Source of the DNA: a bacterium
Lineage (GTDB): Bacteria; Patescibacteriota; Patescibacteriia; PEXW01
DNA length: 47,785 nucleotides
NCBI GenBank assembly: GCA_030689605.1
Contig: JAUYFT010000001.1
Location: 1-47,785, forward strand
Reading direction: 5' to 3'
Part shown: positions 1 to 47,785 of the stretch, one piece after another
How the letters are laid out: each line of letters opens with the position of its first letter
How positions within the stretch are numbered: the stretch's first letter is position 1
Position numbers and translations under genes: made by a program
Notes under the pieces: model-generated
Told to the model about the DNA's origin: nothing
Databases searched by the model: none
The model's input: the letters and a program-made list of their open reading frames with translations, nothing else

Positions 1-71
1 CTTTTACCCTTAGCCTTGAGCCAAGCCTGAAGGTGTTCCTCGAAAATGCCCTTTTTAGTTGCCATATTCAT
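1..71 (-). CDS. Partial ORF running off the window edge; possible N-terminus of an integrase-core/ISNCY-like transposase
   Basis: Manual translation MNMATKKGIFEEHLQAWLKAKGK...; recalled resemblance to CPR integrase-core transposase N-termini; only 23 codons visible. Confidence 0.4.
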   Translation of the reverse strand, partial: MNMATKKGIFEEHLQAWLKAKGK

Positions 72-79
72 ATGGCAAC

Positions 80-140
80 ACGGTAACCGATTTCTTATCT
101 ACTCGGGGGTTTTCGGTAACCTTTCTTGTTATCTACAACG
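80..140 (-). mobile_element. Possible IS terminal region with repeated GTTACCG motif
   Basis: CGGTAACC occurs at 81 and 114; the minus strand reads CGTTGTAGATAACAAGAAAGGTTACCGAAA upstream of the partial ORF. Confidence 0.3.
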
Positions 141-146
141 CTGCTA

Positions 147-175
147 TTGCAAAAATTCTTAAGACGTGGTATAAT
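147..175 (+). promoter_or_regulatory. Sigma70-type promoter for the S8 protease gene
   Basis: TTGCAA-17 nt-TATAAT with TG extension. Confidence 0.65.
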
Positions 176-305
176 AGCTTCAGAAATCAAAGTAATACGC
201 ATACCATGCACAGCCAAGCGGTAGGGAATGGCTTTCGCTAACTAAACTTATAATTTCGGCGCTCCCCAGGGAGCGTTCGAGCTTTCGTCGTAATATAACG
301 CGCAT

Positions 306-3300
306 ATGCCAACGCCAAGTAAGGTTCCCGAGGGTAAGGGTAAGAAGGTTGAAGTGAAAACAAAGGTTGGAACGTATTCGGCGGTGCGTCTCTCAATGGT
401 CGTCATGACCGCGCTCGCCATGGTTAGCACGAGCGTTATTTTAGCCGCGCTCCTCATCCGCCTGGTGCCGGTGAAAGACAGCGGAAGTTCGGGAGCGGCT
501 GGCGCTAAAGTTTCCCGTTCTGCCGATGGGTACGTCACCGGAGAACTGCTGGTTAAATTTGCCGCGAATAGCACACAACTTTCGCGCACGCAGGCGGTAC
601 AGAAAGCCCTTCAGAAACCAGTGAACGTAAGTACGCTCACAACGGTTAAGAAACGACAAGGATTGAAGACAGTCACACAGACAGTTGAAACCATCGCCCA
701 GCGTGTAGCATCGTTGCAGAGCTTAAATCCGGTTGTTAGCAGCGCGATCCAGCTCGCCAGCACGTCGAATGCCATACGGGCGAAACGTGGAGTCACTGCC
801 GACGTTGCGGGAACGAGCAATGCCCTCCGCCAGTGGTATGTGCTTCGGATTACCCCGGCCACTGCCGACCTGAATCAAATTGCTACAGCCCTCCGCCAGC
901 AAACTGGGGTTGAGAAGGTGGAGACTGACCGTCGCGTCAACGTTGCTGCCACGCGTTCGCTCTCTAGCACCAGCGCCGGTGCAGCCGTGAAGCTGGCCGA
1001 GGCGCAGAAAGCAGCAAGCGTCCTGCCAGGCGACCTGAATCGTGATGGCATAGTTGATGGCAAGGATTTGCGGTTGCTCTCGAACTACCTCACCTCGACC
1101 GGGATCCAACCGACGAGCTTGGCCGGTGCGGATGTGAACCGCGACGGCGCAATTGACATTGCGGACTTATCTGCGCTGGTAGATATGCTCGCCACCCTGT
1201 TCCGCGTGCCGGCAAGCGACCTAACTGGTGATGGCATTGTGAACGCAGATGATATTAATTTCTTGACGAAGTATGTAGTTTCGAAGGGTCCTGCGCCGAG
1301 TCCACTCTCGAAAGCTGATTACAATGCTGACGGTGTGGTTGATCTTTCGGACTTAGCGCGCCTCATTGGGATGGTCTATAACAGTTCGGGGTACGAGGCG
1401 CTGAACTACGGGAAAGGCGACGCGAACGCAGACGGGGTGGTGGACAACCGCGACCTTGACTACCTCATCGCGTATCTTAGCGGCAAGGGTCCGGCTCCCG
1501 TCCCGCTCGGTTTAGCCGACATGGATCTTAATGGAAAAGTAGACCTGACTGACTTAAGTTACCTCATGAGCATCTTGTTTGCTGATACTGACGATGTTAC
1601 CGCAGCAGTTATCATCATTTCTGATAGTACGACAACGAGCGTCGCACCAGTTTCTGCGGATGGAGTAAGCGTGCAACCAGTCGTTTTGCCGACGTACCTT
1701 TTGGGCGATAGCAACGCCGATGGTCGCGTGAGTACGGCTGACGTGGCCTACTTGGCTGCGTACATCTACCAGAAAGGCTCAATGCCAAACCCGCTTGGCC
1801 GTGCAGATTTAAACTTTGATGGCGTGCTCGATCTCTCTGATTTTTCCCGCATGGTAAAGCTCGTGTTCGACCAGCTGAAAGCACGCGTGGCACTGGCCGA
1901 CTTGAACGGGGACGGCGTGGTGAATAATGCTGACCTTACGTATTTGTCGAACTACTTAACCGGCAAAGGTCCAGCCCCAGACCTAACGAAAGCCGATGTT
2001 GATGCGAACGGGCGCGTCGACCTTACCGACCTTTCGATCATGGGGGAATTCGTCTATCAAACTTCTACTCCGCCTGTCTGCGCAGACGTGCGCACCGTTG
2101 GAGTAACTACGTTCCTGAATGGGGACGTGAATGCGAATGGCAGCGTTACCACGGCCGACCTCAACGCGCTGGGTAGCATTATTTACGCGAATGCAGCCAT
2201 GCCAACACTACAGGAGCGTGCAGACGTCAACTGTGACAAAGTGGTAACCCCGACGGATGTCCTGGCGCTCGATGCCCGGCTGAATAATACTGCAGTGCTT
2301 ACCCTCCCGGGTGATGCAAATAGTGACGGTGCCGTCAACGCCAGCGACATTGCGGTGAGCGAGGATACGCCCACGGATGTCAACGGTGATGGCAGTGCAG
2401 ACATACGTGATACGTACACGCTCGTGAAATTACTTAAACTTAATCGCGTGATGAACGCGCTGCCGGATCTTGATGCAGATGGCAAGATTGATTGGTCTGA
2501 TGCACGTATTCTCGTTAATGGCGTATTCACCTCGGGCGCCGCGGCGCTCTCAAGCACCGCTGACGTTAATGGCGACGGGACGATTGACGCCGCAGATGCC
2601 TTCTCGTTCGTAAGCGCCCTGGGTGCCAAGCAGTCTACGACGAGTGTCCTCGCGGGCGATGCCAACGCGGACAACCTGGTGGACTGCCGCGACGTGCAGT
2701 ACTTGCATGGGGTGTACTTTAAGAAAACGCCTGCGCCCAACCCGGCGACTCGAGGAGACGTGAATGGTGATGGCGTTGCAAATCTCGCCGATGCAATCCT
2801 CTTGGCGCAGCGTGCCTGCCCGGCAACCGGGGGTGGCGTCCGGTCGGGTGATATCCTGGTGGCCGTGCTGGATAGTGGCGCGCAGGTGAAGGATGCTGAT
2901 GTGCGGGCCGTACTTGCCCCTTCGAAAGAGACAGCAATGAATGCCAAAGATGATGATAAGAACGGCTACATTGATGACGTTGGTGGGTACACGGCACTTC
3001 CCGGTCGCCAGACCACCCAGGACTGCCACGGGCATGGTTCCGCGATTTCCACGGTCGTCGCCGGGAAAACGGGCATTGCCTCATTTGCCCGTATCCTCCC
3101 GGTTCAAGTTGTGGACTGTAAAGGGAGTGGTACCGCACTCACCGTGGCGCAAGGCTTGGTGTATGCCACCGTGCGCGGGGCTGACCTTAGTCTAGTGCCG
3201 CTTAGCGGGGTTGGGTCATCAGCGTTGCTGGCGGATGTGGTGAAGTACGCGAAAGCGCAGGGCATGCTAGTCATCAGCTCGGCCGGGAACGATGCGACGG

Positions 3301-3602
3301 CTATGTCCAGAGTATTTCCGGGCAGCATCGCAGGCGTGTTAAGTGTCGGGGCAACGGTGGCGAATGGGAAGTCACTGGCCGCGTACAGTAACACCGGTGC
3401 TCGTGTATATGCTCCTGGCAGCGCTAGCGGTGTGAAGTTTGAAGGTACTTCGATTAGCTCTGCGTACGTAACCGGGGCGGCTGCCTTGGCACTCGGGAAA
3501 ACGCCGACGCTCACCGTGCAGCAACTAGAGGCGAAGCTTGCGCCGATTGTGGTTAACCCTAAGAATGGGAATGTCCTTGACGCCCTAAAGGCAGTGCAGT
3601 AA
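306..3602 (+). CDS. Membrane-anchored S8 (subtilisin-like) peptidase with nine dockerin-like modules
   Basis: N-terminal TM; propeptide-like YVTGELLVKF; 18 DxNxDGxVdxxD Ca-binding loops; S8 motifs VAVLDSG, HGHGS, SAGND, GTSISS. Confidence 0.85.
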   Translation: MPTPSKVPEGKGKKVEVKTKVGTYSAVRLSMVVMTALAMVSTSVILAALLIRLVPVKDSGSSGAAGAKVSRSADGYVTGELLVKFAANSTQLSRTQAVQKALQKPVNVSTLTTVKKRQGLKTVTQTVETIAQRVASLQSLNPVVSSAIQLASTSNAIRAKRGVTADVAGTSNALRQWYVLRITPATADLNQIATALRQQTGVEKVETDRRVNVAATRSLSSTSAGAAVKLAEAQKAASVLPGDLNRDGIVDGKDLRLLSNYLTSTGIQPTSLAGADVNRDGAIDIADLSALVDMLATLFRVPASDLTGDGIVNADDINFLTKYVVSKGPAPSPLSKADYNADGVVDLSDLARLIGMVYNSSGYEALNYGKGDANADGVVDNRDLDYLIAYLSGKGPAPVPLGLADMDLNGKVDLTDLSYLMSILFADTDDVTAAVIIISDSTTTSVAPVSADGVSVQPVVLPTYLLGDSNADGRVSTADVAYLAAYIYQKGSMPNPLGRADLNFDGVLDLSDFSRMVKLVFDQLKARVALADLNGDGVVNNADLTYLSNYLTGKGPAPDLTKADVDANGRVDLTDLSIMGEFVYQTSTPPVCADVRTVGVTTFLNGDVNANGSVTTADLNALGSIIYANAAMPTLQERADVNCDKVVTPTDVLALDARLNNTAVLTLPGDANSDGAVNASDIAVSEDTPTDVNGDGSADIRDTYTLVKLLKLNRVMNALPDLDADGKIDWSDARILVNGVFTSGAAALSSTADVNGDGTIDAADAFSFVSALGAKQSTTSVLAGDANADNLVDCRDVQYLHGVYFKKTPAPNPATRGDVNGDGVANLADAILLAQRACPATGGGVRSGDILVAVLDSGAQVKDADVRAVLAPSKETAMNAKDDDKNGYIDDVGGYTALPGRQTTQDCHGHGSAISTVVAGKTGIASFARILPVQVVDCKGSGTALTVAQGLVYATVRGADLSLVPLSGVGSSALLADVVKYAKAQGMLVISSAGNDATAMSRVFPGSIAGVLSVGATVANGKSLAAYSNTGARVYAPGSASGVKFEGTSISSAYVTGAAALALGKTPTLTVQQLEAKLAPIVVNPKNGNVLDALKAVQ

Positions 3603-3612
3603 TACTATCGCT

Positions 3613-3756
3613 ATGCCAAGTATTACTACCCAAATTAAGCAAGGCACGAAGCTTACCGTGGGTGCCAAGGTGACTATCGGCATTGCCGTCATTGCCGTCG
3701 TCGCCCTGGGTGTAACCCTCGGGTTTGCGGTCTACCTCGGCGGTTTCGCCAACTAG
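3613..3756 (+). CDS. Small single-pass membrane protein (47 aa), not in the ORF track
   Basis: MPSITTQIKQGTKLTVGAKVTIGIAVIAVVALGVTLGFAVYLGGFAN*; starts 10 nt after the protease stop and precedes a terminator. Confidence 0.6.
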   Translation: MPSITTQIKQGTKLTVGAKVTIGIAVIAVVALGVTLGFAVYLGGFAN

Positions 3757-3769
3757 ACTCATGTTAAAG

Positions 3770-3805
3770 CAGAACGCCTGTCCCAGGAATGGGGCAGGCG
3801 TTCTG
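3770..3805. terminator. Hairpin terminator between convergent genes
   Basis: CAGAACGCCTGTCCC / GGGGCAGGCGTTCTG inverted repeat. Confidence 0.65.
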
Positions 3806-3833
3806 GTTAGTCTAGCGTACTGACAAGCGGCAC

Positions 3834-5633
3834 CTACTTCTTCGTCTTGGTCTGGATTTTTTTTAGCAGCTCGGCGATGAATGACTTCTTTGCCACCACA
3901 GCAAGTTTTTCCTTGCCCCGCTCGCGGACGTGGAGCTTGGGTGACTTCAGTTCCTTATCACCAATCACTAGCATGTACGGCGTCTTTTGCTTCTCGGCCG
4001 TGCGGATGCTCTTGCCCACAGACTGGTCAGCCGTGAATACGTCGACGCGCAATCCTGCCTCGCGTAGCTCCTTGCCCAGCTTCTGGCAGGCTTTCTCGTG
4101 CTTCAGGCCGACGGGGATAACGACCACCTGCACGGGGGAAAGCCACAAGGGCAGCTCGCCCGCGTAGTGCTCGATGAGGAAGGCAATGGTGCGCTCCAGG
4201 CAGCCAATGGACGAGCGGTGGATGACAATGGGCCGGTGCATCTTCCCGTCCTTACCCACGTACTCCAGGTTGAAGCGCTCGGGCATGACGAAGTCGTACT
4301 GGACCGTGAACGCAGATTCCTCTTGGCCGTTCACTTTCTTCATCTGCACGTCAATCTTCGGGCCGTAGAAGGCTGCTTCATTCTGGGCTTCGAAAAACGG
4401 CGTCTTCTGGCCTTTTAGCACTTTACGCAGAGCATCCTCGGCGCGTTCCCACGCCGCATCGTCCTTGTAATACTTTTTCGTATCCGTGCGATCGCCCAGG
4501 GAGAGGCGGTAGCGGTAGTCCACGCCCTTTTTCAAGCCCAGGGTTTGGTTCATCTCGTCAATGAGCTTGAGCACGTTGCTGATTTCTTTTTCCGCGTCCT
4601 CGGGCGCGACAAAGATGTGCGCGTCGGCCAGGGTGAACATGCGTACGCGCATGAGGCCGGTTAGCTCACCAGACTTTTCGTAGCGGAACTGGGAAGCTAG
4701 CTCGGCAAGGCGCAAGGGCAGATCGCGGTAGGAGTGCGGCTTGTCATTGTAGAGCATGAAGTGGTGCGGGCAGGTCATGGGCCGCAGGATGAGCTCGTCA
4801 TCGTCCACCTTCATGACTGGGTACATGGTGTCTTTGTAGTACGGGTAGTGGCCCGAGGTCTTGTACAGCTCCGTCTTCGCGAGCGGCGGGGTATAGACGT
4901 GCTGGTAGCCGTGGGCGAGCTCGGTATCCACAGTGTAGCGTTCCAGTTCGCGTCGGATGACCGAGCCCCGGGGCGTCAGGAGGGGTAGGCCCTTCCCCAC
5001 GCTGTCCGAGAACGTGAACAGATCCAAGTCTTGGCCGAGCTTGCGGTGGTCGCGCTTCTTGGCTTCTTCTTGCATCTTCAAGTACTCGTCGAGTTCGGTT
5101 TTCGTCAAAAAGGCCACGCCGTATACGCGCTGCAGCATGGGGTTTGCCTCGCTGCCGCGCCAGTACGCGCCCGCAATGTGCGTCAGTTTGAAAGCGTCCG
5201 CTGGGAGGTCCTTTGTGCTCTCTACGTGCCCGCCGCGGCAGAGGTCAATGAAGGTGCCGGTGGTGTAGGCGGTAATCGTTGCACTGGGTTTATTATTTGC
5301 ATTCTGGAGCTCATCAAAAACCGTCGTGCCTTTCGTTACCAGGTCGTGAATAAGTTCACGCTTAAATTGCTGCTTGGCGAATTTCTCTTTGGCCTGCGTT
5401 TCGGTAAGCTCTTCACGCTCGAACCCCAAGTTTTGGCCAATGCGTTTGCGCATGAGTTTTTCAAGTTTGGGTAGGTCTTGCGGCGTTAGGGGGCGGGGGA
5501 GCAGGAAGTCGTAGTAGAAGCCGTGTTCAATGGTCGGCCCGACGCCGAACTGCGCGTCTGGGAAAAGCTCCAGCACGCTGGCGGCGAGCAGGTGGGCGAG
5601 CGAATGGCGAATGCGGTCGAGTTGGTTAGCCAT
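3834..5633 (-). CDS. thrS: Threonine--tRNA ligase
   Basis: RHSLAHLLA, DLCRGGH, AGAYWRG, RDHRKLG, RPMTCPHH, AFYGPKID motifs; lacks the N-terminal TGS domain. Confidence 0.97.
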   Translation of the reverse strand: MANQLDRIRHSLAHLLAASVLELFPDAQFGVGPTIEHGFYYDFLLPRPLTPQDLPKLEKLMRKRIGQNLGFEREELTETQAKEKFAKQQFKRELIHDLVTKGTTVFDELQNANNKPSATITAYTTGTFIDLCRGGHVESTKDLPADAFKLTHIAGAYWRGSEANPMLQRVYGVAFLTKTELDEYLKMQEEAKKRDHRKLGQDLDLFTFSDSVGKGLPLLTPRGSVIRRELERYTVDTELAHGYQHVYTPPLAKTELYKTSGHYPYYKDTMYPVMKVDDDELILRPMTCPHHFMLYNDKPHSYRDLPLRLAELASQFRYEKSGELTGLMRVRMFTLADAHIFVAPEDAEKEISNVLKLIDEMNQTLGLKKGVDYRYRLSLGDRTDTKKYYKDDAAWERAEDALRKVLKGQKTPFFEAQNEAAFYGPKIDVQMKKVNGQEESAFTVQYDFVMPERFNLEYVGKDGKMHRPIVIHRSSIGCLERTIAFLIEHYAGELPLWLSPVQVVVIPVGLKHEKACQKLGKELREAGLRVDVFTADQSVGKSIRTAEKQKTPYMLVIGDKELKSPKLHVRERGKEKLAVVAKKSFIAELLKKIQTKTKK

Positions 5634-5705
5634 AGATTGCTAGTATAGCCTGAATATTGGCAAATTCTCAAATTCCCTCGCGTGCGTTGCATGAGGGTTT
5701 TGTTT

Positions 5706-5804
5706 GTCTTTGCGAGGGGCGTAATCGACCCGAAGCAATCTTGCTAACCATTGGATTACGCAAGATTGCCACGCCCCTCGTTTGGCTCGGGGCCCGCAAT
5801 GACA
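5706..5804. repeat. REP-like palindromic element (GTC.TTGCGAG...GAAGCAATCT...AGATTGCCACG...CGCAATGAC type)
   Basis: Nested inverted repeats GCAATCTTGC/GCAAGATTGC and TGTCTTTGCG/CGCAATGACA. Confidence 0.75.
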
Positions 5805-5811
5805 ATTGAGA

Positions 5812-7023
5812 CTACTTCGCCCGCGTTACTTCCAGTTGCAGGTCGTTGGCACTGGAAGGCACGCGGCGGTTCCAGAATGGCGTGAGTGCGACGACGACGT
5901 TCGACGCCGCTTTCTCCTGGGCAAGGAGTGCACGCACTTCGTCGGCGGTTTTGCCAGCGAAGGTTGCTTGCTGCAGGAGCCGGTGGGCAGGAGCGGGGAC
6001 TGTTGTTCCACGAGCGATGAGCGTCACGTCGGCGCGTTGTTTTTTTGTGTCGGTGCTCTTCAGTGTGTAACCGAACGTCGATGGGTTTACGGAGAGCAAT
6101 TGCAGGTCGGGGGAGAGGGAAGTCGTTAGCAGGGCAGTCGCGCTGTCCGTAAGCTTCGTGGAATCCACGGTGACGGCCGTCGTTTTAACCGTGAGTGTGA
6201 GTGTGTACGTCGTTGCCTTATCACCAATGGCTGGTCCAGTCCGCTTCACCGTCGTGGCGTCGACCATGCCGGGGTAGAGCGTGCGACCAGTCGGGACGAG
6301 ATTCTGGAGGTCGGGAAGAGCTTGGGCGATCGCTTCTTGCAGAAGTACTTGTTCAGCATTTGCCAGTTCATTAGCGGTTAGACCCGGAGTTGTTGATGTA
6401 GTTGCCGCCTGGCTTTCACCGTGGAAGTTTTCTGTTGATACGCCGGTAATTTTATCCTGCAACCCAGCCCACAGTGCGGGCAGGATGAAGGTGGTGCCTT
6501 TCGGAAGCGCGCCTTTCTCACCGGCAACGTCTCCCATAACTTCGGTGGTGACCGAGCCACCGACCGGGACGTCCACGCGTTGCTGGGTGCGGAAGATTTG
6601 GCCATCGGGTGACTTAAGCCGAGTGCCCGCGATGAGCGGCTGGGCTTTGCTGTAACGGTTGTAAATAGTAACTTTGCCGCGTGCTTTGCCGGTGAAGGTC
6701 GTAACTGTTGGCGTTGATGGTACTGGTTGCGGTGTCGTTGCTTTGGTTTCGGCGGTGAAGATTTTGCTCACCTCAACACTCTTTTCTAAGAACGCAGCAG
6801 GAATATCGTCACCCGTTGGCGCTGCGGCTACCGTTAGGGTCGTCGTACTCTCGACCGGTTGCGGCGTCCAGGTGAAGGCAATGCGGCTCTTGCCCGTGGC
6901 GAGGAAGAGCACACCGGCGAATAGCACGGCCGCCGCGACCACGAACGCAATGACCCACACGCGTTGGCGGGGGGTGGTGGTGTGGTGCTGGTGGGTTTCG
7001 TGCTTTTCGGCGTGCTTGGCCAT
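5812..7023 (-). CDS. Membrane-anchored baseplate-J-like protein (CPR-type)
   Basis: N-terminal TM; KARGKVTIYN...QPLIAGTRL...FRT motif; C-terminal LTPFW..RVP; start placed at ATG 7023, 6 nt after TACAAT. Confidence 0.75.
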   Translation of the reverse strand: MAKHAEKHETHQHHTTTPRQRVWVIAFVVAAAVLFAGVLFLATGKSRIAFTWTPQPVESTTTLTVAAAPTGDDIPAAFLEKSVEVSKIFTAETKATTPQPVPSTPTVTTFTGKARGKVTIYNRYSKAQPLIAGTRLKSPDGQIFRTQQRVDVPVGGSVTTEVMGDVAGEKGALPKGTTFILPALWAGLQDKITGVSTENFHGESQAATTSTTPGLTANELANAEQVLLQEAIAQALPDLQNLVPTGRTLYPGMVDATTVKRTGPAIGDKATTYTLTLTVKTTAVTVDSTKLTDSATALLTTSLSPDLQLLSVNPSTFGYTLKSTDTKKQRADVTLIARGTTVPAPAHRLLQQATFAGKTADEVRALLAQEKAASNVVVALTPFWNRRVPSSANDLQLEVTRAK

Positions 7024-7080
7024 GGGGTTATTGTAGCACTGAACCGTTGCGTGGTCTTTCCTACTCGGTGTTACCGCCGC
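6989..7080. repeat. Direct repeat copy 1 (92 bp; 77 bp perfect core 7004-7080)
   Basis: Matches 8148-8239 with two mismatches. Confidence 0.95.
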
Positions 7081-7084
7081 GAGC

Positions 7085-7192
7085 ATGGGGGATAAGCTCA
7101 CGAACCGACCGAACGACTACACCTTTGGCAAGCGCAAGCTTCGCTGGCCGTGGATTGTCGCTGGTTGGCGCGTTTGCGATGCATACTTCTAG
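7085..7192 (+). pseudogene. 5' fragment of a paralog of the DUF3048 gene at 14963
   Basis: MGDKLTNRPNDYTFGKRKLRWPWIVAG vs MGQKLTDRPSDYTFGKRKLRWPWLIAA; stops after 35 aa. Confidence 0.85.
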
Positions 7193-7240
7193 TCCCGTTT
7201 GCGGCGCGTGATAGTATGGTGGGAGAGGCTTGATACAAAA

Positions 7241-7276
7241 CAAAAAGGGGGCACATTGTGTGCGCCCCCCATTTTG
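7241..7276 (-). terminator. Intrinsic terminator after the orphan lipoprotein gene
   Basis: GGGGGC/GCCCCC stem with a T-run on the minus strand. Confidence 0.6.
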
Positions 7277-7296
7277 CTGATTGTAGTGGCGGGGAA

Positions 7297-7863
7297 TTAT
7301 TGGACTGAATTTTCCGCCCAAAGATCAGTAAAAAATGTCATTGATACGGTTTGCTGAATAGCATCAATATGTGCCTTGATCGGCAAAAGTTGACTCGAAC
7401 CATTGATGCGGATATCACAGGTGAAAACGTCACCCTCCGCGCCTCTGATAGTAATCCAGGCGTCTAAGGTACGATGTTTCCAGGTAGTACCCGGAATGGC
7501 ACGAGTGTTTGGAAGACACGACGTCTCTTTGAGTGCGCCGGCATTTTCGATTTGTTGAAGGTCAAGCGCTTCAGCAAACTGTTGGAATGCCGTTAAAGAA
7601 ACTACGGCCTGAAATTGATGGGATCCATCAATTCGTATATCGAATAGATATGCGCCACTATCGGCGTCACCCCTAGGGATGAGTACCGCATTTCGGTGCA
7701 AATCGGAGTATGACGCTCCGGCTATGAGAAGCGTAGTCGCGCTTGCCGTTGCGGGGGTGTTGATCTGGGGTTGCACCGCTGTCGGCGCGTGCCGCTGGCA
7801 AGCGATGATAATCCCCATGACTAGAAGGATACTTGCTAGCAGTACCACGAGACTTCGTTTCAT
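7297..7863 (-). CDS. Hypothetical lipoprotein with internal two-fold repeat
   Basis: AAGGAGG RBS; signal peptide ending IIAC; FDIRIDGSHQ / CDIRINGSSQ repeat. Confidence 0.7.
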   Translation of the reverse strand: MKRSLVVLLASILLVMGIIIACQRHAPTAVQPQINTPATASATTLLIAGASYSDLHRNAVLIPRGDADSGAYLFDIRIDGSHQFQAVVSLTAFQQFAEALDLQQIENAGALKETSCLPNTRAIPGTTWKHRTLDAWITIRGAEGDVFTCDIRINGSSQLLPIKAHIDAIQQTVSMTFFTDLWAENSVQ

Positions 7864-7876
7864 GTCGCCTCCTTGT

Positions 7877-7996
7877 TCATTTCAGTGTTTTCAGAGGGGT
7901 ATACTGCTCGCGTGCAGCGAGTACAACGGCGCCCTCTGGCGAGATATGCTCATTTGTGCATATCTCAGCAGCACGGATATACACGGATTCGTGCAT
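7877..7996 (-). CDS. Small hypothetical protein (39 aa)
   Basis: AAGGAGG-caaaaacc-ATG start; upstream TTGACA-16-TACTGT promoter; stops just before the next RBS. Confidence 0.5.
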   Translation of the reverse strand: MHESVYIRAAEICTNEHISPEGAVVLAAREQYTPLKTLK

Positions 7997-8108
7997 GGTT
8001 TTTGCCTCCTTGTAAAGGCGGGTTAGGATTGTCAAAGAGCTACAATCAGCTATATGCACAGTAGCACCAGCTTACATTTTGTCAACTTGCCTCAGTGTCT
8101 AAAAACAG

Positions 8109-8137
8109 AAAATCATCCACATATGTTGGATGATTTT
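8109..8137 (-). terminator. Hairpin downstream of dnaE
   Basis: AAAATCATCCA / TGGATGATTTT inverted repeat. Confidence 0.55.
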
Positions 8138-8147
8138 TTGCTGGGAG

Positions 8148-8239
8148 TGGTGGGTTTCGGGTTTTTCGGCGTGCTTGGCCATGGGGTTATTGTAGCACTG
8201 AACCGTTGCGTGGTCTTTCCTACTCGGTGTTACCGCCGC
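8148..8239. repeat. Direct repeat copy 2, including the dnaE stop codon
   Basis: Matches 6989-7080. Confidence 0.95.
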
Positions 8240-11200
8240 AGAGCCGAGGCACCGACTAGGTTGGCTAGGTCGCTCCAGGCTGCACCACTGTTCACTTTGT
8301 TTGGTAGAGGCACGCGCTTCCCACCCGTCTGCGACGCCGCTCCGGCGGGCAGGCCATTTCCATTGGCAGCGTGGAGTTCCACCGGCGTTGGGCCAGGATG
8401 TTTGTCGAGGATGGCTTGGATGGCGGCGAGCTGTGCACGGGAGAGGTCGGCTGGCACGTGGATGACCAGCGGCCGGCCAACTTCGTGCGTCGTGGCGTAG
8501 GCTTGGAGCGCGACGGTGTCGAGCTCGCGCACGGCATCGGCCAGGATTTTCGTCTCGCCGTCTTTATCTGACGTCTTACCTTCCACGATCACGAGACGCT
8601 CGAGCGTCCAGAGTGCTTGGCTCTGTTGGTAGAGTTTGGGGAAGACGACGACTTCTACAGCACCCACAGCATCTTCCACCCGGACAAAGAGCATTGGCTC
8701 TTGCCGCTTGGTCATAATTTTCTGCACCTTAGTGATGATGCCACCGACGCGTACACGTTCGTCCTTGCCATGCTCGTGCAGCGTGCTCATGGGCGTGGTG
8801 ATTAGGTTTAGCTGGTCCTGGAACTCTTTTAAGGGGTGGTCCGAGAGGTAGAGACCCAAAAGCTCTTTCTCCCACTGCAGGGCTTCGCGCTTGGCCATTG
8901 GTTCGGCTGGCTTCAGGCTTAAGCTCGGAGCCTTGGCTGCGGGCAGGTTCATGAAGAGTGAGTCCTGGTTGGCGTTCGCGGCCTGGGTGGCGTGCTTGTT
9001 GTACTGCAGGATGGTATCGATGTTCGCTAAAAGCTGGCCGCGCTCGCCGAAGCGATCCAGAGCACCAGCCTTGATGAGGCTTTCTACAGACTTCTTGTTA
9101 AAGTCCTTTACCTGGACGCGGCGGAGCAAATCCTCCAGGCTCGCGAACAGGCCGTTGGCCTTCCGCTCGTGCACGATAGCGCGCACGACATTGTCGCCCA
9201 CGTTCTTGATAGCGTTGAGGCCAAAGCGGATCGTCCGCGTCGGCGCTTTCGTCTCAGAATTGTATACTGCGGTGAATGTTGAGTAGCTCTCATTTATGTC
9301 CGGCGGCAGCACGGTCATACCCATCTGCCGGCACTCATCAATTTCTATAGCAATACGGTCGATACTGCCCTGGTCGCCGGTGAGCAAAGCGGCCATGAAT
9401 GCTTCCGGCTCATTTGCCTTGAAGTACGCTGTTTGGTAGGCAATGAGCGCGTAGCAGGCCGCGTGCGATCGGTTGAAGCCGTAGCGGGCGAATGGCTCGA
9501 TGAAGTCGAAGATCTTTTCGGCCGTCACTTTAGCAATGCCATTCTGCACACAACCATTTATGAACTTGTCGCGCTGCTCTTTTAGGAGTTTGGCAATCTT
9601 CTTGCCCACGGCTTTGCGCAAGACGTCCGCCTCGCCCAGGGTGAAGCCCGCCAGGTCGCGTGCCAGCTCCATGATCTGCTCCTGGTACACGGCTACGCCG
9701 TAGGTCTTGGCTAGGCTCTTCTCCAACTTGGGGTGGATGTACGTAACTTTCTGCTCGCCATGCTTGCGGGCGATGAAGTCCGGGATGAACTCCATCGGCC
9801 CCGGACGGTACAGGGACACCATGGCGATGAGGTCTTCGAGCTCGGTGGGTTTTAGCTCCTTCAGGTAGCGCCGCATGCCGCCAGATTCAAACTGGAAGAC
9901 ACCCGTGGTGTGGCCAGCTTGTAGCAGCGCGAACGCCCCTTTGTCATCTAGGGGTAACTTGTCGAGGTCGTACATGCGGCCGCGACCCTTGCGGGCAATC
10001 TCAATAGTCTGTTCTAGCACCGTGAGGTTGCGCAAGCCCAGGAAGTCCATCTTCAGCAAGCCCAGGTCTTCAATGGGGCGCATGGAGTACTGGCTAATAA
10101 TTGTCTCATCATCCGGGCCGGCGTGCTGGATGGGTACGTGCTCGATGAGCGGGCCTTTGGTTATGACCACGCCGCACGCGTGCACCGAGGCGTGCCGGAC
10201 CACGCCCTCCAAGCGCATGGCAGTTTGCAGCAGACGGCGACCGTCTTCGTCGTGCTCGGCGATTTCCTTGAGTTCGGGGATGGTATCCAGAGCTTCCTGC
10301 AACGTGGTGAACATGGGAATGAGCTTGGCCACGCGGTCGCAGTAGGTGTAGGGGAAGCCTAGGGCTCGGCCGACGTCCCGGATGGCGGCGCGGGCGGCCA
10401 TGGTGCCAAAGGTGATGATTTGCGCGACGTGGTCATGGCCATACCGATCGCCGACGTACTTGAGCACTTCATCTCGGCGGGTGTCGGCGAAGTCCAAGTC
10501 AAAATCCGGCATGGAGATACGCTCGGGGTTTAGGAATCGTTCGAACAGCAGGTCGTAGGCAATGGGGTCGACGTTCGTGATGTTCGTTAGGTACGACACG
10601 ATGGAACCGGCCGCCGAGCCACGACCCGGGCCCACGACTACACCGTGTTCCTTCGCCCAGTTCACGAAGTCCTGCACGATGAGAAAGTAGCCCGCGAAGC
10701 CCGTCTTCTCAATGACGCCAAGCTCGTACTCCAAACGTTGCAGCACGACCGAATCGTGCTCGCGTCCAGGGTAGCGGTGGGGTATGCCTTTCTCGCTAAG
10801 CTGTCGTAAATACGTTTCTGCTGTCTCGCCCCTCGGCACTTCGAAGTGGGGGAGCTGCGTTTTGCCGAGTTCTAGTTTGACGTTGCAGCGGTCGGCAATA
10901 ACAACGGTGTTGGTGATGACCTCGGGGTGGTCGGGGAATGCAGCGGTCATTTCGGCTTCGGTGCGCATGCTCACGTCTATACCCTTGTACGACATACGCT
11001 TGGGGTCGTCCATTGTGGTCTTCGTCTGGATTGCCAGCAGCACATCCTGAATCTCGGCGTCTTCTTTTTTCAAGTAGTGTACGTCGTTCGTCGCCACAAC
11101 CCGTACGCCGTGCTTCTCCGCGAGCGTGAAAATGGCATCGTTGACTTTCACCTGGTCGGGGATGTCTGGATGGGATTGGACTTCGAGGAAGTAGTTCTCC

Positions 11201-11700
11201 TTCCCAAACGTCGCAATGTACTTCTCCACCACCTCGTCTGGCGTGGCGTTAATCTTGCCCAGGATGGCGTTGGCGATTTCACCTTGCAGACAAGCAGATA
11301 AGGCAATGAGACCCTCGCTGTGTTTCTTCAGCAGCTCGTGATCCACGCGCGGGCGATAGTAGAAGCCCTCAAGGTGAGCGACTGAAACGAGCGCGATGAG
11401 ATTCTTGTAGCCCGTGAGGTTCGTCGCCAAGAGCACGAGGTGGAAGGGTCGCTCGTCAATGCGCGCTTCCTTGTCGTGCAGGGTGCGGCGGGCGACGTAG
11501 GTCTCCACCCCGATGATAGGTTTGATGCCAGCTTTCGTAGCTTTCTGGTAAAATTCTACCGCGCCGTAAAGGACGCCATGGTCAGTAAGGGCAACGGCTG
11601 GCGCCCCCAGCTCCTGCACGTGCGCAATCAAATCATCAATCTTCGGCAGGCCGTCGAGGAGGGAGTAGTGGGAGTGGACGTGGAGGTGGACGAATGGCAC
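8230..11700 (-). CDS. dnaE: DNA polymerase III alpha subunit
   Basis: FVHLHVHSHYSLLDG PHP domain, GRGSAAGS, SMPDFDLDF, YGFNRSHA, OB-fold; GTG start. Confidence 0.98.
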   Translation of the reverse strand: MPFVHLHVHSHYSLLDGLPKIDDLIAHVQELGAPAVALTDHGVLYGAVEFYQKATKAGIKPIIGVETYVARRTLHDKEARIDERPFHLVLLATNLTGYKNLIALVSVAHLEGFYYRPRVDHELLKKHSEGLIALSACLQGEIANAILGKINATPDEVVEKYIATFGKENYFLEVQSHPDIPDQVKVNDAIFTLAEKHGVRVVATNDVHYLKKEDAEIQDVLLAIQTKTTMDDPKRMSYKGIDVSMRTEAEMTAAFPDHPEVITNTVVIADRCNVKLELGKTQLPHFEVPRGETAETYLRQLSEKGIPHRYPGREHDSVVLQRLEYELGVIEKTGFAGYFLIVQDFVNWAKEHGVVVGPGRGSAAGSIVSYLTNITNVDPIAYDLLFERFLNPERISMPDFDLDFADTRRDEVLKYVGDRYGHDHVAQIITFGTMAARAAIRDVGRALGFPYTYCDRVAKLIPMFTTLQEALDTIPELKEIAEHDEDGRRLLQTAMRLEGVVRHASVHACGVVITKGPLIEHVPIQHAGPDDETIISQYSMRPIEDLGLLKMDFLGLRNLTVLEQTIEIARKGRGRMYDLDKLPLDDKGAFALLQAGHTTGVFQFESGGMRRYLKELKPTELEDLIAMVSLYRPGPMEFIPDFIARKHGEQKVTYIHPKLEKSLAKTYGVAVYQEQIMELARDLAGFTLGEADVLRKAVGKKIAKLLKEQRDKFINGCVQNGIAKVTAEKIFDFIEPFARYGFNRSHAACYALIAYQTAYFKANEPEAFMAALLTGDQGSIDRIAIEIDECRQMGMTVLPPDINESYSTFTAVYNSETKAPTRTIRFGLNAIKNVGDNVVRAIVHERKANGLFASLEDLLRRVQVKDFNKKSVESLIKAGALDRFGERGQLLANIDTILQYNKHATQAANANQDSLFMNLPAAKAPSLSLKPAEPMAKREALQWEKELLGLYLSDHPLKEFQDQLNLITTPMSTLHEHGKDERVRVGGIITKVQKIMTKRQEPMLFVRVEDAVGAVEVVVFPKLYQQSQALWTLERLVIVEGKTSDKDGETKILADAVRELDTVALQAYATTHEVGRPLVIHVPADLSRAQLAAIQAILDKHPGPTPVELHAANGNGLPAGAASQTGGKRVPLPNKVNSGAAWSDLANLVGASALRR

Positions 11701-11702
11701 GG

Positions 11703-11815
11703 TTACGAATTACGAATAAAATTCTACGAATATACGAATAGATGGTTATGTGAGTAAACAATATATATACGAATTCGTAGTCATTCGTATATTCGTACTG
11801 ATTCGTAATTCGTAA
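11703..11815. repeat. AT-rich palindromic element built from TACGAAT heptamers
   Basis: TTACGAATTACGAAT/ATTCGTAATTCGTAA and TACGAATATACGAAT/ATTCGTATATTCGTA arms. Confidence 0.85.
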
Positions 11816-11820
11816 TCCAA

Positions 11821-12138
11821 CTACTCTAAATCGTCAGCGGGCGGTGTAGCCTTTTTGGTTTTTCGGTTCTTCACCAGGCTGGTTAAATCACCGACGACGC
11901 GGACAATGCTGGCGATGGCCGAGGCGGACGAGGTCACTTTGTTCTGGATGCTATCCAGAAAATCGCCAATGTGGTCCAGCCGCTCCTTCACACTATCTAG
12001 CATCTTGCGGAAGTCCTCAATGGCCTTGTACAGATCCTTCACAATTTGTACTAGGTAGTACAGCAGCCAGACCGTAAAGCCGCCTACTGCAAGAAGGACA
12101 ATGGCGATTACGATGTTGAGGATGTCCCCGGTGGTCAT
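11821..12138 (-). CDS. Single-TM coiled-coil protein (DUF948-like)
   Basis: Hydrophobic N-terminus then heptad helix; ATG 8 nt after TATACT. Confidence 0.7.
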   Translation of the reverse strand: MTTGDILNIVIAIVLLAVGGFTVWLLYYLVQIVKDLYKAIEDFRKMLDSVKERLDHIGDFLDSIQNKVTSSASAIASIVRVVGDLTSLVKNRKTKKATPPADDLE

Positions 12139-12205
12139 AGGGAAATAGTATATCATACTGTAATCCCGCTGGTAGGGGAGCGAGCGGGCGCGTATACTAC
12201 AGCCT

Positions 12206-13039
12206 ATGGCAGACACGCTCTCCGATCTTGGGCTCAAACTCAACTACTGGTACCTCACCAACCGCCAGCAGCTCCGCAAGTGGTGGGTGCTAGTCCTCAT
12301 GGCGGTGGACGTTTTTCTGCTCGCGCTCTTCCTCACGCAGGGCATGCTCCTTGTCTTCCGTTTCCGAGATTCCTCGAACGTCGTGGCGACCATTGCCGCG
12401 AGCACCGTCGCAGTCGGCAAGGCTCAAGGAGCAGTTATGCCTACCTCTATTTCCTCCGGGACGGTTGCGACGACCCCGCACGGTCAAGCCCGGTTCGACT
12501 TCTCCTCACGCCTCGAGAATACGAATGTCACCTGGTCGGCAGTGGTGACTGTGCAGTTTGCTGGGGGGGTGAAGCCGCTCACCCCAGTCCGCGTCATCCT
12601 GCCCCCGAAGAGCGTGCGGTACGCCATGGCGCTCAACGTGGAAGGGTCAGCGAATGTGACTATACCAAGCGGAACCATGAGCATCACTGACGTCACGTGG
12701 ACGCGCCTGACCCCGGCAGAAGTTGCCGAGAAGATCGACGTGAAGGCAACGAATGTTACAACGGGATTACGGACGCTCGTCACCGGTGACAATCAGCAAA
12801 GAACGGTCACGCAGGTTACTGGCACTATTATGAACAGCGCGTTCGTTGCACTCGATGGTTTGCGCGTGTCCGTTGTGCTCACGCGAGGTGGGGCAACTGT
12901 CGGCGTTGGCAGCACCATCCTCTCCCACATCAACGCCGAGCAATCGCTTCCATTCTCCGTCGAGTGGGATACGGTCATAGCCAACGTCCAGCAGGCTGAC
13001 GTCTACCCCGAAGTGCACCGGGATATTATTGCGCGCTAG
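12206..13039 (+). CDS. Hypothetical membrane-anchored beta-rich protein
   Basis: One TM then Ig-like beta strands; upstream of rodA. Confidence 0.75.
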   Translation: MADTLSDLGLKLNYWYLTNRQQLRKWWVLVLMAVDVFLLALFLTQGMLLVFRFRDSSNVVATIAASTVAVGKAQGAVMPTSISSGTVATTPHGQARFDFSSRLENTNVTWSAVVTVQFAGGVKPLTPVRVILPPKSVRYAMALNVEGSANVTIPSGTMSITDVTWTRLTPAEVAEKIDVKATNVTTGLRTLVTGDNQQRTVTQVTGTIMNSAFVALDGLRVSVVLTRGGATVGVGSTILSHINAEQSLPFSVEWDTVIANVQQADVYPEVHRDIIAR

Positions 13040-13042
13040 GCA

Positions 13043-14149
13043 ATGTCGCGGTTAAACCTCCGGTCATTGGCTCAGGTTGACTGGCTCCTGTTTGGCGCCA
13101 GCAGCATCTTGGTTATCGTCGGGTTAGTGGCACTAGCGAGCGTCACCATTGCCAAGTCCCCGCCCGAGTGGAGCACCTTTACCCGGCAGTTACTTTTCCT
13201 CGCCCTCGGCGTCGTGCTATACGTTGTGGCTGTGTTGGTGGACTACCGTACCCTTCGGGGCTGGAGCACGGCAGCGTACGTCGCGGCCGCCATCCTGCTC
13301 GTCGGCGTGCTTTTCTTCGGCACGACCATTCGGAACACAACGGGCTGGTTCGTCGTTGCGGGCGTTAGCTTCCAGCCCGTGGAAATAGTGAAAGTACTCT
13401 GGATAATTGCCTTTGCCGCCTACCTAGCCCGTTACGCTCGGGCGTTCGACCAGTGGCGGCACCTGGGCATCAGCGGGGCGTTCGCGCTCGGGCTCATCGT
13501 GCTCATCCTCCGCCAGCCAGACCTGGGTTCGGCCGTGGTTGTTGCCGGCATCTACGTTGGCCTGCTCCTCACCGCAAACGTGCGCATGAAACAGCTTATC
13601 CTACTCTTCGTACTCTTCATTATTGCGGCGGTAGTGAGTTACATGTTCCTGCTCCAGGGTTACCAGAAGGATCGCATCCGCGTGCTGCTGGATCCGGGTG
13701 CTGATCCACTTAACAGCGGGTACAATGTTACGCAAGCAATCATCGCGGTAGGCTCTGGCCAACTTTTCGGCCGCGGCTTCGGCCAAGGCACGCAGAGCCA
13801 ACTCAACTTCCTCCCCGAGCAGCAGACAGATTTTATTTTTGCCGTGCTCGCCGAAGAGTTTGGCTTCCTGGGTGTGCTCGTACTCCTCGGGAGTTTCGCC
13901 GTGCTGCTGACACGCACCATCGTCATCGCTCGCCAGTCACGCGACGACTTTGGGGCATTCCTGTGCACGGGCATTAGCATTGGCATCGCCATCCATCTCC
14001 TCATCAACGTCGGTATGAACATGGGTTTGTTCCCGGTCACTGGCATTCCGTTGCCGTTCGTGAGTTCGGGCGGCAGCTCGCTCGTCGCCAGCATCATTGG
14101 GCTTGGGCTGGTCCAGAGCGTGGCCGTACGGCGGCGGTCTACGGGGTAG
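13043..14149 (+). CDS. rodA: SEDS family peptidoglycan polymerase RodA
   Basis: SFQPVEIVK, QPDLGS, GYNVTQAIIAVGSG, LPEQQTDFIF, GIPLPFVSSGGSS. Confidence 0.92.
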   Translation: MSRLNLRSLAQVDWLLFGASSILVIVGLVALASVTIAKSPPEWSTFTRQLLFLALGVVLYVVAVLVDYRTLRGWSTAAYVAAAILLVGVLFFGTTIRNTTGWFVVAGVSFQPVEIVKVLWIIAFAAYLARYARAFDQWRHLGISGAFALGLIVLILRQPDLGSAVVVAGIYVGLLLTANVRMKQLILLFVLFIIAAVVSYMFLLQGYQKDRIRVLLDPGADPLNSGYNVTQAIIAVGSGQLFGRGFGQGTQSQLNFLPEQQTDFIFAVLAEEFGFLGVLVLLGSFAVLLTRTIVIARQSRDDFGAFLCTGISIGIAIHLLINVGMNMGLFPVTGIPLPFVSSGGSSLVASIIGLGLVQSVAVRRRSTG

Positions 14150-14151
14150 GG

Positions 14152-14180
14152 TTGACGTCCGGCCGTGGCGATGGTATAGT
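14152..14180 (+). promoter_or_regulatory. Promoter of the rplY operon
   Basis: TTGACG-17 nt-TATAGT with TG extension. Confidence 0.7.
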
Positions 14181-14238
14181 CGCGTTGGTTTTCCTGCCTG
14201 ACCCCTCGGGTCTTTTCTTTCTTCTTTTACTGACCGTC

Positions 14239-14958
14239 ATGAACTTGCAGCTCACCGCCACGCCCCGTTCGATTAGCAAGCAGGAACGCGCCTCGCTTCG
14301 TCAAGCAGACATGATCCCGGCGGTCGTTTATGGCCATAGTATCACCAACGAGAACGTCGCTGTTCCACGGCCGGTTTTCGAGAAAGCGTATCAAACAGCT
14401 GGCGAATCCACGCTCATCACCCTGGATATCACGGGCAAGAAGCCAGTGCAGGTACTTATCCAAGACGTCGACCGTCACCCTACTTCGGGTGCCATTTTGC
14501 ACGTGGATTTCTACCAGGTACGCATGGATGAGGAAATCACGAATGACGTACCGCTCGTGTTCATCGGAGAATCCGCCGCCGTCAAAGCACTCGGTGGTAT
14601 TCTGGTGAAGAACCTCTCAACCTTGCGGGTGAAGTGTTTGCCAGCCGACCTGCCCCATGAAATTACCGTTGATATAACTGCGCTGGAAAATTTTGAATCC
14701 CGTCTCACGGTCGCAGACATTGTCGTCCCACCGAAAGTAGAAGTTCTGGCAAAACCCGAAGAGATTATTGCCGTTGTTGAGCCCCCACGTTCGGAAGCAG
14801 AGCTGAAAGCACTTGATGAGAAGGTGGAGGAGAACGTTGAAGCAGTGCAGAAGGTGGTGGAGGAGAAGAAGCCAGAGGATATTGCTGAAGAAGTCGCGGA
14901 GCCGAAAGAAGCCAAGAAAGAAGTGAAGAAAGAAGCTAAAGATAAGAAGGAAAAGTAA
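14239..14958 (+). CDS. rplY: 50S ribosomal protein L25 (Ctc form)
   Basis: IPAVVYG, ILHVDFY, CLPADLP motifs; acidic/Lys-rich tail. Confidence 0.95.
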   Translation: MNLQLTATPRSISKQERASLRQADMIPAVVYGHSITNENVAVPRPVFEKAYQTAGESTLITLDITGKKPVQVLIQDVDRHPTSGAILHVDFYQVRMDEEITNDVPLVFIGESAAVKALGGILVKNLSTLRVKCLPADLPHEITVDITALENFESRLTVADIVVPPKVEVLAKPEEIIAVVEPPRSEAELKALDEKVEENVEAVQKVVEEKKPEDIAEEVAEPKEAKKEVKKEAKDKKEK

Positions 14959-14962
14959 ACCC

Positions 14963-16033
14963 ATGGGTCAGAAGCTCACCGATCGGCCAAGTGACTACAC
15001 GTTCGGCAAGCGCAAGCTGCGCTGGCCCTGGCTGATTGCTGCGGGCACGGGGGCGCTGGTGCTAATTGGCATTGGTGGCTATTTGACTTTCCGTGGGAGT
15101 GCAGCGCAAGACGACAGCGCGAACACGAACAGCGAGTTAGACACCCCTACGCTGGTGAGCCGCCAGCTCGACGGCGTTCTCGTGGAATCAGAGAAGTCTA
15201 ACCACCTGCCGCTCATGATGGTCGTCGAGAACCATACCTCGGTGCGGCCGCAGAGTGGGCTCTCAAAAGCCGGGGTTGTCTACGAGGCGCTTGCCGAAGG
15301 CGGCATCACGCGCTTCTTAGCAATTTTTGCCGTGAATGGGACGCTCAACATCGGCCCCATCCGTTCGGCACGGCCGTACTTCGTGCAAATCGCCCGGGCG
15401 TACAATGGCGTTTTTGTCCACGCTGGCCAATCCACGCAGGCGGCCGAGCAAATTACGAAGACCAAGATTATAGATTTCAATCAGTTTTATAAGAAGTACA
15501 ACTTCTACAATATTTCTGGCCGCGCGCAAGAGCACTCGCTCTTCACCAACCTCCACCTCATGGAGCTTGGGTGGCGGGCAATGAAGCTTAAGGATAGAGG
15601 CGATTACGAGAGTTGGTCTTTCAAAGACGAAGCTCCGGTTGCAACCCCGACCACGAAGCCTATTGTGGTTGACTTCTCTACAGCGAGCTATCGGGTTTCC
15701 TACACGTACGACACTGCTAGGAACGTGTATAAACGTAGCCAAGGCGGGACAGTTGCCACGGACAAAGAAAGCGGCGCGATTGAACCTAAGAACGTCGCCA
15801 TAATGTTCACCACCTCGAAGTTGTTCGATAAGCTCCGGCGGGACATTGTTGTCGTTGGCGAAGGGAAGCTCCTCCTTTTCCGGGATGGCGAAATGGTCAC
15901 GGGTACGTGGAAAAAGTCTTTGCCCGAGTCCCAACTACAGCTCCTCGATAGTGCCGGCGCAGTCCTGCAACTCAACCGCGGCCAAACCTGGGTAGAAGTG
16001 GTAGACTTACCGGAGAAGTACGTTACCTACTAA
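14963..16033 (+). CDS. DUF3048 family membrane-anchored protein
   Basis: VVEN...RPQSGLSKAGVVYEALAEGGITRF, GPIRSAR, GQTWVEV. Confidence 0.9.
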   Translation: MGQKLTDRPSDYTFGKRKLRWPWLIAAGTGALVLIGIGGYLTFRGSAAQDDSANTNSELDTPTLVSRQLDGVLVESEKSNHLPLMMVVENHTSVRPQSGLSKAGVVYEALAEGGITRFLAIFAVNGTLNIGPIRSARPYFVQIARAYNGVFVHAGQSTQAAEQITKTKIIDFNQFYKKYNFYNISGRAQEHSLFTNLHLMELGWRAMKLKDRGDYESWSFKDEAPVATPTTKPIVVDFSTASYRVSYTYDTARNVYKRSQGGTVATDKESGAIEPKNVAIMFTTSKLFDKLRRDIVVVGEGKLLLFRDGEMVTGTWKKSLPESQLQLLDSAGAVLQLNRGQTWVEVVDLPEKYVTY

Positions 16034-16072
16034 TTCTTTCATTCGTTTCATATCCTAATCAACGAAAAATTT

Positions 16073-17269
16073 ATGCCAAAATCAAAATCAAACGCAAAAC
16101 CAGCGTTGAAGAAAAATGAGAATATCAAAGTTATCCCCGTGAAATCCGTCATCCCGCCAGTAAAGCCGCAGCCTGCCCAGCCCACCCCCGTGGGTTTGCT
16201 TGGGCTGGCGCCGTTCTCCCACCACCACTGGACACGGTGGACCTACCTAACCTTGGCTGCAATCCTCGTGGTCACCCTAGGCATGTCACTCGTCACATTC
16301 ATCCACTTCACGCGTAAAGCTGCCCCGAGTCCCGCCCCGGTCATCGCCAAGCCCGTCAGTACCGTGCCCACGGAGTTTGCCCCTGACCTCACCGGCGGCA
16401 ATCGCTACACCCATGGGCACTTTTACCCTGTGGCGGTCATGATTGATAACGCAGCGACCGCGCGACCCCAGTCATCCCTCCAAGCAGCGTCGGTGGTGTA
16501 CGAAGCGCTCGTCGAAGGTGGCATTACTCGTTTCATGGCGGTGTTTGACCAAGGAGAGGTGAAGGAAATTGGGCCGGTACGTTCTGCGCGCCAGTACTTC
16601 TTGGAGTGGCTGGCAGAGTACGAAGCCGCCTACGCCCATGCGGGTGGTTCGCCCGAGGCGCTCTCGAATATCCGTCGTGAGCGTATCCATGACATCAACG
16701 GCATTGGCAGCGCTTCGACGGCGTTTTTCCGGGATAGTACTCGTCCAGCACCGCACAACTTGTACACGACCGGGATGAAGATGTTCCTCACCACGCGGGC
16801 GAACAACCTGAAGTACTCTGACGTCACGCTTACGCCGTGGACATTCGGTTCAACCGTCAGTACGGGTGTCGCTGCCAAGAATGTCACCTTCTACTTCACC
16901 GGTCGGACGAAGAGTACGGAAGTGAGCTACACGTACGATGCAACCAAACTGCAGTGGCTGCGTAGCCAAGCCGGGAAAGAGCACCAGGATCGGCTTACGA
17001 AAGCAACTATTGGCGTCACCAACCTCGTCATTCAGCGCATCTCCAGTAAGATTGCAGTCGGTGAAAAAGGGCGCTTAACGATGTCGGTTACGGGTACTGG
17101 GAAAGCCAAAATTTTTCAGCAAGGACAGGTTCTGGACGTGACATGGAGTAAAGTGAAATCTGAAGACCGAACAGTGTTCACCTTGGCTGATGGAACTCCA
17201 GCGACTTTCCTCCCGGGCAATACCTGGATTGAAGTCTTACCCGAAGATCGCACGCTAACCGTCCAGTAA
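16073..17269 (+). CDS. DUF3048 family protein (tandem paralog)
   Basis: VMIDN..ARPQS, EGGITRF, GPVRSAR, APHNLY, GNTWIEV. Confidence 0.9.
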   Translation: MPKSKSNAKPALKKNENIKVIPVKSVIPPVKPQPAQPTPVGLLGLAPFSHHHWTRWTYLTLAAILVVTLGMSLVTFIHFTRKAAPSPAPVIAKPVSTVPTEFAPDLTGGNRYTHGHFYPVAVMIDNAATARPQSSLQAASVVYEALVEGGITRFMAVFDQGEVKEIGPVRSARQYFLEWLAEYEAAYAHAGGSPEALSNIRRERIHDINGIGSASTAFFRDSTRPAPHNLYTTGMKMFLTTRANNLKYSDVTLTPWTFGSTVSTGVAAKNVTFYFTGRTKSTEVSYTYDATKLQWLRSQAGKEHQDRLTKATIGVTNLVIQRISSKIAVGEKGRLTMSVTGTGKAKIFQQGQVLDVTWSKVKSEDRTVFTLADGTPATFLPGNTWIEVLPEDRTLTVQ

Positions 17270-17271
17270 GC

Positions 17272-18102
17272 GTGCGCCATCGTATTAAACTTCTGGCTAT
17301 TGACCTTGATGACACGCTCATTGGGTCAAATTTTCGTATATCCCAAGCCAACAAGCTGGCGGTGCATCGGGCGATTCGGGCGGGCATGATCGTCACGCTG
17401 GCCACGGGTCGGACGTTTACCACCACGCTGCCTTTCGCCAAGCAGCTCGGGTTAAAGCACACGCTTATGTGTTTCCAGGGAGCGCTGCTGCGCGGGAAGA
17501 GCAAGGTGCTTACCTCCCGCACCATGCCGCCCCAGCACTTTCTAGACGTTGTCGAATTCGGTTTGCGCCACAAGGTGCAGGTCTGCGTCTACGTGCTAGA
17601 CCACGATACGGTGTTCTTTCAGCGCCCGCTCGACCGGTACGGCAAGGAGTACCTTGATCGCATCGAGCAGGTGCGGCAAATAAGCTTGGTTAACCTCCGC
17701 ACGTTCCCATTCTCGCACCCGCCCATCAAAATTATGTTCGTCACCCGGCCGGAGCAGGTTATTAAGCTGGAAGCCTTGGCGCAACGGAAGTGGGGCAAGA
17801 AGCTCTACATAACCCGAACCCGTGCCAACCTGCTAGAGTTCCTCCACCCGCACGTGGATAAAGGTTTCGCCCTGCGGTACTTGGCCGAGCACTACAACCT
17901 GGAAATGGCTCAAACCGCGGCAATTGGTGATGGCTACAATGATATTCCCATGCTGAAAGCTGCAGGCGTTTCGTTCGCCGTAAAGAATGCAGCGGCAAAA
18001 GTTGAGCGTGCCGCGGATCACGTCGTTGCCTCGTGCGACCAGGATGGGGTGGCCGAAGCGATCGATTGGATCTTAGCGAATCGGAATCCGAAGAAAAAAT
18101 AA
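17272..18102 (+). CDS. Cof-type HAD-IIB hydrolase
   Basis: DLDDTL, ATGR, DKG, IGDGYNDIPML. Confidence 0.92.
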   Translation: MRHRIKLLAIDLDDTLIGSNFRISQANKLAVHRAIRAGMIVTLATGRTFTTTLPFAKQLGLKHTLMCFQGALLRGKSKVLTSRTMPPQHFLDVVEFGLRHKVQVCVYVLDHDTVFFQRPLDRYGKEYLDRIEQVRQISLVNLRTFPFSHPPIKIMFVTRPEQVIKLEALAQRKWGKKLYITRTRANLLEFLHPHVDKGFALRYLAEHYNLEMAQTAAIGDGYNDIPMLKAAGVSFAVKNAAAKVERAADHVVASCDQDGVAEAIDWILANRNPKKK

Positions 18103-18114
18103 TCAGTAACCACC

Positions 18115-19377
18115 ATGTTCACCTCCTTCCACCTCAAGAATGGCGCCCGGGTCATTATCGCTCCGCGGAAAGACACGCAGGCCGTCACGGTCATGGTGTT
18201 CGTCAAAGTTGGCTCACGGTACGAAGCCGTGCCGCTGAACGGCGCGTCGCACTTCTTGGAGCACCTCATGTTCAAGGGCACCAAGCGCCGGCCAGACACC
18301 CTAACCATTTCCAAAGAGCTGGATAGCATCGGCGCGGAGTTCAATGCGTTCACGAGCAAGGATCACACGGCGTACTACATCAAGGCCAGCAAGCAGCACT
18401 TGGACCTCGCCTTGGACATGCTCTCGGACATGCTCATCAACTCCAAGTTCGACGCCAAGGAGCTGGATCGCGAGCGTGGCGTCATCATCGAGGAGATTAA
18501 TATGTATGAGGATAATCCCATGGCGTTGGTGGAGGATGTTTTTGAAAAGCAGCTCTACGGCGGCACGCCGCTCGGCCGGAACATTGCTGGTACCAAGCAG
18601 GGGATTGCAGCCATGAATCGCAAAGCTATGTTGCAGTACAAAGATGCTTACTACGTCGGCAGCAACACCACTATTATCGTTTCGGGTAGCGTGCCGAAAA
18701 ATGTTCGTCCTCTTATCACCTCGTACTTCCAGAAGTATCCCAGCACACGTGTAGGGAAACGATTCGTTGCGCAAACAGGTTTTGCCAAGCCTGGGGTCGT
18801 CCTGCGGCAGAAAGCCACCGAGCAAGTCCATCTCACCATTGGCATGCCGACCTTCGGCTACCTGGACAAACGGAATGACGCATTGGCTCTGCTCTCCATT
18901 ATCCTCGGCGGGACTATGAGCTCGCGGCTCTTCATCGAAATTCGGGAGCGTCGCGGCCTCTGTTACTACATCCGCGCCAGCGTGAACCCGTACGAGCAGG
19001 TAGGGCACTTCGCCATTCAAGCCGGTATCGACAAGCAACGGATTGACCAGGCAATTCCCGCTATCACTGCTGAACTAGCCAAAGTTGTACGTTCTGGGGT
19101 GACAGCAGAAGAGCTCCACCGGGCAAAAGAGTACGTGAAGGGCAAGTTTATTCTTTCCTTGGAAGATTCCGAAAATGTCGCGGGCTGGTTGGGCAAGCAA
19201 GCCCTTTTTCAGCGGCAAGTGAAGACCGACGCAGAAAGGATTGTTGACTTCGAAAAGGTAACGCGACGCTCTGTCGAGCAGGTTGCTCGTCAGGTCTTGC
19301 GTCCGAGCGCGTTCCGGCTGGCCATTGTGGGTCCCTACACCGACCAGGCGCGGTTTGCCCGGCTTTTGCGCGGCTAG
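18115..19377 (+). CDS. M16 family zinc peptidase
   Basis: HFLEH inverted zinc motif, NAFTSKD, ERGVIIEE, SSRLFIEIRERRGLCY. Confidence 0.93.
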   Translation: MFTSFHLKNGARVIIAPRKDTQAVTVMVFVKVGSRYEAVPLNGASHFLEHLMFKGTKRRPDTLTISKELDSIGAEFNAFTSKDHTAYYIKASKQHLDLALDMLSDMLINSKFDAKELDRERGVIIEEINMYEDNPMALVEDVFEKQLYGGTPLGRNIAGTKQGIAAMNRKAMLQYKDAYYVGSNTTIIVSGSVPKNVRPLITSYFQKYPSTRVGKRFVAQTGFAKPGVVLRQKATEQVHLTIGMPTFGYLDKRNDALALLSIILGGTMSSRLFIEIRERRGLCYYIRASVNPYEQVGHFAIQAGIDKQRIDQAIPAITAELAKVVRSGVTAEELHRAKEYVKGKFILSLEDSENVAGWLGKQALFQRQVKTDAERIVDFEKVTRRSVEQVARQVLRPSAFRLAIVGPYTDQARFARLLRG

Positions 19378-19400
19378 GCTACAGGCGGTATACTGCCCAC

Positions 19401-20459
19401 ATGGATATTGGAGACAACCGAAACGTCAACGTCAGCATTTCCACCGCAACCATGCTTCGGCTGGTCGGCGTGGTTTTGCTTTTGGCCTTTGCGTACGCCA
19501 TCCGCGACGTTTTTATTCTCTTCCTCGTCGCCGTGGTTTTGGCCACAGCGCTCGATCCCTGGGTGGACAAGCTGCAATCTTGGCGCGTACCCCGAAGCCT
19601 CGGCCTCATCATTATATTTATCATTCTCTTCGGCGGCATTAGCGTTATTCTCGGCCTGCTTATCCCGCCGCTGGTTACGCAGTTCAACGAGCTTACCCAG
19701 AATTTCCCGGCAATCTACCAGAAGTTCATTGATGAGTTCCAAGCCCTTCGGGATCTCTCCAGCCAAGCTGGCATCCAGCAGAACATTAGCGGCGTCCTGC
19801 AGTCCATTCAGGGCAGCGTCACCAGCGCAGGGAGTAGTGTGTTTTCGGCGCTTAGTGGTTTCTTCGGGGGGGTGATTGCTTTTATCGCCGTGCTCATTAT
19901 CACCTTCTATATGGTGACCGAGGAGAGCGGCATGAAGAAGTTTTTCCGTTCCGTTGCGCCCTTGAAGTTCCAACCCTATCTGCACGAGCTCATAACTAAA
20001 ATCCAATTCAAGATGGGTGGTTGGCTTCGGGGTCAGCTCCTATTGCTGCTCATCGTGGCGATCATGAGTTACATTGGCCTGCTACTACTGGGCGTGAAGT
20101 ACGCCCTTATCTTGGCTTTATTTGCCGGCCTGATGGAGTTCATTCCCATGATTGGCTCCACCATTGCCATGGTGCCGGCGGCATTCATCGCGTTTACCCA
20201 AAGTCCAACGAAGGGTATCCTAACGATTATCCTTTTCATCGTGGTGCAGCAGCTTGAGAACAACTTTATTGTGCCAAAGGTCATGAAGAGCACAACTGGC
20301 CTGCACTCTATTGTGACCATCGTCGTCCTCCTCATTGGGGCAAAGGCTGCCGGGCTTCTGGGGATTATCCTTGCCGTTCCGGTTACGCTCATCGTCATGA
20401 CGGTGTACCAGGACATTTTCGGGAAGCGCCGAGAAGCAGAACTCCAGCTGGAACAGTAA
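19401..20459 (+). CDS. AI-2E family transporter
   Basis: Multi-TM; QQLENNFIVPKVM, GIILAVP. Confidence 0.9.
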   Translation: MDIGDNRNVNVSISTATMLRLVGVVLLLAFAYAIRDVFILFLVAVVLATALDPWVDKLQSWRVPRSLGLIIIFIILFGGISVILGLLIPPLVTQFNELTQNFPAIYQKFIDEFQALRDLSSQAGIQQNISGVLQSIQGSVTSAGSSVFSALSGFFGGVIAFIAVLIITFYMVTEESGMKKFFRSVAPLKFQPYLHELITKIQFKMGGWLRGQLLLLLIVAIMSYIGLLLLGVKYALILALFAGLMEFIPMIGSTIAMVPAAFIAFTQSPTKGILTIILFIVVQQLENNFIVPKVMKSTTGLHSIVTIVVLLIGAKAAGLLGIILAVPVTLIVMTVYQDIFGKRREAELQLEQ

Positions 20460-20470
20460 ATCCGAATCCT

Positions 20471-21934
20471 ATGCCCAAACGCGTCCCGCTCTTGCTGACG
20501 ACGCCTATTTACTACGCCAACGGGGCACCGCACGTTGGCTCGGCGTACACGACTATTGCAGCCGATGTTATTGCCCGTGCTTGGAAACAGCAGAACCGGA
20601 AAGTTTTTCTGCTTACCGGCACCGACGAGCACGGCCAGAAAGTTGCCGATACTGCGGCAAAGGCCGGCGTCACGCCCCAGGCCTTTGTTGACACGCAAGC
20701 CAAGGCCTTCCAACACGTGTTCCAGCAGCTCAACGTTGGTTTTGACAGATTCATTCGCACTACCGAGGCAGACCACGTTGTTGGCGTTAAGGATTTTTTG
20801 AATAAACTTAAAGCTGCTACCACGCCGCTTGGCCGTCCTGCGGTGTACCAAGGTGAATACAAGGGTTTGTACTGCCAGGGTTGTGAGCGTTTTCTCACCG
20901 AAAAGGAGCTGGTGGATGGGAGGTGCCCCCTGCACAACACCGTGCCGCAGGAGCTCGTGGAGCATAACTGGTTTTTTCGTCTAACCGACTATTTGCCGAA
21001 GCTAAAGAAAGCGCTCACGTCGAATAGCCTCCGCATTTTGCCATCGGCTGCCCGGCAAGAGGTGCTTGGCTACTTCACGCAAGGGATTCAGGATTTCTCT
21101 ATCTCGCGTGAAAACGTGAAGTGGGGCATTCCACTGCCGTGGGACAAGACGCAGACGGCGTACGTGTGGGTCGACGCGCTGCCGAACTACCTCACCGGTG
21201 TTGGCTACGGCAAGAATGCCCGTCAGTACCGGCAGTGGTGGCGTGGCGAAGTGGTGCACTTCATGGCGCGCGATATCCTGAAGTTCCACACTATCTACTG
21301 GCCGGCTCTGCTCATGGCCATCGGTGAGCCGGTGCCGGCAACCATGTTCGCGCATGGTTACTTCACCATTGATGGCCGCAAGATGAGCAAGAGCCTGGGC
21401 AATGTTATCGATCCAGTCGACCTGATTGGCAAGTACGGCGTGGATGGGACACGGTACCTTTTGCTCACGCCGTTTCCGTTCGGCCAGGATGGCGATTTGC
21501 CTGTGCAGCGTTTCATCGAGAAGTTTAATGCCGACCTGGCGAATGGTCTGGGTAACTTGTTGTCACGAACCACTAACATGGTGGAGCAGTACTGCGGGGG
21601 GGTGGTGAAATCTGTGGACGCGCCGAAGCCGCTTACCAAGGCCGAGCAGCAAACGCTCGCATACGACTTCACTGGCTCGCTCGTTACGACGTGGAAAGCA
21701 ATTGCGTGGGCTAATCAGGCGATTGATAGGGCGAAGCCTTGGGCTCTGGCGAAGAGCACAAAGCCAGCGGACGCGAAGAAGCTCGCGCTGCTCCTCGCGC
21801 AGCTCGTTGCGCAGCTATTGGAAATCAGCCACGCGCTCACGCCGTACCTACCCGTCACCAGCGCGACGATGACCAAGGCGCTGCGAGCCAAGAAGATCGT
21901 CAAAGCTCCACCACTATTCCAACGCGTCGTATGA
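20471..21934 (+). CDS. metG: Methionine--tRNA ligase (short form)
   Basis: TTPIYYANGAPHVG, GTDEHGQK, YVWVDAL, KMSKS. Confidence 0.96.
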   Translation: MPKRVPLLLTTPIYYANGAPHVGSAYTTIAADVIARAWKQQNRKVFLLTGTDEHGQKVADTAAKAGVTPQAFVDTQAKAFQHVFQQLNVGFDRFIRTTEADHVVGVKDFLNKLKAATTPLGRPAVYQGEYKGLYCQGCERFLTEKELVDGRCPLHNTVPQELVEHNWFFRLTDYLPKLKKALTSNSLRILPSAARQEVLGYFTQGIQDFSISRENVKWGIPLPWDKTQTAYVWVDALPNYLTGVGYGKNARQYRQWWRGEVVHFMARDILKFHTIYWPALLMAIGEPVPATMFAHGYFTIDGRKMSKSLGNVIDPVDLIGKYGVDGTRYLLLTPFPFGQDGDLPVQRFIEKFNADLANGLGNLLSRTTNMVEQYCGGVVKSVDAPKPLTKAEQQTLAYDFTGSLVTTWKAIAWANQAIDRAKPWALAKSTKPADAKKLALLLAQLVAQLLEISHALTPYLPVTSATMTKALRAKKIVKAPPLFQRVV

Positions 21935-22446
21935 GTACCGCGGATATCGTCCTCCTCATCCTCTGGTTCGGCTTTGTGTGGGCCGGATTTTGGTACGGCC
22001 TCATCCAGACGCTCGGCGGGGTTGTGGGTGTCATTGCCGGGGCGATTATCGCCGGCCGGACGTACACGATTGCTGGAGGTTGGTTCGGCGGCGCCGGTGA
22101 TCGGTTAGGCTTGAGTCAGTGGTTGGCCTTTACTATTATTTTCGTAATGGTCAACCGGGCGGTGGCAATTGCTACGGGCAGCGTCGGGAAAATCCTGAAC
22201 GTCGTGAAGGTTGTTCCTGGGGTAGGATCCATTAACCGTCTCGGCGGTGCCATTGTTGGTTTGGTGGAAGGTGCACTCATCCTCGGCTTACTCGTTGGCT
22301 TAGCACAACGGTTAGAAGTTAGCGCGAGTCTCACGGCATACCTCGAGGGCTCTCGCGTCGCCAGCCTGCTCGGTTCAATCGGCAGCAGTCTCATGCCGCT
22401 CTTACCCGAAGCCATTCGCGGGGTGAAAGCAATCATAAATGTCTAG
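21931..22446 (+). CDS. CvpA family membrane protein
   Basis: Start MSTADIVLLILW overlaps the metG stop (ATGA); NRLGGAIVG motif. Confidence 0.85.
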   Translation: MSTADIVLLILWFGFVWAGFWYGLIQTLGGVVGVIAGAIIAGRTYTIAGGWFGGAGDRLGLSQWLAFTIIFVMVNRAVAIATGSVGKILNVVKVVPGVGSINRLGGAIVGLVEGALILGLLVGLAQRLEVSASLTAYLEGSRVASLLGSIGSSLMPLLPEAIRGVKAIINV

Positions 22447-23137
22447 CACACTCTACATTGTCGCTACGCCCATTGGTAATCTGGATGACCTTAGTGTGCG
22501 CGCGAAGGAGACATTGGCGCACGTGAGCGCCATCCTGGCCGAAGATACGCGCGAGGCGGCGAAGATTCTTACGCACATTGGCGCCCAGAAAGAACTGATC
22601 CGCTACGACGAGCATACCCGCGGCGCGCGGGAAGACGCTATCATCGGCCGTCTCCGGAAAGGTGAATCATTTGCGCTCGTGGCCGACCGCGGCACGCCGA
22701 ACATTGCCGATCCCGGTGGGCGGCTGGTGGAGCGGGTGTACCGAGAGTGCCCCGAGGTGAAGGTCGTGCCAATTCCAGGTCCATCAGCCATGGCAACAGC
22801 ACTTTCGGTTTGTGGCTTTCCGCTTCAGCAGTACACGGGCTACGGTTTCCTGCCACTGAAGAACGGTCGGCAGACTATCCTCAAGAATATGGTAGCCGAT
22901 GAGCGTCCAGCAGTATTCTTCGAGTCACCCCATAGGGTTGAAAAAGTCCTTCAATTTTTTATTGATAACTGCCCCGAGCGGGAAGTCTTTGTTGCCCGCG
23001 AGCTTACTAAAACCTTTGAGCACCTCTACCGCGGCAAACCCGCCGACGCCCTCGCCGCGCTGCGTGACGACGCCGTGAAAGGGGAGTTCACCGTGGTGTT
23101 GGGGCCGGGGGGGAGCCAGAAAGCGCTAAAGCCATAG
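22439..23137 (+). CDS. rsmI: 16S rRNA C1402 2'-O-methyltransferase
   Basis: LYIVATPIGNL, AEDTR, GTPNIADPG, FESPHR, ARELTK. Confidence 0.95.
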   Translation: MSSTLYIVATPIGNLDDLSVRAKETLAHVSAILAEDTREAAKILTHIGAQKELIRYDEHTRGAREDAIIGRLRKGESFALVADRGTPNIADPGGRLVERVYRECPEVKVVPIPGPSAMATALSVCGFPLQQYTGYGFLPLKNGRQTILKNMVADERPAVFFESPHRVEKVLQFFIDNCPEREVFVARELTKTFEHLYRGKPADALAALRDDAVKGEFTVVLGPGGSQKALKP

Positions 23138-23237
23138 AGCTGTAGTTGGGAATGCATCCAATCACTATTGAGGAGATTTAGGCTTGGCAAAGTGCTTTCA
23201 TTCGAGAGCTTTCGGCATAGGCAGGAAAGCCCCTTCC

Positions 23238-23265
23238 TTGACATTTTGGCTTCAATTCATACAAT
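23238..23265 (+). promoter_or_regulatory. Promoter of the atp operon
   Basis: TTGACA-16 nt-TACAAT. Confidence 0.65.
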
Positions 23266-23333
23266 TATTGCGCGCCATATTTTTGGCCGATTCGGCGGAA
23301 TTCCCGCAGAACCACGCATTTTCCGTTCGGTTT

Positions 23334-23597
23334 ATGGCTGATACACTGCAGAAACAGGGGTTCTGGCAAGCCCTGGGCATGGCCTGGGAGTTGGGCTATA
23401 TCATCGCCATTCCCATCGTTATCCTGGGTTTGGGGGGGCGATTCCTGGATAAGCGCTTCGATACCTCGCCTTGGCTGTTCTTGGCCGGCGTCCTCCTCTC
23501 TATCGTTCTCACCTCGTTCGGGCTGGTCTGGAAGTTCAAAAAACTGCTCAAAGATGTCGAGCAGGAAACCACGCCACCCACATCACTAAAGAAGTAA
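23334..23597 (+). CDS. AtpZ/AtpI family ATP synthase accessory protein
   Basis: ELGYIIAIP..GRFLDKRFDTSPW; directly precedes atpB. Confidence 0.85.
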   Translation: MADTLQKQGFWQALGMAWELGYIIAIPIVILGLGGRFLDKRFDTSPWLFLAGVLLSIVLTSFGLVWKFKKLLKDVEQETTPPTSLKK

Positions 23598-24338
23598 ATG
23601 GCCGAAGTCTCCCTCGCTGCCGAAACCGTATTCCACCTGGGGCCAATCCCCATCAACAACAGCGTCCTTACTACCTGGATTGTCGTCGTACTCATCATCA
23701 TTGGTGCATCGTTCCTCCGCAAGGCCAAGCTGGTGCCGCATGGGTTGCAGAACCTGGTGGAGTTTTTGTTCGACGGCGCCCTGGGGATAATGGACTCGGT
23801 CACTGGGAGCCGGGCGCAATCGGAGAAGTTCTTCCCCTTCATCTTCACGTTCTTCATCTTCATCCTCATTGGCAACTGGCTTGGCCTCTTGCCGGGGGTA
23901 GGGACGATTGGCTTCCACGAAGTGCACGAAGGCAAAGAAGTTTTTGTGCCAATCTTGCGTGGTCCAGCAGCAGATTTGAACTTCACCCTGGCGCTCGCGC
24001 TCATCTCTGTGGTGGCGACACAGGTGATTGCGGTATTTACCATCGGTATTGCCAAGCACTTGAAGAAGTACATTAACTTCAAGGATCCCATCATGGGCTT
24101 CGTCGGCGCACTGGAAGCCATGTCAGAGTTTGCCAAGATCCTCTCATTCAGCTTCCGGTTGTTCGGCAACGTTTTCGCCGGGGAAGTGCTACTCATCGTC
24201 ATCGGCCTCATCATCCCGTACATCGTTCCTATCCCATTCATGTTCCTAGAGATTTTCGTGGGTTTTATCCAGGCGTTCATTTTCGCCATGCTCACCCTGG
24301 TCTTCCTAAAAGTCGCCACCACCGCGCACGAACATTAG
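23598..24338 (+). CDS. atpB: ATP synthase Fo subunit a
   Basis: QNLVE, GNWLGLLPG, SFSFRLFGNVFAGE, IQAFIF. Confidence 0.96.
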   Translation: MAEVSLAAETVFHLGPIPINNSVLTTWIVVVLIIIGASFLRKAKLVPHGLQNLVEFLFDGALGIMDSVTGSRAQSEKFFPFIFTFFIFILIGNWLGLLPGVGTIGFHEVHEGKEVFVPILRGPAADLNFTLALALISVVATQVIAVFTIGIAKHLKKYINFKDPIMGFVGALEAMSEFAKILSFSFRLFGNVFAGEVLLIVIGLIIPYIVPIPFMFLEIFVGFIQAFIFAMLTLVFLKVATTAHEH

Positions 24339-24341
24339 CTC

Positions 24342-24394
24342 CCACCACCCCGTCCCGCTACTGCGGGACACCCCTCCTCCGGCAGGAGGGGAGG
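24342..24394. repeat. REP-like element (CCACCACCCCGTC...ACCCCTCCT...AGGAGGGG type)
   Basis: GTCCCGC/GCGGGAC and CCCCTCCT/AGGAGGGG hairpins. Confidence 0.7.
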
Positions 24395-24520
24395 CAGCAC
24401 CTAGCGATGAAGCGTTGAATCCTGAAAGTCAGAACTCAACGTTTCACCACTAACTGTACCGACCGTCCGACGTTAAACACCCAACCCTCGTCGGGGCGCA
24501 GGTACGAAAGGGAAAGTAGT

Positions 24521-24748
24521 ATGGAAGAAGCTTCAGCAAAGTTGTTCGCCGCCGCACTGGCCATTGCTATCGGTGGATTCGGTCCAGCGTTCGCCATCGG
24601 TAAGCTCGCCGCCAAGGCTATGGAAGCCATTGGCCGCAACCCCGAAGCCGCGAGCAAGATCCAGGTGCCAATGCTCATCGCCATGGCGTTCGCCGAAGCC
24701 ATTGCCGTGTACGCGCTGGTCGTTGCCCTCATCATTAAGTTCGTCTAG
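24521..24748 (+). CDS. atpE: ATP synthase Fo subunit c
   Basis: GRNPEA loop and conserved Glu in AFAEAIA. Confidence 0.97.
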
Positions 24749-24813
24749 TTCTTCGCTGACGAATCCCTCGCCAATGCTGGCGGGGGAAGGCTAGCGAGTA
24801 ACACCTCAAATTT

Positions 24814-25317
24814 ATGGAAGAGTTAGTCAAGAAATTCGGCATCGAACCCGCGCTACTCCTGGCGCAAATGCTCAATTTCGGCATTGTCCTCTTTGTGCTG
24901 TGGAAGTTCGCCTACAAGCCCGTGCTGAATGCAATGCGCGAGCGCCGCGAAAAAATCGAGAAGAGCTTAAAGGATGCCAAGGCCGTGGAACAGAAGCTCG
25001 CTGAAGCTGAACAGTTAAAAGAGGTGAAAATTTTGGAAGCTCGGAAAGAGGCGCAGCACATTATGGAGAAGGTGGAGGTAGAGAGCGAACGGTACCGCAA
25101 GCAGCGTATTGAGGAAATTGATGCCGAGCTCGCGAACATACGGAAGCACGCGCGGAACGAAATTGCCGCCGAGAAGCTGCAGGCGCTCACCGAGGCGAAG
25201 ACCGAGCTCGTGAACCTGGTGATTAGTGCTACGCAAAAGGTAGTACCGCAAGGCACAACCAAAGACCTCGACAAGAAACTAGTTGCTGAAGCTGTTGAAG
25301 AAAGTCGAAATGCTTAA
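24814..25317 (+). CDS. atpF: ATP synthase Fo subunit b
   Basis: AQMLNF TM, KFAYKP, coiled coil. Confidence 0.94.
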   Translation: MEELVKKFGIEPALLLAQMLNFGIVLFVLWKFAYKPVLNAMRERREKIEKSLKDAKAVEQKLAEAEQLKEVKILEARKEAQHIMEKVEVESERYRKQRIEEIDAELANIRKHARNEIAAEKLQALTEAKTELVNLVISATQKVVPQGTTKDLDKKLVAEAVEESRNA

Positions 25318-25339
25318 TACAAACTTCTTCCAATCATTT

Positions 25340-25433
25340 CGACCCGCCGAAGCGCACCCTCCTACGCTAAAGCTTCGGAGGGTTGCCCACCTGTTTATGC
25401 ATACACTCTCGTCCCTTAACGCGAAGGTGGGCA
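25340..25433. repeat. Composite REP-like hairpins between atpF and atpH
   Basis: ACCCTCCTACGCTAAAGCTTCGGAGGGT and TTGCCCACCT/AGGTGGGCAA stems, the latter abutting the atpH ATG. Confidence 0.65.
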
Positions 25434-25835
25434 ATGCGTAAAGCCTCTGTCCGCCAGTACGCCGAAGCTTACCTAAGCGCTGCGCAAGTTGCGCCCGTGA
25501 AGGATCGCGTTGCGGTGGCCGACCGGCTCGTACGCGCCTTGGCTCGTCAGCGGCAGCTGCGGCTCATCCCGCGCATTGCTGCCGAGCTCGAACGACTCAT
25601 CGCCGAGCAGGGCGGCCCCCTGATCGTGAAAGTGCGGAGCGCGAAGGCCCTCACAGTAACTGAAGACGCCGAACTCACGGCAAACCTAGAAAAAGCCTTG
25701 AACCAGAAAGTGAAAATCCGGCATGTGCATGAAGCCAAGCTCCTCGCAGGCGTGAAGATCCAGGTGGGGGATCGCCTCATAGATAACGCTCTGTCTAGCC
25801 GATTAACAAATCTCAAAGCTCATTTACTGCAGTAG
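25434..25835 (+). CDS. atpH: ATP synthase F1 subunit delta (short)
   Basis: RQYAEA, VRSAKAL, LLAGVKIQVGDRLID; operon position. Confidence 0.9.
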   Translation: MRKASVRQYAEAYLSAAQVAPVKDRVAVADRLVRALARQRQLRLIPRIAAELERLIAEQGGPLIVKVRSAKALTVTEDAELTANLEKALNQKVKIRHVHEAKLLAGVKIQVGDRLIDNALSSRLTNLKAHLLQ

Positions 25836-25848
25836 CGATTAGGGATGA

Positions 25849-25902
25849 GGAGTAGAAGCTTTAGCTTCTTGGTTATATACCAGAGGCTGAAGCCTCTACT
25901 CC
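25849..25902. repeat. REPIN: inverted pair of GTAG-type REPs matching the RAYT flanks
   Basis: GGAGTAGAAGCTTTAGCTTCT...AGAGGCTGAAGCCTCTACTCC, nearly identical to 29458-29510. Confidence 0.9.
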
Positions 25903-25912
25903 TAGAGAAAAA

Positions 25913-25943
25913 TAAAAAGCGCCACGAGGTTATCGCAGCGCTT
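25913..25943 (-). terminator. Terminator hairpin containing the stop codon of the antisense ORF (cassette A)
   Basis: Minus strand AAGCGCTGCGA-TAACC-TCGTGGCGCTT-TTT; identical to 29573-29603. Confidence 0.8.
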
Positions 25944-26199
25944 TCGAGCGGTTCTCCTGTATCGTTGAAATGGTGAGTACAACGATAAGTCCTAAGAAAC
26001 AGATCAGTGTTATTATCCCAGCATGTAAACGAACATCATGGTTACGGACGCCAAGCACTACAAAAGTAATGCCTACTCCTAGCCAGACTATTAGGACGAG
26101 ACAACAGAAGAGCCCAGAGATCCAATCACAAATTACGTTTACAGTTTTATCGGATTCGCTGCCCTGAAGTTGCTCATTTGAAGCATTGTCAGTGTTCAC
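25930..26199 (-). CDS. Small two-TM orphan membrane protein, antisense within the atp operon
   Basis: GGAGG-aaaat-GTG start (track start 26211); TTGACA-17-TATGTT promoter; own terminator. Confidence 0.65.
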   Translation of the reverse strand: MNTDNASNEQLQGSESDKTVNVICDWISGLFCCLVLIVWLGVGITFVVLGVRNHDVRLHAGIITLICFLGLIVVLTISTIQENRSKALR

Positions 26200-26254
26200 A
26201 TTTTCCTCCAAAATCTCGGTTTGTTTGCTTAAAACATATTCCCTCTTTCCCTCG

Positions 26255-26318
26255 CTGTCAACCCCTGAAGGGAAATGCTAGGCGCGAAAGGAATTTCGCC
26301 CCTGACCCACCTCTTCAA
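26255..26318 (+). repeat. Conserved structured element upstream of atpA (copy A)
   Basis: Homologous to 29831-29895; GCGAAA-GGAA-TTTCGC hairpin. Confidence 0.85.
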
Positions 26319-26320
26319 TT

Positions 26321-26440
26321 GTCATCCTGAGTCCCGCATGTGCGGGACGACCTGCCCGCCGAACTCGCTATGGCGAGGCAGGCGGGAGGATCTTGCCCGG
26401 AAGGCAGCACAGCAAGATTCCTCGTTGAGCTCGGAATGAC
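26321..26440. repeat. GTCATCCTGAG...AGGATCT...GGAATGAC REP-like element with a nested CCTGCCCGCC hairpin
   Basis: 36-nt hairpin 26351-26386 interrupts CGA|AGGATCT. Confidence 0.8.
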
Positions 26441-26472
26441 AGAATACAATATTTTCATCATTAACCACTCCT

Positions 26473-27963
26473 ATGCCCCATACAATTGTCGACGTTTTGA
26501 AAGCCCAGCTCCAGTCATACACCGCCGCAGCCAGCACTGCTACGGTTGGCCACGTCATTGACGTCGGCGATGGTATCGCGCGCGTGGAAGGTTTAAGTAA
26601 CGTGAAATCTAGTGAAAAAGTTACTTTCGCGTCCGGTGCCACTGGCGTCGCGCTCAATCTGGAGGAAGACACGGTCGGCATCATGATCCTCAACGGCGCG
26701 ACAGACGTGACCGAAGGTGAAGAAGTCCGCGGTACTGGCCAGGTCATGTCCGTGCCTGTGGGCGATGCGCTCATTGGCCGCGTGGTGAACCCGCTGGGCG
26801 AACCAATTGATGGCAAAGGTGCAATCAAAGCCACCGACATTTTTCCTGTAGAGCGCGTGGCGCCTGGGGTCATTACCCGCGAGTCGGTGAAGCAACCCGT
26901 GCAGACGGGTATCAAGGCAATCGACGCACTCATCCCCATCGGTCGCGGCCAGCGCGAGCTCATCATCGGCGACCGTCAGACCGGCAAGACCGCCATTGCC
27001 ATTGATACGATTATCAACCAGAAAAATAGCGGCGTCATCTGCATCTACGTGGCCATTGGTCAGAAGGCGAGTAAGATCGCGCGCATTGTCGCCGAGCTGG
27101 AGAAGCATGGCGCCATGAATCACACTATCATAGTCCTGGCGAGCGCTGCCGACCCTGCTGCGCTCTCGTTCCTCGCGCCGTACGCCGGCTGTGCCATGGG
27201 CGAGTACTTCATGAGTAAGGGCAAGGACAGCCTCGTGGTGTATGACGACCTCTCTAAGCACGCCTGGGCCTACCGCCAAGTCTCGCTGCTGCTCCGCCGC
27301 CCCCCCGGCCGCGAAGCCTACCCCGGTGACATTTTCTACCTCCACTCTCGGCTATTGGAGCGCGCAGCCAAGCTCAACCAGGACAACGGTGGCGGTTCAC
27401 TCACAGCCTTGCCAATCATCGAGACGCAGGCTGGCGACATGAGTGCGTACATTCCCACCAACGTCATCTCCATCACTGATGGCCAGATTATTCTGGAATC
27501 AGACTTGTTCTACCAGGGTCAGCGCCCGGCGTTGAACGTTGGCCTCTCGGTTTCCCGCGTGGGTTCCAGTGCCCAGCGCAAAGCCATGAAGAAAGTGGCG
27601 GGTAAGCTCCGCTTGGACATGGCCCAGTACCGTGAGCTCGCCGCGTTCGCGCAGTTCGGCTCTGACCTGGACGCCGCCACCAAGCAGCAGCTAGAGCGCG
27701 GCAAGCGCACGGCCGAGTTGCTGAAGCAGGGGATTGGTCAGCCCATGCCTATGCCCGAGCAAGTGGCGGTGCTCTACGCAGTCACGCAGGGCTACCTGGA
27801 TGATGTGGAAGTCGAGAACGTCCAAAACTGGGAGAAGAATTTCCTCAAGAGCCTCCGCACGGGTGCCAGCGATTGGATTAAGGCAATTGACGACAAAGGC
27901 GAGCTCACGCCTGAACTGGGAGAGCAGCTGAAGACCGCGCTCACCACTTTCAAGAAAAGCTAA
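26473..27963 (+). CDS. atpA: ATP synthase F1 subunit alpha
   Basis: [31 protein letters not shown]. Confidence 0.98.
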
Positions 27964-27965
27964 AC

Positions 27966-28862
27966 ATGGCCAGCACGCTCGACATCCGGCGGCGCATCAA
28001 GTCCGTCGGCAATACCAAGAAGATCACCAAAGCCATGGAACTCGTGGCTGCTTCTAAGATGCGCCGTGCGGTGCAGCAGGCTTTGGCGACACGCGCTTAC
28101 GCCAAGACGGCGTGGGACGTGCTCACCAACGTGAGTGCGGTGACGAACCGTGAGCTCCACCCGTTGCTCATTGAGCGTGAGGTGAAGCGTGTCGCGGTTA
28201 TTGTGGTTAGCTCGGATCGTGGCTTGGCCGGTGGTTTGAACACGAACGTCGTCCGCCAAACCCTCGAAGTCTTGAAAGTGCAGACAGTACCAGTCGATAT
28301 CATCACCGTTGGCACGAAAGCGGCTGATGCGTTGCGCCGCCTCAACGTGAATATCGTTGCAGCTTTCCCGAACGCGCACACCCATCCAACCGTTGCTGAC
28401 CTGCAGCCCGTGGTGAAGATTGCCATCGATGACTACATCACTGGTGTGTACGACAAAATCTTCGTGGTGTACACGGACTTTCGCTCCACACTCGTACAGA
28501 AAGCCTGGAGCCGCCAAGTCCTGCCCATCCGCAAACAGGAGCTCAAAGAAGTGTTGGATGACGTGGATAGTGCAATTAGCATGAAAGAAATTGAAGGCTT
28601 CCAGAACCCCTACCTCTTCGAACCGAATGCCGAAGCCGTGCTGGAGAAGATGCTGCGGAACCTGGTGACGAGCCAGCTGTACCAGGTGGTGCTGGAGTCG
28701 CTCGCGTCCGAGCACGCGGCCCGCATGGTCGCCATGCGCAACGCCACGGACTCGGCCGAAGAGCTCATCGAAGATCTCAATCTCACTTATAACCAAGTGC
28801 GTCAAGCCAGCATTACGCGAGAGATCGCGGAAATATCGGCTGGTAGGGCGGCGTTGGAATAA
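27966..28862 (+). CDS. atpG: ATP synthase F1 subunit gamma
   Basis: KITKAMELVAASK, SDRGLAG, ASEHAARMVAM, RQASITREI. Confidence 0.97.
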   Translation: MASTLDIRRRIKSVGNTKKITKAMELVAASKMRRAVQQALATRAYAKTAWDVLTNVSAVTNRELHPLLIEREVKRVAVIVVSSDRGLAGGLNTNVVRQTLEVLKVQTVPVDIITVGTKAADALRRLNVNIVAAFPNAHTHPTVADLQPVVKIAIDDYITGVYDKIFVVYTDFRSTLVQKAWSRQVLPIRKQELKEVLDDVDSAISMKEIEGFQNPYLFEPNAEAVLEKMLRNLVTSQLYQVVLESLASEHAARMVAMRNATDSAEELIEDLNLTYNQVRQASITREIAEISAGRAALE

Positions 28863-28864
28863 AC

Positions 28865-28922
28865 GGAGTAGAGACTTTAGTCTCTTGTCTATCAACTGTG
28901 AAGAGGCTAAAGCCTCTACTCC
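28865..28922. repeat. REPIN on the 5' side of the RAYT
   Basis: GGAGTAGAGACTTTAGTCTCT...AGAGGCTAAAGCCTCTACTCC. Confidence 0.9.
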
Positions 28923-28931
28923 GCCGGAAAC

Positions 28932-29438
28932 ATGAACCCCTACCACAATCCACCACACCTGTACCTTGATCAATCACTATACTTTGTAAGTGCGAGAACA
29001 TTCGAAGCCCAGCTGTACCTTAAAGATGGTACACGTAAACAATTGTTCGTTAAAAAGTTAAATGATTTGCTGCAAGAGTATCAGTATAAACTTTATGCCT
29101 GGGTTGTGCTTGATAATCATTACCACCTTATCTTTGAGACGAACCAGGGTGCCAAGTTGCCGAAGTTCATGCAAGCATTGCACGGCGGCACCTCTCGCGC
29201 ATTGAACCTTATGGATGGTATCGAAGGCCGGAAGGTATGGTTCAACTACTGGGATCGTTGTTTACGGGATGACGTGGATTTCAATACTCATTGCGATTAC
29301 ATTCATTATAATCCCGTAAAGCATGGTTTTGCAGAACATCCCGAAGATTACCCATTCTCAAGCTATAAAGATTTCTTAAAAAGAAAATATTATGAAATAG
29401 GTTGGGGGTACGCGGAACAAAGAATATTGAAAAATTGA
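28932..29438 (+). mobile_element. REP-associated tyrosine transposase (RAYT, Y1 HUH superfamily)
   Basis: YAWVVLDNHYHLI HUH motif, YWDRCLRD, YIHYNPVKHG catalytic Tyr, YPFSSY; flanked by GTAG REPs. Confidence 0.92.
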
Positions 29439-29439
29439 A

Positions 29440-29535
29440 GGAGTAGAATTCATAGGAGGAGTAGAAGCTTTAGCTTCTTTGTTACATACAGAGGCTGAAG
29501 CCTCTACTCCTAGAGGAATAGAGACTTTAGTCTCT
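29440..29535. repeat. REP cluster on the 3' side of the RAYT
   Basis: REPIN 29458-29510 plus single or partial REPs at 29440 and 29515. Confidence 0.88.
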
Positions 29536-29572
29536 AGTAATAAACCAAAACAAAAATCGTCCATTCCAAAAT

Positions 29573-29603
29573 TAAAAAGCGCCACGAGGTTATCGCAGCG
29601 CTT
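29573..29603 (-). terminator. Terminator hairpin containing the stop codon of the antisense ORF (cassette B)
   Basis: 31 bp identical to 25913-25943. Confidence 0.8.
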
Positions 29604-29787
29604 GGTCACCAACTTTGCCTAATCGATATTTTTGGAAATGACTTAGAATAACCATCGTCAGTAACCAGATACCAAGGACAAAGAACATAAAGCTCCATAA
29701 ACCCTTGTTGAGGTAAATACCAAGCCCACAACAGCAAAGGCTTATGAAAATGAGCGGCAGTGCTTTCAAGAGAACCTCGATTATCAA
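29590..29787 (-). CDS. Small two-TM orphan membrane protein, antisense within the atp operon
   Basis: Two hydrophobic segments; TTGACA-16-GATAAT promoter; start codon uncertain (TTG, no clear RBS). Confidence 0.5.
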   Translation of the reverse strand: MIIEVLLKALPLIFISLCCCGLGIYLNKGLWSFMFFVLGIWLLTMVILSHFQKYRLGKVGDQALR

Positions 29788-29830
29788 TTAGTTTGGTTTA
29801 TGAAGATACATTATCAATAGCTTAAGGTTC

Positions 29831-29895
29831 CTGTCAACTCCCTGAAGGGAAACGTGAGAAGCGAAAGCAATTTCGCTTCTGACCCACCTCTTCAA
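29831..29895 (+). repeat. Conserved structured element upstream of atpD (copy B)
   Basis: AGAAGCGAAA-GCAA-TTTCGCTTCT hairpin; homologous to 26255-26318. Confidence 0.85.
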
Positions 29896-29899
29896 CTAA

Positions 29900-31297
<1,398 letters not shown>

Positions 31298-31308
31298 GAA
31301 TCTTTTCA

Positions 31309-31443
31309 CCCTCATCCGGCCTTCGGCCTCCGGGGCGCTTCCAATGGGTCGCGCCCGCCTAGCGGCCCTTCTCCCAGCGGTAGAAGGGGCAATAAAAAAT
31401 CCTCCTCTCCTCGTAGGAGAGGATGCCCGAAGGGCAGGTGAGG
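31309..31443. repeat. REP-like element (CCCTCATCCGGCCTTCGGCC...CCTTCTCCC...CTCTCC..GGAGAGG...GGTGAGG type)
   Basis: Multiple GC-rich hairpins with terminal CCTCATC/GGTGAGG pairing. Confidence 0.7.
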
Positions 31444-31468
31444 TTTATCAGGCTCGCATCAAATATAT

Positions 31469-31897
31469 ATGTCTTCTCCCAAATCCCTCCACCTCACCAT
31501 CACCACCCCCGAACGCATTGTCCTCGAATCCGAGGTCAGCAGCGTGAACGTGCCCACAGTGGATGGGGAAATTGGTTTACTGCCCGATCATATCCCCCTG
31601 GTTTCGCTCCTCGCCCCAGGTGAGCTCCATGCTGTCACCACAGCAGGGGAAGAGCAAATCATGGCAGTGTCTGGTGGTTTTATAGAAGTCCGAGACAACC
31701 AGGTAGTCATCCTGGCCGACACCGCCGAACACGCCCACGAAATCGACGAACAACGCGCGGAAGAAGCTCGGCAGAAAGCCCAGCAAATCATGACCGAGCG
31801 CGCCACAGACGACGTCGGCTTCGCTGACGCGCAGGCTGCTATGGCCAAGGAGCTGGCGCGGTTGAAGGTTGTTAGAAAGAAACGGAAAAACGTGTAA
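31469..31897 (+). CDS. atpC: ATP synthase F1 subunit epsilon
   Basis: ITTPER, GEIGLLPDHIP, VSGGFIEV, ILADTAE. Confidence 0.96.
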   Translation: MSSPKSLHLTITTPERIVLESEVSSVNVPTVDGEIGLLPDHIPLVSLLAPGELHAVTTAGEEQIMAVSGGFIEVRDNQVVILADTAEHAHEIDEQRAEEARQKAQQIMTERATDDVGFADAQAAMAKELARLKVVRKKRKNV

Positions 31898-31961
31898 TAA
31901 CTATACTATTCGTAGGGAAGCTTTACAAATTCTAGAAGAAATTGTACTCTATTACATAGAT

Positions 31962-32324
31962 ATGCTGTTTAGAAAAAAGCGAAATACTCTCGATAAAGGA
32001 AGCGTACGGTATGTAATTTTTAATGAGGACGGCACTTGGTATGGTGTTGCCCTTGAATTTAATATTGTTGTTGAAGGTGATGATCAGGCAAGTATATATT
32101 TGAATCTTGTTGATGCAGTAAGAGGTTATTTAGCCGCCGCGAGGTCAAGAAAAATTCGACCAACTGTTTTGAATCAGACTGTAAGTCCAGAGTACTTACA
32201 ACTTTGGAGTGATCTTGAAAGTGGGAAAAAAATGCCGACACTCAGGAAATATTCAGAAAAAGAAGACCAGGAAGAAACGCCCGTTCAAGTCGCGACTTAC
32301 GGATTCTTCCCACAACCCGCATAA
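31962..32324 (+). CDS. HicB-like antitoxin
   Basis: WYGVALEFNIVVEGDD...NLVDAVRGYL fold pattern; adjacent to hicA; AT-rich. Confidence 0.6.
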   Translation: MLFRKKRNTLDKGSVRYVIFNEDGTWYGVALEFNIVVEGDDQASIYLNLVDAVRGYLAAARSRKIRPTVLNQTVSPEYLQLWSDLESGKKMPTLRKYSEKEDQEETPVQVATYGFFPQPA

Positions 32325-32327
32325 GCA

Positions 32328-32561
32328 ATGCCGAGAGGCTTGTTTAATTGGAATTTTAGGGACATCACAGACTTTCTTAAGGAGAGAGGTTTTGTGCATG
32401 TAAGAACCGAAGGAAGTCATTATTACTATCAGAGCCATATCGGAGGTCAGCCAAGACAAGTGCATGTACCATTTCACGGCGCGGGGGCAATTAAACCTCG
32501 AACACTAAAAAGTATTATTCTTCAATCTGGAATACCACAGAATGATTGGAAGAATAGGTGA
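32328..32561 (+). CDS. hicA: HicA family toxin
   Basis: FLKERGF..VRTEGSH, VPFHG, TLKSIILQSGI. Confidence 0.88.
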   Translation: MPRGLFNWNFRDITDFLKERGFVHVRTEGSHYYYQSHIGGQPRQVHVPFHGAGAIKPRTLKSIILQSGIPQNDWKNR

Positions 32562-32572
32562 TATAAATGCTT

Positions 32573-33124
32573 ATGACGAAAATCATGAAAGTCACTAGGA
32601 TTGCCAAGAAAAATTTTGATACGAACGATTGGAATTTTCACGTGCTAAAGGTGCGCGAAAATGCATTGGCATTGGCCAAGGCATACAAAGCCAATCGAGA
32701 AGTCGTCTAACTCGCTGCGCTTCTCCACGATGTAGCTCGGGCCAAGAACAAGCACGACGACGAGAACCACCACCTCATCGGCGCGAAGTACGCACAGAAA
32801 CTCCTAACCAGGTTGAAATACTCGCCGAGTACTGTAGCAGCTGTCGTGCACTGCATTGAGGCGCACCGTGGCAACAGAGATTTTCTACCAAGAACCATTG
32901 AAGCTAAAATTTTGGCCAATGCAGACGCCATATCGCACTTTGATATCATGCCGCTGTTCTTCTTCTGGCGGGCGAAGCAAGACTCATTCCCTGGTATCGT
33001 AACTTGGCTTGGAGACAAGTTGAAACGTGACTGGGAGAAGAAGCTTACCTTACCCAAAGCTAAGAAACTAGTTGCAAAGAAGTACGAAGCAATCCAGATG
33101 CTCCTCGCGACGCTCAAGGTGTAG
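32573..33124 (+). pseudogene. HD-domain protein with one in-frame TAA at 32708-32710
   Basis: Single frame reads FHVLKVRENALALAKAYKANREVV*LAALLHDVAR...HHLIGA...AHRG...LANADAISH. Confidence 0.85.
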
Positions 33125-33190
33125 GAAGTACTAAAAATACCATTTTATGCTAGTTTATAGGTAGAGGCTTCGTCTTTATCCCCAATGTAT

Positions 33191-33589
33191 ATGCAAGGAT
33201 TCAACCAGAACATTGAGCAAGCCACGCTCGACAACACCTACTTCCGCAAAGTGCTCTATACGGCCAAGCACAGCCAGCTCGTGCTCATGGCCTTGCAACC
33301 GGGCGAGGAGATTGGCATGGAAGTGCACGCGGACAATGATCAGTTTTTCCGGTTTGAAGCCGGGCAGGGGAAAGTGCTGATTGATGGCAATGAGCATGTT
33401 GTGCAGGATGGATCTGCCGTCATTGTGCCGGCAGGTGCCCAGCACAACGTCATCAACACGTCAGTAACCGAGTCGTTGAAGCTCTACACCCTCTATAGCC
33501 CGGCACACCACAAGGACGGGATTGTACGCACTACGAAGGCCGAAGCAGTTGCCAACGAAGCGGATTTCGACGGACAGACGACGGAGTAA
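33191..33589 (+). CDS. Cupin domain protein
   Basis: FRKVLYT, QLVLM, EEIGMEVH..NDQFFR, VPAGAQHNVIN. Confidence 0.9.
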   Translation: MQGFNQNIEQATLDNTYFRKVLYTAKHSQLVLMALQPGEEIGMEVHADNDQFFRFEAGQGKVLIDGNEHVVQDGSAVIVPAGAQHNVINTSVTESLKLYTLYSPAHHKDGIVRTTKAEAVANEADFDGQTTE

Positions 33590-33684
33590 TTGGCGGAGCT
33601 AAGTCCCTGAACCCTTCTCAGCCTTTTTTCAGAAGGTTATTTTATGCTGCATTTCGTTAGGCTTCGCATTAACGAAATGTGCGT

Positions 33685-34137
33685 ATGAAGAGGAAACGTG
33701 TACTCGCAGCAGTGATAGCAGGCGTTGCCCTGGCCGCAGCCAGCGGCAGTGCAGTGTTCGCCAATGGGTGGGGGTTTGGCATGGGTAGTAATGCCACACC
33801 CGATGAAATCGCCCAGCAGCAGACTGATATGTTCCAGTATAAGGCCGATGTGCTGGGGGTAAAGGTCGATGAGGTGAAGGATGCCTGGGCAAAGGGTCAG
33901 ACTCTGGAAGAGCTGGCAAATGCCAAGGGCATTACCGACGAGCAGCTGCAGGATAAAATGCAGGCTTCCCGGAAGACCAAGATGCAAGCACAGCTGAAGA
34001 CACTCGTTGATAAGGGCGTTATTACCCAAGCGCAAGCCGACCAGCGCTTGAAAGTTATGGAAGACCGCATTGCGTCTGGCGAAGGTCCTGGGAAAGGTAT
34101 GCGCGGGATGGGTATGCACCGGGGAATGGAGCTTTAA
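33685..34137 (+). CDS. Secreted helical hypothetical protein
   Basis: Signal peptide; KGQTLEELA, LVDKGVITQAQAD; Gly/Met-rich tail. Confidence 0.75.
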   Translation: MKRKRVLAAVIAGVALAAASGSAVFANGWGFGMGSNATPDEIAQQQTDMFQYKADVLGVKVDEVKDAWAKGQTLEELANAKGITDEQLQDKMQASRKTKMQAQLKTLVDKGVITQAQADQRLKVMEDRIASGEGPGKGMRGMGMHRGMEL

Positions 34138-34181
34138 CCGCAGCCGATAGTCAAGGAGAACGTACGACGAGGCGCAAGAAG

Positions 34182-34208
34182 AACACCCATTCAACGTGAA
34201 TGGGTGTT
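34182..34208. terminator. Hairpin terminator between convergent genes
   Basis: AACACCCATTCA / TGAATGGGTGTT. Confidence 0.75.
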
Positions 34209-34239
34209 TGCTTTTATAGGGCATTCCTGGAAAGGGATG

Positions 34240-34503
34240 TTACGCCACAGCCTCGAGGAGTGTTGTCCGCTGGCCAGGGAGTACTACCTTAGCAGTGTTC
34301 CGGATGTGTGGCAGATCGCCAATTGCCTTTATTAGAGCAATGTCTTTGACGATGTAGTACCAGTCGATGTGTGGAGAATTCGCGCGTTCGCGAATTTCTT
34401 TCACGTATGCCTCGATGGCATCTGGATCGTCATGGACAATCCCGGCGATGAGTGACCCCTTTTTCCCAATGTGCGAATCCATGTGTGTGTCTTTAATGTT
34501 CAC
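34240..34503 (-). CDS. Hypothetical protein
   Basis: GGAG-aaaaa-GTG start and upstream TTGACA; 87 aa. Confidence 0.6.
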   Translation of the reverse strand: MNIKDTHMDSHIGKKGSLIAGIVHDDPDAIEAYVKEIRERANSPHIDWYYIVKDIALIKAIGDLPHIRNTAKVVLPGQRTTLLEAVA

Positions 34504-34705
34504 TTTTTCTCCAAATATAGTAGATGTTTTTTCTTTTTCGAATGTACATAGTTACAGAACATCTCTATCCTGTCAAGTATTGAGAGATTGGTGTGCCAGG
34601 CTCGCGCAGTTGCGGAACTTCAAGATAAAAGGTATAGTTTAGGCATCGTTTCCTGGGGTATTAGGGGACTACACCACCTTGCATCTCTTTACACTCTTAA
34701 CCGCT

Positions 34706-35251
34706 ATGCCTATGCGCCTACCTACAATCTTGCGCTCTAGCGCCCTACTAATTTTCGCTGTAGCATTTGGCTTCGGCCTGACCGCCTGCAAGTCTGTAAC
34801 CGATAAAGCCGTTGAGCAGGCTGTTGAAAACACAACCGGCGGGGCTGTAGACGTGGATACGAGTCAGAATAAAGTCTCGGTGAACGTGAATGGTACGAGC
34901 TGGGAAACCGGCGACGCCGTAAGCTTACCGGCTAATTTTCCTGATGACATTTACGTTGTCGAAGGTACGTTGAAAGTGGCTATTGCCAATGATGCGGATC
35001 AAGGCTTCACCGTTTCGCTGGAAACGAGCAAATCGGTGAGCGACGCGAAGGCTTTGTACCAAACCGAACTCAAAGCTGACGGCTGGACAATAACTGGAAA
35101 CGTGGATATTCAGGGTTCTTCGTCTGTCATGGCGACGAAAGCGAAGCGTTCAGTGACAGTAGCCATTGGCCAAAATTCAGAAAAGACAGCTACTGTTGTG
35201 AGTATAAATACCTACACCGATACCACACCTGACGCGCCGACAACGAACTAA
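34706..35251 (+). CDS. Hypothetical lipoprotein
   Basis: Lipobox LTAC; LPANFPDDI, YQTELKADGW. Confidence 0.8.
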   Translation: MPMRLPTILRSSALLIFAVAFGFGLTACKSVTDKAVEQAVENTTGGAVDVDTSQNKVSVNVNGTSWETGDAVSLPANFPDDIYVVEGTLKVAIANDADQGFTVSLETSKSVSDAKALYQTELKADGWTITGNVDIQGSSSVMATKAKRSVTVAIGQNSEKTATVVSINTYTDTTPDAPTTN

Positions 35252-35266
35252 TTTTTTACCTGCTTT

Positions 35267-35298
35267 GCAGACTGCCTACTCATGTGGGCAGTTTTGCT
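35267..35298 (+). terminator. Hairpin terminator
   Basis: ACTGCCTAC / GTGGGCAGT stem followed by a T-rich tract. Confidence 0.55.
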
Positions 35299-35387
35299 TT
35301 CCCAGACACGCTCGGGACTTAGATGTATACTGTTTCCATGGGTGACACAACTCCCATCTTCCTCAAGTAAAACCAGTGTGTATGGAC

Positions 35388-36173
35388 ATGCCTGCCCTCA
35401 CCCTAGAACAACGAAAGATAAAGAAGCTCCGACGATTCAATATCATTATGGCCTGTCTGCACTTCGGGCAGGGCGTGATTATGCTATACGCCAGCAGCAG
35501 TTTCAGCCTGCCGGTGACGACGGCGTATGTCGAAATGAATTCCGTAACCCAACTGCTCACCCCGGTGCTCAAGACCATAGCTGACCTGCAAATTGGCCCA
35601 CTCGTTGCGGGGTTCTTTTTCCTTTCGGCATTTGCGCATTTTGCCGTGTCCTGCCTGCCGACCGTCCGCGCCTGGTACGAGGCCAACCTGAAGAAAGGCG
35701 CTAACTATGCGCGCTGGATTGAGTACGCATTCTCCAGTTCACTCATGATAGTCATCGTCGTCATGCTCACGGGCATGGCCGACCTTTCCAGCCTTATCCT
35801 CATCTTCTTCCTGAACATGATGATGATTCTGTTCGGCTGGATTATGGAATTGCACAACCAAACCACCAAGACTACCGACTGGACGTCATTCATCTTCGGG
35901 AGTATTGCCGGCTTCATCCCTTGGCTCATCGTCGCACTCTACCTCTTCAACGCAGGGGGTGAAGGTGCCCGCGCACCGTCTTTCGTGTACTGGATTTTCT
36001 TCTCCATCTTCCTCTGCTTCAACGTTTTTGCTATTAGCATGATCCTGCAATACAAGAAGATTGGGAAGTGGAAAGATTACCTCTACGGCGAGCGCACGTA
36101 TATTATTTTAAGTCTGGTCGCCAAGTCGCTGCTAGCCTGGCAGGTGTTCGCGGGAACCCTGCGGCCGGTCTAG
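35388..36173 (+). CDS. Heliorhodopsin
   Basis: LRRFN..MACLH, SAFAHF, RWIEYAFSSSLM, GERTYIILSLVAKSLLAWQVF with the retinal-binding Lys; start may be 35382. Confidence 0.93.
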   Translation: MPALTLEQRKIKKLRRFNIIMACLHFGQGVIMLYASSSFSLPVTTAYVEMNSVTQLLTPVLKTIADLQIGPLVAGFFFLSAFAHFAVSCLPTVRAWYEANLKKGANYARWIEYAFSSSLMIVIVVMLTGMADLSSLILIFFLNMMMILFGWIMELHNQTTKTTDWTSFIFGSIAGFIPWLIVALYLFNAGGEGARAPSFVYWIFFSIFLCFNVFAISMILQYKKIGKWKDYLYGERTYIILSLVAKSLLAWQVFAGTLRPV

Positions 36174-36188
36174 TCTAATACGTACTCT

Positions 36189-36776
36189 ATGCCCAAGATT
36201 GAACAAGCATTCCCTGACTTCAACCTTGATACCTACCACCCGAACGACGGTAGCCGGAAGGATGTGACGCTAGCTACCTTCAAGGGGAAGTGGCTCGTGG
36301 TGTTTTTCTATCCGGCTGACTTCACGTACGTCTGCCCAACCGAACTTCGCGACATTGCCAGGCAGTACGCGGACATTCAGGCACTTGGTGCAGAGGTTCT
36401 TGCGGTGAGCACAGACACAGTCTACACCCATAAAGCGTGGGTCGAAACCGAGGCGTTACTCAAAGATGTGCGTTTCCCGCTGGCTGCGGATCACGCCGGC
36501 CTCCTTGCCCGGATGCTCGGTATTCTCAATGAAGTTAGCGGCATTGCAGATCGGGGCGTGTATATTGTCGATCCTGATGGTTATCTGCAATCTACAGAAG
36601 TCGTGGCCGAGAACATTGGCCGATCGGCAAGCGAAATAGTTCGGAAGCTCCGGGCTTTGACCTATGTGCGCAATAACCCTGGCCATGCCTGCCCGGTTAG
36701 TTGGGATACCAATGGCAAAGATCTCACGCCAGACCTAAAAATCTCCGGCAAGGTCGGCCAGGCATTAGGAGAGTAG
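36189..36776 (+). CDS. ahpC: 2-Cys peroxiredoxin (AhpC type)
   Basis: FFYPADFTYVCPTE, IGRS, ACPVSW. Confidence 0.92.
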   Translation: MPKIEQAFPDFNLDTYHPNDGSRKDVTLATFKGKWLVVFFYPADFTYVCPTELRDIARQYADIQALGAEVLAVSTDTVYTHKAWVETEALLKDVRFPLAADHAGLLARMLGILNEVSGIADRGVYIVDPDGYLQSTEVVAENIGRSASEIVRKLRALTYVRNNPGHACPVSWDTNGKDLTPDLKISGKVGQALGE

Positions 36777-36792
36777 TTGTACATAACATCCA

Positions 36793-37896
36793 CTACTGCA
36801 GCGTGAATACGGCAATTGTTGGGCGGTTGCCTATACGCATGGGCGGGCCCCAGCTGCCCACGCCAGGGGACGTGTACTCGTTGAATGTACCTTCGGTGTG
36901 CAGACCATCGTGGAAACCCTTGTACACCCACTTGGTTATTGTCCCGAACGGCCAGAGTTGGCCATCGTGCGTGTGACCAGCGAGGAGCAGGTTTACCCCT
37001 GCATTTTTTATCTGACCCACATACTTTGGTTCGTGCCACAGGACGATGCTTGGTTTGGCGGGTTCGAGTTTTTCCAGCAGAGGCGTAACATCCTTGGTGG
37101 TCGTGCCAATGGGGTAGTCAATGCCTAGTACTTGGATGCCTGCAACATCAACGATTTGGTCGCGGAGAATTGTTAGGGGTAAGTTTTTAATCGCCGCGAG
37201 CGACCGTTCAACACCAACATACGTCTCGTGGTTCCCCGTGATGTAGTAAGTCCCATTGGTTGACCGCAGGTCTTGCAGCGGTTCGGCTAGCGCGTTTAAG
37301 TCTCGGCCACCCCCATCAAAGAGATCCCCGGTGATGAATATTGCAGCTGGTTGCTGATCGTTGACTTGCTGCACGACATCCTGCAAAAAAATTTGCCGGT
37401 GTACCGGCCCGAGGTGAATGTCCGAGAGCTGAACAATTTTCTGCCCCCGCCACGCTTCTGGAAGGTTGGGGATGGTAACGCTGAACTGACGCACCACAGG
37501 GTGCCAAGCGTTCCATACTCCGTACGTTGAAACGCCCAGGGCTGCAGCCAGGAGGACGACGGTAACGGCCATCATGGGCACGTTCGCGCTAAAAATTCTA
37601 CCAAGCAACCATGCCCCCCAGGTAAGCGCTGCCGCAATGGATGCATACCAAACGAAACCCAGCCAGACCGAGGAAATGGTGTAGAGCAGGTTGGTGAGGA
37701 ATGCTTCTTTCCAAAAAACCAGTACGGACGTGATGCTGAAACTCACGGAGAGTACGAGGATTATTGTCAGTAAACTCCGACGGGCGCCACCGGCATGAAT
37801 GCCGAAGAATTTTACCCACGTCCCGTAGAGTCCTAGGTGCCCCAGGATGACGATCACCGTCGCCGTGAGAATGAAGAGTATCATGAGTCGATTCAT
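36793..37896 (-). CDS. Membrane metallophosphoesterase (YkuE/YaeI-like)
   Basis: SDIHLG, TGDLFD, GNHE, GHTHDGQ; N-terminal TMs; start at MNRLM. Confidence 0.9.
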   Translation of the reverse strand: MNRLMILFILTATVIVILGHLGLYGTWVKFFGIHAGGARRSLLTIILVLSVSFSITSVLVFWKEAFLTNLLYTISSVWLGFVWYASIAAALTWGAWLLGRIFSANVPMMAVTVVLLAAALGVSTYGVWNAWHPVVRQFSVTIPNLPEAWRGQKIVQLSDIHLGPVHRQIFLQDVVQQVNDQQPAAIFITGDLFDGGGRDLNALAEPLQDLRSTNGTYYITGNHETYVGVERSLAAIKNLPLTILRDQIVDVAGIQVLGIDYPIGTTTKDVTPLLEKLEPAKPSIVLWHEPKYVGQIKNAGVNLLLAGHTHDGQLWPFGTITKWVYKGFHDGLHTEGTFNEYTSPGVGSWGPPMRIGNRPTIAVFTLQ

Positions 37897-37978
37897 GTGT
37901 TCGATGGCAAATATTAGGGTAAAATTAGTATAGCAAGGGAAGTCAGAAAAACACGAATAGAAGTGGTATACTTCTTGT

Positions 37979-38488
37979 ATGCCCGTACAGCCAACTGCCC
38001 CCAAACCCGAACAGGAACCCGTAGATATTTTTGAGGTCGTTGATCGGGTTCCGGAACACGCCCCAGAGGTAAAGCCCGAGAAAGTACGGGAAGCTTTAGA
38101 GCAGCACGGGTCTAGGTTTGAGCAGCACCCCGAAGTTCCGTCCCAGGTGAAAGAGCTGCCCAGCCAAGTCCCACTCGTCACCATGCCCCTGCCAGTGGGC
38201 GCCGAAGAGCAACAGCTTAAGCAGATTGAAACCGTGCTTTCCGAAGGGCTCCACGACATATTCGTTGCCTTGCCACCCGCCGAGCAGCAGAAGTTCAAAG
38301 TAGCAGGGGAGCTAGCCGCTCGCGAAGTGTCTGGTCTCCTGGCGCAGGTTAAGGTGAAGCTAGGTGCAGTCATTGCCGTACTGCGGCGGTGGCTGGGCAC
38401 TCTGCCAGGCGTTAATAAGTTTTTCGTCGAGCAGGAGGCGAAAATTAAGGCCGAGAAGCTCGTCCGGTTAGTAGCGAAAGAAGAATAG
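37979..38488 (+). CDS. Conserved CPR hypothetical protein preceding the DUF87 ATPase
   Basis: IETVLSEGL, WLGTLPGVNKFFVEQEAKIK; 1 nt from the next gene. Confidence 0.8.
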   Translation: MPVQPTAPKPEQEPVDIFEVVDRVPEHAPEVKPEKVREALEQHGSRFEQHPEVPSQVKELPSQVPLVTMPLPVGAEEQQLKQIETVLSEGLHDIFVALPPAEQQKFKVAGELAAREVSGLLAQVKVKLGAVIAVLRRWLGTLPGVNKFFVEQEAKIKAEKLVRLVAKEE

Positions 38489-38489
38489 T

Positions 38490-41027
38490 ATGCTGCAGCT
38501 CATATACGCGGCTCAGGCGCAAGCTGGAAATCTCGAAAACGACTATGTGACAGTTTTTCCCTGGGCGCCACTAATCATTGCGGTTGGGGTCGTCCTTGCT
38601 ATCGTGGTTGTTTTCTTGCTCGTCCGCAGACGGCGGGCAAAACCATCTACCATAAAACTCGTGTGTTTAATGGTAACCTTGCCAAAAGAGCAGCAGGAGG
38701 AAGACTCGGGCAAAGGCTCGTCGCGCATCCAGCAGATGCAGGAGCAGATTAGCGTGGGGGAGTCATTCTTATCGTTCCTGGGCAACATGCGGGCGCAGCG
38801 CTGGTACCACACACTCGGCCGCGGGCGCAACGACCATTTCAGCTTAGAAATCGTCGCTGACCGTGAGCTTATTACCTTCTACGTCGTGGTACCGGAGCCG
38901 ATGAAGGAGTTCATGGAGCAGCAGATTCAAGCCCAGTACGCCGACGCCGAAATTCTTGTCACGCCCGAGTACAACCCTTTTCGCCCGACCTCGCACGTCG
39001 CGGCAGCCGCCTTGAGTTTACGCCAACGGTCGCTCTTCCCAATTCTCTCGTACCGACGCATGGATGTGGACCCGCTCAGTGGCTTGACCAATGCATTGTC
39101 GAAGCTAAGTGCTGATGAGTCTGCCGTTATCCAGTACGTTTGTCGGTCTTCGCACCCTCGCTGGCACACGCGGGCAGCAGCAGCGATTCGGAATTTACGT
39201 GCCGGAGGCAAAGCGAACCCCTCTATGGTTGGCAAGATTATTAGCGAACTTTGGAGCATGTTTTTCAGTACCAAAAAAAGCTCGCAGCAAGAGGAAATGC
39301 CAAAGCCCGTCAGCCCTGTGCAAGAGGAGCTTATTCAAAGGTTGCAAGAGAAGAACACTAAGCCCGCGCTCGATGTGAACATCCGCATCGTCGTGAGTAG
39401 CGCCACGCAGCAATTAGCCGCCACGCGATTGCAGAATATTATGTCTGCCTTTGGCCAGTATGCGTCCCCCGAAACCGGAAATCGTTTTTGGAAGAATGCT
39501 TGGCACTCCAACGACACGATCATTCGGAATTTCATATACCGGATGTTCGACGGGAACCGTCTGACGTTGCGCCCTCGGTATGCCACGTTAAGTACCGAGG
39601 AGCTCGCCAGCCTCTGGCACCTGCCGTTGGCGACCACCGAAACCCCGAATATCCGTTGGGTCCTCTCCCGCAATGCACCGCCGCCGGTCAATTTGCCGAA
39701 AACCGGCGTGTTGCTCGGCACCAGCCACTACCGCGGGGAAGAGGCGAAGATTCGCGTGGCGCGGGAAGACCGCCGCCGCCATGTGTACGTTATTGGGAAG
39801 TCTGGCGTTGGCAAGTCGGTGCTTATGACGCAGATGGCCTTGCAGGATATTGCCAATGGTGACGGCGTCTGCGTCGTGGATCCGCACGGTGACCTCATTA
39901 TCGATATCATGGGTCGGATGCCTGCCCACCGTTTGAAGGACGTTATCCACTTCAACCCTTCGGACATGCAAGCACCGGTTGGCTTGAATATGTTAGATGC
40001 AGAGAACCCCGAAGATAAAGACTTCGCCGTGCAGGAGATGATTTCCATTTTCATGAAGCTCTTCCCGCCCGAGATGATTGGCCCAATGTTCGAGCACAAT
40101 ATGCGCAACGTGATGCTCACGCTCATGGCCGATCCGGAAAATCCAGGCACCATTGTCGAAATTCCCCGCATGTTTACTGACCCGGTGTTCCAGAAGTTGA
40201 AAGTTTCGAAAGTGACCGACCCCATTGTCCGGGCGTTTTGGGAAAAGGAAATGGCGAAAACCAGTGACTTCCACAAGTCCGAAATGCTGGGCTACCTCAT
40301 TAGCAAGGTCGGTCGGTTTGTGGAGAATACGATGATGCGCAACGTCATTGGCCAGTCCAAGAGCGGTTTTGACTTCCAGCGCATTATGAACGAAGGCAAG
40401 ATTCTCCTCGTCAACCTGTCGAAGGGGACTACAGGTGAAGTGAATGCCAACCTCCTAGGCCTCATCATTGTGTCGAAGCTACAAATGGCCGCTCTGCGCC
40501 GTGCGTCGTTGCCCCAAGAACAACGCAAAGACTTTTTTCTCTACATTGATGAGTTCCAGAACTTCATTACCGATTCTATTGCCACCATTCTTTCCGAAGC
40601 GCGGAAGTACCGCCTGAACCTAACCATCGCGCATCAGTATGTTGGCCAACTGGTGCAGGGCGCAGACACGAAGATTCGTGACGCCGTGTTTGGCAACGTC
40701 GGCACAGTCGTAGCTTTCCGCGTGGGTGTGGAAGATGCCGAGACCTTTGCCCAGACCTTTGCCCCGACGTTCAGCGCCTTCGATGTAACGAATGTGGAGA
40801 AGTACACGGCCATTGTGAAGCTCCTCATCGACAACACCATGTCGAAGCCATTCACCATGAAGACGTTGCCTTTGGTGCAGCCGACGCCAGGACTCGTCGA
40901 ACACTTGGTTCAGCTCTCACGCAAACAGTTTGGAGTCCCCCGCGAAACCGTAGAAAAAGAAATTCTCGAGCGTTCCCAGCTCGGTGCCGCAGCCCCGCCG
41001 CCTATGGTGGCGGAAAGGAAGGCGTAA
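38490..41027 (+). CDS. DUF87/TraD-VirD4-like (HerA-FtsK superfamily) membrane ATPase
   Basis: DRRRHVYVIGKSGVGKS Walker A, DPHGDL, LYIDEFQN Walker B, SEARKYRL. Confidence 0.9.
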   Translation: MLQLIYAAQAQAGNLENDYVTVFPWAPLIIAVGVVLAIVVVFLLVRRRRAKPSTIKLVCLMVTLPKEQQEEDSGKGSSRIQQMQEQISVGESFLSFLGNMRAQRWYHTLGRGRNDHFSLEIVADRELITFYVVVPEPMKEFMEQQIQAQYADAEILVTPEYNPFRPTSHVAAAALSLRQRSLFPILSYRRMDVDPLSGLTNALSKLSADESAVIQYVCRSSHPRWHTRAAAAIRNLRAGGKANPSMVGKIISELWSMFFSTKKSSQQEEMPKPVSPVQEELIQRLQEKNTKPALDVNIRIVVSSATQQLAATRLQNIMSAFGQYASPETGNRFWKNAWHSNDTIIRNFIYRMFDGNRLTLRPRYATLSTEELASLWHLPLATTETPNIRWVLSRNAPPPVNLPKTGVLLGTSHYRGEEAKIRVAREDRRRHVYVIGKSGVGKSVLMTQMALQDIANGDGVCVVDPHGDLIIDIMGRMPAHRLKDVIHFNPSDMQAPVGLNMLDAENPEDKDFAVQEMISIFMKLFPPEMIGPMFEHNMRNVMLTLMADPENPGTIVEIPRMFTDPVFQKLKVSKVTDPIVRAFWEKEMAKTSDFHKSEMLGYLISKVGRFVENTMMRNVIGQSKSGFDFQRIMNEGKILLVNLSKGTTGEVNANLLGLIIVSKLQMAALRRASLPQEQRKDFFLYIDEFQNFITDSIATILSEARKYRLNLTIAHQYVGQLVQGADTKIRDAVFGNVGTVVAFRVGVEDAETFAQTFAPTFSAFDVTNVEKYTAIVKLLIDNTMSKPFTMKTLPLVQPTPGLVEHLVQLSRKQFGVPRETVEKEILERSQLGAAAPPPMVAERKA

Positions 41028-41031
41028 TTAC

Positions 41032-41514
41032 ATGTCAGAACAAGTAGACTTCAATCCAGATTCTACACGGGAGCAGAAGGAAGCCCCAGAATTCGTGTAC
41101 CACGCTTCACCAAGTGGTGACGTTCAGGAGTTAGAACCACGTCGCGGCAGCATACCTGGAGGAGCAAACCCAGAAACCCAGCCACAACTCGTGTACGCTG
41201 GTGATGTACCTGCCTTTGCTGCGGCTCATGGGTTTCCTTGGGGTTCAGATGAGGGATTTGAGCTGGGGGTAGTGGCTGGGCAAGTGCTCTTCCGCGTGCC
41301 ACGAGTACTCAAAGGAAGACTAAGCCAGCCTGTGTATGTCTATACTTTGCCGGGCGCTGGTTTTCGATTCACCCTAGGTGAGGGGACTGGTCATACCTTT
41401 GAATCAGCGGAAAAGGTAAAGCCAACGAAAGTAGAGTCGTTTACCACAGTCCAGGAAGCTATTGAGCATTTTGGTGGTACGGTCGAGTACTACGATCCAC
41501 AAGATTCCGACTAG
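41032..41514 (+). CDS. Hypothetical protein, possibly Arr/ART-like fold
   Basis: VYHAS...LEPR...VYA and VYVYTL pattern; start MSEQ. Confidence 0.65.
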   Translation: MSEQVDFNPDSTREQKEAPEFVYHASPSGDVQELEPRRGSIPGGANPETQPQLVYAGDVPAFAAAHGFPWGSDEGFELGVVAGQVLFRVPRVLKGRLSQPVYVYTLPGAGFRFTLGEGTGHTFESAEKVKPTKVESFTTVQEAIEHFGGTVEYYDPQDSD

Positions 41515-42306
41515 CGATTTTTCAGAACGAAGAATCTTGTTCGTCCAGCAAGGTCAGATAGGAATTCGTAATGGTAGCCAGTTAGCCGGTCACCAATACC
41601 TGTCAGCCAGCGCTCTTGGGCGGGGTCAATTTCGAGAATGGCTTTGGGGATATTGCGTTCCGCTACTTGAGCAACGATCTTCTCAACCAGCTCAAGCCCC
41701 CGAGTGCCACCATGCAAAGCGAGCTTGGGTTCGTGCGGGACATTTTTTAACTGCGGCTTGGCGAGGTAGGGGAGATTGGCAACCACTAGGTCGGGAAGTT
41801 CATTTGGTTTGAGAACCGATAATAGCGAGCCGTGACGGAATTGTATGCGGGTTGAAACTTTGTGAGTACGCGTATTTTTCCGTGCAACTTCCAAAGCCTT
41901 TTCGCTAACGTCCGAGGCAATGATTTTCGCCGTGGGCAGGTACTTCGCCAAGGTCACTGCAATGCAGCCAGAGCCAGTGCCAACGTCAATAATTATTGAT
42001 GGTGCCTTCCGATCCGTGTGCGCGAGCACCCAATCAATGAGCTGTTCAGTTTCGGGGCGGGGGATAAGCACGTCTTTCGTCACCATGAAGTCCAAACCAT
42101 AGAAACCTTGGTGGCCGGTTAGGTAGGCAAAGGGGACTCCATGACGTCGTTTTACCACGAGGCCACGAAACTTTTGGAGTTGTACTGGCGTGAGTATCGT
42201 GTCGGGATACGCAATCAGAAAACTGAGTGGTTTACGCAGGACGTGTACGAGCAAGTCTCTTGATTCGCAAAAATCAAGGCCAGCTTGACGCAGTACTGTT
42301 TCGATA

Positions 42307-42332
<26 letters not shown>
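41511..42332 (-). CDS. prmC: Release factor glutamine methyltransferase
   Basis: [22 protein letters not shown] variant; follows prfA. Confidence 0.93.
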
Positions 42333-43371
<1,039 letters not shown>

Positions 43372-43420
43372 GGGGAAAAACCCTACGCGGGTAACGCGGA
43401 AGGGGAGTTGGGTGGGGTTG

Positions 43421-43675
43421 TTACTTGCGTTTCTTCGACTTCTTCACCGATAGCCGAGCGGTTGCCGTCGCAGAAGATTTCTCCTTCAGGCGCTTGAAGC
43501 GGTCAACACGACCCTGCGTGTCTACCATTTTCTGCTTGCCCGTATAGAGCGGATGGCAGTTTGAGCAAACTTCAACACTTAGCTCCTGCAGGGTGGAACC
43601 AGTAACAAACTTGTTGCCGCAACCGCAGCGCACAGCCGCGTCATGGTAGTAGGTTGGGTGGATCTTGTCCTTCAT
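43421..43675 (-). CDS. rpmE: 50S ribosomal protein L31
   Basis: [26 protein letters not shown]. Confidence 0.96.
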
Positions 43676-43771
43676 AGGTTCGTACTATACCACGTTCCCA
43701 AGGAGCGTCAACCCAGTACCACTTTTGGGTCTAAAAGTGGCGCTGGGTCAAGCGCATATATTGCGTTGCCC

Positions 43772-43800
43772 TTGTCAGGATAAAATTCGTATGGTAGAGT
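43772..43800 (+). promoter_or_regulatory. rpsB-tsf promoter
   Basis: TTGTCA-17 nt-TAGAGT with TG extension. Confidence 0.6.
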
Positions 43801-43809
43801 CACGACGCT

Positions 43810-43910
43810 CACATCTCACATACGTCGTTTTGCCTTTTTGGCAAACTTGGTGCGGATCCTGACCCATGCACATGCCTGGGTTCCCGCAACTATTGCGACG
43901 TAGCGGTTAA
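43810..43910 (+). ncRNA. Probable rpsB leader (t44-like S2 autoregulatory RNA)
   Basis: TACGTCG/CGACGTA outer stem, GGTGCGG/CCGCA inner stem; lies between the promoter and rpsB. Confidence 0.55.
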
Positions 43911-43930
43911 TTCTTGAAAGGACTACACGT

Positions 43931-44665
43931 ATGCGCGAGGTTACTCTCCTCGAAATGCTCCAGAAGGGCGTGCACTTTGGCCACCAAGAATCGCGGTGGA
44001 ACCCGAAGATGAAGCCCTATATTTTCACGTCTCGGAATGGCGTGCATATCATCAACCTGGAATCGACCCTTGACAAGCTCCAAGCTGCCGCGGCCTTTGC
44101 CGAATCACTTGTCCAGGCGGGTGGCACTATTCTTTTCGTCGGGACGAAACGTCAGGTAAAAGCCATCGTCAAGCAGCAGGCCGAAGCGAGCGGCATGCCC
44201 TACATGACCGAGCGCTGGATTGGCGGGACGCTTACGAATTTCAGTACCATCCATGAACTTATTAAGAAACTTCGTCGGCTGAAGAGTGAGCAAGCGGCTG
44301 GCTTACTAGACCGATACACTAAGAAAGAGCAGGTTGGTTTGCAGAAGGATATAACCAAGCTCCAGACCGAGATTGGCGGCATTGAGCTGGTCGACAAGAT
44401 TCCCCAGGCCCTCTTCGTCGTTGACTGTGCGAAAGAGCGAACGGCTATTCGGGAAGCCCGGAAGATGAACGTACCTATTATTGCCATCTGCGATTCGAAT
44501 GTGAACCCCGACCTGGTGCAGTACCCAATTCCTGGGAACGATGATGCGACGAAGTCTGTAGAACTCTTGACTAGCGTCATTGCCGAGTCCATCAATGCTG
44601 GGAAGCAACGTCAAGCAGCGACGGCGCCCGCCCCGGTTGTGGTTCCGGCAACTGTATCAGTATAA
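43931..44665 (+). CDS. rpsB: 30S ribosomal protein S2
   Basis: GVHFGH, WNPKM, RWIGGTLTNF, IPGNDDA. Confidence 0.97.
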   Translation: MREVTLLEMLQKGVHFGHQESRWNPKMKPYIFTSRNGVHIINLESTLDKLQAAAAFAESLVQAGGTILFVGTKRQVKAIVKQQAEASGMPYMTERWIGGTLTNFSTIHELIKKLRRLKSEQAAGLLDRYTKKEQVGLQKDITKLQTEIGGIELVDKIPQALFVVDCAKERTAIREARKMNVPIIAICDSNVNPDLVQYPIPGNDDATKSVELLTSVIAESINAGKQRQAATAPAPVVVPATVSV

Positions 44666-44680
44666 TTCTAACGATTTCTT

Positions 44681-45265
44681 ATGCCTACGATTTCCGTTGC
44701 CGATATCCAAGCACTCCGCGAACGCACTGGCGTGGGTATGCTCGATGCGAAAAATGCTCTCGAAGCAGCAAGTGGCGACATTGATGCTGCGGTGACTACC
44801 CTTCGGAAATCTGGACAGAAGGTTGCGGAGAAGAAAGCTGCCCGGGTGACGCGGGAAGGCGTGGTGGGGGTGTACGAGCATAGCAACAAGAAGCTTGTGG
44901 CCGTAGTTGCCGTGGCGTGTGAGACAGATTTTGTTGCCCGGACAGAGGATTTTCAAACCTTGGCGCATGAGCTGGCGATGCACGTCGCGGCAGCCGCACC
45001 GACATACCTTACGGCTGCGGATATCCCCGCTGATGTCCTGGCCACGGAAGAGGATATTGCGCGCAGCCAAGCTAAGGGCAAGCCGGAGAAGATCCTCGCG
45101 TCTATCATTCAGGGGAAATTGAAGAAGTACGCCGAGGAGCACTGCTTGATGGAGCAAAAGTTCTTCAAGGATGATACAAAGACGGTCAGCGGTGTTGTTC
45201 AAGAAGCCATGCAGAAGCTCGGCGAGAACATCCAGGTTAAGGAATTCGTTCGTTTAAGCGTGTAG
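44681..45265 (+). CDS. tsf: Elongation factor Ts (short form)
   Basis: LRERTGVGMLDAK, CETDFVAR, LGENIQV. Confidence 0.96.
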   Translation: MPTISVADIQALRERTGVGMLDAKNALEAASGDIDAAVTTLRKSGQKVAEKKAARVTREGVVGVYEHSNKKLVAVVAVACETDFVARTEDFQTLAHELAMHVAAAAPTYLTAADIPADVLATEEDIARSQAKGKPEKILASIIQGKLKKYAEEHCLMEQKFFKDDTKTVSGVVQEAMQKLGENIQVKEFVRLSV

Positions 45266-45268
45266 CCC

Positions 45269-46159
45269 ATGCTCACCGATTGGATATTCCTAGGAGTATT
45301 TGGTGCCTGCGTGGTTACCTGCGCGGTGGTAGTGTGGCGGAAGTTGCCGCAGCTGGCGAGTATCCGTACGGACGCTATCCCCAAGCACCAACAACAAGCT
45401 CGAAAGCAGCAGATCTTGGATAAGCGCCTTCAGCAGAAGCTCGGGAATGCCGAAGCGGCCATTGTGAGAACGCTGACCAAGGGCTTTCAAGGAATGTGGA
45501 GCGGACTTCAGGTGCTGCTTCGCCGTTTGCGTGAACTTGAACGTGAGTACCGGCGCAAAGTAGTCACCCAGCAATCCATAGAGAATCCCGAAGTGCTGCG
45601 TTCTCGCCTCGCGACCGGGCTCGCCGACGCGCAGACGGCCATGGCGGCTGAAGACTTTCCTCGAGCCGAACAGCTCTTTGTAGATATCGTTGCCCTCGAT
45701 CCGAAGAACGTCGAAGCGTATATTGGGCTTGCGGATGTGGCCATGGCGAAAAAGGATTATACGAATGCCCGTGAGGCACTCCAGTTCGTGCTCAAGCTCC
45801 AGCAGGGGAATGATTCGGTTTATACTCGGCTCGGCCGCATTGCGACTGATGAAGGGAAATTCTCCGAAGCCGAAGCAGACTATCTTAAGTCTGTTAGCTT
45901 GAATGCGTCGACCGCTACCGCACAGTTTGAACTGGCAAATATTGAAGTGAAGCTTGGCAATGTAGAGAAAGCCCAAACTGCCTTTCAAGAGGCGGTTAAG
46001 CTTGAACCGGCAAACCCAAAGTACCTGGATGCATTGCTCGCCTTCGCTATCCAGCATACTCGTAAGGACATCGCCCGTGAAACGCTAGCACGGCTCCGCG
46101 AGGCAAATCCAGAGAATCAGAAATTACCCGAACTTGCAGAAGCCGTGAAGAAGTTGTAG
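45269..46159 (+). CDS. Membrane-anchored TPR protein
   Basis: N-terminal TM; TPR motifs LDPKNVEAY, LEPANPKY. Confidence 0.85.
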   Translation: MLTDWIFLGVFGACVVTCAVVVWRKLPQLASIRTDAIPKHQQQARKQQILDKRLQQKLGNAEAAIVRTLTKGFQGMWSGLQVLLRRLRELEREYRRKVVTQQSIENPEVLRSRLATGLADAQTAMAAEDFPRAEQLFVDIVALDPKNVEAYIGLADVAMAKKDYTNAREALQFVLKLQQGNDSVYTRLGRIATDEGKFSEAEADYLKSVSLNASTATAQFELANIEVKLGNVEKAQTAFQEAVKLEPANPKYLDALLAFAIQHTRKDIARETLARLREANPENQKLPELAEAVKKL

Positions 46160-46181
46160 TGTTGTACGTTCTCAATTACAT

Positions 46182-46250
46182 GCCGTTGTAGTCCCGTCCC
46201 GCGCTAGCGAGACGAGGATCCTCGATCCCTTCGGGATCGGGAATCAGCGG
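46182..46250 (+). pseudogene. Possible decayed 5' fragment of tRNA-Thr interrupted by a double TCCCG/CGGGA hairpin
   Basis: GCCGTTGTAG|insert 46192-46242|ATCAGCGG resembles GCCGATGTAGCTCAGCTGG. Confidence 0.4.
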
Positions 46251-46291
46251 AATCGAACACACAAGTACGTTACAGTTTTTCCAAATCGTAT

Positions 46292-46367
46292 GCCGATGTA
46301 GCTCAGCTGGTAGAGCAACTCCATGGTAAGGAGTAGGTCGCCGGTTCAATTCCGGCCATCGGCTCCA
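46292..46367 (+). tRNA. tRNA-Thr(GGT)
   Basis: GCCGATG/CATCGGC acceptor, ACTCC-ATGGTAA-GGAGT anticodon arm, TTCAATT T-loop, CCA. Confidence 0.95.
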
Positions 46368-46546
46368 TGAACCACTCGCTTCGCTCGGGTTCATGGCGAG
46401 CCACGTATGTGTACAAGGCTTGCCTGAATATAAAGTGCTAATGTGGTTCATGCCCTGCACCGGAGTCCCGTCCGCGGGACGACTGGTACAGGGCAGCCCC
46501 GCAGCCTCGCTTGACCCCAGGGAAATCTGACAATTTTGGAAAATTT

Positions 46547-46842
46547 TCCGGAGTAGCTCAGTGGTAGAGTCCCGATCTGTGAAGCAGATCGAGGATGCAC
46601 GATAGCCCGATGGGCTATCGGCACAACGCTTTTGTCCCGCTCGTTTGCTGCTATCATGAAGGCAGACGCGGGATCCTCGTAGTTCTTCAAAATCTTGCCG
46701 GAGTAGCTCAGCTGGTAGAGCAACGCTTTGGTAAAGCGAAGGTCGGGGGTTCGAGTCCTCTCTCCGGCTCCATCGGCAAGATTTTGTAAGAACTTCGGGA
46801 TAAAGCGAAGGTCGTCCCGCCACGGCGGGACGGGTGGCTCCA
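46547..46842 (+). pseudogene. Outer, fragmented tRNA-Thr(TGT)
   Basis: Pieces 46547-46569, 46624-46634, 46801-46814 and 46832-46842 separated by hairpin inserts; T-loop and part of the 3' acceptor strand deleted. Confidence 0.8.
46697..46772 (+). tRNA. tRNA-Thr(GGT), nested inside the Thr(TGT) remnant
   Basis: GCCGGAG/CTCCGGC acceptor, loop TTGGTAA, TTCGAGT T-loop, CCA. Confidence 0.93.
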
Positions 46843-46870
46843 CTCATTATTCCTCTCTAATACCTATTGT

Positions 46871-47026
46871 ATGTCCCAAGACAACCTGATCCACCTGGAG
46901 TGCACGGTTTGCAAGCATGTGAACTACCATTCGAAGAAGAATAAGAAGACGCTTAAAGGTCGATTAGCATTGAAGAAACACTGCACCTGGTGTGGCAAGC
47001 ACACCTTGCACAAGGAAACGAAGTAG
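46871..47026 (+). CDS. rpmG: 50S ribosomal protein L33 (zinc-binding form), not in the ORF track
   Basis: [51 protein letters not shown]. Confidence 0.95.
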
Positions 47027-47038
47027 TTTTCCACGCCT

Positions 47039-47290
47039 GGGGGAATAATTCATCGGTAGAACGACGGTCTCCCCGCCTGCCGGAGTACAGGGATAACATT
47101 AAGTCGTTAGTTGATGGGGGCGTAGTTCAACAGTAGAACTTCGGTCTCCAAAACCGGTAACGAGGGTGCGACACCTTCCGCCCCCGCCAACTAGCGACAA
47201 TAATGCTGTACAAATTGAAGGAAAATATTTACTTCGTACGGCGGGCAGTCAAAACCGTAGAGGAGGGTTCGATTCCTTCTGCCCTCGCCA
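47039..47290 (+). pseudogene. Outer tRNA-Trp(CCA) split at the anticodon by a 178-nt insert
   Basis: 5' half 47039-47072 plus 3' half 47251-47290 rejoin to ACGGT-CTCCAAA-ACCGT with GAGGG-TTCGATT-CCTTC and CCA; one acceptor and one D-stem mismatch. Confidence 0.85.
47116..47189 (+). tRNA. tRNA-Trp(CCA), nested inside the outer tRNA-Trp
   Basis: GGGGGCG/CGCCCCC acceptor, TCGGT-CTCCAAA-ACCGG, T-loop TGCGACA, CCA end. Confidence 0.9.
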
Positions 47291-47558
47291 GTACTGCAGG
47301 TGCCTGGTAGGGGCGCATGCAGGATCATGTGGAAAATGGAATCGAACGGGTGCGAGCGAGCGTAGCACCCCGGCCCGAAGGGCGATTCCTTCTTCCCCCG
47401 CCAGCTCTTTTCCCGAAATTTCATTTGGGGGATTTCCCGAAAAAGCTTTAGATTTTTCGTACTCCGTGTATGCGGAGTGTGCCGCATTGAGAGAGAGGAT
47501 TGCCTCCGCCATCTCGCTACGCTTGAGCGGACAGGCTTGCCTAAAGAAAATAAGTACG

Positions 47559-47606
47559 CTTGCCCGTCCGTAGTCCACCCCGGGTGGACGTAGGCGGGCG
47601 GGCAAG
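47559..47606. repeat. REP-like GC-rich hairpin
   Basis: CTTGCCCGTCCG..GTCCACCC/GGGTGGAC..CGGGCGGGCAAG. Confidence 0.7.
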
Positions 47607-47646
47607 GAACTCCCAAATCATTGACTTATTAGTGAAAAATTTATAT

Positions 47647-47785
47647 AAGACCCACTGCCCAAACCCCATTCCGCCAGACACCTCAAAGCGGGTGCTTGCT
47701 TGATTTACGCGTGCCGCAGATTGTAGAGACCTACCACCGTCTTGAAGATATCATTGTAATCGGAGAGGGTGCTCCTGAATCGGTG
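47647..47785 (-). mobile_element. Probable end of an IS5/ISL2-like (DDE_Tnp_4) element with partial transposase C-terminus (47705-47785)
   Basis: Minus frame HRFRSTLSDYNDIFKTVVGLYNLRHA*; TA-AGACCCACTGCCCAAA could be the terminal IR. Confidence 0.45.

Follow-up and report, generated by a model that had tools for sequence, protein, structure and literature searches.

Directly before atpA, and again before atpD, a bacterial ATP synthase operon carries a small cassette on its opposite strand; the two cassettes have nearly the same ends and quite different contents, which raises the questions of how such contents come to differ, what the units are for, and whether the transposase relative lying between them has a part in either. 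The window analysed here, a stretch of 47,785 nucleotides, belongs to the 644,183-bp genome G000, one of a set of 12 species genomes that make up one CPR family (Candidatus Kerfeldbacteria); the cassette-bearing family consists of ultra-small groundwater bacteria.

On the plus strand, atpH (delta subunit, 25383-25835; Pfam OSCP, E = 3.2e-21) lies upstream of cassette A, which is followed by atpA (alpha subunit, 26473-27963; ATP-synt_ab, E = 1.5e-82) and atpG (gamma subunit, 27966-28862); orthologues of the latter in the family genomes are 82-96% identical in six genomes of genera g1 and g3 (G006, G005, G003, G008, G010 and G001/G004) and less so in genus g2 and in G002. Cassette D stands between atpG and atpD (beta subunit, 29927-31297; ATP-synt_ab, E = 1.2e-73). 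The first-pass annotation of this DNA had described the same order of elements before atpA and atpD, namely a REPIN, a terminator, an antisense ORF, the heptamer TTGACAG and a structured tail, all of which are indeed found there. Each cassette ends, on the minus strand, in an intrinsic terminator, at 25905-25945 in A (stem 25945-25915, then a T-run) and at 29568-29603 in D (stem 29603-29577, then a T-run). The two agree in 35 of 36 bases (25908-25943 and 29568-29603), including the unbroken identical run of 31 bp noticed before, have 13 and 11 stem pairs plus the T-run, and score as minus-strand intrinsic terminators; the G-U wobble pairs of terminator A are functional in minus-strand RNA only. 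Their loops hold the TAA of the two ORFs, which run through GCG CTG CGA TAA into the loop and thus both end in ALR*, as had been claimed. At the opposite end, TTGACAG (minus strand, 26256-26262 and 29833-29839) holds the -35 box of a predicted sigma-70-like promoter, composed of TTGACA, a 17-nt spacer and TATGTT in A (26233-26261, minus strand; 10 of 12 positions) and of TTGACA, a 16-nt spacer and GATAAT in D (29810-29837, minus strand; 11 of 12). Directly upstream of this box lies the conserved tail, a 56-bp imperfect palindrome (26263-26318 in A, 29840-29895 in D) that is 86% identical between the cassettes and folds into a long imperfect hairpin with conserved unpaired bases. From tail D a leader with AAGGA (29896-29926, plus strand), common to the atpD-adjacent cassette of G002, leads to atpD; between tail A and atpA lies an unrelated MITE, TGTCATCCTGAG ... 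GGAATGACA (26319-26462), which has partial copies on contigs C10, C12 and C18 as well as related elements in spacers of the relatives.

Fixed ends around variable cargo, first seen in these two copies, turned out to be general: operon maps reveal 12 antisense cassettes with 13 unrelated cargo ORFs in 8 of the 12 species, and the same ends enclose other cargo in the related species. Every one of the 12 is antisense and sits at atpH|atpA or atpG|atpD. The atp operons of G001, G003, G004 and G005 are compact and cassette-free, as is that of the sister family (G012); as four congeners do without cassettes, several gains or losses have to be assumed. On a tree of atpA and atpD the atpH|atpA site is filled in G000 and in the clade of G008 and G010 and nowhere else, a homologous empty spacer of 23-27 nt being retained there in G006, G003, G005 and G001, and G002 carries two cassettes in tandem. 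On several occasions a scaffold was acquired, lost or duplicated as an entire unit, only at the two atp sites and always antisense. Terminator and tail occur nowhere else in the 644,183 bp of G000, which rules out a coincidence, and in 41 relatives all their matches with E < 1e-4 lie within atp loci, REPIN matches being found outside these loci as well. A scan of a genome collection gave six loci, every one on atp contigs of the same family, and a metagenome scan gave five, of which two have the coordinates of the G008 contig, on a contig equal to it in length, and three (L031, L034, L035) are 98.9-99.97% identical to G011; a covariance model run over 151 class genomes matched in G000 and G008 and in no others. 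Beyond the family, neither the sister family nor the 151 class genomes nor the scans of genome, metagenome and viral collections yielded a cassette. A genome-wide capture system is not supported, the ends being restricted to the atp operon.

Sharp boundaries mark the cassettes, one at the terminator and the other at TGTCAA. That the ends provide promoter, stop codon and terminator, as had been proposed, holds for the terminator and the -35 box; the variable part contains both the -10 box and the Shine-Dalgarno site, and the terminator loop supplies the stop codon in 2 of 12 cassettes, just the two of this window. The spacing is regular, with 62-69 nt from the -35 box to the start codon in 10 of 12 (measured in G010 from the tail-adjacent TTGACA, which was set by hand) and 18-20 nt from stop codon to terminator in 8 of 12. 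Two cassettes, those of G007 and G009, lack the tail, which is therefore not essential to a cassette. The data show purifying selection on the fixed scaffold.

ORF-A (25930-26199, minus strand) encodes an orphan protein of 89 aa with a GTG start after GGAGG (alternative TTG start at 26211), and ORF-D (29590-29769, minus strand) one of 59 aa with a TTG start after GAGG (alternative TTG at 29787); GTG 26199 and TTG 29769 are the likely start codons. The proteins share two hydrophobic stretches (Kyte-Doolittle) with a Cys cluster in the first, and no homology is detectable between them (BLASTP E = 4.2), in agreement with the first reading of both as dissimilar antisense orphans. In collections of 5.8 billion and 1.84 billion proteins ORF-A matched itself alone; ORF-D had no database match, and the 127-aa cargo of G002 again found only itself. 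Pfam returned DUF4177 below threshold for two cargoes, and PHROGs and PADLOC nothing. Across the family the cargoes measure 36 to 127 aa, one cassette holding two ORFs; 8 of 13 are hydrophobic, and the other five, being devoid of a hydrophobic stretch, would be soluble. The cassettes are AT-rich islands (37-46% GC against 55% for the genome), and their longest antisense ORF exceeds those of 1000 shuffles with p <= 0.018 in nine of 12, the remaining three giving p = 0.052, 0.072 and 0.229. A Shine-Dalgarno 4-mer precedes all 11 cargo starts examined; of the genome's long ORFs 30 in 345 have one, a rate not above the within-gene background (32 of 345). This comparison uses crude gene starts, and three cargo starts were picked in knowledge of where the Shine-Dalgarno site lay. 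The anti-Shine-Dalgarno sequence of the 16S rRNA is intact. By these sequence criteria the cargo ORFs are real orphans, longer than chance in most cassettes.

The hydrophobic stretches and the Cys cluster common to ORF-A and ORF-D might suggest that all cargoes are one small membrane-protein family, duplicated long ago and diverged past recognition between conserved ends, the more so as short membrane proteins quickly lose detectable similarity. The interiors speak otherwise. Among the 13 cargoes no protein similarity was found in 78 pairs (lowest E = 0.29), and none among the interiors at the DNA level in 132 comparisons, where the highest local score was 16 against about 75 expected at 65% identity. 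In the closest species pairs third-codon positions of atpD are 64.5-65.4% identical and the tails 89.7-90.8%; as interiors are dissimilar even where neutral sites retain about 65% and tails about 90% identity, they have evidently been replaced, not diverged, with a different unrelated orphan gene in every cassette-bearing species. The old-duplication reading, contradicted moreover by cargo lengths from 36 to 127 aa, by five cargoes that have no hydrophobic stretch and by one cassette with two ORFs, is very hard to credit.

How the replacement came about is a different matter, and one candidate is the RAYT. This relative of Y1 HUH transposases (28932-29438, plus strand; Pfam Y1_Tnp E = 1.1e-7, 32.4 bits against a cut-off of 23) is intact and AT-rich and contains HYH and YIHYNPVKH, which we take to be the named RAYT motifs. 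One REPIN (28863-28923, inverted repeat I2) lies on its 5' side and another, with a further half REP, between it and terminator D (29456-29546, by repeat comparison); at cassette A a REPIN of two inverted REP hairpins, GGAGTAGA plus palindrome (25847-25910, inverted repeat I3, families D1/D2), abuts the terminator. The REPINs at 25847-25910 and 29456-29515 are 94-97% identical, hence near-identical as described. We know of no REPIN that carries a passenger gene.

Sharp boundaries identical in all cassettes, hairpin ends with conserved unpaired bases, a uniform cargo format, the tandem array of G002 and an atpH|atpA site that by parsimony was filled independently at least twice could all be explained if the tail, perhaps with the terminator hairpin, served as a site of recombination in folded form, as attC and the ends of IS200/IS605 do; a single-strand recombinase, the RAYT or another enzyme, would cut it, swap the cargo and home in on the positions ahead of atpA and atpD. 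The intact RAYT found at the locus in G000 and G011 fits this idea, and so do the REPINs next to 5 of 12 cassettes, where they abut the terminator. Such dedicated capture is nonetheless improbable. A close RAYT orthologue stands at the locus in just those two of the eight cassette-bearing genomes, and none was found in G006 or G002 with the RAYT of the window as query; and tail and terminator have nothing in common with REP, which leaves the proposed link to the RAYT unsupported. G000, which is 83% complete, yielded no tyrosine recombinase, and the single Xer-like copy of each relative is also present in cassette-free genomes and lies away from the atp locus. The two cargo boundaries share no core sequence, and no free copies turned up elsewhere in the own genome, in the 41 relatives or in the collection scans. 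RAYT and REPINs, we infer, share these permissive spacers with the cassettes but do not drive the exchange.

Two known systems bear on this point. Integron gene cassettes hold unrelated short ORFs, many of them orphan, bounded by attC, an imperfect palindrome of about 60 bp, and the atp cassettes resemble them in their unrelated orphan ORFs, their palindromic end and the tandem pair of G002. They differ in that each brings its own promoter and terminator, in that their two ends are unlike each other, in having neither attI nor array platform, and in being confined to two sites of one operon; with no IntI-type integrase in G000 or its relatives, an integron-like exchange is not supported. REPIN-RAYT systems as described in PMC3116915 and PMC3337134 are matched by the intact single-copy RAYT with REPINs in the spacer of G000 and G011 and by the REPINs at five cassettes; ends that are not REP, and the lack of a RAYT in most cassette-bearing genomes, set the cassettes apart from these accounts.

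Exchange could also proceed through the neighbouring genes. In the minimal mobile elements of Neisseria, as PMC3787668 presents them, sequence and gene content vary among close relatives between specific conserved flanking genes, and the atp cassettes likewise form a variable region between such genes. Sliding-window identity revealed no imported atp flanks around the cassettes of G000; recombination through flanking genes is therefore unsupported, and exchange would need the ends of 30-65 bp. The cassettes further differ from the elements described there in that their constants are short regulatory ends inside the spacer and in that duplication has placed copies of the whole cassette at a second site and side by side in tandem.

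Perhaps it is the ends that matter, and the ORFs are incidental. The strong antisense promoter, the terminator and the tail could together serve the operon as an insulator or attenuator before the alpha and beta genes, conceivably by interference from convergent transcription, by processing of the operon mRNA where it forms a duplex, or by hairpins shielding the new 3' and 5' ends. For the antisense RNA to stay at full length, any translated spacer, an ORF with a Shine-Dalgarno site, would do, its sequence being free to turn over or arise de novo. The operon promoter at 23238 and the two cassette promoters are the three best sites within 23000-32500, and no plus-strand promoter is predicted directly before atpA or atpD, so that operon RNA must cross the cassettes. 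Ends always antisense and found only before the genes of the two subunits required in triplicate, their conservation far above that of neutral sites, the conserved block that in genus g3 extends from the tail to the start codons of both atpA and atpD, and AT-rich, often hydrophobic orphans of the kind fitting young ORFs all agree with this account. We nevertheless consider it unlikely, if well worth keeping in mind: four congeners and the sister family manage without a cassette; MITEs intervene between tail and atp gene in G000 (at atpH|atpA) and G006 and the tail is absent from G007 and G009, which means that no fixed geometry with the atp gene exists; the tail shows compensatory change in a single pair only, and its pairing favours neither strand (169 of 190 cells pair on the plus strand, 172 of 190 on the minus); and wholly replaced interiors, with ORFs of 36-127 aa and five soluble products, exceed the drift of a spacer.

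On balance we lean towards reading the cassettes as replaceable, moron-like slots for antisense expression in the essential atp operon. Each would be a self-contained antisense transcription unit directly upstream of atpA or atpD, built on two fixed pieces, the palindrome abutting a consensus -35 box and the terminator that would halt antisense transcription before atpH or atpG; the variable part would hold a -10 box at 17-nt spacing and a short ORF (in one cassette a pair of ORFs) behind a strong Shine-Dalgarno site, with a 5'UTR of some 30 nt before it and a 3'UTR of roughly 19 nt after it. Contents would be exchanged through recombination inside the conserved ends or beside them, with no dedicated recombinase, the partners being cassettes of related lineages or foreign AT-rich DNA, and whatever small protein the slot holds would be expressed at a high level; the downstream atp genes would be transcribed from the promoter at 23238, across the cassette on the opposite strand. 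That cassettes occur before atpA and atpD alone points to some functional connection with the operon, for which the slot reading gives no account.

Phage morons, in the account of PMC4378225, are single coding regions with their own promoter and terminator, inserted between genes adjacent in relatives and unlike their neighbours in nucleotide composition, and their acquisition is there called mysterious. The atp cassettes share the own promoter and terminator, the insertion between neighbours and the deviant composition; compared with morons as so described, they sit in an essential cellular operon and not in a phage, keep palindrome and terminator conserved across the 12 cassettes while the ORF differs in each, and are without exception antisense and confined to the positions before atpA or atpD.

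Type I toxin-antitoxin loci and excludons, too, encode small hydrophobic peptides on the strand opposite a fully complementary transcript, and the atp cargoes would similarly lie opposite operon read-through RNA; with five of 13 cargoes soluble, no conserved toxin family and no dedicated small antisense RNA gene evident at the cassettes, the likeness ends there. As to where the cargoes come from, no homologue of any of them was found anywhere searched. The near-identical pairs available, G011 and three metagenome contigs, hold the same cargo throughout, with no exchange seen; between the cargo of G011 and its 98.9%-identical metagenome copy there are two differences, both of them synonymous.

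The genome in which the cassettes lie (G000; 644 kb, 83% complete, 55% GC) carries its ATP synthase operon on the plus strand of the window, an entire contig of 47,785 bp, in the order atpB, atpE, atpF, atpH, atpA, atpG, atpD, atpC and behind a near-consensus promoter at 23238. Two spacers are enlarged, that between atpH (25383–25835) and atpA (26473–27963) to 637 bp and that between atpG (27966–28862) and atpD (29927–31297) to 1064 bp. Read on the minus strand, both hold a tail, a -35 box, a Shine-Dalgarno (SD) site, a short ORF and a hairpin with a T-run; the two antisense cassettes of one format described by the first-pass annotation before atpA and atpD are present, with their parts in the same order. 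The tails are 56-bp imperfect palindromes (26263–26318 and 29840–29895, 86% identical to each other), and TTGACA(G) directly after each of them is the -35 box of a sigma-70-type promoter, which matches at 10 of 12 positions in the atpH|atpA cassette (cassette A, encoding ORF-A of 89 aa) and at 11 of 12 in the atpG|atpD cassette (cassette D, encoding ORF-D of 59 aa). The SD sites read GGAGG or GAGG. The terminator hairpins share an identical 31-bp run, followed by the T-run, and since their loop carries the TAA stop codon, ORF-A and ORF-D both end in ALR; the claim that the fixed end supplies the stop codon holds for these two, but not for the other 10 of 12 cassettes found in the family, which stop before the stem. 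REPINs lie beyond both terminators, and in the atpG|atpD spacer an intact RAYT gene (Pfam Y1_Tnp, 32.4 bits) has REPINs on either side. Terminator and tail occur nowhere else in the G000 genome, and among Logan contigs of three DNA runs the independent assembly of one run joins cargo A to atpA and cargo D to atpD, so the cassettes are real and no product of chance. The Logan contigs end at the 31-bp repeat and showed no alternative cassette forms; a back-joint between two REP halves in them (29537 to 28902) is probably that of a different REPIN locus.

When cassette A was compared with 41 related genomes, significant terminator and tail matches were confined to the family of G000 and lay, without exception, in atp loci, whereas REPIN matches were also found outside them. 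The operon was mapped in every one of the 12 species genomes of this family (three genera, here g1 to g3), and 12 cassettes were found, in 8 of the 12, the ends recurring with different cargo. The atpG|atpD site is filled in all eight (G000, G002 with a tandem pair, G006, G007, G008, G009, G010, G011), the atpH|atpA site in three of the 11 genomes with a readable junction (G000, G008, G010). Four members of the genus of G000 (G001, G003, G004, G005) have compact operons, with an atpG|atpD spacer of 6–7 nt, counted from the stop codon, and about 20–27 nt between atpH and atpA; an empty atpH–atpA gap measures 14–27 nt in eight family genomes and about 30 nt in G002, and the operon is likewise compact in the one genome of the sister family. 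A 26-base tail pattern retrieved six loci from a genome collection, all on atp contigs of the same family (labelled Candidatus Kerfeldbacteria in two records, a Patescibacteria group bacterium, and, in one record, Gammaproteobacteria), five loci from a metagenome collection (two of them on a contig that agrees with that of G008 in length and coordinates, three 98.9–99.97% identical to the G011 locus) and none from a viral collection; none of these scans contributed a further site. With a covariance model of the tail, matches among 151 genomes of the class were restricted to G000 and G008.

The two ends are conserved in different ways. The terminator is found in 12 of 12 cassettes, and its stem can form G-U pairs in the minus-strand RNA only and has compensatory changes in G006, which makes the hairpin the terminator of the antisense gene. 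The tail, canonical in 10 of 12 cassettes, is missing in G007 and G009 and degenerate in G011; 88.9% of its cells are paired, with a double change in one pair only, pairing is strand-neutral (169 of 190 cells on the plus strand versus 172 of 190 on the minus strand), and the unpaired bases CTGACC are invariant. It is conserved sequence more than covarying structure, and may work at the level of DNA, as plus-strand RNA preceding atpA and atpD, or by binding a protein. Translation of the tail (MKRWVRSE...) was considered and rejected, as it has neither SD site nor ATG and the changes between G000 and G006 mix synonymous with non-synonymous ones; a plus-strand promoter within it (CTGACC, 17 nt, ATTATC) matches at only 8 of 12 positions, is absent from promoter predictions and would be broken by MITEs in two cassettes. 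At gathering score Rfam reports just three tRNAs elsewhere in the window, and in 25800–29950 nothing meaningful at E <= 5 and no family matching the cassette ends. The boundaries are sharp and the same in all cassettes, similarity ceasing at the foot of the terminator that faces the cargo (AAGCGC...) and at TGTCAA; the -10 box, 5′ untranslated region, SD site and ORF therefore belong to the variable part. That the ends occur exclusively at atp would be explained if, in front of the alpha and beta genes, they formed an insulator, an attenuator or a processing module in the service of the operon, the ORFs being incidental translated spacers; such a role sits poorly with congeners that do without cassettes, with the two species that have lost the tail and with MITEs standing between tail and atp gene, and we regard it as unlikely, though it is the main rival to the expression slot favoured below.

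Between their conserved ends all cassettes hold unrelated interiors, as the first-pass annotation had proposed in speaking of fixed ends with variable cargo. The catalogue comprises 13 cargo ORFs of 36–127 aa, the G010 atpG|atpD cassette holding two. All-against-all BLASTP (78 pairs) gave a lowest E of 0.29, and ORF-A and ORF-D, already noted to bear no obvious similarity to each other, are without detectable homology (E = 4.2); 132 DNA comparisons of the interiors, in both orientations, reached a top local score of 16, compared with about 75 for a control brought by mutation to 65% identity. For the two most closely related species pairs, atpD is 64.5% (G000/G006) and 65.4% (G008/G010) identical at third codon positions, while the tails are 89.7–90.8% identical, so the ends are under purifying selection; interiors that share no DNA similarity where third positions are still about 65% identical cannot be orthologous sequence changed by drift alone. 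The cargo, as judged from these comparisons, is replaced and not diverged. What is established at the level of sequence is a pattern in which the ends stay fixed and the cargo is replaced, two particular sites are filled repeatedly, and the orientation is always antisense.

By several indications the cargo ORFs resemble genuine genes, and foreign ones. Tested against 1000 shuffles, the longest ORF on the antisense strand is longer than chance at p <= 0.018 in nine of the 12 cassettes (0.052, 0.072 and 0.229 in the rest), and an SD 4-mer precedes 11 of 11 cargo starts examined (11 of the 13 cargoes) versus 30 of 345 long G000 ORFs, which show no enrichment over a within-gene background of 32 of 345, in a comparison for which native starts were crudely set at the first ATG and three cargo starts were picked with the SD site in view; the 16S rRNA of G000 nevertheless has a canonical anti-SD 3′ end (contig C2, minus strand, about 25643), and the SD sites of the cassette ORFs are strong. 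The interiors have 32–45% GC, compared with 55% for the genome and 55–67% for the atp genes. Hydrophobic stretches occur in eight of the 13 cargoes and are absent from five. ORF-A matched only itself among 5.8 billion clustered proteins and 1.84 billion representatives (full HMMER), ORF-D had no protein match and the 127-aa cargo of G002 again only itself; best ESM Atlas scores for ORF-A and ORF-D (0.82–0.83) were at chance level, PADLOC gave no match to the cargoes, and PHROGs gave nothing significant for the 13, its three marginal matches (E = 0.004–0.006) being taken as chance. Pfam recorded nothing above threshold; two soluble cargoes came below the cut-off for DUF4177 (22.9 bits against a cut-off of 25, E = 1e-4; and E = 0.042), and because the genomes of the family contain no other DUF4177 gene, an internal donor is not indicated. 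The only near-identical pair, G011 and a metagenome contig with 98.9% identity to it, shows two differences in the cargo, each of them synonymous, which is weak evidence of constraint on the protein.

In spite of their unrelated interiors the cassettes keep a regular format. The -35 box is 62–69 nt from the start codon in 10 of 12 (for the G010 cassette the tail-adjacent TTGACA was used, at 66 nt, a second TTGACA overlapping the SD site), and most have a TAnnnT-like -10 box at a spacing of 16–18 nt. From the end of the stop codon to the terminator stem there are 18–20 nt in eight of 12, of unrelated sequence; the other four stops lie within the terminator loop (both G000 cassettes) or 7 and 33 nt before the stem. 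Such regularity could stem from trimming down to what function requires, or from a mechanism whose junctions are fixed.

The history of the two sites was read from a tree of atpA+atpD with the sister-family genome G012 as outgroup: ((((G000,G006)95,(G003,G005)58)98,(G001,G004)99)83,(G008,G010)100)95, then (G007,(G009,G011)), with G002 basal. The atpH|atpA site is filled in G000 and in the G008+G010 clade only, and G006, G003, G005 and G001 have a homologous empty spacer in common; by parsimony there were two gains. For atpG|atpD at least two events are required, which could be a pair of losses or one loss followed by a regain, and G006 retains the “empty-site” sequence TAACCTCAT immediately before atpD, like G005. 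The cassette pair of G002 shows a tandem duplication. No other member of the family has atp genes as divergent as those of G002 (77.5% identity to G000 in atpD DNA), yet the G002 terminators are identical to the atpD-side copy of G000 over 35/35 and 36/36 positions, with one mismatch to the atpA-side copy; the atpH|atpA ends of G000 are themselves of mixed type, the inner helix of the tail being that of g2/g3 and the terminator that of g1. Gain and loss pattern, terminator identity and mixed ends together indicate that parts of the scaffold have moved or been converted, from lineage to lineage as well as from site to site. In 150-nt windows of atpH, atpA, atpG and atpD, G000 is nearest to G006 or its near relative G005 in nearly all; none brings it nearer to g3, and neither a mosaic nor imported atp flanks were seen, tracts within the ends being too short for this method. 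As a separate matter, G002 is placed in the genus of G000, yet its atpA is 70% and its atpG 38–70% identical to G000 in amino acids (L005, L058); mis-binning of the contig, transfer of the operon or rapid evolution could account for this.

The link to the RAYT, which the first-pass annotation had drawn from its position next to the cassettes, is not supported: a close orthologue is present at the locus in only two of the eight cassette-bearing genomes (G000 and G011), the RAYT query found no match in cassette-bearing G006 and G002, and the ends are not REP hairpins; a REP hairpin with a 5′ GTAG-type motif is a property of the REPINs themselves, and tail and terminator do not cross-match with them. 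In two metagenome copies of the G011 locus (L034, L035) the RAYT matches in two pieces, with a one-base insertion relative to G011, and the gene may be frameshifted in that population. The atp spacers are populated by REPINs and at least two further MITE families, one with the ends TGTCATCCTGAG ... CTCAGGATGACA (in the window at 26319–26462), the other, in the same spacers, with the ends CCAAGTGCAGG ... CCTGCGCTTGG; both are also seen in spacers of G006, G008, G009 and G010, with partial copies on other contigs.

Integrons differ as well. The cassettes have no IntI-type tyrosine recombinase and attI alongside: PF00589 found no match in G000 (83% complete), and among its 11 relatives a lone full-length Xer-like match is seen in eight; G011 has a partial match only, G005 two contig-end fragments, and G007 one full-length match and two fragments. 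The four genomes without cassettes are among those with Xer-like matches, and no match adjoins the atp operon, the nearest being a partial one about 13 kb away at a contig end of G007. The attC sites of integrons have inverse core sites RYYYAAC and GTTRRRY; no consistent core pair is found in the tails (alignment read by eye), of which the cargo-side end is TGTCAAC/T and the far end TTCAA/T/C, the latter giving, when reversed, GTTGAAG/GTTGAGG in only three of 10 copies. Further, integron cassettes are promoterless and share a common promoter, while here each has its own -35/-10 pair (16–18 nt spacing) and its own terminator. With respect to type I toxin–antitoxin systems, the five cargoes without a hydrophobic stretch do not correspond to small hydrophobic peptides. 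By these comparisons the cassettes belong with neither the integrons nor REPINs nor type I toxin–antitoxin systems, and a dedicated site-specific system appears quite improbable.

The closest known anatomy is that of phage morons, described as ORFs with their own promoter and terminator between adjacent genes, of odd composition and with an acquisition called mysterious (PMC4378225). Likewise, each cassette is an ORF (two in the G010 atpG|atpD cassette) between promoter and terminator, sits between genes that adjoin in relatives (atpG and atpD being 6–7 nt apart when the site is empty) and has an interior of 32–45% GC, unlike its atp neighbours of 55–67%; the difference is that the cassettes reside in atpH-A-G-D of eight cellular genomes and not in phage or prophage. 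The closest population pattern is that of the minimal mobile elements of Neisseria (PMC3787668), where content varies between fixed conserved flanking genes in close relatives. Such elements are exchanged by homologous recombination in the flanking genes; around the G000 cassettes the 150-nt windows gave no mosaic, at a resolution too coarse for short tracts within the ends. Titles and abstracts of the literature on Kerfeldbacteria, on atp-operon antisense genes or Patescibacteria, and on REPINs, RAYTs and CPR describe no such cassettes.

On balance, and by a modest lead over even chances, we favour the reading of the cassettes as a moron-like, replaceable antisense expression slot, the cargo of which is swapped by recombination within or beside the short conserved ends. 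Of the gene capture originally suggested, this keeps the fixed ends and replaced cargo but not the RAYT; the cassettes themselves stand as first observed. Rather doubtful is the further step that the scaffold is a docking and expression site for new small genes, with hairpin ends recognised by a mechanism that swaps cargo and targets the alpha and beta sites. The slot would then be hosted by an operon that the cell cannot silence or delete, foreign or newborn ORFs would receive a consensus promoter, a terminator and an SD site scarcely used by host genes, and the whole would be a gene nursery or capture device, with cargo expression that might run inversely to transcription of the ATP synthase operon.

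Completely unrelated orphan ORFs within conserved regulatory ends, found in three genera at two unchanging positions of an essential operon, constitute a clean natural case of gene replacement within a constant expression scaffold, and bear both on how moron-like units are acquired, a matter termed mysterious in the literature (PMC4378225), and on the origin of orphan small proteins in CPR bacteria with their streamlined genomes. The cassettes are compact enough that reporters could address promoter, terminator and tail directly, as well as transcription converging on atpA and atpD. Should the ends prove to be recombination sites, this would be a cassette system of a new kind, from a phylum with barely known mobile-element biology; should they instead influence the operon, ATP synthase would have a new mode of regulation.

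Some neighbouring features deserve mention. The spacers atpB|atpE (24339–24520, about 180 bp) and atpD|atpC (31298–31468, about 170 bp) contain GC-rich palindromic repeats, and none of the cassette ends; a terminator-like hairpin lies on the minus strand at 31423–31403. One viral sequence on three contigs (L067–L069) has nearly the same terminator stem, GCGCTGCGA ... TCACGGCGC with a T-run, in unrelated flanks, and is probably a chance look-alike. In genus g3 (G008, L009; G010, L011/L012) repeated GGCTTACAGC fills the 50 nt from tail to start codon at both sites, and the motif appears again in a 166-nt insertion between atpA and atpG of G003. Just after atpC, the window has a pair of AT-rich ORFs (31965–32561), the second of which (32328–32561) matches Pfam HicA_toxin (E = 4.5e-12); the preceding one (31965–32324) has no Pfam match and may be its HicB-like partner.

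Follow-up and report, generated by a model that had tools for sequence, protein, structure and literature searches.

Hairpin-ended inserts with a complete cognate tRNA gene split two tRNA genes in a groundwater Patescibacteria genome

Few genes are normally as stable, or as consistently passed on by vertical descent, as tRNA genes. How does a complete tRNA gene come to lie inside another tRNA gene for the same amino acid? The window analyzed here, a stretch of 47,785 nucleotides, raises this question close to its right end. In this groundwater Patescibacteria genome (G000), small inserts with hairpin ends interrupt the anticodon of two tRNA genes, for Thr and Trp. The initial annotation knew of no description of such an arrangement, and searches of the literature outside subscription journals likewise found no description of a bacterial tRNA gene that lies within another of the same specificity.

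Architecture of the Thr and Trp nests

ARAGORN found three intact tRNAs in the window: Thr(GGT) at 46292–46367, Thr(GGT) at 46697–46772 and Trp(CCA) at 47116–47189. They lie on the plus strand, as do all features of the two nests. The second and the third confirm the proposed presence, in the loop of each insert, of a whole CCA-ended tRNA for the amino acid of the interrupted gene.

Excision of 47073–47250 (178 nt) fuses 47039–47072 to 47251–47290 and generates a 74-nt tRNA-Trp(CCA), as called by ARAGORN. Among 110 in silico joins near the proposed junctions, 27 gave some tRNA call with the same program, and exactly two, 47071|47250 and 47072|47251, gave the 74-nt tRNA-Trp(CCA) starting at 47039. 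These two equivalent joins place the split at 35/36 with an ambiguity of one nucleotide, just as had been claimed, and define an insert of 178 nt. The outer 5' half (positions 1–35; 47039–47072) is of a type that is intact in the relatives G001, G002 and G005, and the outer 3' half (positions 36–76; 47251–47290) was identified from a sequence repeat and from the ARAGORN joins. The insert starts with CCGCCTGCC followed by GGAGTAC (47073–47090) and ends with GTAC, GGCGGGCAG and TC (47233–47250), with the columns of both ends invariant in the alignment. The intact inner tRNA-Trp(CCA) (47116–47189; Rfam score of 57.1 bits) sits at the tip of a long stem within the insert, where its leader (47103–47115; z of −4.5) pairs with its trailer (47190–47198) according to inverted repeats, folding and covariation. 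Downstream of the nest lies a separate hairpin element (47338–47383), which also follows other tRNAs in relatives. Behind it, the final 20 nt of the old tRNA-Trp are present a second time (47384–47403) and pair perfectly with 47039–47045. This second copy was considered as a third, older Trp layer and rejected, as it is part of a separate element by which the 3'-terminal 20 nt of several different tRNAs are duplicated.

The Thr nest is preceded by an intact tRNA-Thr(GGU), no. 1 (46292–46367), an invariant neighbor with the same sequence in each of the six loci of the genus where it is present, and the two nests flank rpmG (46871–47026; ribosomal protein L33, 51 aa). The same architecture had been read twice within 750 bp; this is exact for Trp, whereas the outer Thr gene is a dead mosaic. 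Positions 2–24 of this pseudogene (46548–46569) give a 23-nt match of 96% to the inner tRNA, with T at 46547 where G1 is expected. A 54-nt cluster of two small hairpins (46570–46623), recognized by sequence reading and folding, intervenes between positions 24 and 25. The next piece, positions 25–36 (46624–46635), is 92% identical to inner 46721–46732, occurs also in G003 and ends with the anticodon TGT. The 166-nt insert then opens with a hairpin of the TCCCGC..GCGGGA family (46635–46673), conserved in G003; the first T of the hairpin is the ambiguous base 36. The left arm, or leader (46674–46696; inverted repeats and fold, z of −4.3), pairs with the right arm, or trailer (46773–46800), which ends with TTCGGGA as it does in G011, and the two enclose the inner intact tRNA-Thr (46697–46772; called by ARAGORN, Rfam score of 64.7 bits). 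Beyond the insert, positions 36–49 (46801–46814) are 100% identical to inner 46732–46745 over 14 nt, a TCCCGC..GCGGGA-family hairpin (46815–46830) replaces the T arm, as in dead Thr copies of G003 and G009, and the 3' acceptor strand with CCA (46831–46842) is of the type of the intact Thr(UGU) in G003, its segment 46832–46838 being unpaired with 46548–46554.

The flanking pieces 25–36 and 36–49 bear out the annotated Thr cut at 35/36, ambiguous by a single T. In the Thr nest, this junction, the arms and the inner tRNA are thus real, but the outer Thr does not amount to a single intact tRNA that has been split: none of 1540 two-part and 270 three-part joins around the site gave any tRNA with ARAGORN, a result that doubles as a chance control. 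The outer and inner anticodons, TGT versus GGT, are of different isoacceptors for the same amino acid; the inner tRNA has a body like the Thr(UGU) of relatives and a G at position 34, which makes its anticodon GGT. In G003 the two Thr(UGU) homologues stand in tandem and are not nested, which together with the mosaic indicates that the Thr history has more steps than one insertion. When run with introns, ARAGORN called a “tRNA-Leu(cag)” here, which we rejected as a chimera that combines the 5' piece of the outer Thr with the 3' half of the inner tRNA; the outer Trp went unreported.

Sequencing data also bear on a possible misassembly. The matching 670-nt contig of run X1 spans the Trp nest without a single difference over 47005–47450, whereas no contig was obtained over 46578–46700 of the Thr nest. 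A contig end of run X2 has the right insert end joined to the 3' half of the inner type (loose end at 47149), and runs X2 to X4 otherwise hold only tRNAs of relatives and parts of the cassette. The nested pattern is present in many independent assemblies, which speaks against an artefact. A promoter scan gave no promoter-like site on the plus strand, and the search for RNA runs gave none that could be used, with 0.04–0.05 of the sampled words present in X19 and X20.

The long inverted-repeat stem ascribed to the inserts is real, as the leader and trailer of both inner tRNAs pair (inverted repeats; folds with z of −4.4 and −7.1). Such pairing at z of −4 or below was found for four of the 27 tRNAs of the genome and only around nested tRNAs. 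RNAalifold analysis of six elements yielded 53 pairs, 16 of them with double changes, and the arms pair in all six. Compensatory changes include GTAC/GTAC versus GCAC/GTGC and four pairs of the leader–trailer helix, and the terminal 10 bp of the insert stem are invariant among the aligned elements.

Might this stem act on RNA instead, as in the tRNA-containing intron that the initial annotation had offered? The stem would then unite the outer halves, RNase P and RNase Z would free the inner tRNA, and the halves would be ligated or work as a two-piece tRNA. The joined Trp halves do still score as a tRNA, the covarying stem brings the ends of the anticodon loop together, and the outer Thr carries TGT, while tRNA-Thr(UGU) is missing from the assembled genome despite a share of 11.8% for ACA among the Thr codons. 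Against this, the outer Thr has neither a T arm nor paired acceptor strands, and the outer Trp differs from intact relatives by a G10-to-A change in the D stem and an A–G acceptor mismatch. Moreover, G009 lacks the outer Trp 3' half altogether and the outer Trp of G007 has two broken acceptor pairs. The junction consensus is a 4-by-3 internal loop, with no bulge-helix-bulge and no staggered 3-nt bulges. A search for the splicing endonuclease domain tRNA_int_endo (PF01974) was negative in all 31 genomes, 26 of which are at least 90% complete, while four archaeal controls were positive. Nor did Rfam yield a group I intron: at a permissive E-value, 45800–47785 gave only the three tRNAs and chance-level matches. 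The decay of the outer copies and the negative search for a splicing endonuclease in the 31 genomes argue against introns, and we consider action at the RNA level extremely improbable.

Insert ends and recurrence among Patescibacteria

The ends of the two inserts belong to two palindrome families, and the annotated short, tRNA-free copies of both families in the window were recovered. The Thr-type TCCCGC..GCGGGA has four matches in the window against 0.21 expected from shuffled sequence, two of which, at 24353 and 26332, have no tRNA. The Trp-type CCGCCTGCC..GGCGGGCAG has one match against 0.00 expected, at 26352–26385 on the minus strand. Across the 644 kb of the genome, the Trp-type ends have 32 loose matches and the Thr-type ends occur at 28 places. 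Dead Val and Ile copies carry cargo-free members of the Trp-type family in their D loops, located between GCTC and A. Exact short copies of the Trp-type ends number three each in G007 and G135 and none in three further nest-bearing genomes (G047, G059 and G288), where the ends may belong to the Trp element alone.

At least seven other genomes, from six GTDB families, share the Trp junction and insert ends but differ in their outer and inner tRNAs. The left junction, CTCC|CCGCC, is found in G007, G011, G059, G047, G135, G288 and G009, and the right junction, GGCGGGCAG followed by G or T and C and then AAAACC, in the first six, G009 having the left junction only. A class-wide pattern scan of 401 genomes, from which 30 loci were fetched, allowed one mismatch, at which setting matches are about as frequent as those of a reversed control; loci were therefore counted only where the context is a tRNA-Trp 5' half, and the doubtful L126 was left out. 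In seven of the 30 loci, from six GTDB families, the match follows a tRNA-Trp 5' half. The junction of G011 escapes the pattern as its anticodon stem differs.

The distribution of tRNA types around these junctions is mixed. The same junction and ends stand beside at least four different outer tRNA-Trp types, and the inner type of G000, G007, G009 and G011 is the outer type in G059. In G288 three layers are nested in order. These differences, the three layers and the X2 contig end described above point to independent events. Within the genus, Trp comprises three unrelated types and Thr(UGU) three acceptor types, and Thr(GGU) no. 1 is invariant. It is this mixture and the reversed nesting order that argue for transfer. 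The inner tRNA-Trp is also identical at 74 of 74 positions to the Trp of G009, a member of another genus; we rejected this identity as proof of recent transfer, because tRNA-Thr(GGU) is likewise nearly identical across genera. Shells of cognate fragments surround about eight of the 27 tRNAs of the genome. The anticodon break stands for Thr and Trp but is not the sole site, since inner tRNAs also occur in D-loop breaks of Pro, Val, Ile and Phe.

Could such shells be left by ordinary decay, with no unit of cargo at all? In that case tRNAs would have been duplicated or acquired side by side and one of them killed by REP hairpins, with deletions and recombination between hairpins mimicking the nests. 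Dead tRNA copies in this genome are indeed riddled with small hairpins at many positions, the Tyr locus on contig C18 is tandem, an intact copy being followed by two decayed ones, and a hairpin has overwritten the T arm in three separate dead copies. The tandem Thr(UGU) homologues of G003 point the same way. However, ordinary decay does not explain the same junction and ends beside four or more outer tRNA-Trp types, the strict order of 5' half, cassette and 3' half or the three-layer nest of G288. The confinement of leader–trailer stems to nested tRNAs counts against it as well, and the outer and inner copies, only about 78–80% alike, are not recent duplicates. We regard ordinary decay as improbable.

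Alternatively, prophages, islands or other large integrase-type elements could have entered the anticodon loop and then lost all but 166–178 nt by deletion, leaving the present inserts as remnants. It is well established that elements integrate into tRNA genes and displace partial copies (bioRxiv 10.1101/2022.07.05.498093), an archaeal parallel is described in which a 5' fragment lies 1.8 kb upstream of a new tRNA-Thr with a recombinase between them (PMC3293823), and the duplicated 3' end at 47384–47403 resembles a displaced att-like piece. However, the two sides of each junction share one nucleotide only (C in Trp, T in Thr), with no core of several bases and no target duplication. The element brings a whole tRNA instead of a 3' part that matches the target, and the compact size (113–201 nt) with paired ends recurs in seven genomes. 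Neither the 166-nt nor the 178-nt insert holds an integrase remnant or a plausible ORF, as the tRNA and its arms fill both. Such an origin appears very unlikely.

A self-compensating cassette and its rival

Taken together, the architecture, its recurrence, the identical junctions, the covariation of the stem, the decay of the outer copies and the short cargo-free copies are best accommodated, in our tentative and slightly less than even judgement, if both inserts are site-specific, self-compensating tRNA cassettes that act at the DNA level. With their hairpin ends they resemble REPINs or MITEs, and they would drive the serial replacement of tRNA genes. The notion of a non-autonomous, tRNA-targeting and tRNA-carrying element thus fits the comparative evidence (at least seven genomes, three-deep nests and covarying stems), while its link to HUH/RAYT enzymes is one that we infer.

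The cassette has no ORF and holds a whole tRNA gene with paired leader and trailer in its apical spacer. We propose that it inserts, without target duplication, into the loop of its cognate tRNA gene while this is single-stranded, using 35/36 in tRNA-Trp and either 35/36 or 36/37 in tRNA-Thr(UGU). Insertion would leave the interrupted gene dead, and the cell would survive on the working tRNA for the same amino acid that the cassette supplies. Under this proposal, only insertions into the cognate gene would be tolerated, and hence only those would be seen; as the inner tRNA presents the same target again, invasions would stack into nested shells of decaying halves, which small hairpins would riddle further. 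The outcome would be a fast horizontal turnover of an essential tRNA gene. The long stem might play two roles, as a structure recognized by the mobilizing enzyme and, in RNA, as a signal for processing by which the inner pre-tRNA is cut out of read-through transcripts.

Candidates for this enzyme are Y1/HUH transposases and small GIY-YIG nucleases at equivalent sites, among which we favor a putative RAYT- or IS200-type Y1/HUH transposase that would act in trans. Three Y1_Tnp-like ORFs are encoded in G000, including one in the window (28932–29438), and such genes are present in four of five other nest-bearing genomes; the remaining one, G135 (94% complete), gave no Y1_Tnp match despite its nest and three short copies. 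The flanks of the Y1_Tnp-like gene in the window carry a different, GGAGTAG-tagged repeat family and not the insert-end families, and no obvious copy of either family was seen within 260 nt on each side of the other two. No enzyme linked to the insert ends was found in the analyzed genomes, nor was a population with both filled and empty sites seen. Furthermore, a freely transposing element should sometimes leave a cargo-bearing copy outside the cognate gene, and the absence of such copies in G000 counts against the cassette.

The other candidate enzyme leads to a different explanation. A GIY-YIG endonuclease acting in trans could cut an uninterrupted tRNA gene, which would be repaired from the cassette-bearing allele, the hairpin then serving RNA processing only. 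The junction and ends would be copied in this repair and not newly made, and the homologous tRNA halves would serve as recombination arms, so the cassette would be found in the cognate gene only. Homing thereby accounts for the cognate specificity, the identical junctions beside differing outer halves and the missing target duplication. Several loci do have a small GIY-YIG ORF flanked by an old 5' tRNA fragment and an intact cognate tRNA: at Trp in L029 (a 79-aa ORF matching PF01541 with an E-value of 5.7e-15, in a unit repeated twice) and, read by eye, in G003, L040 and G211; at Tyr in G059, if L031 and L105 are the same record; and in G000 itself at tRNA-Leu(TAG) on contig C12, where the ORF spans 45544–45335. 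Five to 13 GIY-YIG matches were found per genome in the five nest-bearing genomes searched, although the domain is near-universal (12 of 14 control genomes) and its presence alone thus says little. A GIY-YIG homing endonuclease, SegB of phage T4, is described in the cited passage as acting on a tRNA gene region (PMC2330249). By contrast, neither insert of the window has an ORF, and the GIY-YIG loci are built differently: they have no paired outer arms, usually lack the outer 3' half and break at about 28/29, 36/37 or 43 instead of 35/36. Homing does not need inverted ends, and leaves unexplained both their invariance and the roughly 30 cargo-free copies elsewhere. Homing seems to us unlikely as the origin of these inserts.

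If the self-compensating cassette is indeed the right explanation, its consequences reach further. Mobile elements have two known ways of living inside an essential gene, namely to splice themselves out, as introns and inteins do, or to restore the gene by a partial copy, as integrative elements do. Carrying a spare would be a third. It is conceivable, though less likely than not, that Patescibacteria harbor a new class of selfish elements that carry a complete spare of the essential gene they invade. In that event, the host would bear no cost and hence could not purge the element; invasion would be repeated, tRNA genes would be swapped horizontally between genera, and the dead layers would be their fossil record. 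GIY-YIG nucleases and hairpin cassettes would then be the autonomous and non-autonomous forms of one system, and the diversity of tRNA-Trp and tRNA-Thr(UGU) beside the invariant tRNA-Thr(GGU) would be the trace of an arms race between nucleases and resistant alleles. The cassette itself would explain the strong differences in tRNA-Trp and tRNA-Thr(UGU) between sister species of Patescibacteria. An essential single-copy tRNA appears to have been repeatedly overwritten by foreign copies via a tiny self-compensating insert, and the nested shells may offer an ordered, readable record of past invasions. For annotation, tRNA finders overlook such shells or make chimeric intron-containing tRNAs from them, and tRNA fragments beside intact genes in such genomes should not be taken for assembly errors.

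Comparison with known systems

The closest resemblance is to REP sequences and REPINs, which are mobilized by RAYT (Y1/HUH) transposases as described in the cited parts of two reports (PMC3116915, PMC3337134). Both systems, as far as those descriptions extend, have short GC-rich imperfect palindromes in many copies per genome, with Y1_Tnp-like genes present in G000, and a long hairpin unit of two inverted arms around a spacer without an ORF, the enzyme acting in trans, as we infer here. Compared to the REPINs described there, the spacer of the present inserts holds a complete tRNA gene with paired leader and trailer, and the inserts sit inside a cognate tRNA gene instead of between genes. In addition, REPINs are described as inherited vertically, while the present insert ends are shared across six GTDB families, and unlike in the REPIN/RAYT system, no RAYT gene flanked by the insert-end repeats was found at the three Y1_Tnp-like ORFs examined. 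MITEs are characterized by terminal inverted repeats, the lack of an ORF and a target-site duplication; the present inserts have inverted ends and no ORF, and show no duplication beyond the one ambiguous base.

Integrative elements reportedly show a sublocation preference within tRNA genes, as Williams is said to have found in 2002. They share with the present inserts the anticodon loop as a frequent target, the self-repair of the damage and displaced tRNA fragments, to the extent covered by the cited account (bioRxiv 10.1101/2022.07.05.498093), but differ from inserts that carry a whole tRNA with halves on both sides, a 1-nt overlap, a size of 113–201 nt and no integrase.

We know of no counterpart of nested halves or hairpin ends in the SegB system. 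The cited part of its description has SegB, in the tRNA cluster of phage T4, promoting the inheritance of its own tRNA region (PMC2330249). In a similar way, small GIY-YIG ORFs adjoin replaced tRNAs in relatives and tRNA-Leu(TAG) in G000, whereas the inserts of the window have no nuclease gene.

Disrupted tRNAs of archaea, comprising transposing BHB introns, split tRNAs and the Caldiarchaeum tRNA-Thr locus, are described in the cited sections of two studies (PMC3293823, PMC10714607). There, too, loops are interrupted at homologous positions and a mobile element separates an older tRNA-Thr 5' fragment from the newer gene downstream of it. In the present case, however, the host is bacterial, the splicing endonuclease is found in none of the 31 genomes and the interrupted copy is replaced by the gene in the insert and not spliced.

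Insertions in the rRNA genes of CPR bacteria are removed from the RNA or tolerated in it. In contrast, the tRNA host gene is here abandoned and replaced. As far as the cited part of the report goes, insertion sequences and homing endonucleases invade these rRNA genes (PMC11270868), and so in both cases essential structural RNA genes are invaded within the same bacterial radiation.

Architecture of the Trp and Thr nests

Both nests, in each of which an outer tRNA gene is split by an insert carrying an intact cognate inner tRNA, lie within the final 1.3 kb of the contig, which is covered in full by the 47,785-nt window (C28 of assembly G000, which comprises 644 kb in 33 contigs and is 83% complete), with Thr to the left and Trp to the right of rpmG. 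In relatives the gene order is tRNA-Thr(GGU), tRNA-Thr(UGU), rpmG and tRNA-Trp. Loci fetched with the L33 protein are titled Patescibacteria, the closest named being Candidatus Kerfeldbacteria. Others, including L016, L029 and L031, are titled “uncultured Gammaproteobacteria”, yet have Patescibacteria gene order and L33 similarity; L031 equals L105 (from G059, in the GTDB class of the window) in sequence across the Trp nest. Such titles look like placeholders.

The inner tRNA-Trp(CCA) (47116-47189) was identified by ARAGORN and Rfam. The outer 5′ half (47039-47072) shares 80% identity with its first 35 nt (direct repeat D2), and the outer 3′ half (47250-47290) shares 78% identity with its last 41 nt (D5). 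Joining the flanks in silico at 110 end-point combinations yielded some tRNA call in 27, among which a 74-nt tRNA-Trp(CCA) starting at 47039 arose only from 47071|47250 and 47072|47251. Since only these two joins restore tRNA-Trp(CCA), a 178-nt insert splits the outer gene at position 35/36, one C being ambiguous. The predicted fold of the insert (z -4.4) is a long stem that comprises, from outside to inside, a GC-rich terminal helix, a second helix around GTAC, an AT-rich spacer and a leader-trailer helix enclosing the inner tRNA. A 670-nt contig of sequencing run X1, a possible source sample, matches 47005-47450 with no differences. The T loop of the inner tRNA-Trp (47164-47170) is an unusual TGCGACA, with G in place of the conserved T/pseudouridine 55; the same tRNA type in G007 has CGCAACA, and the gene is no longer called by ARAGORN.

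In the Thr nest, the insert surrounding the intact tRNA-Thr (46697-46772) is adjoined on the left by outer positions 25-36, ending in the anticodon TGT (46624-46635, D13), and on the right by outer positions 36-49 (46801-46814, D6), which are identical to the inner tRNA across 14 nt. As in Trp, the split falls at 35/36, here with a T as the ambiguous base. At the left end of the 166-nt insert is a TCCCGC..GCGGGA hairpin (46635-46673); the tRNA then follows between a left and a right arm that pair with each other (inverted repeats I1 and I10, and the fold). The outer Thr gene is a wreck: positions 2-24 (46548-46569) are separated from the remainder by an extra 54-nt hairpin cluster, a hairpin takes the place of the T arm, and the 3′ acceptor strand, of the Thr(UGU) type that is intact in G003, does not pair with its own 5′ strand. 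None of 1540 two-part or 270 three-part joins of the outer pieces gave a tRNA. G003, from the same genus as G000, shares the left hairpin, the left arm and the “inner” tRNA; there the inner counterpart has the anticodon TGT and is dead, its T arm overwritten, and a further Thr(UGU) downstream is intact. This comparison indicates that the Thr locus records several events. A clean Thr(UGU) nest is found in G011, with the same arm bases as in the window (GGGATCCTCG on the left; TTCGGGA then TAAA on the right) and with arm interiors that differ but keep their complementarity.

The T arm is replaced by nearly the same GC-rich hairpin (CCCGCC, 2-4 bases, GGCGGG), of nearly equal length, in three separate dead tRNA-Thr copies (window 46815-46830; L015 ~1341-1356 in G003; L004 ~1331-1348 in G009), which looks like one hairpin overwriting another rather than a plain insertion. 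The inner Thr has a Thr(UGU)-type body but G at position 34 (46730), where its dead G003 orthologue has T. The 27 tRNAs of the assembly include two Thr(GGU), no Thr(UGU) and no Thr(CGU), and in 265 long ORFs ACA and ACG account for 11.8% and 35% of Thr codon use. This may reflect a contig absent from the assembly, a genuine anticodon change or an error in the consensus.

Recurrence of the Trp nest and decay of outer copies

Both Trp junctions are present in six genomes, with inserts of 113-201 nt. Nests were found in G007 (both halves, 172-nt insert), G011 (with an additional older 5′ stub), G047, G059 (equivalent to L031) and G135 (minimal insert, 113 nt), in addition to a 5′ half with cassette in G009. 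The nest of G288 is three layers deep and runs, in order, from 5′ half 1 and 5′ half 2 through the intact gene to a remnant of 3′ half 2 and then 3′ half 1. The left-junction pattern was scanned across 401 genomes of the class and 30 loci were fetched, seven of which, from six GTDB families, have the match immediately 3′ of a tRNA-Trp 5′ half; the remaining matches are no more frequent than those of a reversed-pattern control. In the alignment of six elements the junctions are invariant (left, CTCC|CCGCC; right, GGCGGGCAG, G or T, C, then AAAACC), despite variation in both outer and inner tRNA-Trp. The tRNA-Trp type found inside the nests of G000, G007, G009 and G011 occurs in G059 as the broken outer one, and a contig end of run X2 has the same reversal in yet another sample. 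Within the G000 genus there are three unrelated tRNA-Trp types and three acceptor types of tRNA-Thr(UGU), and tRNA-Thr(GGU) no. 1 shows no difference among the six loci that carry it.

The initial annotation had also considered an unknown class of tRNA-containing intron. An RNA-level intron is hardly credible, as the outer copies decay: the G000 outer Trp differs from intact relatives by an A at position 10 and a mismatched A-G acceptor pair, the outer Trp of G007 has two broken acceptor pairs, and G009 lacks the outer 3′ half. The duplicate of the original Trp 3′ end at 47384-47403 retains perfect pairing (I7), and therefore the 3′ copy on the dead outer Trp has mutated since. Moreover, the Trp junction is a symmetric internal loop with no bulge-helix-bulge, no tRNA-splicing endonuclease was found in 31 genomes (archaeal controls were positive), and Rfam gave no intron match. 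On these grounds the intron reading is disfavoured.

Hairpin families and other fragmented tRNA loci

The Trp ends belong to a hairpin family with ~30 cargo-free copies in G000, one of them in the window (26352-26385). Dead Val and Ile copies carry cargo-free members in the D loop, placed between GCTC and A, a context resembling CTCC|A in Trp. The Thr ends match a second family, found at 28 places in G000, with four matches in the window against 0.21 expected. Exact short copies of Trp-type ends number three each in G007 and G135; none were found in G047, G059 and G288. Of the 53 pairs that RNAalifold predicted in the six Trp elements, 16 show double compensatory changes; these affect, among others, the second helix and four leader-trailer pairs. 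The terminal 10 bp are invariant, down to a conserved T-G pair and a C-A mismatch.

Local alignment of each G000 tRNA to its own 500-nt flanks scored at least 33 for 8 of 27, compared to medians of 16-18 for the flanks of non-cognate tRNAs, some of these cross scores being inflated by overlapping flanks in the C2 cluster. For Pro(UGG), Pro(GGG), Val(GAC), Ile(GAU) and Phe(GAA), the intact gene is bracketed by a 5′ stub and by 3′ pieces from an older cognate copy (contigs C2 2650-4050 and C4 8340-8613, minus strands). In the loci read, the break in these older copies falls in the D loop or D stem, not the anticodon. The nested Val has its own paired GC-rich arms, and the two Pro loci have their 5′ stub and first hairpin in common. 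Of the 27 tRNAs, only four, all nested, show leader-trailer pairing at z <= -4. At the Tyr locus the intact gene is followed by two decayed copies, one split at 34/35 by hairpins, the first of which recurs at the same place in L031. Stepwise decay of side-by-side tRNA copies, as a source of the nests, appears rather improbable.

A third tRNA-associated element, a conserved ~46-nt hairpin, starts with the reverse complement of a T loop (GGAATCGAAC) and ends with the T loop; after it, the last 20 nt of the tRNA 50-80 nt upstream are repeated exactly (window 47338-47403; L130 in G001, L131 in G005, L132 in G010 and L133 in G003). The duplicate differs with the upstream tRNA, namely Gly(UCC), Gly(CCC), Glu(CUC) or, in the window, the old Trp, and therefore seems to have been made at insertion. 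Thr(GGU) no. 1, Leu(UAG), Lys(UUU) and Gly(GCC) each have a conserved ~36-nt hairpin (TGAACCACTC..GGGTTCATGGCGAGCCA) immediately 3′ of their CCA (window 46368-46403; contigs C12, C14 and C20), and a second post-tRNA family lies 3′ of Arg(CCU), Leu(CAG) and Leu(CAA) in G000. In a Bacteroidetes record (L072, 815-1129), the intact tRNA-Gly(UCC) gene is preceded by a tandem array of its first 27 nt, four copies at a 96-nt period; this is a different phenomenon in another phylum.

Candidate enzymes and comparison with known elements

We tentatively propose, as the leading reading though at somewhat less than even odds, that both inserts are DNA-level, site-specific, self-compensating cassettes of REPIN-like build with tRNA cargo. 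They would be mobilised in trans, most likely by a HUH-type single-strand enzyme, and selection would enforce the cognate pairing of cassette and target, because other insertions into a single-copy tRNA would be lethal. G000 encodes three Y1_Tnp-like ORFs. The one in the window (28932-29438; IS200/RAYT-like, 168 aa, PF01797 E 1e-7) is flanked on both sides (28866-28925 and 29450-29540) by short palindromes tagged GGAGTAG, of a family other than the nest ends, an arrangement typical of a RAYT accompanied by its own REPs. A GGAGTA motif also occurs just inside the left end of the Trp insert. For the other two ORFs, no link to adjacent repeats was seen. Y1_Tnp-like genes are present in four of five further nest-bearing genomes, G135 being the exception.

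Nuclease-driven homing, an unlikely but slightly more serious contender than stepwise decay, would account more directly for the cognate specificity and identical junctions, whereas it leaves the invariant inverted ends and cargo-free copies unexplained. At several loci a GIY-YIG ORF separates an old 5′ tRNA piece from the intact cognate tRNA: at Trp in L029 (the unit repeated twice) and, by eye, in G003 (L015), L040 and G211 (L122); at Tyr in G059 (L031); and at Leu(UAG) in G000 (C12 45631-45199, minus strand, ~85 aa), where the order is tRNA positions 1-18, two hairpins, positions 19-28, the ORF and the intact tRNA-Leu(UAG). Paired outer arms are absent from these loci, an outer 3′ half is usually missing, and the break points are unlike those of the nests. 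GIY-YIG matches number 5-13 per genome in the five nest-bearing genomes searched, for a domain that is near-universal.

A search of the full-text literature, with subscription journals outside its coverage, found neither a bacterial tRNA gene nested in a cognate gene nor a REP-like element carrying tRNA cargo. Integrative elements leave displaced tRNA fragments, according to bioRxiv 10.1101/2022.07.05.498093, and an archaeal tRNA-Thr 5′ fragment accompanies a recombinase-bearing element in PMC3293823; that the inserts are remnants of integrase elements is very improbable. PMC2330249 describes a GIY-YIG homing nuclease that acts on a tRNA region of a phage. The cassettes that we propose, with their tRNA cargo, compare in build with REPINs, which are hairpin elements without cargo (PMC3116915 and PMC3337134).

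Follow-up and report, generated by a model that had tools for sequence, protein, structure and literature searches.

Nested tRNA-Thr copies in a Patescibacteria genome: a probable record of serial gene replacement by a hairpin-bounded cassette

Integrative elements target tRNA genes, often at the anticodon loop, a known integration site of tyrosine integrases, and restore the gene with a partial copy that they carry. REP/BIME sequences and Rickettsia palindromic elements (RPE) are short GC-rich palindromes, often paired and scattered, which also occur in ORFs and RNA genes; to our knowledge, neither a nuclease gene nor a tRNA has been described in the loops of REP or RPE elements. Two further systems are close to the locus described here. 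SegB is a free-standing GIY-YIG homing endonuclease of the phage T4 tRNA gene cluster that recognises a T-psi-C stem-loop motif of a tRNA gene and drives the inheritance of itself and of neighbouring tRNA genes (PMC2330249). For the tRNA-Thr(GGU) locus of Caldiarchaeum subterraneum, a mobile-element model of recent gene disruption has been given (PMC3293823).

The locus analysed here is a 296-nt nest at positions 46547-46842 of a 47,785-nt stretch of a Patescibacteria genome (the window), in which a complete tRNA-Thr gene lies within an insert of a dead tRNA-Thr copy; in open-access papers and bioRxiv, we found no description of bacterial tRNA genes nested in tRNA genes. Like the integrative elements that target tRNA genes, this insert (the Thr cassette) brings sequence that keeps the gene working; unlike them, it has no recombinase gene, measures ~166 nt and carries a whole tRNA, and 5' and 3' parts bracket the whole gene where a 3' direct repeat would be left by such an element. 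As with REP/BIME and RAYT, GC-rich palindromes are found through this small genome along with RAYT-like genes; unlike REP/BIME, the hairpins of the nest are unique sequences with only ends and format in common, many near-identical palindrome copies were not found in the 644 kb assembly (one 95% relative of the T-arm-replacing hairpin apart), and the loops of some family members contain a nuclease gene or a tRNA. SegB has an added DNA-binding region, whereas the GIY-YIG proteins found here are 80-110 aa long and consist of the catalytic domain only. Unlike that phage enzyme, moreover, the cassettes here, each with two bounding stem-loops, are located within a copy of the very gene that they carry and leave nested dead copies, the Thr cassette being without any ORF. 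The likeness to SegB is that sister cassettes couple a GIY-YIG ORF with a tRNA gene. The Caldiarchaeum locus is likewise one of tRNA-Thr, with a fragment of the 5' part, several insert positions and a mobile element that separates the fragment from the working gene; however, inserts of archaeal disrupted tRNAs are there described as introns of live genes, spliced by a splicing endonuclease (PMC3293823), whereas the broken copies here cannot fold as tRNA, a complete gene is nested in them, and the splicing enzyme was not found in this 83%-complete assembly.

The nest lies on the forward strand between tRNA-Thr(GGU) no. 1 (46292-46367, forward; ARAGORN; Infernal/Rfam, 71.1 bits) and rpmG (L33; 46871-47026, forward; ORF list and relatives), the anchor of the orthologous slot. 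BLAST of the inner tRNA on its flanks recovered the pieces of an outer Thr(UGU) copy, 46548-46569 (positions 2-24) and 46801-46814 (positions 36-49). The 5' piece (46547-46569, positions 1-24; 95.7% over 23 nt) begins with a T, and its D-loop, AGTGGTA, is that of the un-nested Thr(UGU) genes of two relatives (G006 and G002). Insert 1 (46570-46623) sits cleanly between outer-copy positions 24 and 25, and its deletion rebuilds ..GGTAGAG|CAACGC.. exactly; by its inverted repeats it is a minimal double hairpin without cargo, TCCCGATCTG..CAGATCGAGGA then TGCACGATAGCCC..GGGCTATCGGCA, which contains the family junction motif ATCGAGGA|TGCACGAT at 46588-46603. Positions 25-36 of the outer copy follow at 46624-46635 (CAACGCTTTTGT), where the anticodon TGT is read. 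The Thr cassette (46635-46800) interrupts the gene at this point: its deletion rebuilds ..TTTTG|TAAAGCG.. exactly, with a boundary ambiguous by one base (35|36 or 36|37) because of a repeated T. Within it, fold and alignment delimit an ORF-less stem-loop 1 (46635-46674, TCCCGCTCGTTTGC..GCAGACGCGGGA), which G003 has kept, and G005 in part, with U-A/U-G stem changes. The leader arm of stem-loop 2 (46675-46696, TCCTCGTAGTTCTTCAAAATCTT) pairs with the trailer arm (46773-46800, ..CGGCAAGATTTTGTAAGAACTTCGGGA; duplex dG -38.0 kcal/mol, z -8.3) and with the first bases of the inner intact tRNA (46697-46772; ARAGORN; Infernal/Rfam, 64.7 bits), a Thr(UGU)-family body with G34 at window base 46730. The first-pass annotation had described an intact tRNA, enclosed by a second stem that overlaps its start and nested in a hairpin-bounded insert that interrupts an older Thr(TGT) copy at the anticodon loop, and on both counts the present analysis agrees (arms 46688-46707/46767-46786, 20 nt, 85%, and 46678-46692/46783-46797, 15 nt, 80%; two further inverted repeats of the nest, CGATAGCCC/GGGCTATCG and CGTCCCGCC/GGCGGGACG, match at 100%). 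The A-A mismatch that it placed atop the anticodon stem is seen as A27-A43 in the inner tRNA and is common to orthologues.

Downstream of the cassette lie the outer 3' piece (46801-46814, positions 36/37-49, TAAAGCGAAGGTCG; 100% over 14 nt), a GC hairpin in place of the T-arm (46815-46830, TCCCGCCACGGCGGGA; inverted repeat and comparison), and the acceptor 3' strand with TCCA of a GCCACCC-type Thr(UGU) gene (46831-46842, CGGGTGGCTCCA; comparison with G003). The swap of the T-arm reads GGTCG-hairpin-CGGGTGGCTCCA here vs GGTCG-TCGGTTCGAATCCGA-CGGGTGGCTCCA in G003, and replacements of like kind are present in G003 (CCCCGCCACGGCGGGG) and G009 (TCCCGCGGCCGCGGGA). Three inserts had been proposed: those at 46570-46623 and 46635-46800 are indeed clean insertions, whereas the hairpin at 46815-46830 replaces the T-arm. 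Nor was one tRNA hit three times, as had been suggested: between the outer 3' acceptor strand (GGGTGGC) and its 5' counterpart (TCCGGAG) pairs form at only 3/7 positions, and the former fits the GCCACCC-type gene of G003, so that the two pieces derive from different generations of the gene, with at least two earlier ones represented. The outer pieces of this assembly fit no single history. The inserts, finally, are not copies of a TCCCG/CGGGA repeat: in a hairpin comparison over 644 kb, insert 1, stem-loop 1 and the two arms had no second copy, and the T-arm-replacing hairpin alone has a relative elsewhere in the genome (95%, C18:17628-17648). A promoter and terminator scan of 46100-47785 gave no more sites than shuffled sequence.

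The outer copy might be a live, multiply interrupted Thr(UGU) gene, its intron-like inserts removed and the inner tRNA processed out, which would solve the ACA decoding puzzle presented below. It retains a UGU anticodon, inserts 1 and 2 can be removed with no base lost or gained, and the nest folds far better than shuffles (-142 kcal/mol, z -7.05; 0/200 shuffles as stable); the arm pairs co-vary, which, with the U-A/U-G changes of stem-loop 1, might reflect selection acting on a helix formed by RNA or by a single strand. We nevertheless hold this explanation to be very unlikely: the outer copy has no T-arm, its first base is T, its acceptor strands are largely unpaired, and its exons do not make up the complete cloverleaf expected around introns of archaeal type. 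The outer copies of G003, G005, G009 and G011 are, moreover, cut short in different ways, and every broken copy is accompanied by an intact one. An Rfam E-value scan of 45000-47785 returned three tRNAs and two sub-threshold chance hits but no intron or ribozyme family, and PF01974 (tRNA-intron endonuclease) and PF01139 (RtcB ligase) had 0 matches in the 644 kb, 83%-complete assembly. A group I intron, for which the scan gave no match, was rejected also because the insert is too short (166 nt, 76 of them tRNA). The intron mode of ARAGORN produced implausible long-intron calls only and no such gene at the nest.

Among the relatives, 12 of the 14 loci with rpmG have Thr(tgt) immediately ahead of this gene, the Thr(UGU) gene is single in 5/5 genomes, and the inner tRNA body is almost identical to the Thr(tgt) of G006 and G002. 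Comparison of the orthologous loci, as proposed at first pass, thus identifies the inner gene as the orthologue of the relatives' sole Thr(UGU) gene. The acceptor stems of Thr(UGU) genes vary widely within one genus (GCCGGAG, GCCGGTG, GCCACCC), whereas the neighbouring Thr(GGU) is invariant, no. 1 being identical in 6/6 genus-level copies. The junction of the nest (..TTTTG|TCCCG.., stem-loop 1, leader-tRNA-trailer helix, ..CGGGA|TAAAG..) recurs in G003, G005, G009 and G011. This assembly (G000) and G003 have ..ACGCTTTTGT|CCCGC..GCGGGATCCTCGTAGTTCTTCAAAATCTT|GCCGGAG.. in common (alignment A1), and G005 keeps the same cassette copy (A) with both arms present, split at TTTTGT|..|AAAGCG by a second cassette (B) that has unrelated arms and a different tRNA, GCCGGTG. 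In G011 and G009, from another genus, the same architecture and ends (TTTTG|TCC.. and ..TTCGGGA|TAAACCG) surround a GCCAGCG tRNA with yet other arms (cassette C). As expected of a homing cassette, a defined target site is thus filled repeatedly: the anticodon loop of Thr(UGU) after nt 35/36 holds cassette A (G000/G003/G005), B (G005) or C (G011/G009), and insertion after nt 35 also characterises the Trp nest and two Ala cassettes, L056 and L092, of which the second is an ORF-less cassette after G35 of an outer tRNA-Ala. Cassettes A and C could be one old, vertically inherited insertion, in which case the independent events number two or three, not four. The one metagenome match to the cassette-A leader is identical over 927 nt to the G005 locus and is therefore not independent, and no pair of empty and filled sites within one species was found. 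From the anatomy, the orthology of the slot and the recurrence of junction and architecture, we consider that the stretch probably preserves the traces of a selfish cassette, ORF-less in this case, that has serially replaced the only tRNA-Thr(UGU) gene of the organism.

The use of tRNA anticodon loops by tyrosine integrases also brings to mind the stump left by later deletion of a classical element that an integrase had inserted into the tRNA gene, and in one relative (G007) an ORF whose C-terminus looks tyrosine-recombinase-like by eye lies just upstream of a truncated Thr(GGT). Yet the 166-nt insert holds neither an ORF nor a recombinase remnant, a whole tRNA rather than a 3' part is carried, a direct repeat of the tRNA 3' part is absent, the 5' half was left behind, and the same compact architecture is present in five genomes; among the 41 genomes searched, we saw no integrase-bearing island with these junctions. 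Such an origin is, in our judgement, highly improbable.

The helix around the inner tRNA speaks for serial replacement by a cassette and against a passive decay, in which tandem tRNA duplicates would have turned neutral and received REP-like palindromes moved by RAYT-like Y1 transposases, with no site-specific cassette. Consistent with decay, the genome has three RAYT-like Y1_Tnp (PF01797) genes, one of them in the window at 28932-29435, and 234 GC hairpins, 213 of which lie more than 400 nt from an intact tRNA and which include 30-nt doublets inside long ORFs and in a 5S copy; the Tyr locus, too, is a tandem row of broken copies. However, the same anticodon-loop junction is used by cassettes with unrelated arms and different tRNAs, in G005 the insert lies exactly between the two halves of the copy that it splits, none of the nest's hairpins belongs to a repeat family, and the RAYT-like gene of the window is flanked by hairpins of a different kind (AGAGACTTTAGTCTCT, not the TCCCG type). 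Leader-trailer helices, furthermore, were found around nested tRNAs only: three different arm pairs gave dG of -38.0, -37.4 and -27.2 kcal/mol (z -8.3, -7.2 and -7.8), against z +0.2 to +1.3 for four un-nested controls. Passive decay is on these grounds unlikely, though less so than the alternatives above. The three RAYT-like transposase genes could move the hairpins instead. Across the phylum, 1 of 71 evaluable Thr(UGU) loci has a strong leader-trailer helix over the threshold, so this type of helix is not general, and Thr fragments lie within 250 nt in 13 of the 71 evaluable Patescibacteria species, all picked solely for an exact Thr(UGU) arm.

A link to a nuclease comes from the family of insert 1. 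Its junction motif, ATCGAGGA|TSCACGAT, occurs in 19/301 genomes of the class, against 2 genomes for a reversed-pattern control. Among the 23 other motif loci fetched, 11 have a tRNA within 500 nt (a tRNA-Ala gene adjoins the motif in 9 of these), 9 have a GIY-YIG ORF within 600 nt, and no fewer than 4 are doublets with the same ends and no cargo; six (L080, L082, L083, L088, L096 and L100) have no hairpin beside the one-mismatch motif and look like chance matches. In full-size members of the family, hairpin 1 contains the gene of a small GIY-YIG nuclease and hairpin 2 a tRNA. A tRNA lies within 400 nt in 16 of 32 small GIY-YIG loci, including the Leu(UAG) locus of this genome (GIY-YIG protein of 84 aa, contig C12), with a 5' fragment of the same tRNA upstream in 9 of the 16 and a 3' fragment beyond in 5 of these 9. 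Sister cassettes with a GIY-YIG ORF are found at Leu(UAG) here, and at Ala, Glu, Gln, Lys, Met and Trp in relatives. No GIY-YIG ORF matches in 46547-46842, nor is the endonuclease ORF of a homing cassette present in or beside the Thr(UGU) nests of G000, G003, G005, G009 and G011, so the nuclease link of the Thr cassette rests on sister cassettes at other tRNAs. The ends of the Thr cassette (TCCCGC..GCGGGA|TCCTCG..TTCGGGA) resemble, and no more than resemble, those of the Ala family (TCCCGAT..ATCGAGGA|TCCACGAT..ATCGGGA). A crude test, which skipped one long ORF, found the ORF enclosed by an inverted repeat in 4/31 GIY-YIG loci; with this count, stem-loop 1 might only tentatively be seen as an emptied nuclease hairpin, mainly from L056 and the tRNA-Ala loci. 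Because full-size members carry a GIY-YIG gene, the Thr cassette is most likely a non-autonomous, ORF-less member mobilised in trans.

Serial replacement by such a cassette would have proceeded as follows. A small two-hairpin cassette, with a stem-loop 1 bounded by TCCCG..CGGGA and a stem-loop 2 whose loop is a complete tRNA-Thr gene closed by the long leader-trailer helix, would have entered the anticodon loop of the resident gene after nucleotide 35/36, at once killing this gene and supplying a working copy. The dead outer halves may then have decayed: a cargo-less double hairpin of a related family would have entered the D-stem, a GC hairpin would have taken the place of the T-arm, and recombination or deletion between layers could have left 5' and 3' pieces of different generations. 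The nuclease would be the presumed agent of these insertions.

The anticodon of the nested copy had been read as GGT, and ARAGORN and Infernal/Rfam concur; G34 makes this a Thr(GGU) anticodon. The use of ACA and ACG codons, despite two Thr(GGT) genes and no Thr(TGT) in the window, had also been pointed out; the assembly as a whole shows this pair of Thr(GGT) genes as well, and the codon count confirms normal use, with 1294 ACA (11.9%) and 3784 ACG among 10,830 threonine codons. The search of the whole assembly that this called for found no Thr(tgt) in the window or among the 27 tRNAs of the 644,183-bp assembly (83% complete), and no Thr(CGU) gene either; in relatives, Thr(CGT) lies a few kb past the point that matches the contig end of the window (contig C28), where Gly(CCC) would also be expected. 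The puzzle of decoding stands, in that one threonine codon (ACA) would go unread in this assembly. The inner gene is the Thr(UGU) body of the slot with a private T34>G, the same cassette copy having T at position 34 in G003. In 185,579 species genomes, the 27-nt arm was found with T in at least 120 representatives and with G in none, and the 31-mer with G34 has 0 exact matches in metagenome contigs, in collections that may leave out records of the window's own genome. G34 would be a later, private single-base change, either real, so that the unassembled 17% must contain a Thr(UGU) gene, or due to a variant or an error of the consensus.

An artefact of the metagenome assembly (strain mix, collapsed copies or consensus error) could account for the nest, or for the G at 46730 alone. 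The uniqueness of the G is compatible with this, as are contigs from other samples with T or C at 46730, one of which (X2, record 15) spans 46665-46733 with a single difference and comes from a run without G depth at 46730; a sole Thr(UGU) gene turned GGU should, besides, be lethal given the use of ACA. No public sequencing run contained more than 0.17 of the sampled words of this stretch, and the contigs from four runs, which left 46590-46623 and 46794-46861 without cover, came from mixed relatives and therefore cannot show this organism's base at 46730. For the nest, however, G003 and G005, which are independent assemblies, have the junctions too, and 46624-46726 is spanned by a contig of another sample; for the G, the flanks are specific to the inner copy and so rule out a chimera by way of Thr(GGT) no. 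1. We regard an artefact as extremely improbable. An anticodon change inside a nest can make a genome look unable to read a codon.

A wider and doubtful reading extends serial replacement to a family of mobile elements defined by structure, namely two hairpins with TCC..GGA ends. Its autonomous members would carry a catalytic-domain-only GIY-YIG in hairpin 1 and a complete replacement tRNA in hairpin 2; by entering the cognate anticodon loop after nt 35, they would destroy the target gene while rescuing the host, and so act as a natural cleave-and-rescue drive. Forms without an ORF, such as the Thr cassette, and forms without cargo, such as 46570-46623, would be MITE-like and would seed unique-sequence GC hairpins in dead tRNAs, rRNA and ORFs, the leader-trailer helix would be read by the nuclease or by an RNA-processing enzyme, and T34>G, by the insertion point, would be an escape from re-invasion, tolerated because of a newer Thr(UGU) copy in the unassembled part. 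If the cassette reading is right, it is invasion rather than point mutation that renews the essential tRNA genes of these bacteria with tiny genomes, which would explain the varied Thr(UGU) acceptor stems in one genus vs the invariant Thr(GGU); a selfish element would bear a spare copy of the gene that it destroys, a principle known from engineered gene drives but one that we did not find described for tRNA genes of bacteria, and the many orphan GC hairpins of Patescibacteria genomes would be tied to a nuclease-bearing parent element.

Fragments of the same type lie near 8 of the 27 tRNA genes of the assembly, and the Trp nest in the window, with tRNA-Trp(cca) at 47116-47189 (ARAGORN; Infernal/Rfam, 57.1 bits), is a ninth case. 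Such nested loci are missed or miscounted by tRNA finders. The stretch 47237-47290, considered as a tRNA with a TCA anticodon, was rejected as such and belongs to the outer Trp copy, as its 3' part beyond the position-35 insert.

The assembly comprises 644,183 bp in 33 contigs (55% G+C; completeness 83%, contamination 2%), and contig C28, the window, ends in a group of three tRNA genes on which ARAGORN and Infernal agree: Thr(ggt) no. 1 (46292-46367), a second Thr(ggt) (46697-46772) and Trp(cca) (47116-47189), with rpmG at 46871-47026. The second Thr gene is surrounded by pieces of another Thr gene, corresponding to positions 1-24 (46547-46569), positions 25-36 with the anticodon TGT (46624-46635), positions 36/37-49 (46801-46814) and the acceptor 3' strand with CCA (46831-46842). 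Deleting 46570-46623 (insert 1) and 46635-46800 in silico leaves the outer tRNA text whole, with no base gained or lost. One could read these segments as live introns of the outer Thr gene; however, neither a splicing endonuclease nor an RtcB ligase was found in the 644 kb (83% complete), nor any Rfam intron family at the locus. The inverted repeats described in the first-pass annotation are real: leader and trailer pair around the inner tRNA with a dG of -38.0 kcal/mol (z -8.3), and the 296-nt nest folds at -142 kcal/mol (z -7.05). The same annotation saw one gene hit three times, and this does not hold. The supposed third insertion, 46815-46830, occupies the place of the entire T-arm. Because the outer acceptor strands, GGGTGGC (3') versus TCCGGAG (5'), pair at 3 of 7 positions, and the 3' one matches the GCCACCC-type Thr(UGU) gene of the relative G003, the outer pieces are, judged from sequence, derived from at least two earlier gene generations.

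The slot occupied by the nest is orthologous among relatives: Thr(tgt) immediately precedes rpmG in 12 of the 14 relatives' loci containing rpmG, the exceptions being one Thr(cgt) and one locus, in G007, where no tRNA, hence no Thr(UGU) gene, is called. The inner gene body is of the Thr(UGU) family (acceptor GCCGGAG, anticodon stem ACGCT/AGCGA, A27-A43 mismatch) and is near-identical to the Thr(tgt) of G006 and G002, differing at position 34. All six genus-level copies of Thr(GGU) no. 1 that we saw are identical, in contrast to the Thr(UGU) acceptor stems, which vary among species of the genus (GCCGGAG, GCCGGTG, GCCACCC). At the G007 locus (L002, flipped coordinates 300-890), an ORF with a tyrosine-recombinase-like C-terminus, as read by eye, ends just upstream of a Thr(GGU) 3' fragment; by its sequence the arrangement resembles a classical integrase event at the adjacent tRNA.

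The locus is real and unusual. With regard to an assembly artefact as rival explanation, both the junction and the layout of the nest recur in relatives. In alignment, the junction ..ACGCTTTTGT|CCCGC.., stem-loop 1, TCCTCGTAGTTCTTCAAAATCTT and the GCCGGAG copy are common to the window and G003 nearly base for base; in G003 this copy has a CCCCGCCACGGCGGGG hairpin in place of its T-arm and is followed by a newer GCCACCC gene. G005 retains the GCCGGAG copy with both helix arms, and a second cassette of the same layout splits that copy at TTTTGT|..|AAAGCG, with a stem-loop, unrelated arms CCAGAACCCTCACAATTTC/GAAATTGCGATGGTTCTGG and a GCCGGTG Thr(tgt); note that a 927-nt metagenome contig identical to this locus is not independent evidence. 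G011 and G009, from another genus of the family, show the same layout with ends TTTTG|TCC.. and ..TTCGGGA|TAAACCG and a third arm pair enclosing a GCCAGCG gene, which in G009 has been superseded in turn, with TCCCGCGGCCGCGGGA in place of its T-arm and acceptor halves that still match. The arms co-vary: the three pairs have no sequence in common, yet each folds into a strong helix (dG -38.0, -37.4 and -27.2 kcal/mol; z -8.3, -7.2 and -7.8), and no strong leader-trailer helix is found around four un-nested tRNAs (z +0.2 to +1.3). More widely, Thr fragments lie within 250 nt in 13 of 71 evaluable Patescibacteria species, chosen solely by possession of the exact Thr(UGU) arm.

Insert 1 is made of two adjacent hairpins with the junction ATCGAGGA|TGCACGAT, and its 16-nt junction motif, with one mismatch allowed, occurs in 19 of 301 genomes of the class (2 genomes for the reversed-pattern control). 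Among 23 other motif loci that we fetched, a tRNA lies within 500 nt in 11, nine of them with tRNA-Ala adjoining the motif, a GIY-YIG ORF lies within 600 nt in 9, and at least 4 are doublets that share the ends and have no cargo; six appear to be chance matches. The motif links the insert to a nuclease-bearing family. In locus L056, TCCCGAT.. and ..ATCGAGGA bracket the ORF, and TCCACGAT.. and ..ATCGGGA bracket the tRNA. In L092, one of the 23 loci, an ORF-less cassette follows G35 of an outer tRNA-Ala and so matches the arrangement of the Thr nest in the window exactly. Of 32 small GIY-YIG loci (41 genomes), 16 have a tRNA within 400 nt, mostly on the same strand and 30-125 nt downstream; nine of these 16 carry a 5' fragment of the same tRNA upstream, and five of the nine also a 3' fragment beyond. 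To this group belongs the Leu(UAG) locus of the window's own genome, and the protein of that locus is a bare GIY-YIG catalytic domain of 84-90 aa. No GIY-YIG ORF is present in any Thr nest.

The best reading of the locus is that a tRNA gene has undergone serial self-replacement through a selfish cassette of two hairpins. Inserting into the resident Thr(UGU) gene behind nt 35/36, the cassette would supply a complete replacement Thr gene, and the dead outer halves would then acquire more doublets, lose their T-arm to a hairpin and be trimmed. Successive layers may also recombine through their repeated AAAGCGAAGGTCG segments, which would explain the mismatched outer halves. As for the agent, the likeliest candidate is a small, trans-acting GIY-YIG nuclease of the kind that the autonomous-looking family members carry. 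A rival reading takes the nest as an integrase stump.

Integrative elements targeting tRNA genes, and the REP/RAYT and Rickettsia palindromic elements, are among the closest known systems. To these belong also SegB of phage T4, described as a GIY-YIG homing endonuclease amid tRNA genes that recognises the T-psi-C motif (PMC2330249), and the mobile-element model for the disruption of Caldiarchaeum tRNA-Thr (PMC3293823). GIY-YIG ORFs are reported within rRNA-gene insertion sequences of CPR bacteria, in a paper whose main text does not contain the word tRNA (PMC11270868). Full-text searches of open-access papers and bioRxiv returned no account of one bacterial tRNA gene lying inside another. New here are a cassette form at Thr(UGU) that bears a tRNA and no ORF, the recurrent use of the 35/36 site, the leader-trailer helix with co-varying arms, the motif linking cargo-less double hairpins with nuclease-bearing cassettes, and the anticodon change in the inner Thr gene.

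The decoding puzzle raised by this anticodon in the first-pass annotation is sharpened. The G at 46730 is private to the window's assembly, the G003 copy of the same cassette having T. The 27-nt arm with T occurs in at least 120 species representatives; with G it was found in none of the species genomes, nor was the G 31-mer in metagenome contigs, collections that may both omit the window's own genome. Each of the five relatives examined has a single intact gene for Thr(TGT) and likewise a single one for Thr(GGT) and for Thr(CGT); Thr(CGT) adjoins Gly(CCC) a few kb past Trp, and the window's contig stops ~600 nt after Trp. A whole-genome search for Thr(TGT) and Thr(CGT) gave no other arm in 644 kb, and ACA is in use (11.9% of Thr codons, 1294/10,830 in 378 long ORFs; four in tsf, three in prfA). 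Public sequencing runs were searched for the stretch, and none contained it. Therefore, either the missing 17% contains a Thr(UGU) gene, for which a newer cassette copy would fit the pattern, or the G reflects a consensus error or a variant.

The neighbouring Trp gene is nested likewise, and its nest is kept in G007, G009 and G011. The outer 5' half (47039-47072) ends at C35, and the insert after nt 35, of ~178 nt, carries the intact Trp gene (47116-47189) within a leader-trailer duplex (dG -18.4, z -4.6). The outer 3' part ends at 47290; ahead of a further 3' remnant (~47330-47403) stand its own T-loop, copied in inverted orientation, and a GGGTGCGAGCGAGCGTAGCACCC hairpin. This sole intact tRNA-Trp has an odd T-loop, UGCGACA, with G at position 55 where U is near-universal; ARAGORN missed the equivalent gene of G007, and other species of the genus have different Trp genes. 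In the window's genome, 8 of the 27 tRNA genes have fragments of their own tRNA type nearby. Pro(UGG) and Ile(GAU) are nested in older copies (among C2:2640-4060 (-), C18:18390-18822 (-) and C14:9000-9260), the outer Ile copy keeping its own matching acceptor GGGCGCG/CGCGCCC; Tyr forms a row of broken copies, and a Lys 3' remnant has as its cap its own T-loop and stem, repeated exactly in inverted orientation. The D-loop module GGGTGCGACCCATYGGGAGCACCC recurs in Tyr of this genome and in Thr of G003 and G005. At C25:2590-2665 (-), a tRNA-Lys(CTT)-like sequence uncalled by ARAGORN has an intact body and 3' end and a 5' acceptor strand similar to that of the adjacent tRNA-Arg, which suggests a chimeric pseudo-tRNA.

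GC hairpins lie near tRNAs more often than expected (21 of 234 versus 6.2, the hairpins not being mutually independent). Passive decay combined with palindromes moved by a RAYT is a rival to serial self-replacement, and the 644-kb genome does hold three RAYT-like Y1 transposase genes (PF01797), at 28932-29435 (+) in the window, at C17:12912-13457 and in an ORF around C33:6338-6508 (-). A dispersed element of ~130 nt begins at tRNA CCA ends and consists of CCATGAACC..GGTTCATGGCRAGCC followed by a second long hairpin (window 46365-46505; C12:45163-45201; C14:9073-9111; C20:20693-20725; three places in C33); it follows Thr(GGU) in the window, Leu, Lys and Gly elsewhere, and Thr(UGU) in G006. Double hairpins of 30 nt, TCCGCCnnnGGCGGA-CCCGCCnnnGGCGGG, usually preceded by TT, lie within unbroken open frames of up to 2655 nt and within a 5S-rRNA-like sequence (C2:19390-19419; C5:10176-10205; C8:13538-13567; C11:11987-12016; C12:50509-50538). 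The window's RAYT-like gene is itself flanked by AGAGACTTTAGTCTCT hairpins.

What the first reader, a model, noticed from the sequence alone, without database searches (positions are those of the whole stretch)
47039..47290. tRNA-Trp inside tRNA-Trp; the inner copy is divergent and the outer can be fully rebuilt
Removing 47073-47250 yields a full cloverleaf with only two stem mismatches. The insert pairs as nested stems: CCCGCCTGCC/GGCGGGCAG termini, GTACAG/CTGTAC, CATTA/TAATG and GTCGTTAGTT/AACTAGCGAC directly flanking the inner tRNA. The termini match the reverse complement of the 36-nt hairpin at 26351-26386. Inner and outer differ in acceptor stem, anticodon stem, variable loop and T-loop (TGCGACA vs TTCGATT), which points to an imported gene rather than a recent local duplication. 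The inner copy also lacks the D-loop GG.
Basis: partly seen in the sequence, partly recalled or inferred. Interest (0 to 1): 0.85.

Follow-up and report, generated by a model that had tools for sequence, protein, structure and literature searches.

The report
Replacement tRNA-Trp nested in dead copy
The only intact tryptophan tRNA gene of this small-genome bacterium sits on a 178-base hairpin-ended piece of DNA lodged in the anticodon loop of the original gene, which is now decaying, and the same kind of takeover is seen in several related lineages.

Summary
An intact tRNA-Trp (47116-47189) lies inside a 178-nt insert. The insert splits a second tRNA-Trp (47039-47071 and 47250-47290) between anticodon bases C34 and C35. 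Joining the outer halves gives a cloverleaf with two stem mismatches. Of 63,577 control joins across the genome, only this locus gave a tRNA.

The outer gene is the family's native type and is decaying. The inner gene is the only full tRNA-Trp found in four genomes, and in other families the same type stands alone as the plain tRNA-Trp. The insert ends in 10-nt inverted arms (CCCGCCTGCC / GGCGGGCAGG).

The same arms at the same anticodon-loop position flank other tRNA-Trp genes in 10 further loci from at least six families. The cargo and resident tRNAs differ between loci. In G059 the window's inner type is the disrupted outer copy.

I found no group I signal, no bulge-helix-bulge motif, and no EndA or RtcB. 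I read it as a DNA-level, self-compensating replacement cassette, not a spliced intron. The enzyme is unknown; REP-associated tyrosine transposases and small GIY-YIG nucleases are present nearby.

The window also holds a second nested tRNA (Thr) and a structured element that duplicates tRNA 3' ends.

The parts
46871..47026 (+). rpmG (ribosomal protein L33, 51 aa). It marks the conserved locus rpmG - tRNA-Trp, followed by secE and nusG in L266.
   Evidence: ORF. rpmG-like ORFs stand upstream of tRNA-Trp in relatives. The gene name is by recall of the sequence, not a family search.
47039..47071 (+). Outer (resident, now relic) tRNA-Trp, 5' part: positions 1-34, ending ...GGTCTC.
   Evidence: It is 85% like the plain tRNA-Trp of G002 and G005 when joined to its 3' part.
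47072..47249 (+). 178-nt hairpin-bounded cassette inserted between C34 and C35 (equivalently 47073-47250).
   Evidence: Homologous inserts of 172 and 183 nt occur in G007 and G011.
47072..47088 (+). Left arm CCCGCCTGCC plus sub-arm GGAGTAC.
   Evidence: The same left arm occurs in 9 of 11 nested loci.
47104..47112 (+). Leader strand TCGTTAGTT of the stem that clasps the inner tRNA. It pairs with 47189-47197.
   Evidence: Compensatory changes in G011 were read from the alignment.
47116..47189 (+). Inner tRNA-Trp(CCA), the live gene: 0 stem mismatches, D-loop AACAGTA, T-loop TGCGACA.
47189..47197 (+). Trailer strand AACTAGCGA of the clasping stem.
47236..47249 (+). Sub-arm GTAC plus right arm GGCGGGCAGT (GGCGGGCAGG in 6 of 9 loci).
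47250..47290 (+). Outer tRNA-Trp, 3' part: positions 35-76, CAAAACCGT...CGCCA. Its last 21 nt (47270-47290) are direct repeat DR1 of the downstream element.
47291..47337 (+). Spacer hairpin of the downstream 'T-element'.
47338..47389 (+). Conserved 52-nt three-way-junction core (E) of the T-element. Its 5' strand GGAATCGAAC is the reverse complement of a tRNA T-loop.
47383..47404 (+). DR2, a second copy of the tRNA-Trp 3' end (CGATTCCTTCTTCCCCCGCCAG), 20 of 22 identical to DR1. Its TTCCCCC pairs perfectly with the outer 5' GGGGGAA and equals the 3' end of the G002-type gene.
26351..26386 (-). Short 'empty' member of the same hairpin family (arms CCCGCCTGCC / GGCGGGCAGG), intergenic, upstream of the ORF that starts at 26473.
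46548..46842 (+). Second nested tRNA. A relic tRNA-Thr(TGT) survives in four pieces (46548-46569, 46624-46635, 46802-46814, 46831-46842). They lie around a 166-nt insert (46636-46801) that carries the intact tRNA-Thr at 46697-46772.
28932..29438 (+). REP-associated tyrosine transposase (RAYT), flanked by GGAGTAGAG... hairpins. It is a candidate class of enzyme for moving hairpin elements. No link to this cassette has been shown.
   Evidence: NF047646, 114.7 bits against a cut-off of 80.

Best explanation
The resident, family-native tRNA-Trp gene downstream of rpmG was cut in two at the DNA level. A 178-nt cassette was inserted between anticodon bases C34 and C35.

The cassette is one long imperfect hairpin. 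It has 10-nt terminal inverted arms, GTAC sub-arms and a leader/trailer stem. At its tip is a complete tRNA-Trp gene of a type native to other families.

The insert is not removed from the RNA, so the resident gene died and is decaying. The cargo tRNA is now the cell's tRNA-Trp. An insertion into this single-copy essential gene is tolerated only because the insert brings a substitute with it (a self-compensating insertion).

Shown here:
- the anatomy of the locus;
- that the inner gene is the only full tRNA-Trp found;
- decay of the outer copy;
- recurrence of the same arms at the same site, with different cargo and different residents, in other lineages.

Inferred:
- that the cassette is a mobile unit passed between lineages;
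- that it moves as structured single-stranded DNA by a Y1/RAYT-type enzyme, or by nuclease-triggered homing with the outer halves serving as homology arms. No enzyme is linked to it yet.
For: 1. The outer copy is the native type. Joined, it is 85% like the plain tRNA-Trp of G002 and G005 and 84% like that of G001. DR2 equals their 3' end.

2. The inner gene is the live one.
- It is the only full-length tRNA-Trp-like match in G000, G007, G009 and G011.
- Of the 74-nt sequences audited, 10 of 10 plain or inner tRNA-Trp genes have 0 stem mismatches. The outer copies have 2 (G000), 3 (G007) and 1 (L102).
- All inner copies pass Rfam's tRNA cut-off, at 55.6-72.8 bits.

3. Rates differ. Among G000, G007 and G011 the inner is 95-96% identical. 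The outer halves are 74-83%, the left flank 69-80% and the right flank 54-64%.

4. The outer decays further elsewhere.
- G011's joined outer is no longer called a tRNA.
- In G009 the right arm and 3' half lie 1,636 nt away, behind a sodium:solute symporter ORF.
- L133 has no right arm within 2.2 kb.
- G047, G059 and L266 have extra hairpins in or replacing the T-arm.

5. The event recurs. Eleven loci share the left junction ...CTC|CCCGCCT(G/T/A)CC, with the exact arm in 9 of 11. Nine loci have the right junction ...GGCGGGCAGG|CAAAAC, exact in 6 of 9. Insert lengths are 113-183 nt in eight loci. The pattern was found in 11 of 401 class genomes, against 1 hit for the reversed control pattern.

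6. Roles swap. In G059 the disrupted outer copy is the AACAGTA-D-loop type that is the inner copy in the window.

7. The arms travel with the cassette. G059 and G047 have 0 other short hairpins of this family. G000 has 19, G135 has 7 and G007 has 3.

8. The hairpin family stays in gene products. Copies of 39 or 36 nt lie in frame in gyrB, in pheT (two copies) and in gatB (two copies).

9. No splicing apparatus was found. There is no Rfam intron hit. EndA was found in 0 of 5 genomes and RtcB in 0 of 5.

10. The same logic applies to tRNA-Thr 300 nt upstream.
Against: - There is no RNA evidence of any kind, so non-splicing is inferred and not observed (one search listed no RNA run).
- The outer halves (74-83% identical) are somewhat better kept than the right flank (54-64%). 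The arms are nearly invariant across families. Both could mean a constraint that I attribute to mobility but that could in principle be an RNA-level signal.
- L266's outer copy keeps a perfect 7-bp acceptor stem with two compensatory differences from its inner copy (read by eye).
- Cargo tRNAs differ greatly between loci while the arms do not. That is awkward for a simple 'one element, one cargo' picture.
- No transposase or nuclease is linked to the arms. The window's RAYT is flanked by a different hairpin family, and the window's insert has no ORF.
- The genome is only 83% complete, so another tRNA-Trp gene could be unassembled in G000. G009 is 100% complete and G007 is 98%.
Confidence: 0.8

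Rival explanations
1. It is a genuine tRNA intron of a new kind. The conserved arms form the splicing signal, the insert is cut out of the transcript, and the outer halves are ligated. The cell would then make two tRNA-Trp species, one of them released from the intron.
For: - The arms are nearly invariant at an exact anticodon-loop position in 11 loci.
- The insert folds into a long helix that brings the outer halves together.
- The outer joins into a recognisable tRNA in 4 of 8 loci.
- L266's outer stems are largely intact.
- In G017, a tRNA-Thr(GGT) with a perfect cloverleaf carries a 194-nt insert at position 36/37 with no inner tRNA and no Rfam hit. Unexplained interruptions therefore exist in this class.
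Against: - All 9 outer copies with a right junction have further defects: stem mismatches, hairpins in or replacing the T-arm, a lost CCA, or a 3' half displaced by 1.6 kb.
- The outer halves evolve about four to six times faster than the inner gene.
- There is no group I or group II signal, and I found no bulge-helix-bulge motif at the junctions on manual reading.
- EndA was found in 0 of 5 genomes and RtcB in 0 of 5.
- The same hairpin family is translated in frame inside gyrB, pheT and gatB, so there it is not removed.
Confidence: 0.07
2. Two unrelated local events produced the arrangement. First a resident hairpin repeat landed in one copy of a duplicated tRNA-Trp. Later a tRNA-Trp landed in the hairpin's loop. 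No dedicated mobile cassette and no transfer between lineages are involved.
For: - The hairpin family is abundant in G000, with 19 short copies.
- Hairpins nested in the loops of other hairpins occur in this genome.
- Relic tRNA-Trp copies in G010, G003, G173 and G211 carry other hairpins alone at nearly the same anticodon-loop site.
- In L266 and in the window's Thr case, inner and outer copies are close relatives.
Against: - All 11 loci with these arms in a tRNA-Trp also hold a tRNA-Trp, or a broken one, inside the arms. I saw no case of these arms alone in a tRNA-Trp.
- G059 and G047 have no other copy of the hairpin family.
- The window's inner gene is of a type native to other families and is identical to G009's. 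Same-genus genomes G001, G002 and G005 keep an uninterrupted outer-type gene.
Confidence: 0.1
3. It is an assembly artefact: a chimeric contig end joining reads from two populations with different tRNA-Trp genes.
For: The locus lies 500 nt from the end of a contig of a metagenome-type assembly of 33 contigs.
Against: The same nested architecture, with homologous flanks, is present in independent assemblies: G007, G009 and G011. It also occurs with other cargo in G047, G059, G135, L102, L133 and L266.
Confidence: 0.01

Closest known systems
Integrative elements that insert into tRNA genes and carry a copy of the displaced tRNA part, leaving tRNA gene fragments as direct repeats. The sublocation rules are recalled. 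For PMC9897764 on tRNA gene fragments in prokaryotes I saw only the search listing and the start of the abstract.
   Same: The insertion is into a tRNA gene. Function is preserved because the insert brings the needed tRNA sequence. A relic fragment is left behind. The window's downstream T-element, with DR1 and DR2 of the 3' end, fits this pattern closely.
   Different: The insert here is only 113-183 nt and has no integrase. It carries a whole tRNA rather than a 3' part. It sits nested inside the anticodon loop, leaving both halves as relics, and it ends in inverted rather than direct repeats.
Free-standing homing endonuclease genes that invade a gene while duplicating part of it. Examples are phage T4 SegB in the tRNA gene region and the GIY-YIG ORF with a duplicated atp6 end in Allomyces mitochondria.
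   Same: In the same genomes, small GIY-YIG ORFs lie between a relic tRNA 5' part and the live tRNA. This is seen for Trp in G003, G173 and G211, and for Leu in G000 contig C12. It is the same self-compensating logic.
   Different: The window's cassette has no ORF. It has conserved inverted arms. It duplicates the entire gene.
REP/REPIN elements with RAYT transposases, and Rickettsia palindromic elements (RPEs) that sit in frame in protein genes and in RNA genes (recalled).
   Same: The arms belong to a family of short GC-rich palindromes with 19 copies in G000. The copies are intergenic or in frame in gyrB, pheT and gatB. RAYT genes are present.
   Different: REP, REPIN and RPE elements are not known to me to carry a gene. 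Here the hairpin's loop holds a functional tRNA, and the target is the homologous tRNA. No RAYT is flanked by this hairpin family.
Bacterial group I introns in tRNA anticodon loops. For bioRxiv 10.1101/2020.01.27.920355 I saw the search listing and the start of the abstract.
   Same: It is an interruption of a bacterial tRNA gene inside the anticodon loop, about 180 nt long.
   Different: There is no match to the group I model, even at E up to 10. The interior is a tRNA, not a ribozyme core. The host gene is decaying.
Archaeal tRNA introns with the bulge-helix-bulge motif, some of which transpose between tRNAs, and split tRNAs. I saw a passage of PMC10714607 that cites Fujishima et al. 2009 and 2010.
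   Same: The inserts are hairpin-like and lie in tRNA loops. The same insert is found in several genes or lineages.
   Different: I found no bulge-helix-bulge geometry at the junctions. EndA and RtcB were not found in 5 of 5 genomes. The organism is bacterial.

Membership tests
tRNA (inner copy) | Cloverleaf scoring above Rfam RF00005's gathering score, with all four stems paired | tested here: met
   57.1 bits against a cut-off of 29. 0 stem mismatches, anticodon CCA, discriminator G, CCA encoded.
tRNA (inner copy) | Canonical tertiary-contact nucleotides G18 G19 and T54 Psi55 C56 | tested here: not met
   D-loop AACAGTA and T-loop TGCGACA. The same departure is seen in the plain tRNA-Trp of G312, G291, G164, G156, G112 and G173. 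It is therefore a lineage trait and not decay.
Functional tRNA (outer copy, if joined) | Uninterrupted gene or removable intron, with fully paired stems | tested here: not met
   2 stem mismatches in G000, 3 in G007, 1 in L102. Further damage in G011, G009, G047, G059, G135, L133 and L266.
Group I intron | Match to the conserved catalytic core (Rfam RF00028) | tested here: not met
   No hit at E up to 10 in 46850-47785. No hit at gathering score in 12 related loci.
Archaeal-type (bulge-helix-bulge) tRNA intron | Two 3-nt bulges separated by a 4-bp helix at the splice sites | tested here: not met
   On manual pairing of the junction sequences, the anticodon stem is followed by a 3x4 (or 3x8) internal loop and then the 10-bp arm stem. 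No program was used for this.
Archaeal-type (bulge-helix-bulge) tRNA intron | Splicing endonuclease EndA and ligase RtcB encoded | tested here: not met
   PF01974 in 0 of 5 genomes and PF01139 in 0 of 5. Four of the five genomes are at least 94% complete. The controls gave hits in 4 and 10 of 14 genomes.
REP/REPIN-RAYT system | Multi-copy short imperfect palindromes | tested here: met
   19 exact-pattern copies in G000, 0 for the reversed control pattern. The 10-mers occur 30 and 47 times.
REP/REPIN-RAYT system | A RAYT gene flanked by members of the same repeat family | tested here: not met
   RAYT genes exist (NF047646 at 114.7 bits; 3 Y1 hits in G000). Their flanks show a different hairpin (GGAGTAGAG...) or none.
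Tyrosine-recombinase integrative element at a tRNA gene | Integrase gene, and direct repeats made of the tRNA 3' part | tested here: not met
   The 178-nt insert has no ORF and is bounded by inverted arms. I did not search the genome for integrases.
GIY-YIG homing cassette | GIY-YIG ORF inside or beside the insertion | tested here: not met
   There is none in the window's insert. One is present at other tRNA relic loci: G173 (PF01541, E 1.3e-11), G003 and G211, and G000 contig C12.
Mobile element in general | Filled and empty sites among close relatives, or copies at several sites | tested here: inconclusive
   Same-genus G001, G002 and G005 have the uninterrupted outer-type gene. Eleven loci in different lineages are filled at the same site. 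No strain-level pair of filled and empty alleles was available.

The most novel reading that the evidence does not exclude
The cassette is a selfish, mobile tRNA gene. It is a hairpin-bounded unit whose conserved arms are the handles for an ssDNA (Y1/RAYT-like) or homing mechanism. The mechanism places it precisely between C34 and C35 of any resident tRNA-Trp.

It destroys the host's single essential gene and supplies its own, so it cannot be lost. It replaces tRNA-Trp serially across lineages: yesterday's invader is today's relic, as in G059.

Together with the GIY-YIG cassettes and the 3'-end-duplicating T-element, it would define a class of self-compensating parasites of tRNA genes that drive tRNA gene turnover in small-genome bacteria.
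Probability: 0.45. Interest if true: 0.85.

Novelty: new variant of a known kind. Interest (0 to 1): 0.72.

Why it matters
tRNA genes are known as landing sites for large integrative elements and, in a few bacteria, for group I introns. Here the invader is about as small as it could be and carries nothing but a substitute for the gene it breaks.

If it is a mobile unit, three things follow.
- It explains why closely related genomes in this family carry quite different tRNA-Trp genes at the same locus.
- It shows a route by which an essential single-copy RNA gene can be exchanged horizontally.
- It gives a natural example of an insertion that cannot be lost.

It also matters for annotation. ARAGORN missed the live tRNA-Trp gene in G007, and its intron mode did not report the window's outer copy.

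The five literature searches I ran turned up no description of a tRNA gene nested in the anticodon loop of its homologue.

Tried and rejected
- RNA evidence: the look-up of sequencing runs listed no RNA holder. This is no evidence either way.
- Group I intron: rejected. No Rfam hit at E up to 10 and none at gathering score in 12 related loci.
- Bulge-helix-bulge intron: rejected on manual pairing and on the absence of EndA and RtcB.
- ARAGORN's intron mode did not report the outer Trp. It reported two other 'intron' tRNAs in G000: Pro with a 687-nt intron on C18, and Arg with a 449-nt intron at window 40100-40634. I regard these as probable false positives. I only read the sequence of the second.
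Of its 120 stretches, 2 proved to be nested tRNA-Trp loci.
The script screened every stored locus numbered 138 or higher (159 loci, which includes all 119) and found 1 nested locus (L266).
- Because both scans were cut off, these counts are not frequencies.
- In one search I gave wrong coordinates for G007, so its row lacks the 3' part. I use that call only for the consensus fold and for three compensatory pairs.
- In the first script, ARAGORN found nothing in a 501-nt excerpt that holds the inner tRNA, although it finds that tRNA in the whole window. I did not resolve this.
- The cloverleaf audit used a fixed 74-nt template. The 75-nt sequences were left out: G003, G004, G006, G008 and the joined G011 outer.
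- Deleting all 146 candidate hairpins of this family from G000 uncovered no interrupted tRNA other than Trp.
- I considered a link between the hairpin arms and the window's RAYT. The RAYT's flanks carry another hairpin family.
- I did not run viral searches, protein homology searches, structure predictions or complex predictions. None bore on the question.
Full report
**What is there.** The window is contig C28 of a 644-kb, 33-contig assembly that is 83% complete. Its relatives have genomes of 0.6-1.6 Mb.

Downstream of rpmG (46871-47026), ARAGORN and Rfam find one tRNA-Trp(CCA) at 47116-47189, scoring 57.1 bits against a cut-off of 29. On either side lie the two halves of a second tRNA-Trp. 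Joining 47039-47072 to 47251-47290 by slicing in a script gives a 74-nt sequence that ARAGORN calls tRNA-Trp(CCA). It has two stem mismatches (A6.G67 and A10.C25) and two G.U pairs.

As a control, I tiled 63,577 joins of the same geometry over the whole assembly. They produced one ARAGORN call, and it was at this locus. The 252-nt stretch folds at -99.1 kcal/mol (z = -5.2). The insert forms one long hairpin with the inner cloverleaf at its tip.

**Exact anatomy.** The boundary can slide by one base. Cut as 47072-47249, the insert begins with CCCGCCTGCC and ends with GGCGGGCAGT (GGCGGGCAGG in relatives). The insertion then lies between C34 and C35 of the loop, CTC^CAAA. The two arms pair over 10 bp with one C.A pair and one T.G pair.

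Inside the arms come GGAGTAC / GTAC sub-arms. Further in is a 9-bp leader/trailer stem (TCGTTAGTT / AACTAGCGA) that clasps the inner tRNA. This stem shows compensatory changes in G011.

**Which copy is alive.** Four lines of evidence point to the inner copy.
- A search with a plain relative's tRNA-Trp finds only the inner copy as a full-length match in G000, G007, G009 and G011. G009 is 100% complete and G007 98%.
- Of the 74-nt sequences audited, 10 of 10 plain or inner genes have no stem mismatch. The outer copies have 2 (G000), 3 plus a lost G19 (G007) and 1 (L102). The 75-nt sequences were left out of that audit.
- Among G000, G007 and G011 the inner gene is 95-96% identical. The outer halves are 74-83%, the left flank 69-80% and the right flank 54-64%.
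- In G009 the right arm and 3' half lie 1,636 nt downstream, behind a sodium:solute symporter ORF. In G011 the joined outer is no longer recognised as a tRNA.

**Where the two copies come from.** The outer copy is the native type of the family. It is 85% like the uninterrupted tRNA-Trp of same-genus G002 and G005 and 84% like that of G001. Inner and outer are 78% alike.

The inner copy is identical to G009's and 96% like those of G007 and G011. It is 95% and 93% like tRNA-Trp genes of another family, G164 and G119. Its unusual loops (D-loop AACAGTA, T-loop NGCRNCA) also appear in the plain tRNA-Trp of G312, G291, G164, G156, G112 and G173. In G312 and G291 that gene lies directly after rpmG. 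G173's gene, also after rpmG, follows a relic 5' part and a GIY-YIG ORF. The inner gene is therefore an imported but normal gene, not a degenerate one.

**Recurrence.** A junction pattern occurs in 11 of 401 sampled genomes of the class, against one hit for the reversed control pattern. Inspection of the new loci shows nested tRNA-Trp in G047, G059, G135 and G211. The truncated scans of public contigs added L102, L133 and L266. L266 sits in the order rpmG - nested Trp - secE - nusG (the gene names there are read by eye).

Across all 11 loci:
- the left arm is exact in 9;
- a right arm is present in 9 and exact in 6;
- the inserts are 113-183 nt in eight loci;
- the cargo tRNAs and the resident tRNAs differ widely from locus to locus, and each cargo passes Rfam's cut-off where I tested it.

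In G059 the disrupted outer gene is the AACAGTA type that is the inner gene in the window, and its cargo is a canonical type. The roles are therefore interchangeable, as expected for serial replacement. G059 and G047 hold no other hairpin of this family, so the arms belong to the cassette. G000, G135 and G007 hold 19, 7 and 3 short 'empty' copies.

**Not an intron, as far as sequence can tell.**
- No group I or other Rfam family matches.
- I could not draw a bulge-helix-bulge motif at the junctions.
- EndA and RtcB are not found in 5 of 5 genomes.
- The short hairpins of the same family lie in frame, 39 or 36 nt long, inside gyrB, pheT (two copies) and gatB (two copies). There they are read as a 12-13-residue peptide. 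In those genes they are plainly not removed.
- All 9 outer copies with a right junction have damage beyond the insertion.

No RNA data were available, so this remains an inference.

**Mechanism.** I read the insert as a self-compensating insertion. Breaking a single-copy essential tRNA gene is survivable only if the insert carries a substitute, which explains why Trp sits in Trp. What moves it is open.

Y1/RAYT-type transposases are present in 4 of 5 genomes. One is in the window at 28932-29438 (NF047646, 114.7 bits), but it is flanked by a different hairpin family.

Small GIY-YIG ORFs lie between a relic tRNA 5' part and the live tRNA in four places. For Trp these are G003, G173 and G211. For Leu it is G000 contig C12. 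This suggests that nuclease-triggered homing into tRNA genes goes on in these genomes. The window's cassette has no ORF.

**The neighbourhood tells the same story.** About 300 nt upstream, an intact tRNA-Thr (46697-46772) lies in a 166-nt insert. That insert splits a decayed tRNA-Thr(TGT) after position 36. The inner gene is again clasped by a leader/trailer stem.

Directly downstream of the outer Trp lies a different element (47291-47415). It consists of a spacer hairpin, a conserved 52-nt three-way junction, and a second copy of the tRNA's 3' end. In relatives this element follows tRNA-Gly, Glu, Arg, Gln and Leu, each time duplicating that tRNA's own 3' end. In G010 the locus is a graveyard of Trp halves around one live gene.

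**Novelty.** Five literature searches found no description of this arrangement. I saw only listings, abstract starts and one passage. Supplements were closed and subscription journals were not searched.

The closest known things are integrative elements and homing endonuclease genes that duplicate part of their target, REP and RPE palindromes, and tRNA group I introns. This is a new variant that combines features of the first three.

Noticed in passing
window 46548-46842: A second nested tRNA. An intact tRNA-Thr (46697-46772) sits in a 166-nt insert that splits a decayed tRNA-Thr(TGT) after position 36 (TTTTGT|...|AAAGCG). The relic also has hairpins in its D-arm and T-arm regions and no longer scores as a tRNA when its pieces are joined.
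   Followed up: partly
window 46292-46367 and 46697-46772: Both tRNA-Thr genes have anticodon GGT, whereas relatives have GGT plus TGT at these two places. The second gene matches the relatives' TGT gene in its stems but reads GGT. No tRNA-Thr(TGT) was found in the 83%-complete assembly.
   Followed up: partly
window 47291-47415; relatives L014, L037-L048, L051, L053: A multi-copy 'T-element' found only in the family: hits in 8 of 11 family genomes and in 0 of 29 other genomes searched. It consists of a spacer hairpin, a 52-nt three-way-junction core whose first strand is the reverse complement of the tRNA's T-loop, a direct copy of that tRNA's own 3' end through CCA, and then GCTCGTTTCGCG. 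It follows Gly, Glu, Arg, Gln, Leu and Trp genes and is sometimes tandem. 4 of 18 pairs covary. There is no Rfam match. Its function is unknown.
   Followed up: partly
G000 contig C13 (loci L309, L310) and C3 (L311): Short hairpins of the same family (39 or 36 nt) lie in frame inside gyrB, pheT (two copies) and gatB (two copies), and inside an unnamed 553-aa ORF. They are read as LPARPSAQPWQAG-like peptides. This resembles the palindromic elements of Rickettsia.
   Followed up: partly
window 28932-29438: A REP-associated tyrosine transposase gene (NF047646, 114.7 bits) flanked on both sides by GGAGTAGAG(A/G)CTTTAG... hairpins. This is a separate REP-RAYT unit.
   Followed up: partly
G000 contig C12, about 45199-45640, minus strand: A relic 5' part of tRNA-Leu, interrupted by two hairpins, is followed by a small GIY-YIG-like ORF and then the live tRNA-Leu(TAG). 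The same layout is seen for tRNA-Trp in G003 (L006), G173 (L036) and G211 (L307).
   Followed up: partly
L019 (G010), downstream of rpmG: A pile-up of tRNA-Trp remains. The outermost halves are of one type. They enclose two truncated 5' parts and one live gene of another type. A different hairpin (CTCCGGGCC...GGCCGGAGG) sits at the same anticodon-loop position in three of the relics.
   Followed up: no
L015 (G017) 1853-2122, minus strand: A tRNA-Thr(GGT) with a perfect cloverleaf is interrupted at position 36/37 by 194 nt. The insert holds no inner tRNA and gives no Rfam hit (only a weak tRNA hit at 19.3 bits). It is either an unknown kind of intron or a freshly broken gene.
   Followed up: partly
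inner-type tRNA-Trp in window, G007, G009, G011, G312, G291, G164, G156, G112, G173; compare G119: The D-loop change GG to AG goes together with the T-loop change TTC to NGC. G119, which keeps GG, keeps TTC. This looks like covariation of the G18-U55 tertiary contact.
   Followed up: no
window 40100-40634, minus strand: ARAGORN's intron mode calls a tRNA-Arg with a 449-nt intron here. It lies in what looks like coding sequence and is probably a false positive.
   Followed up: no
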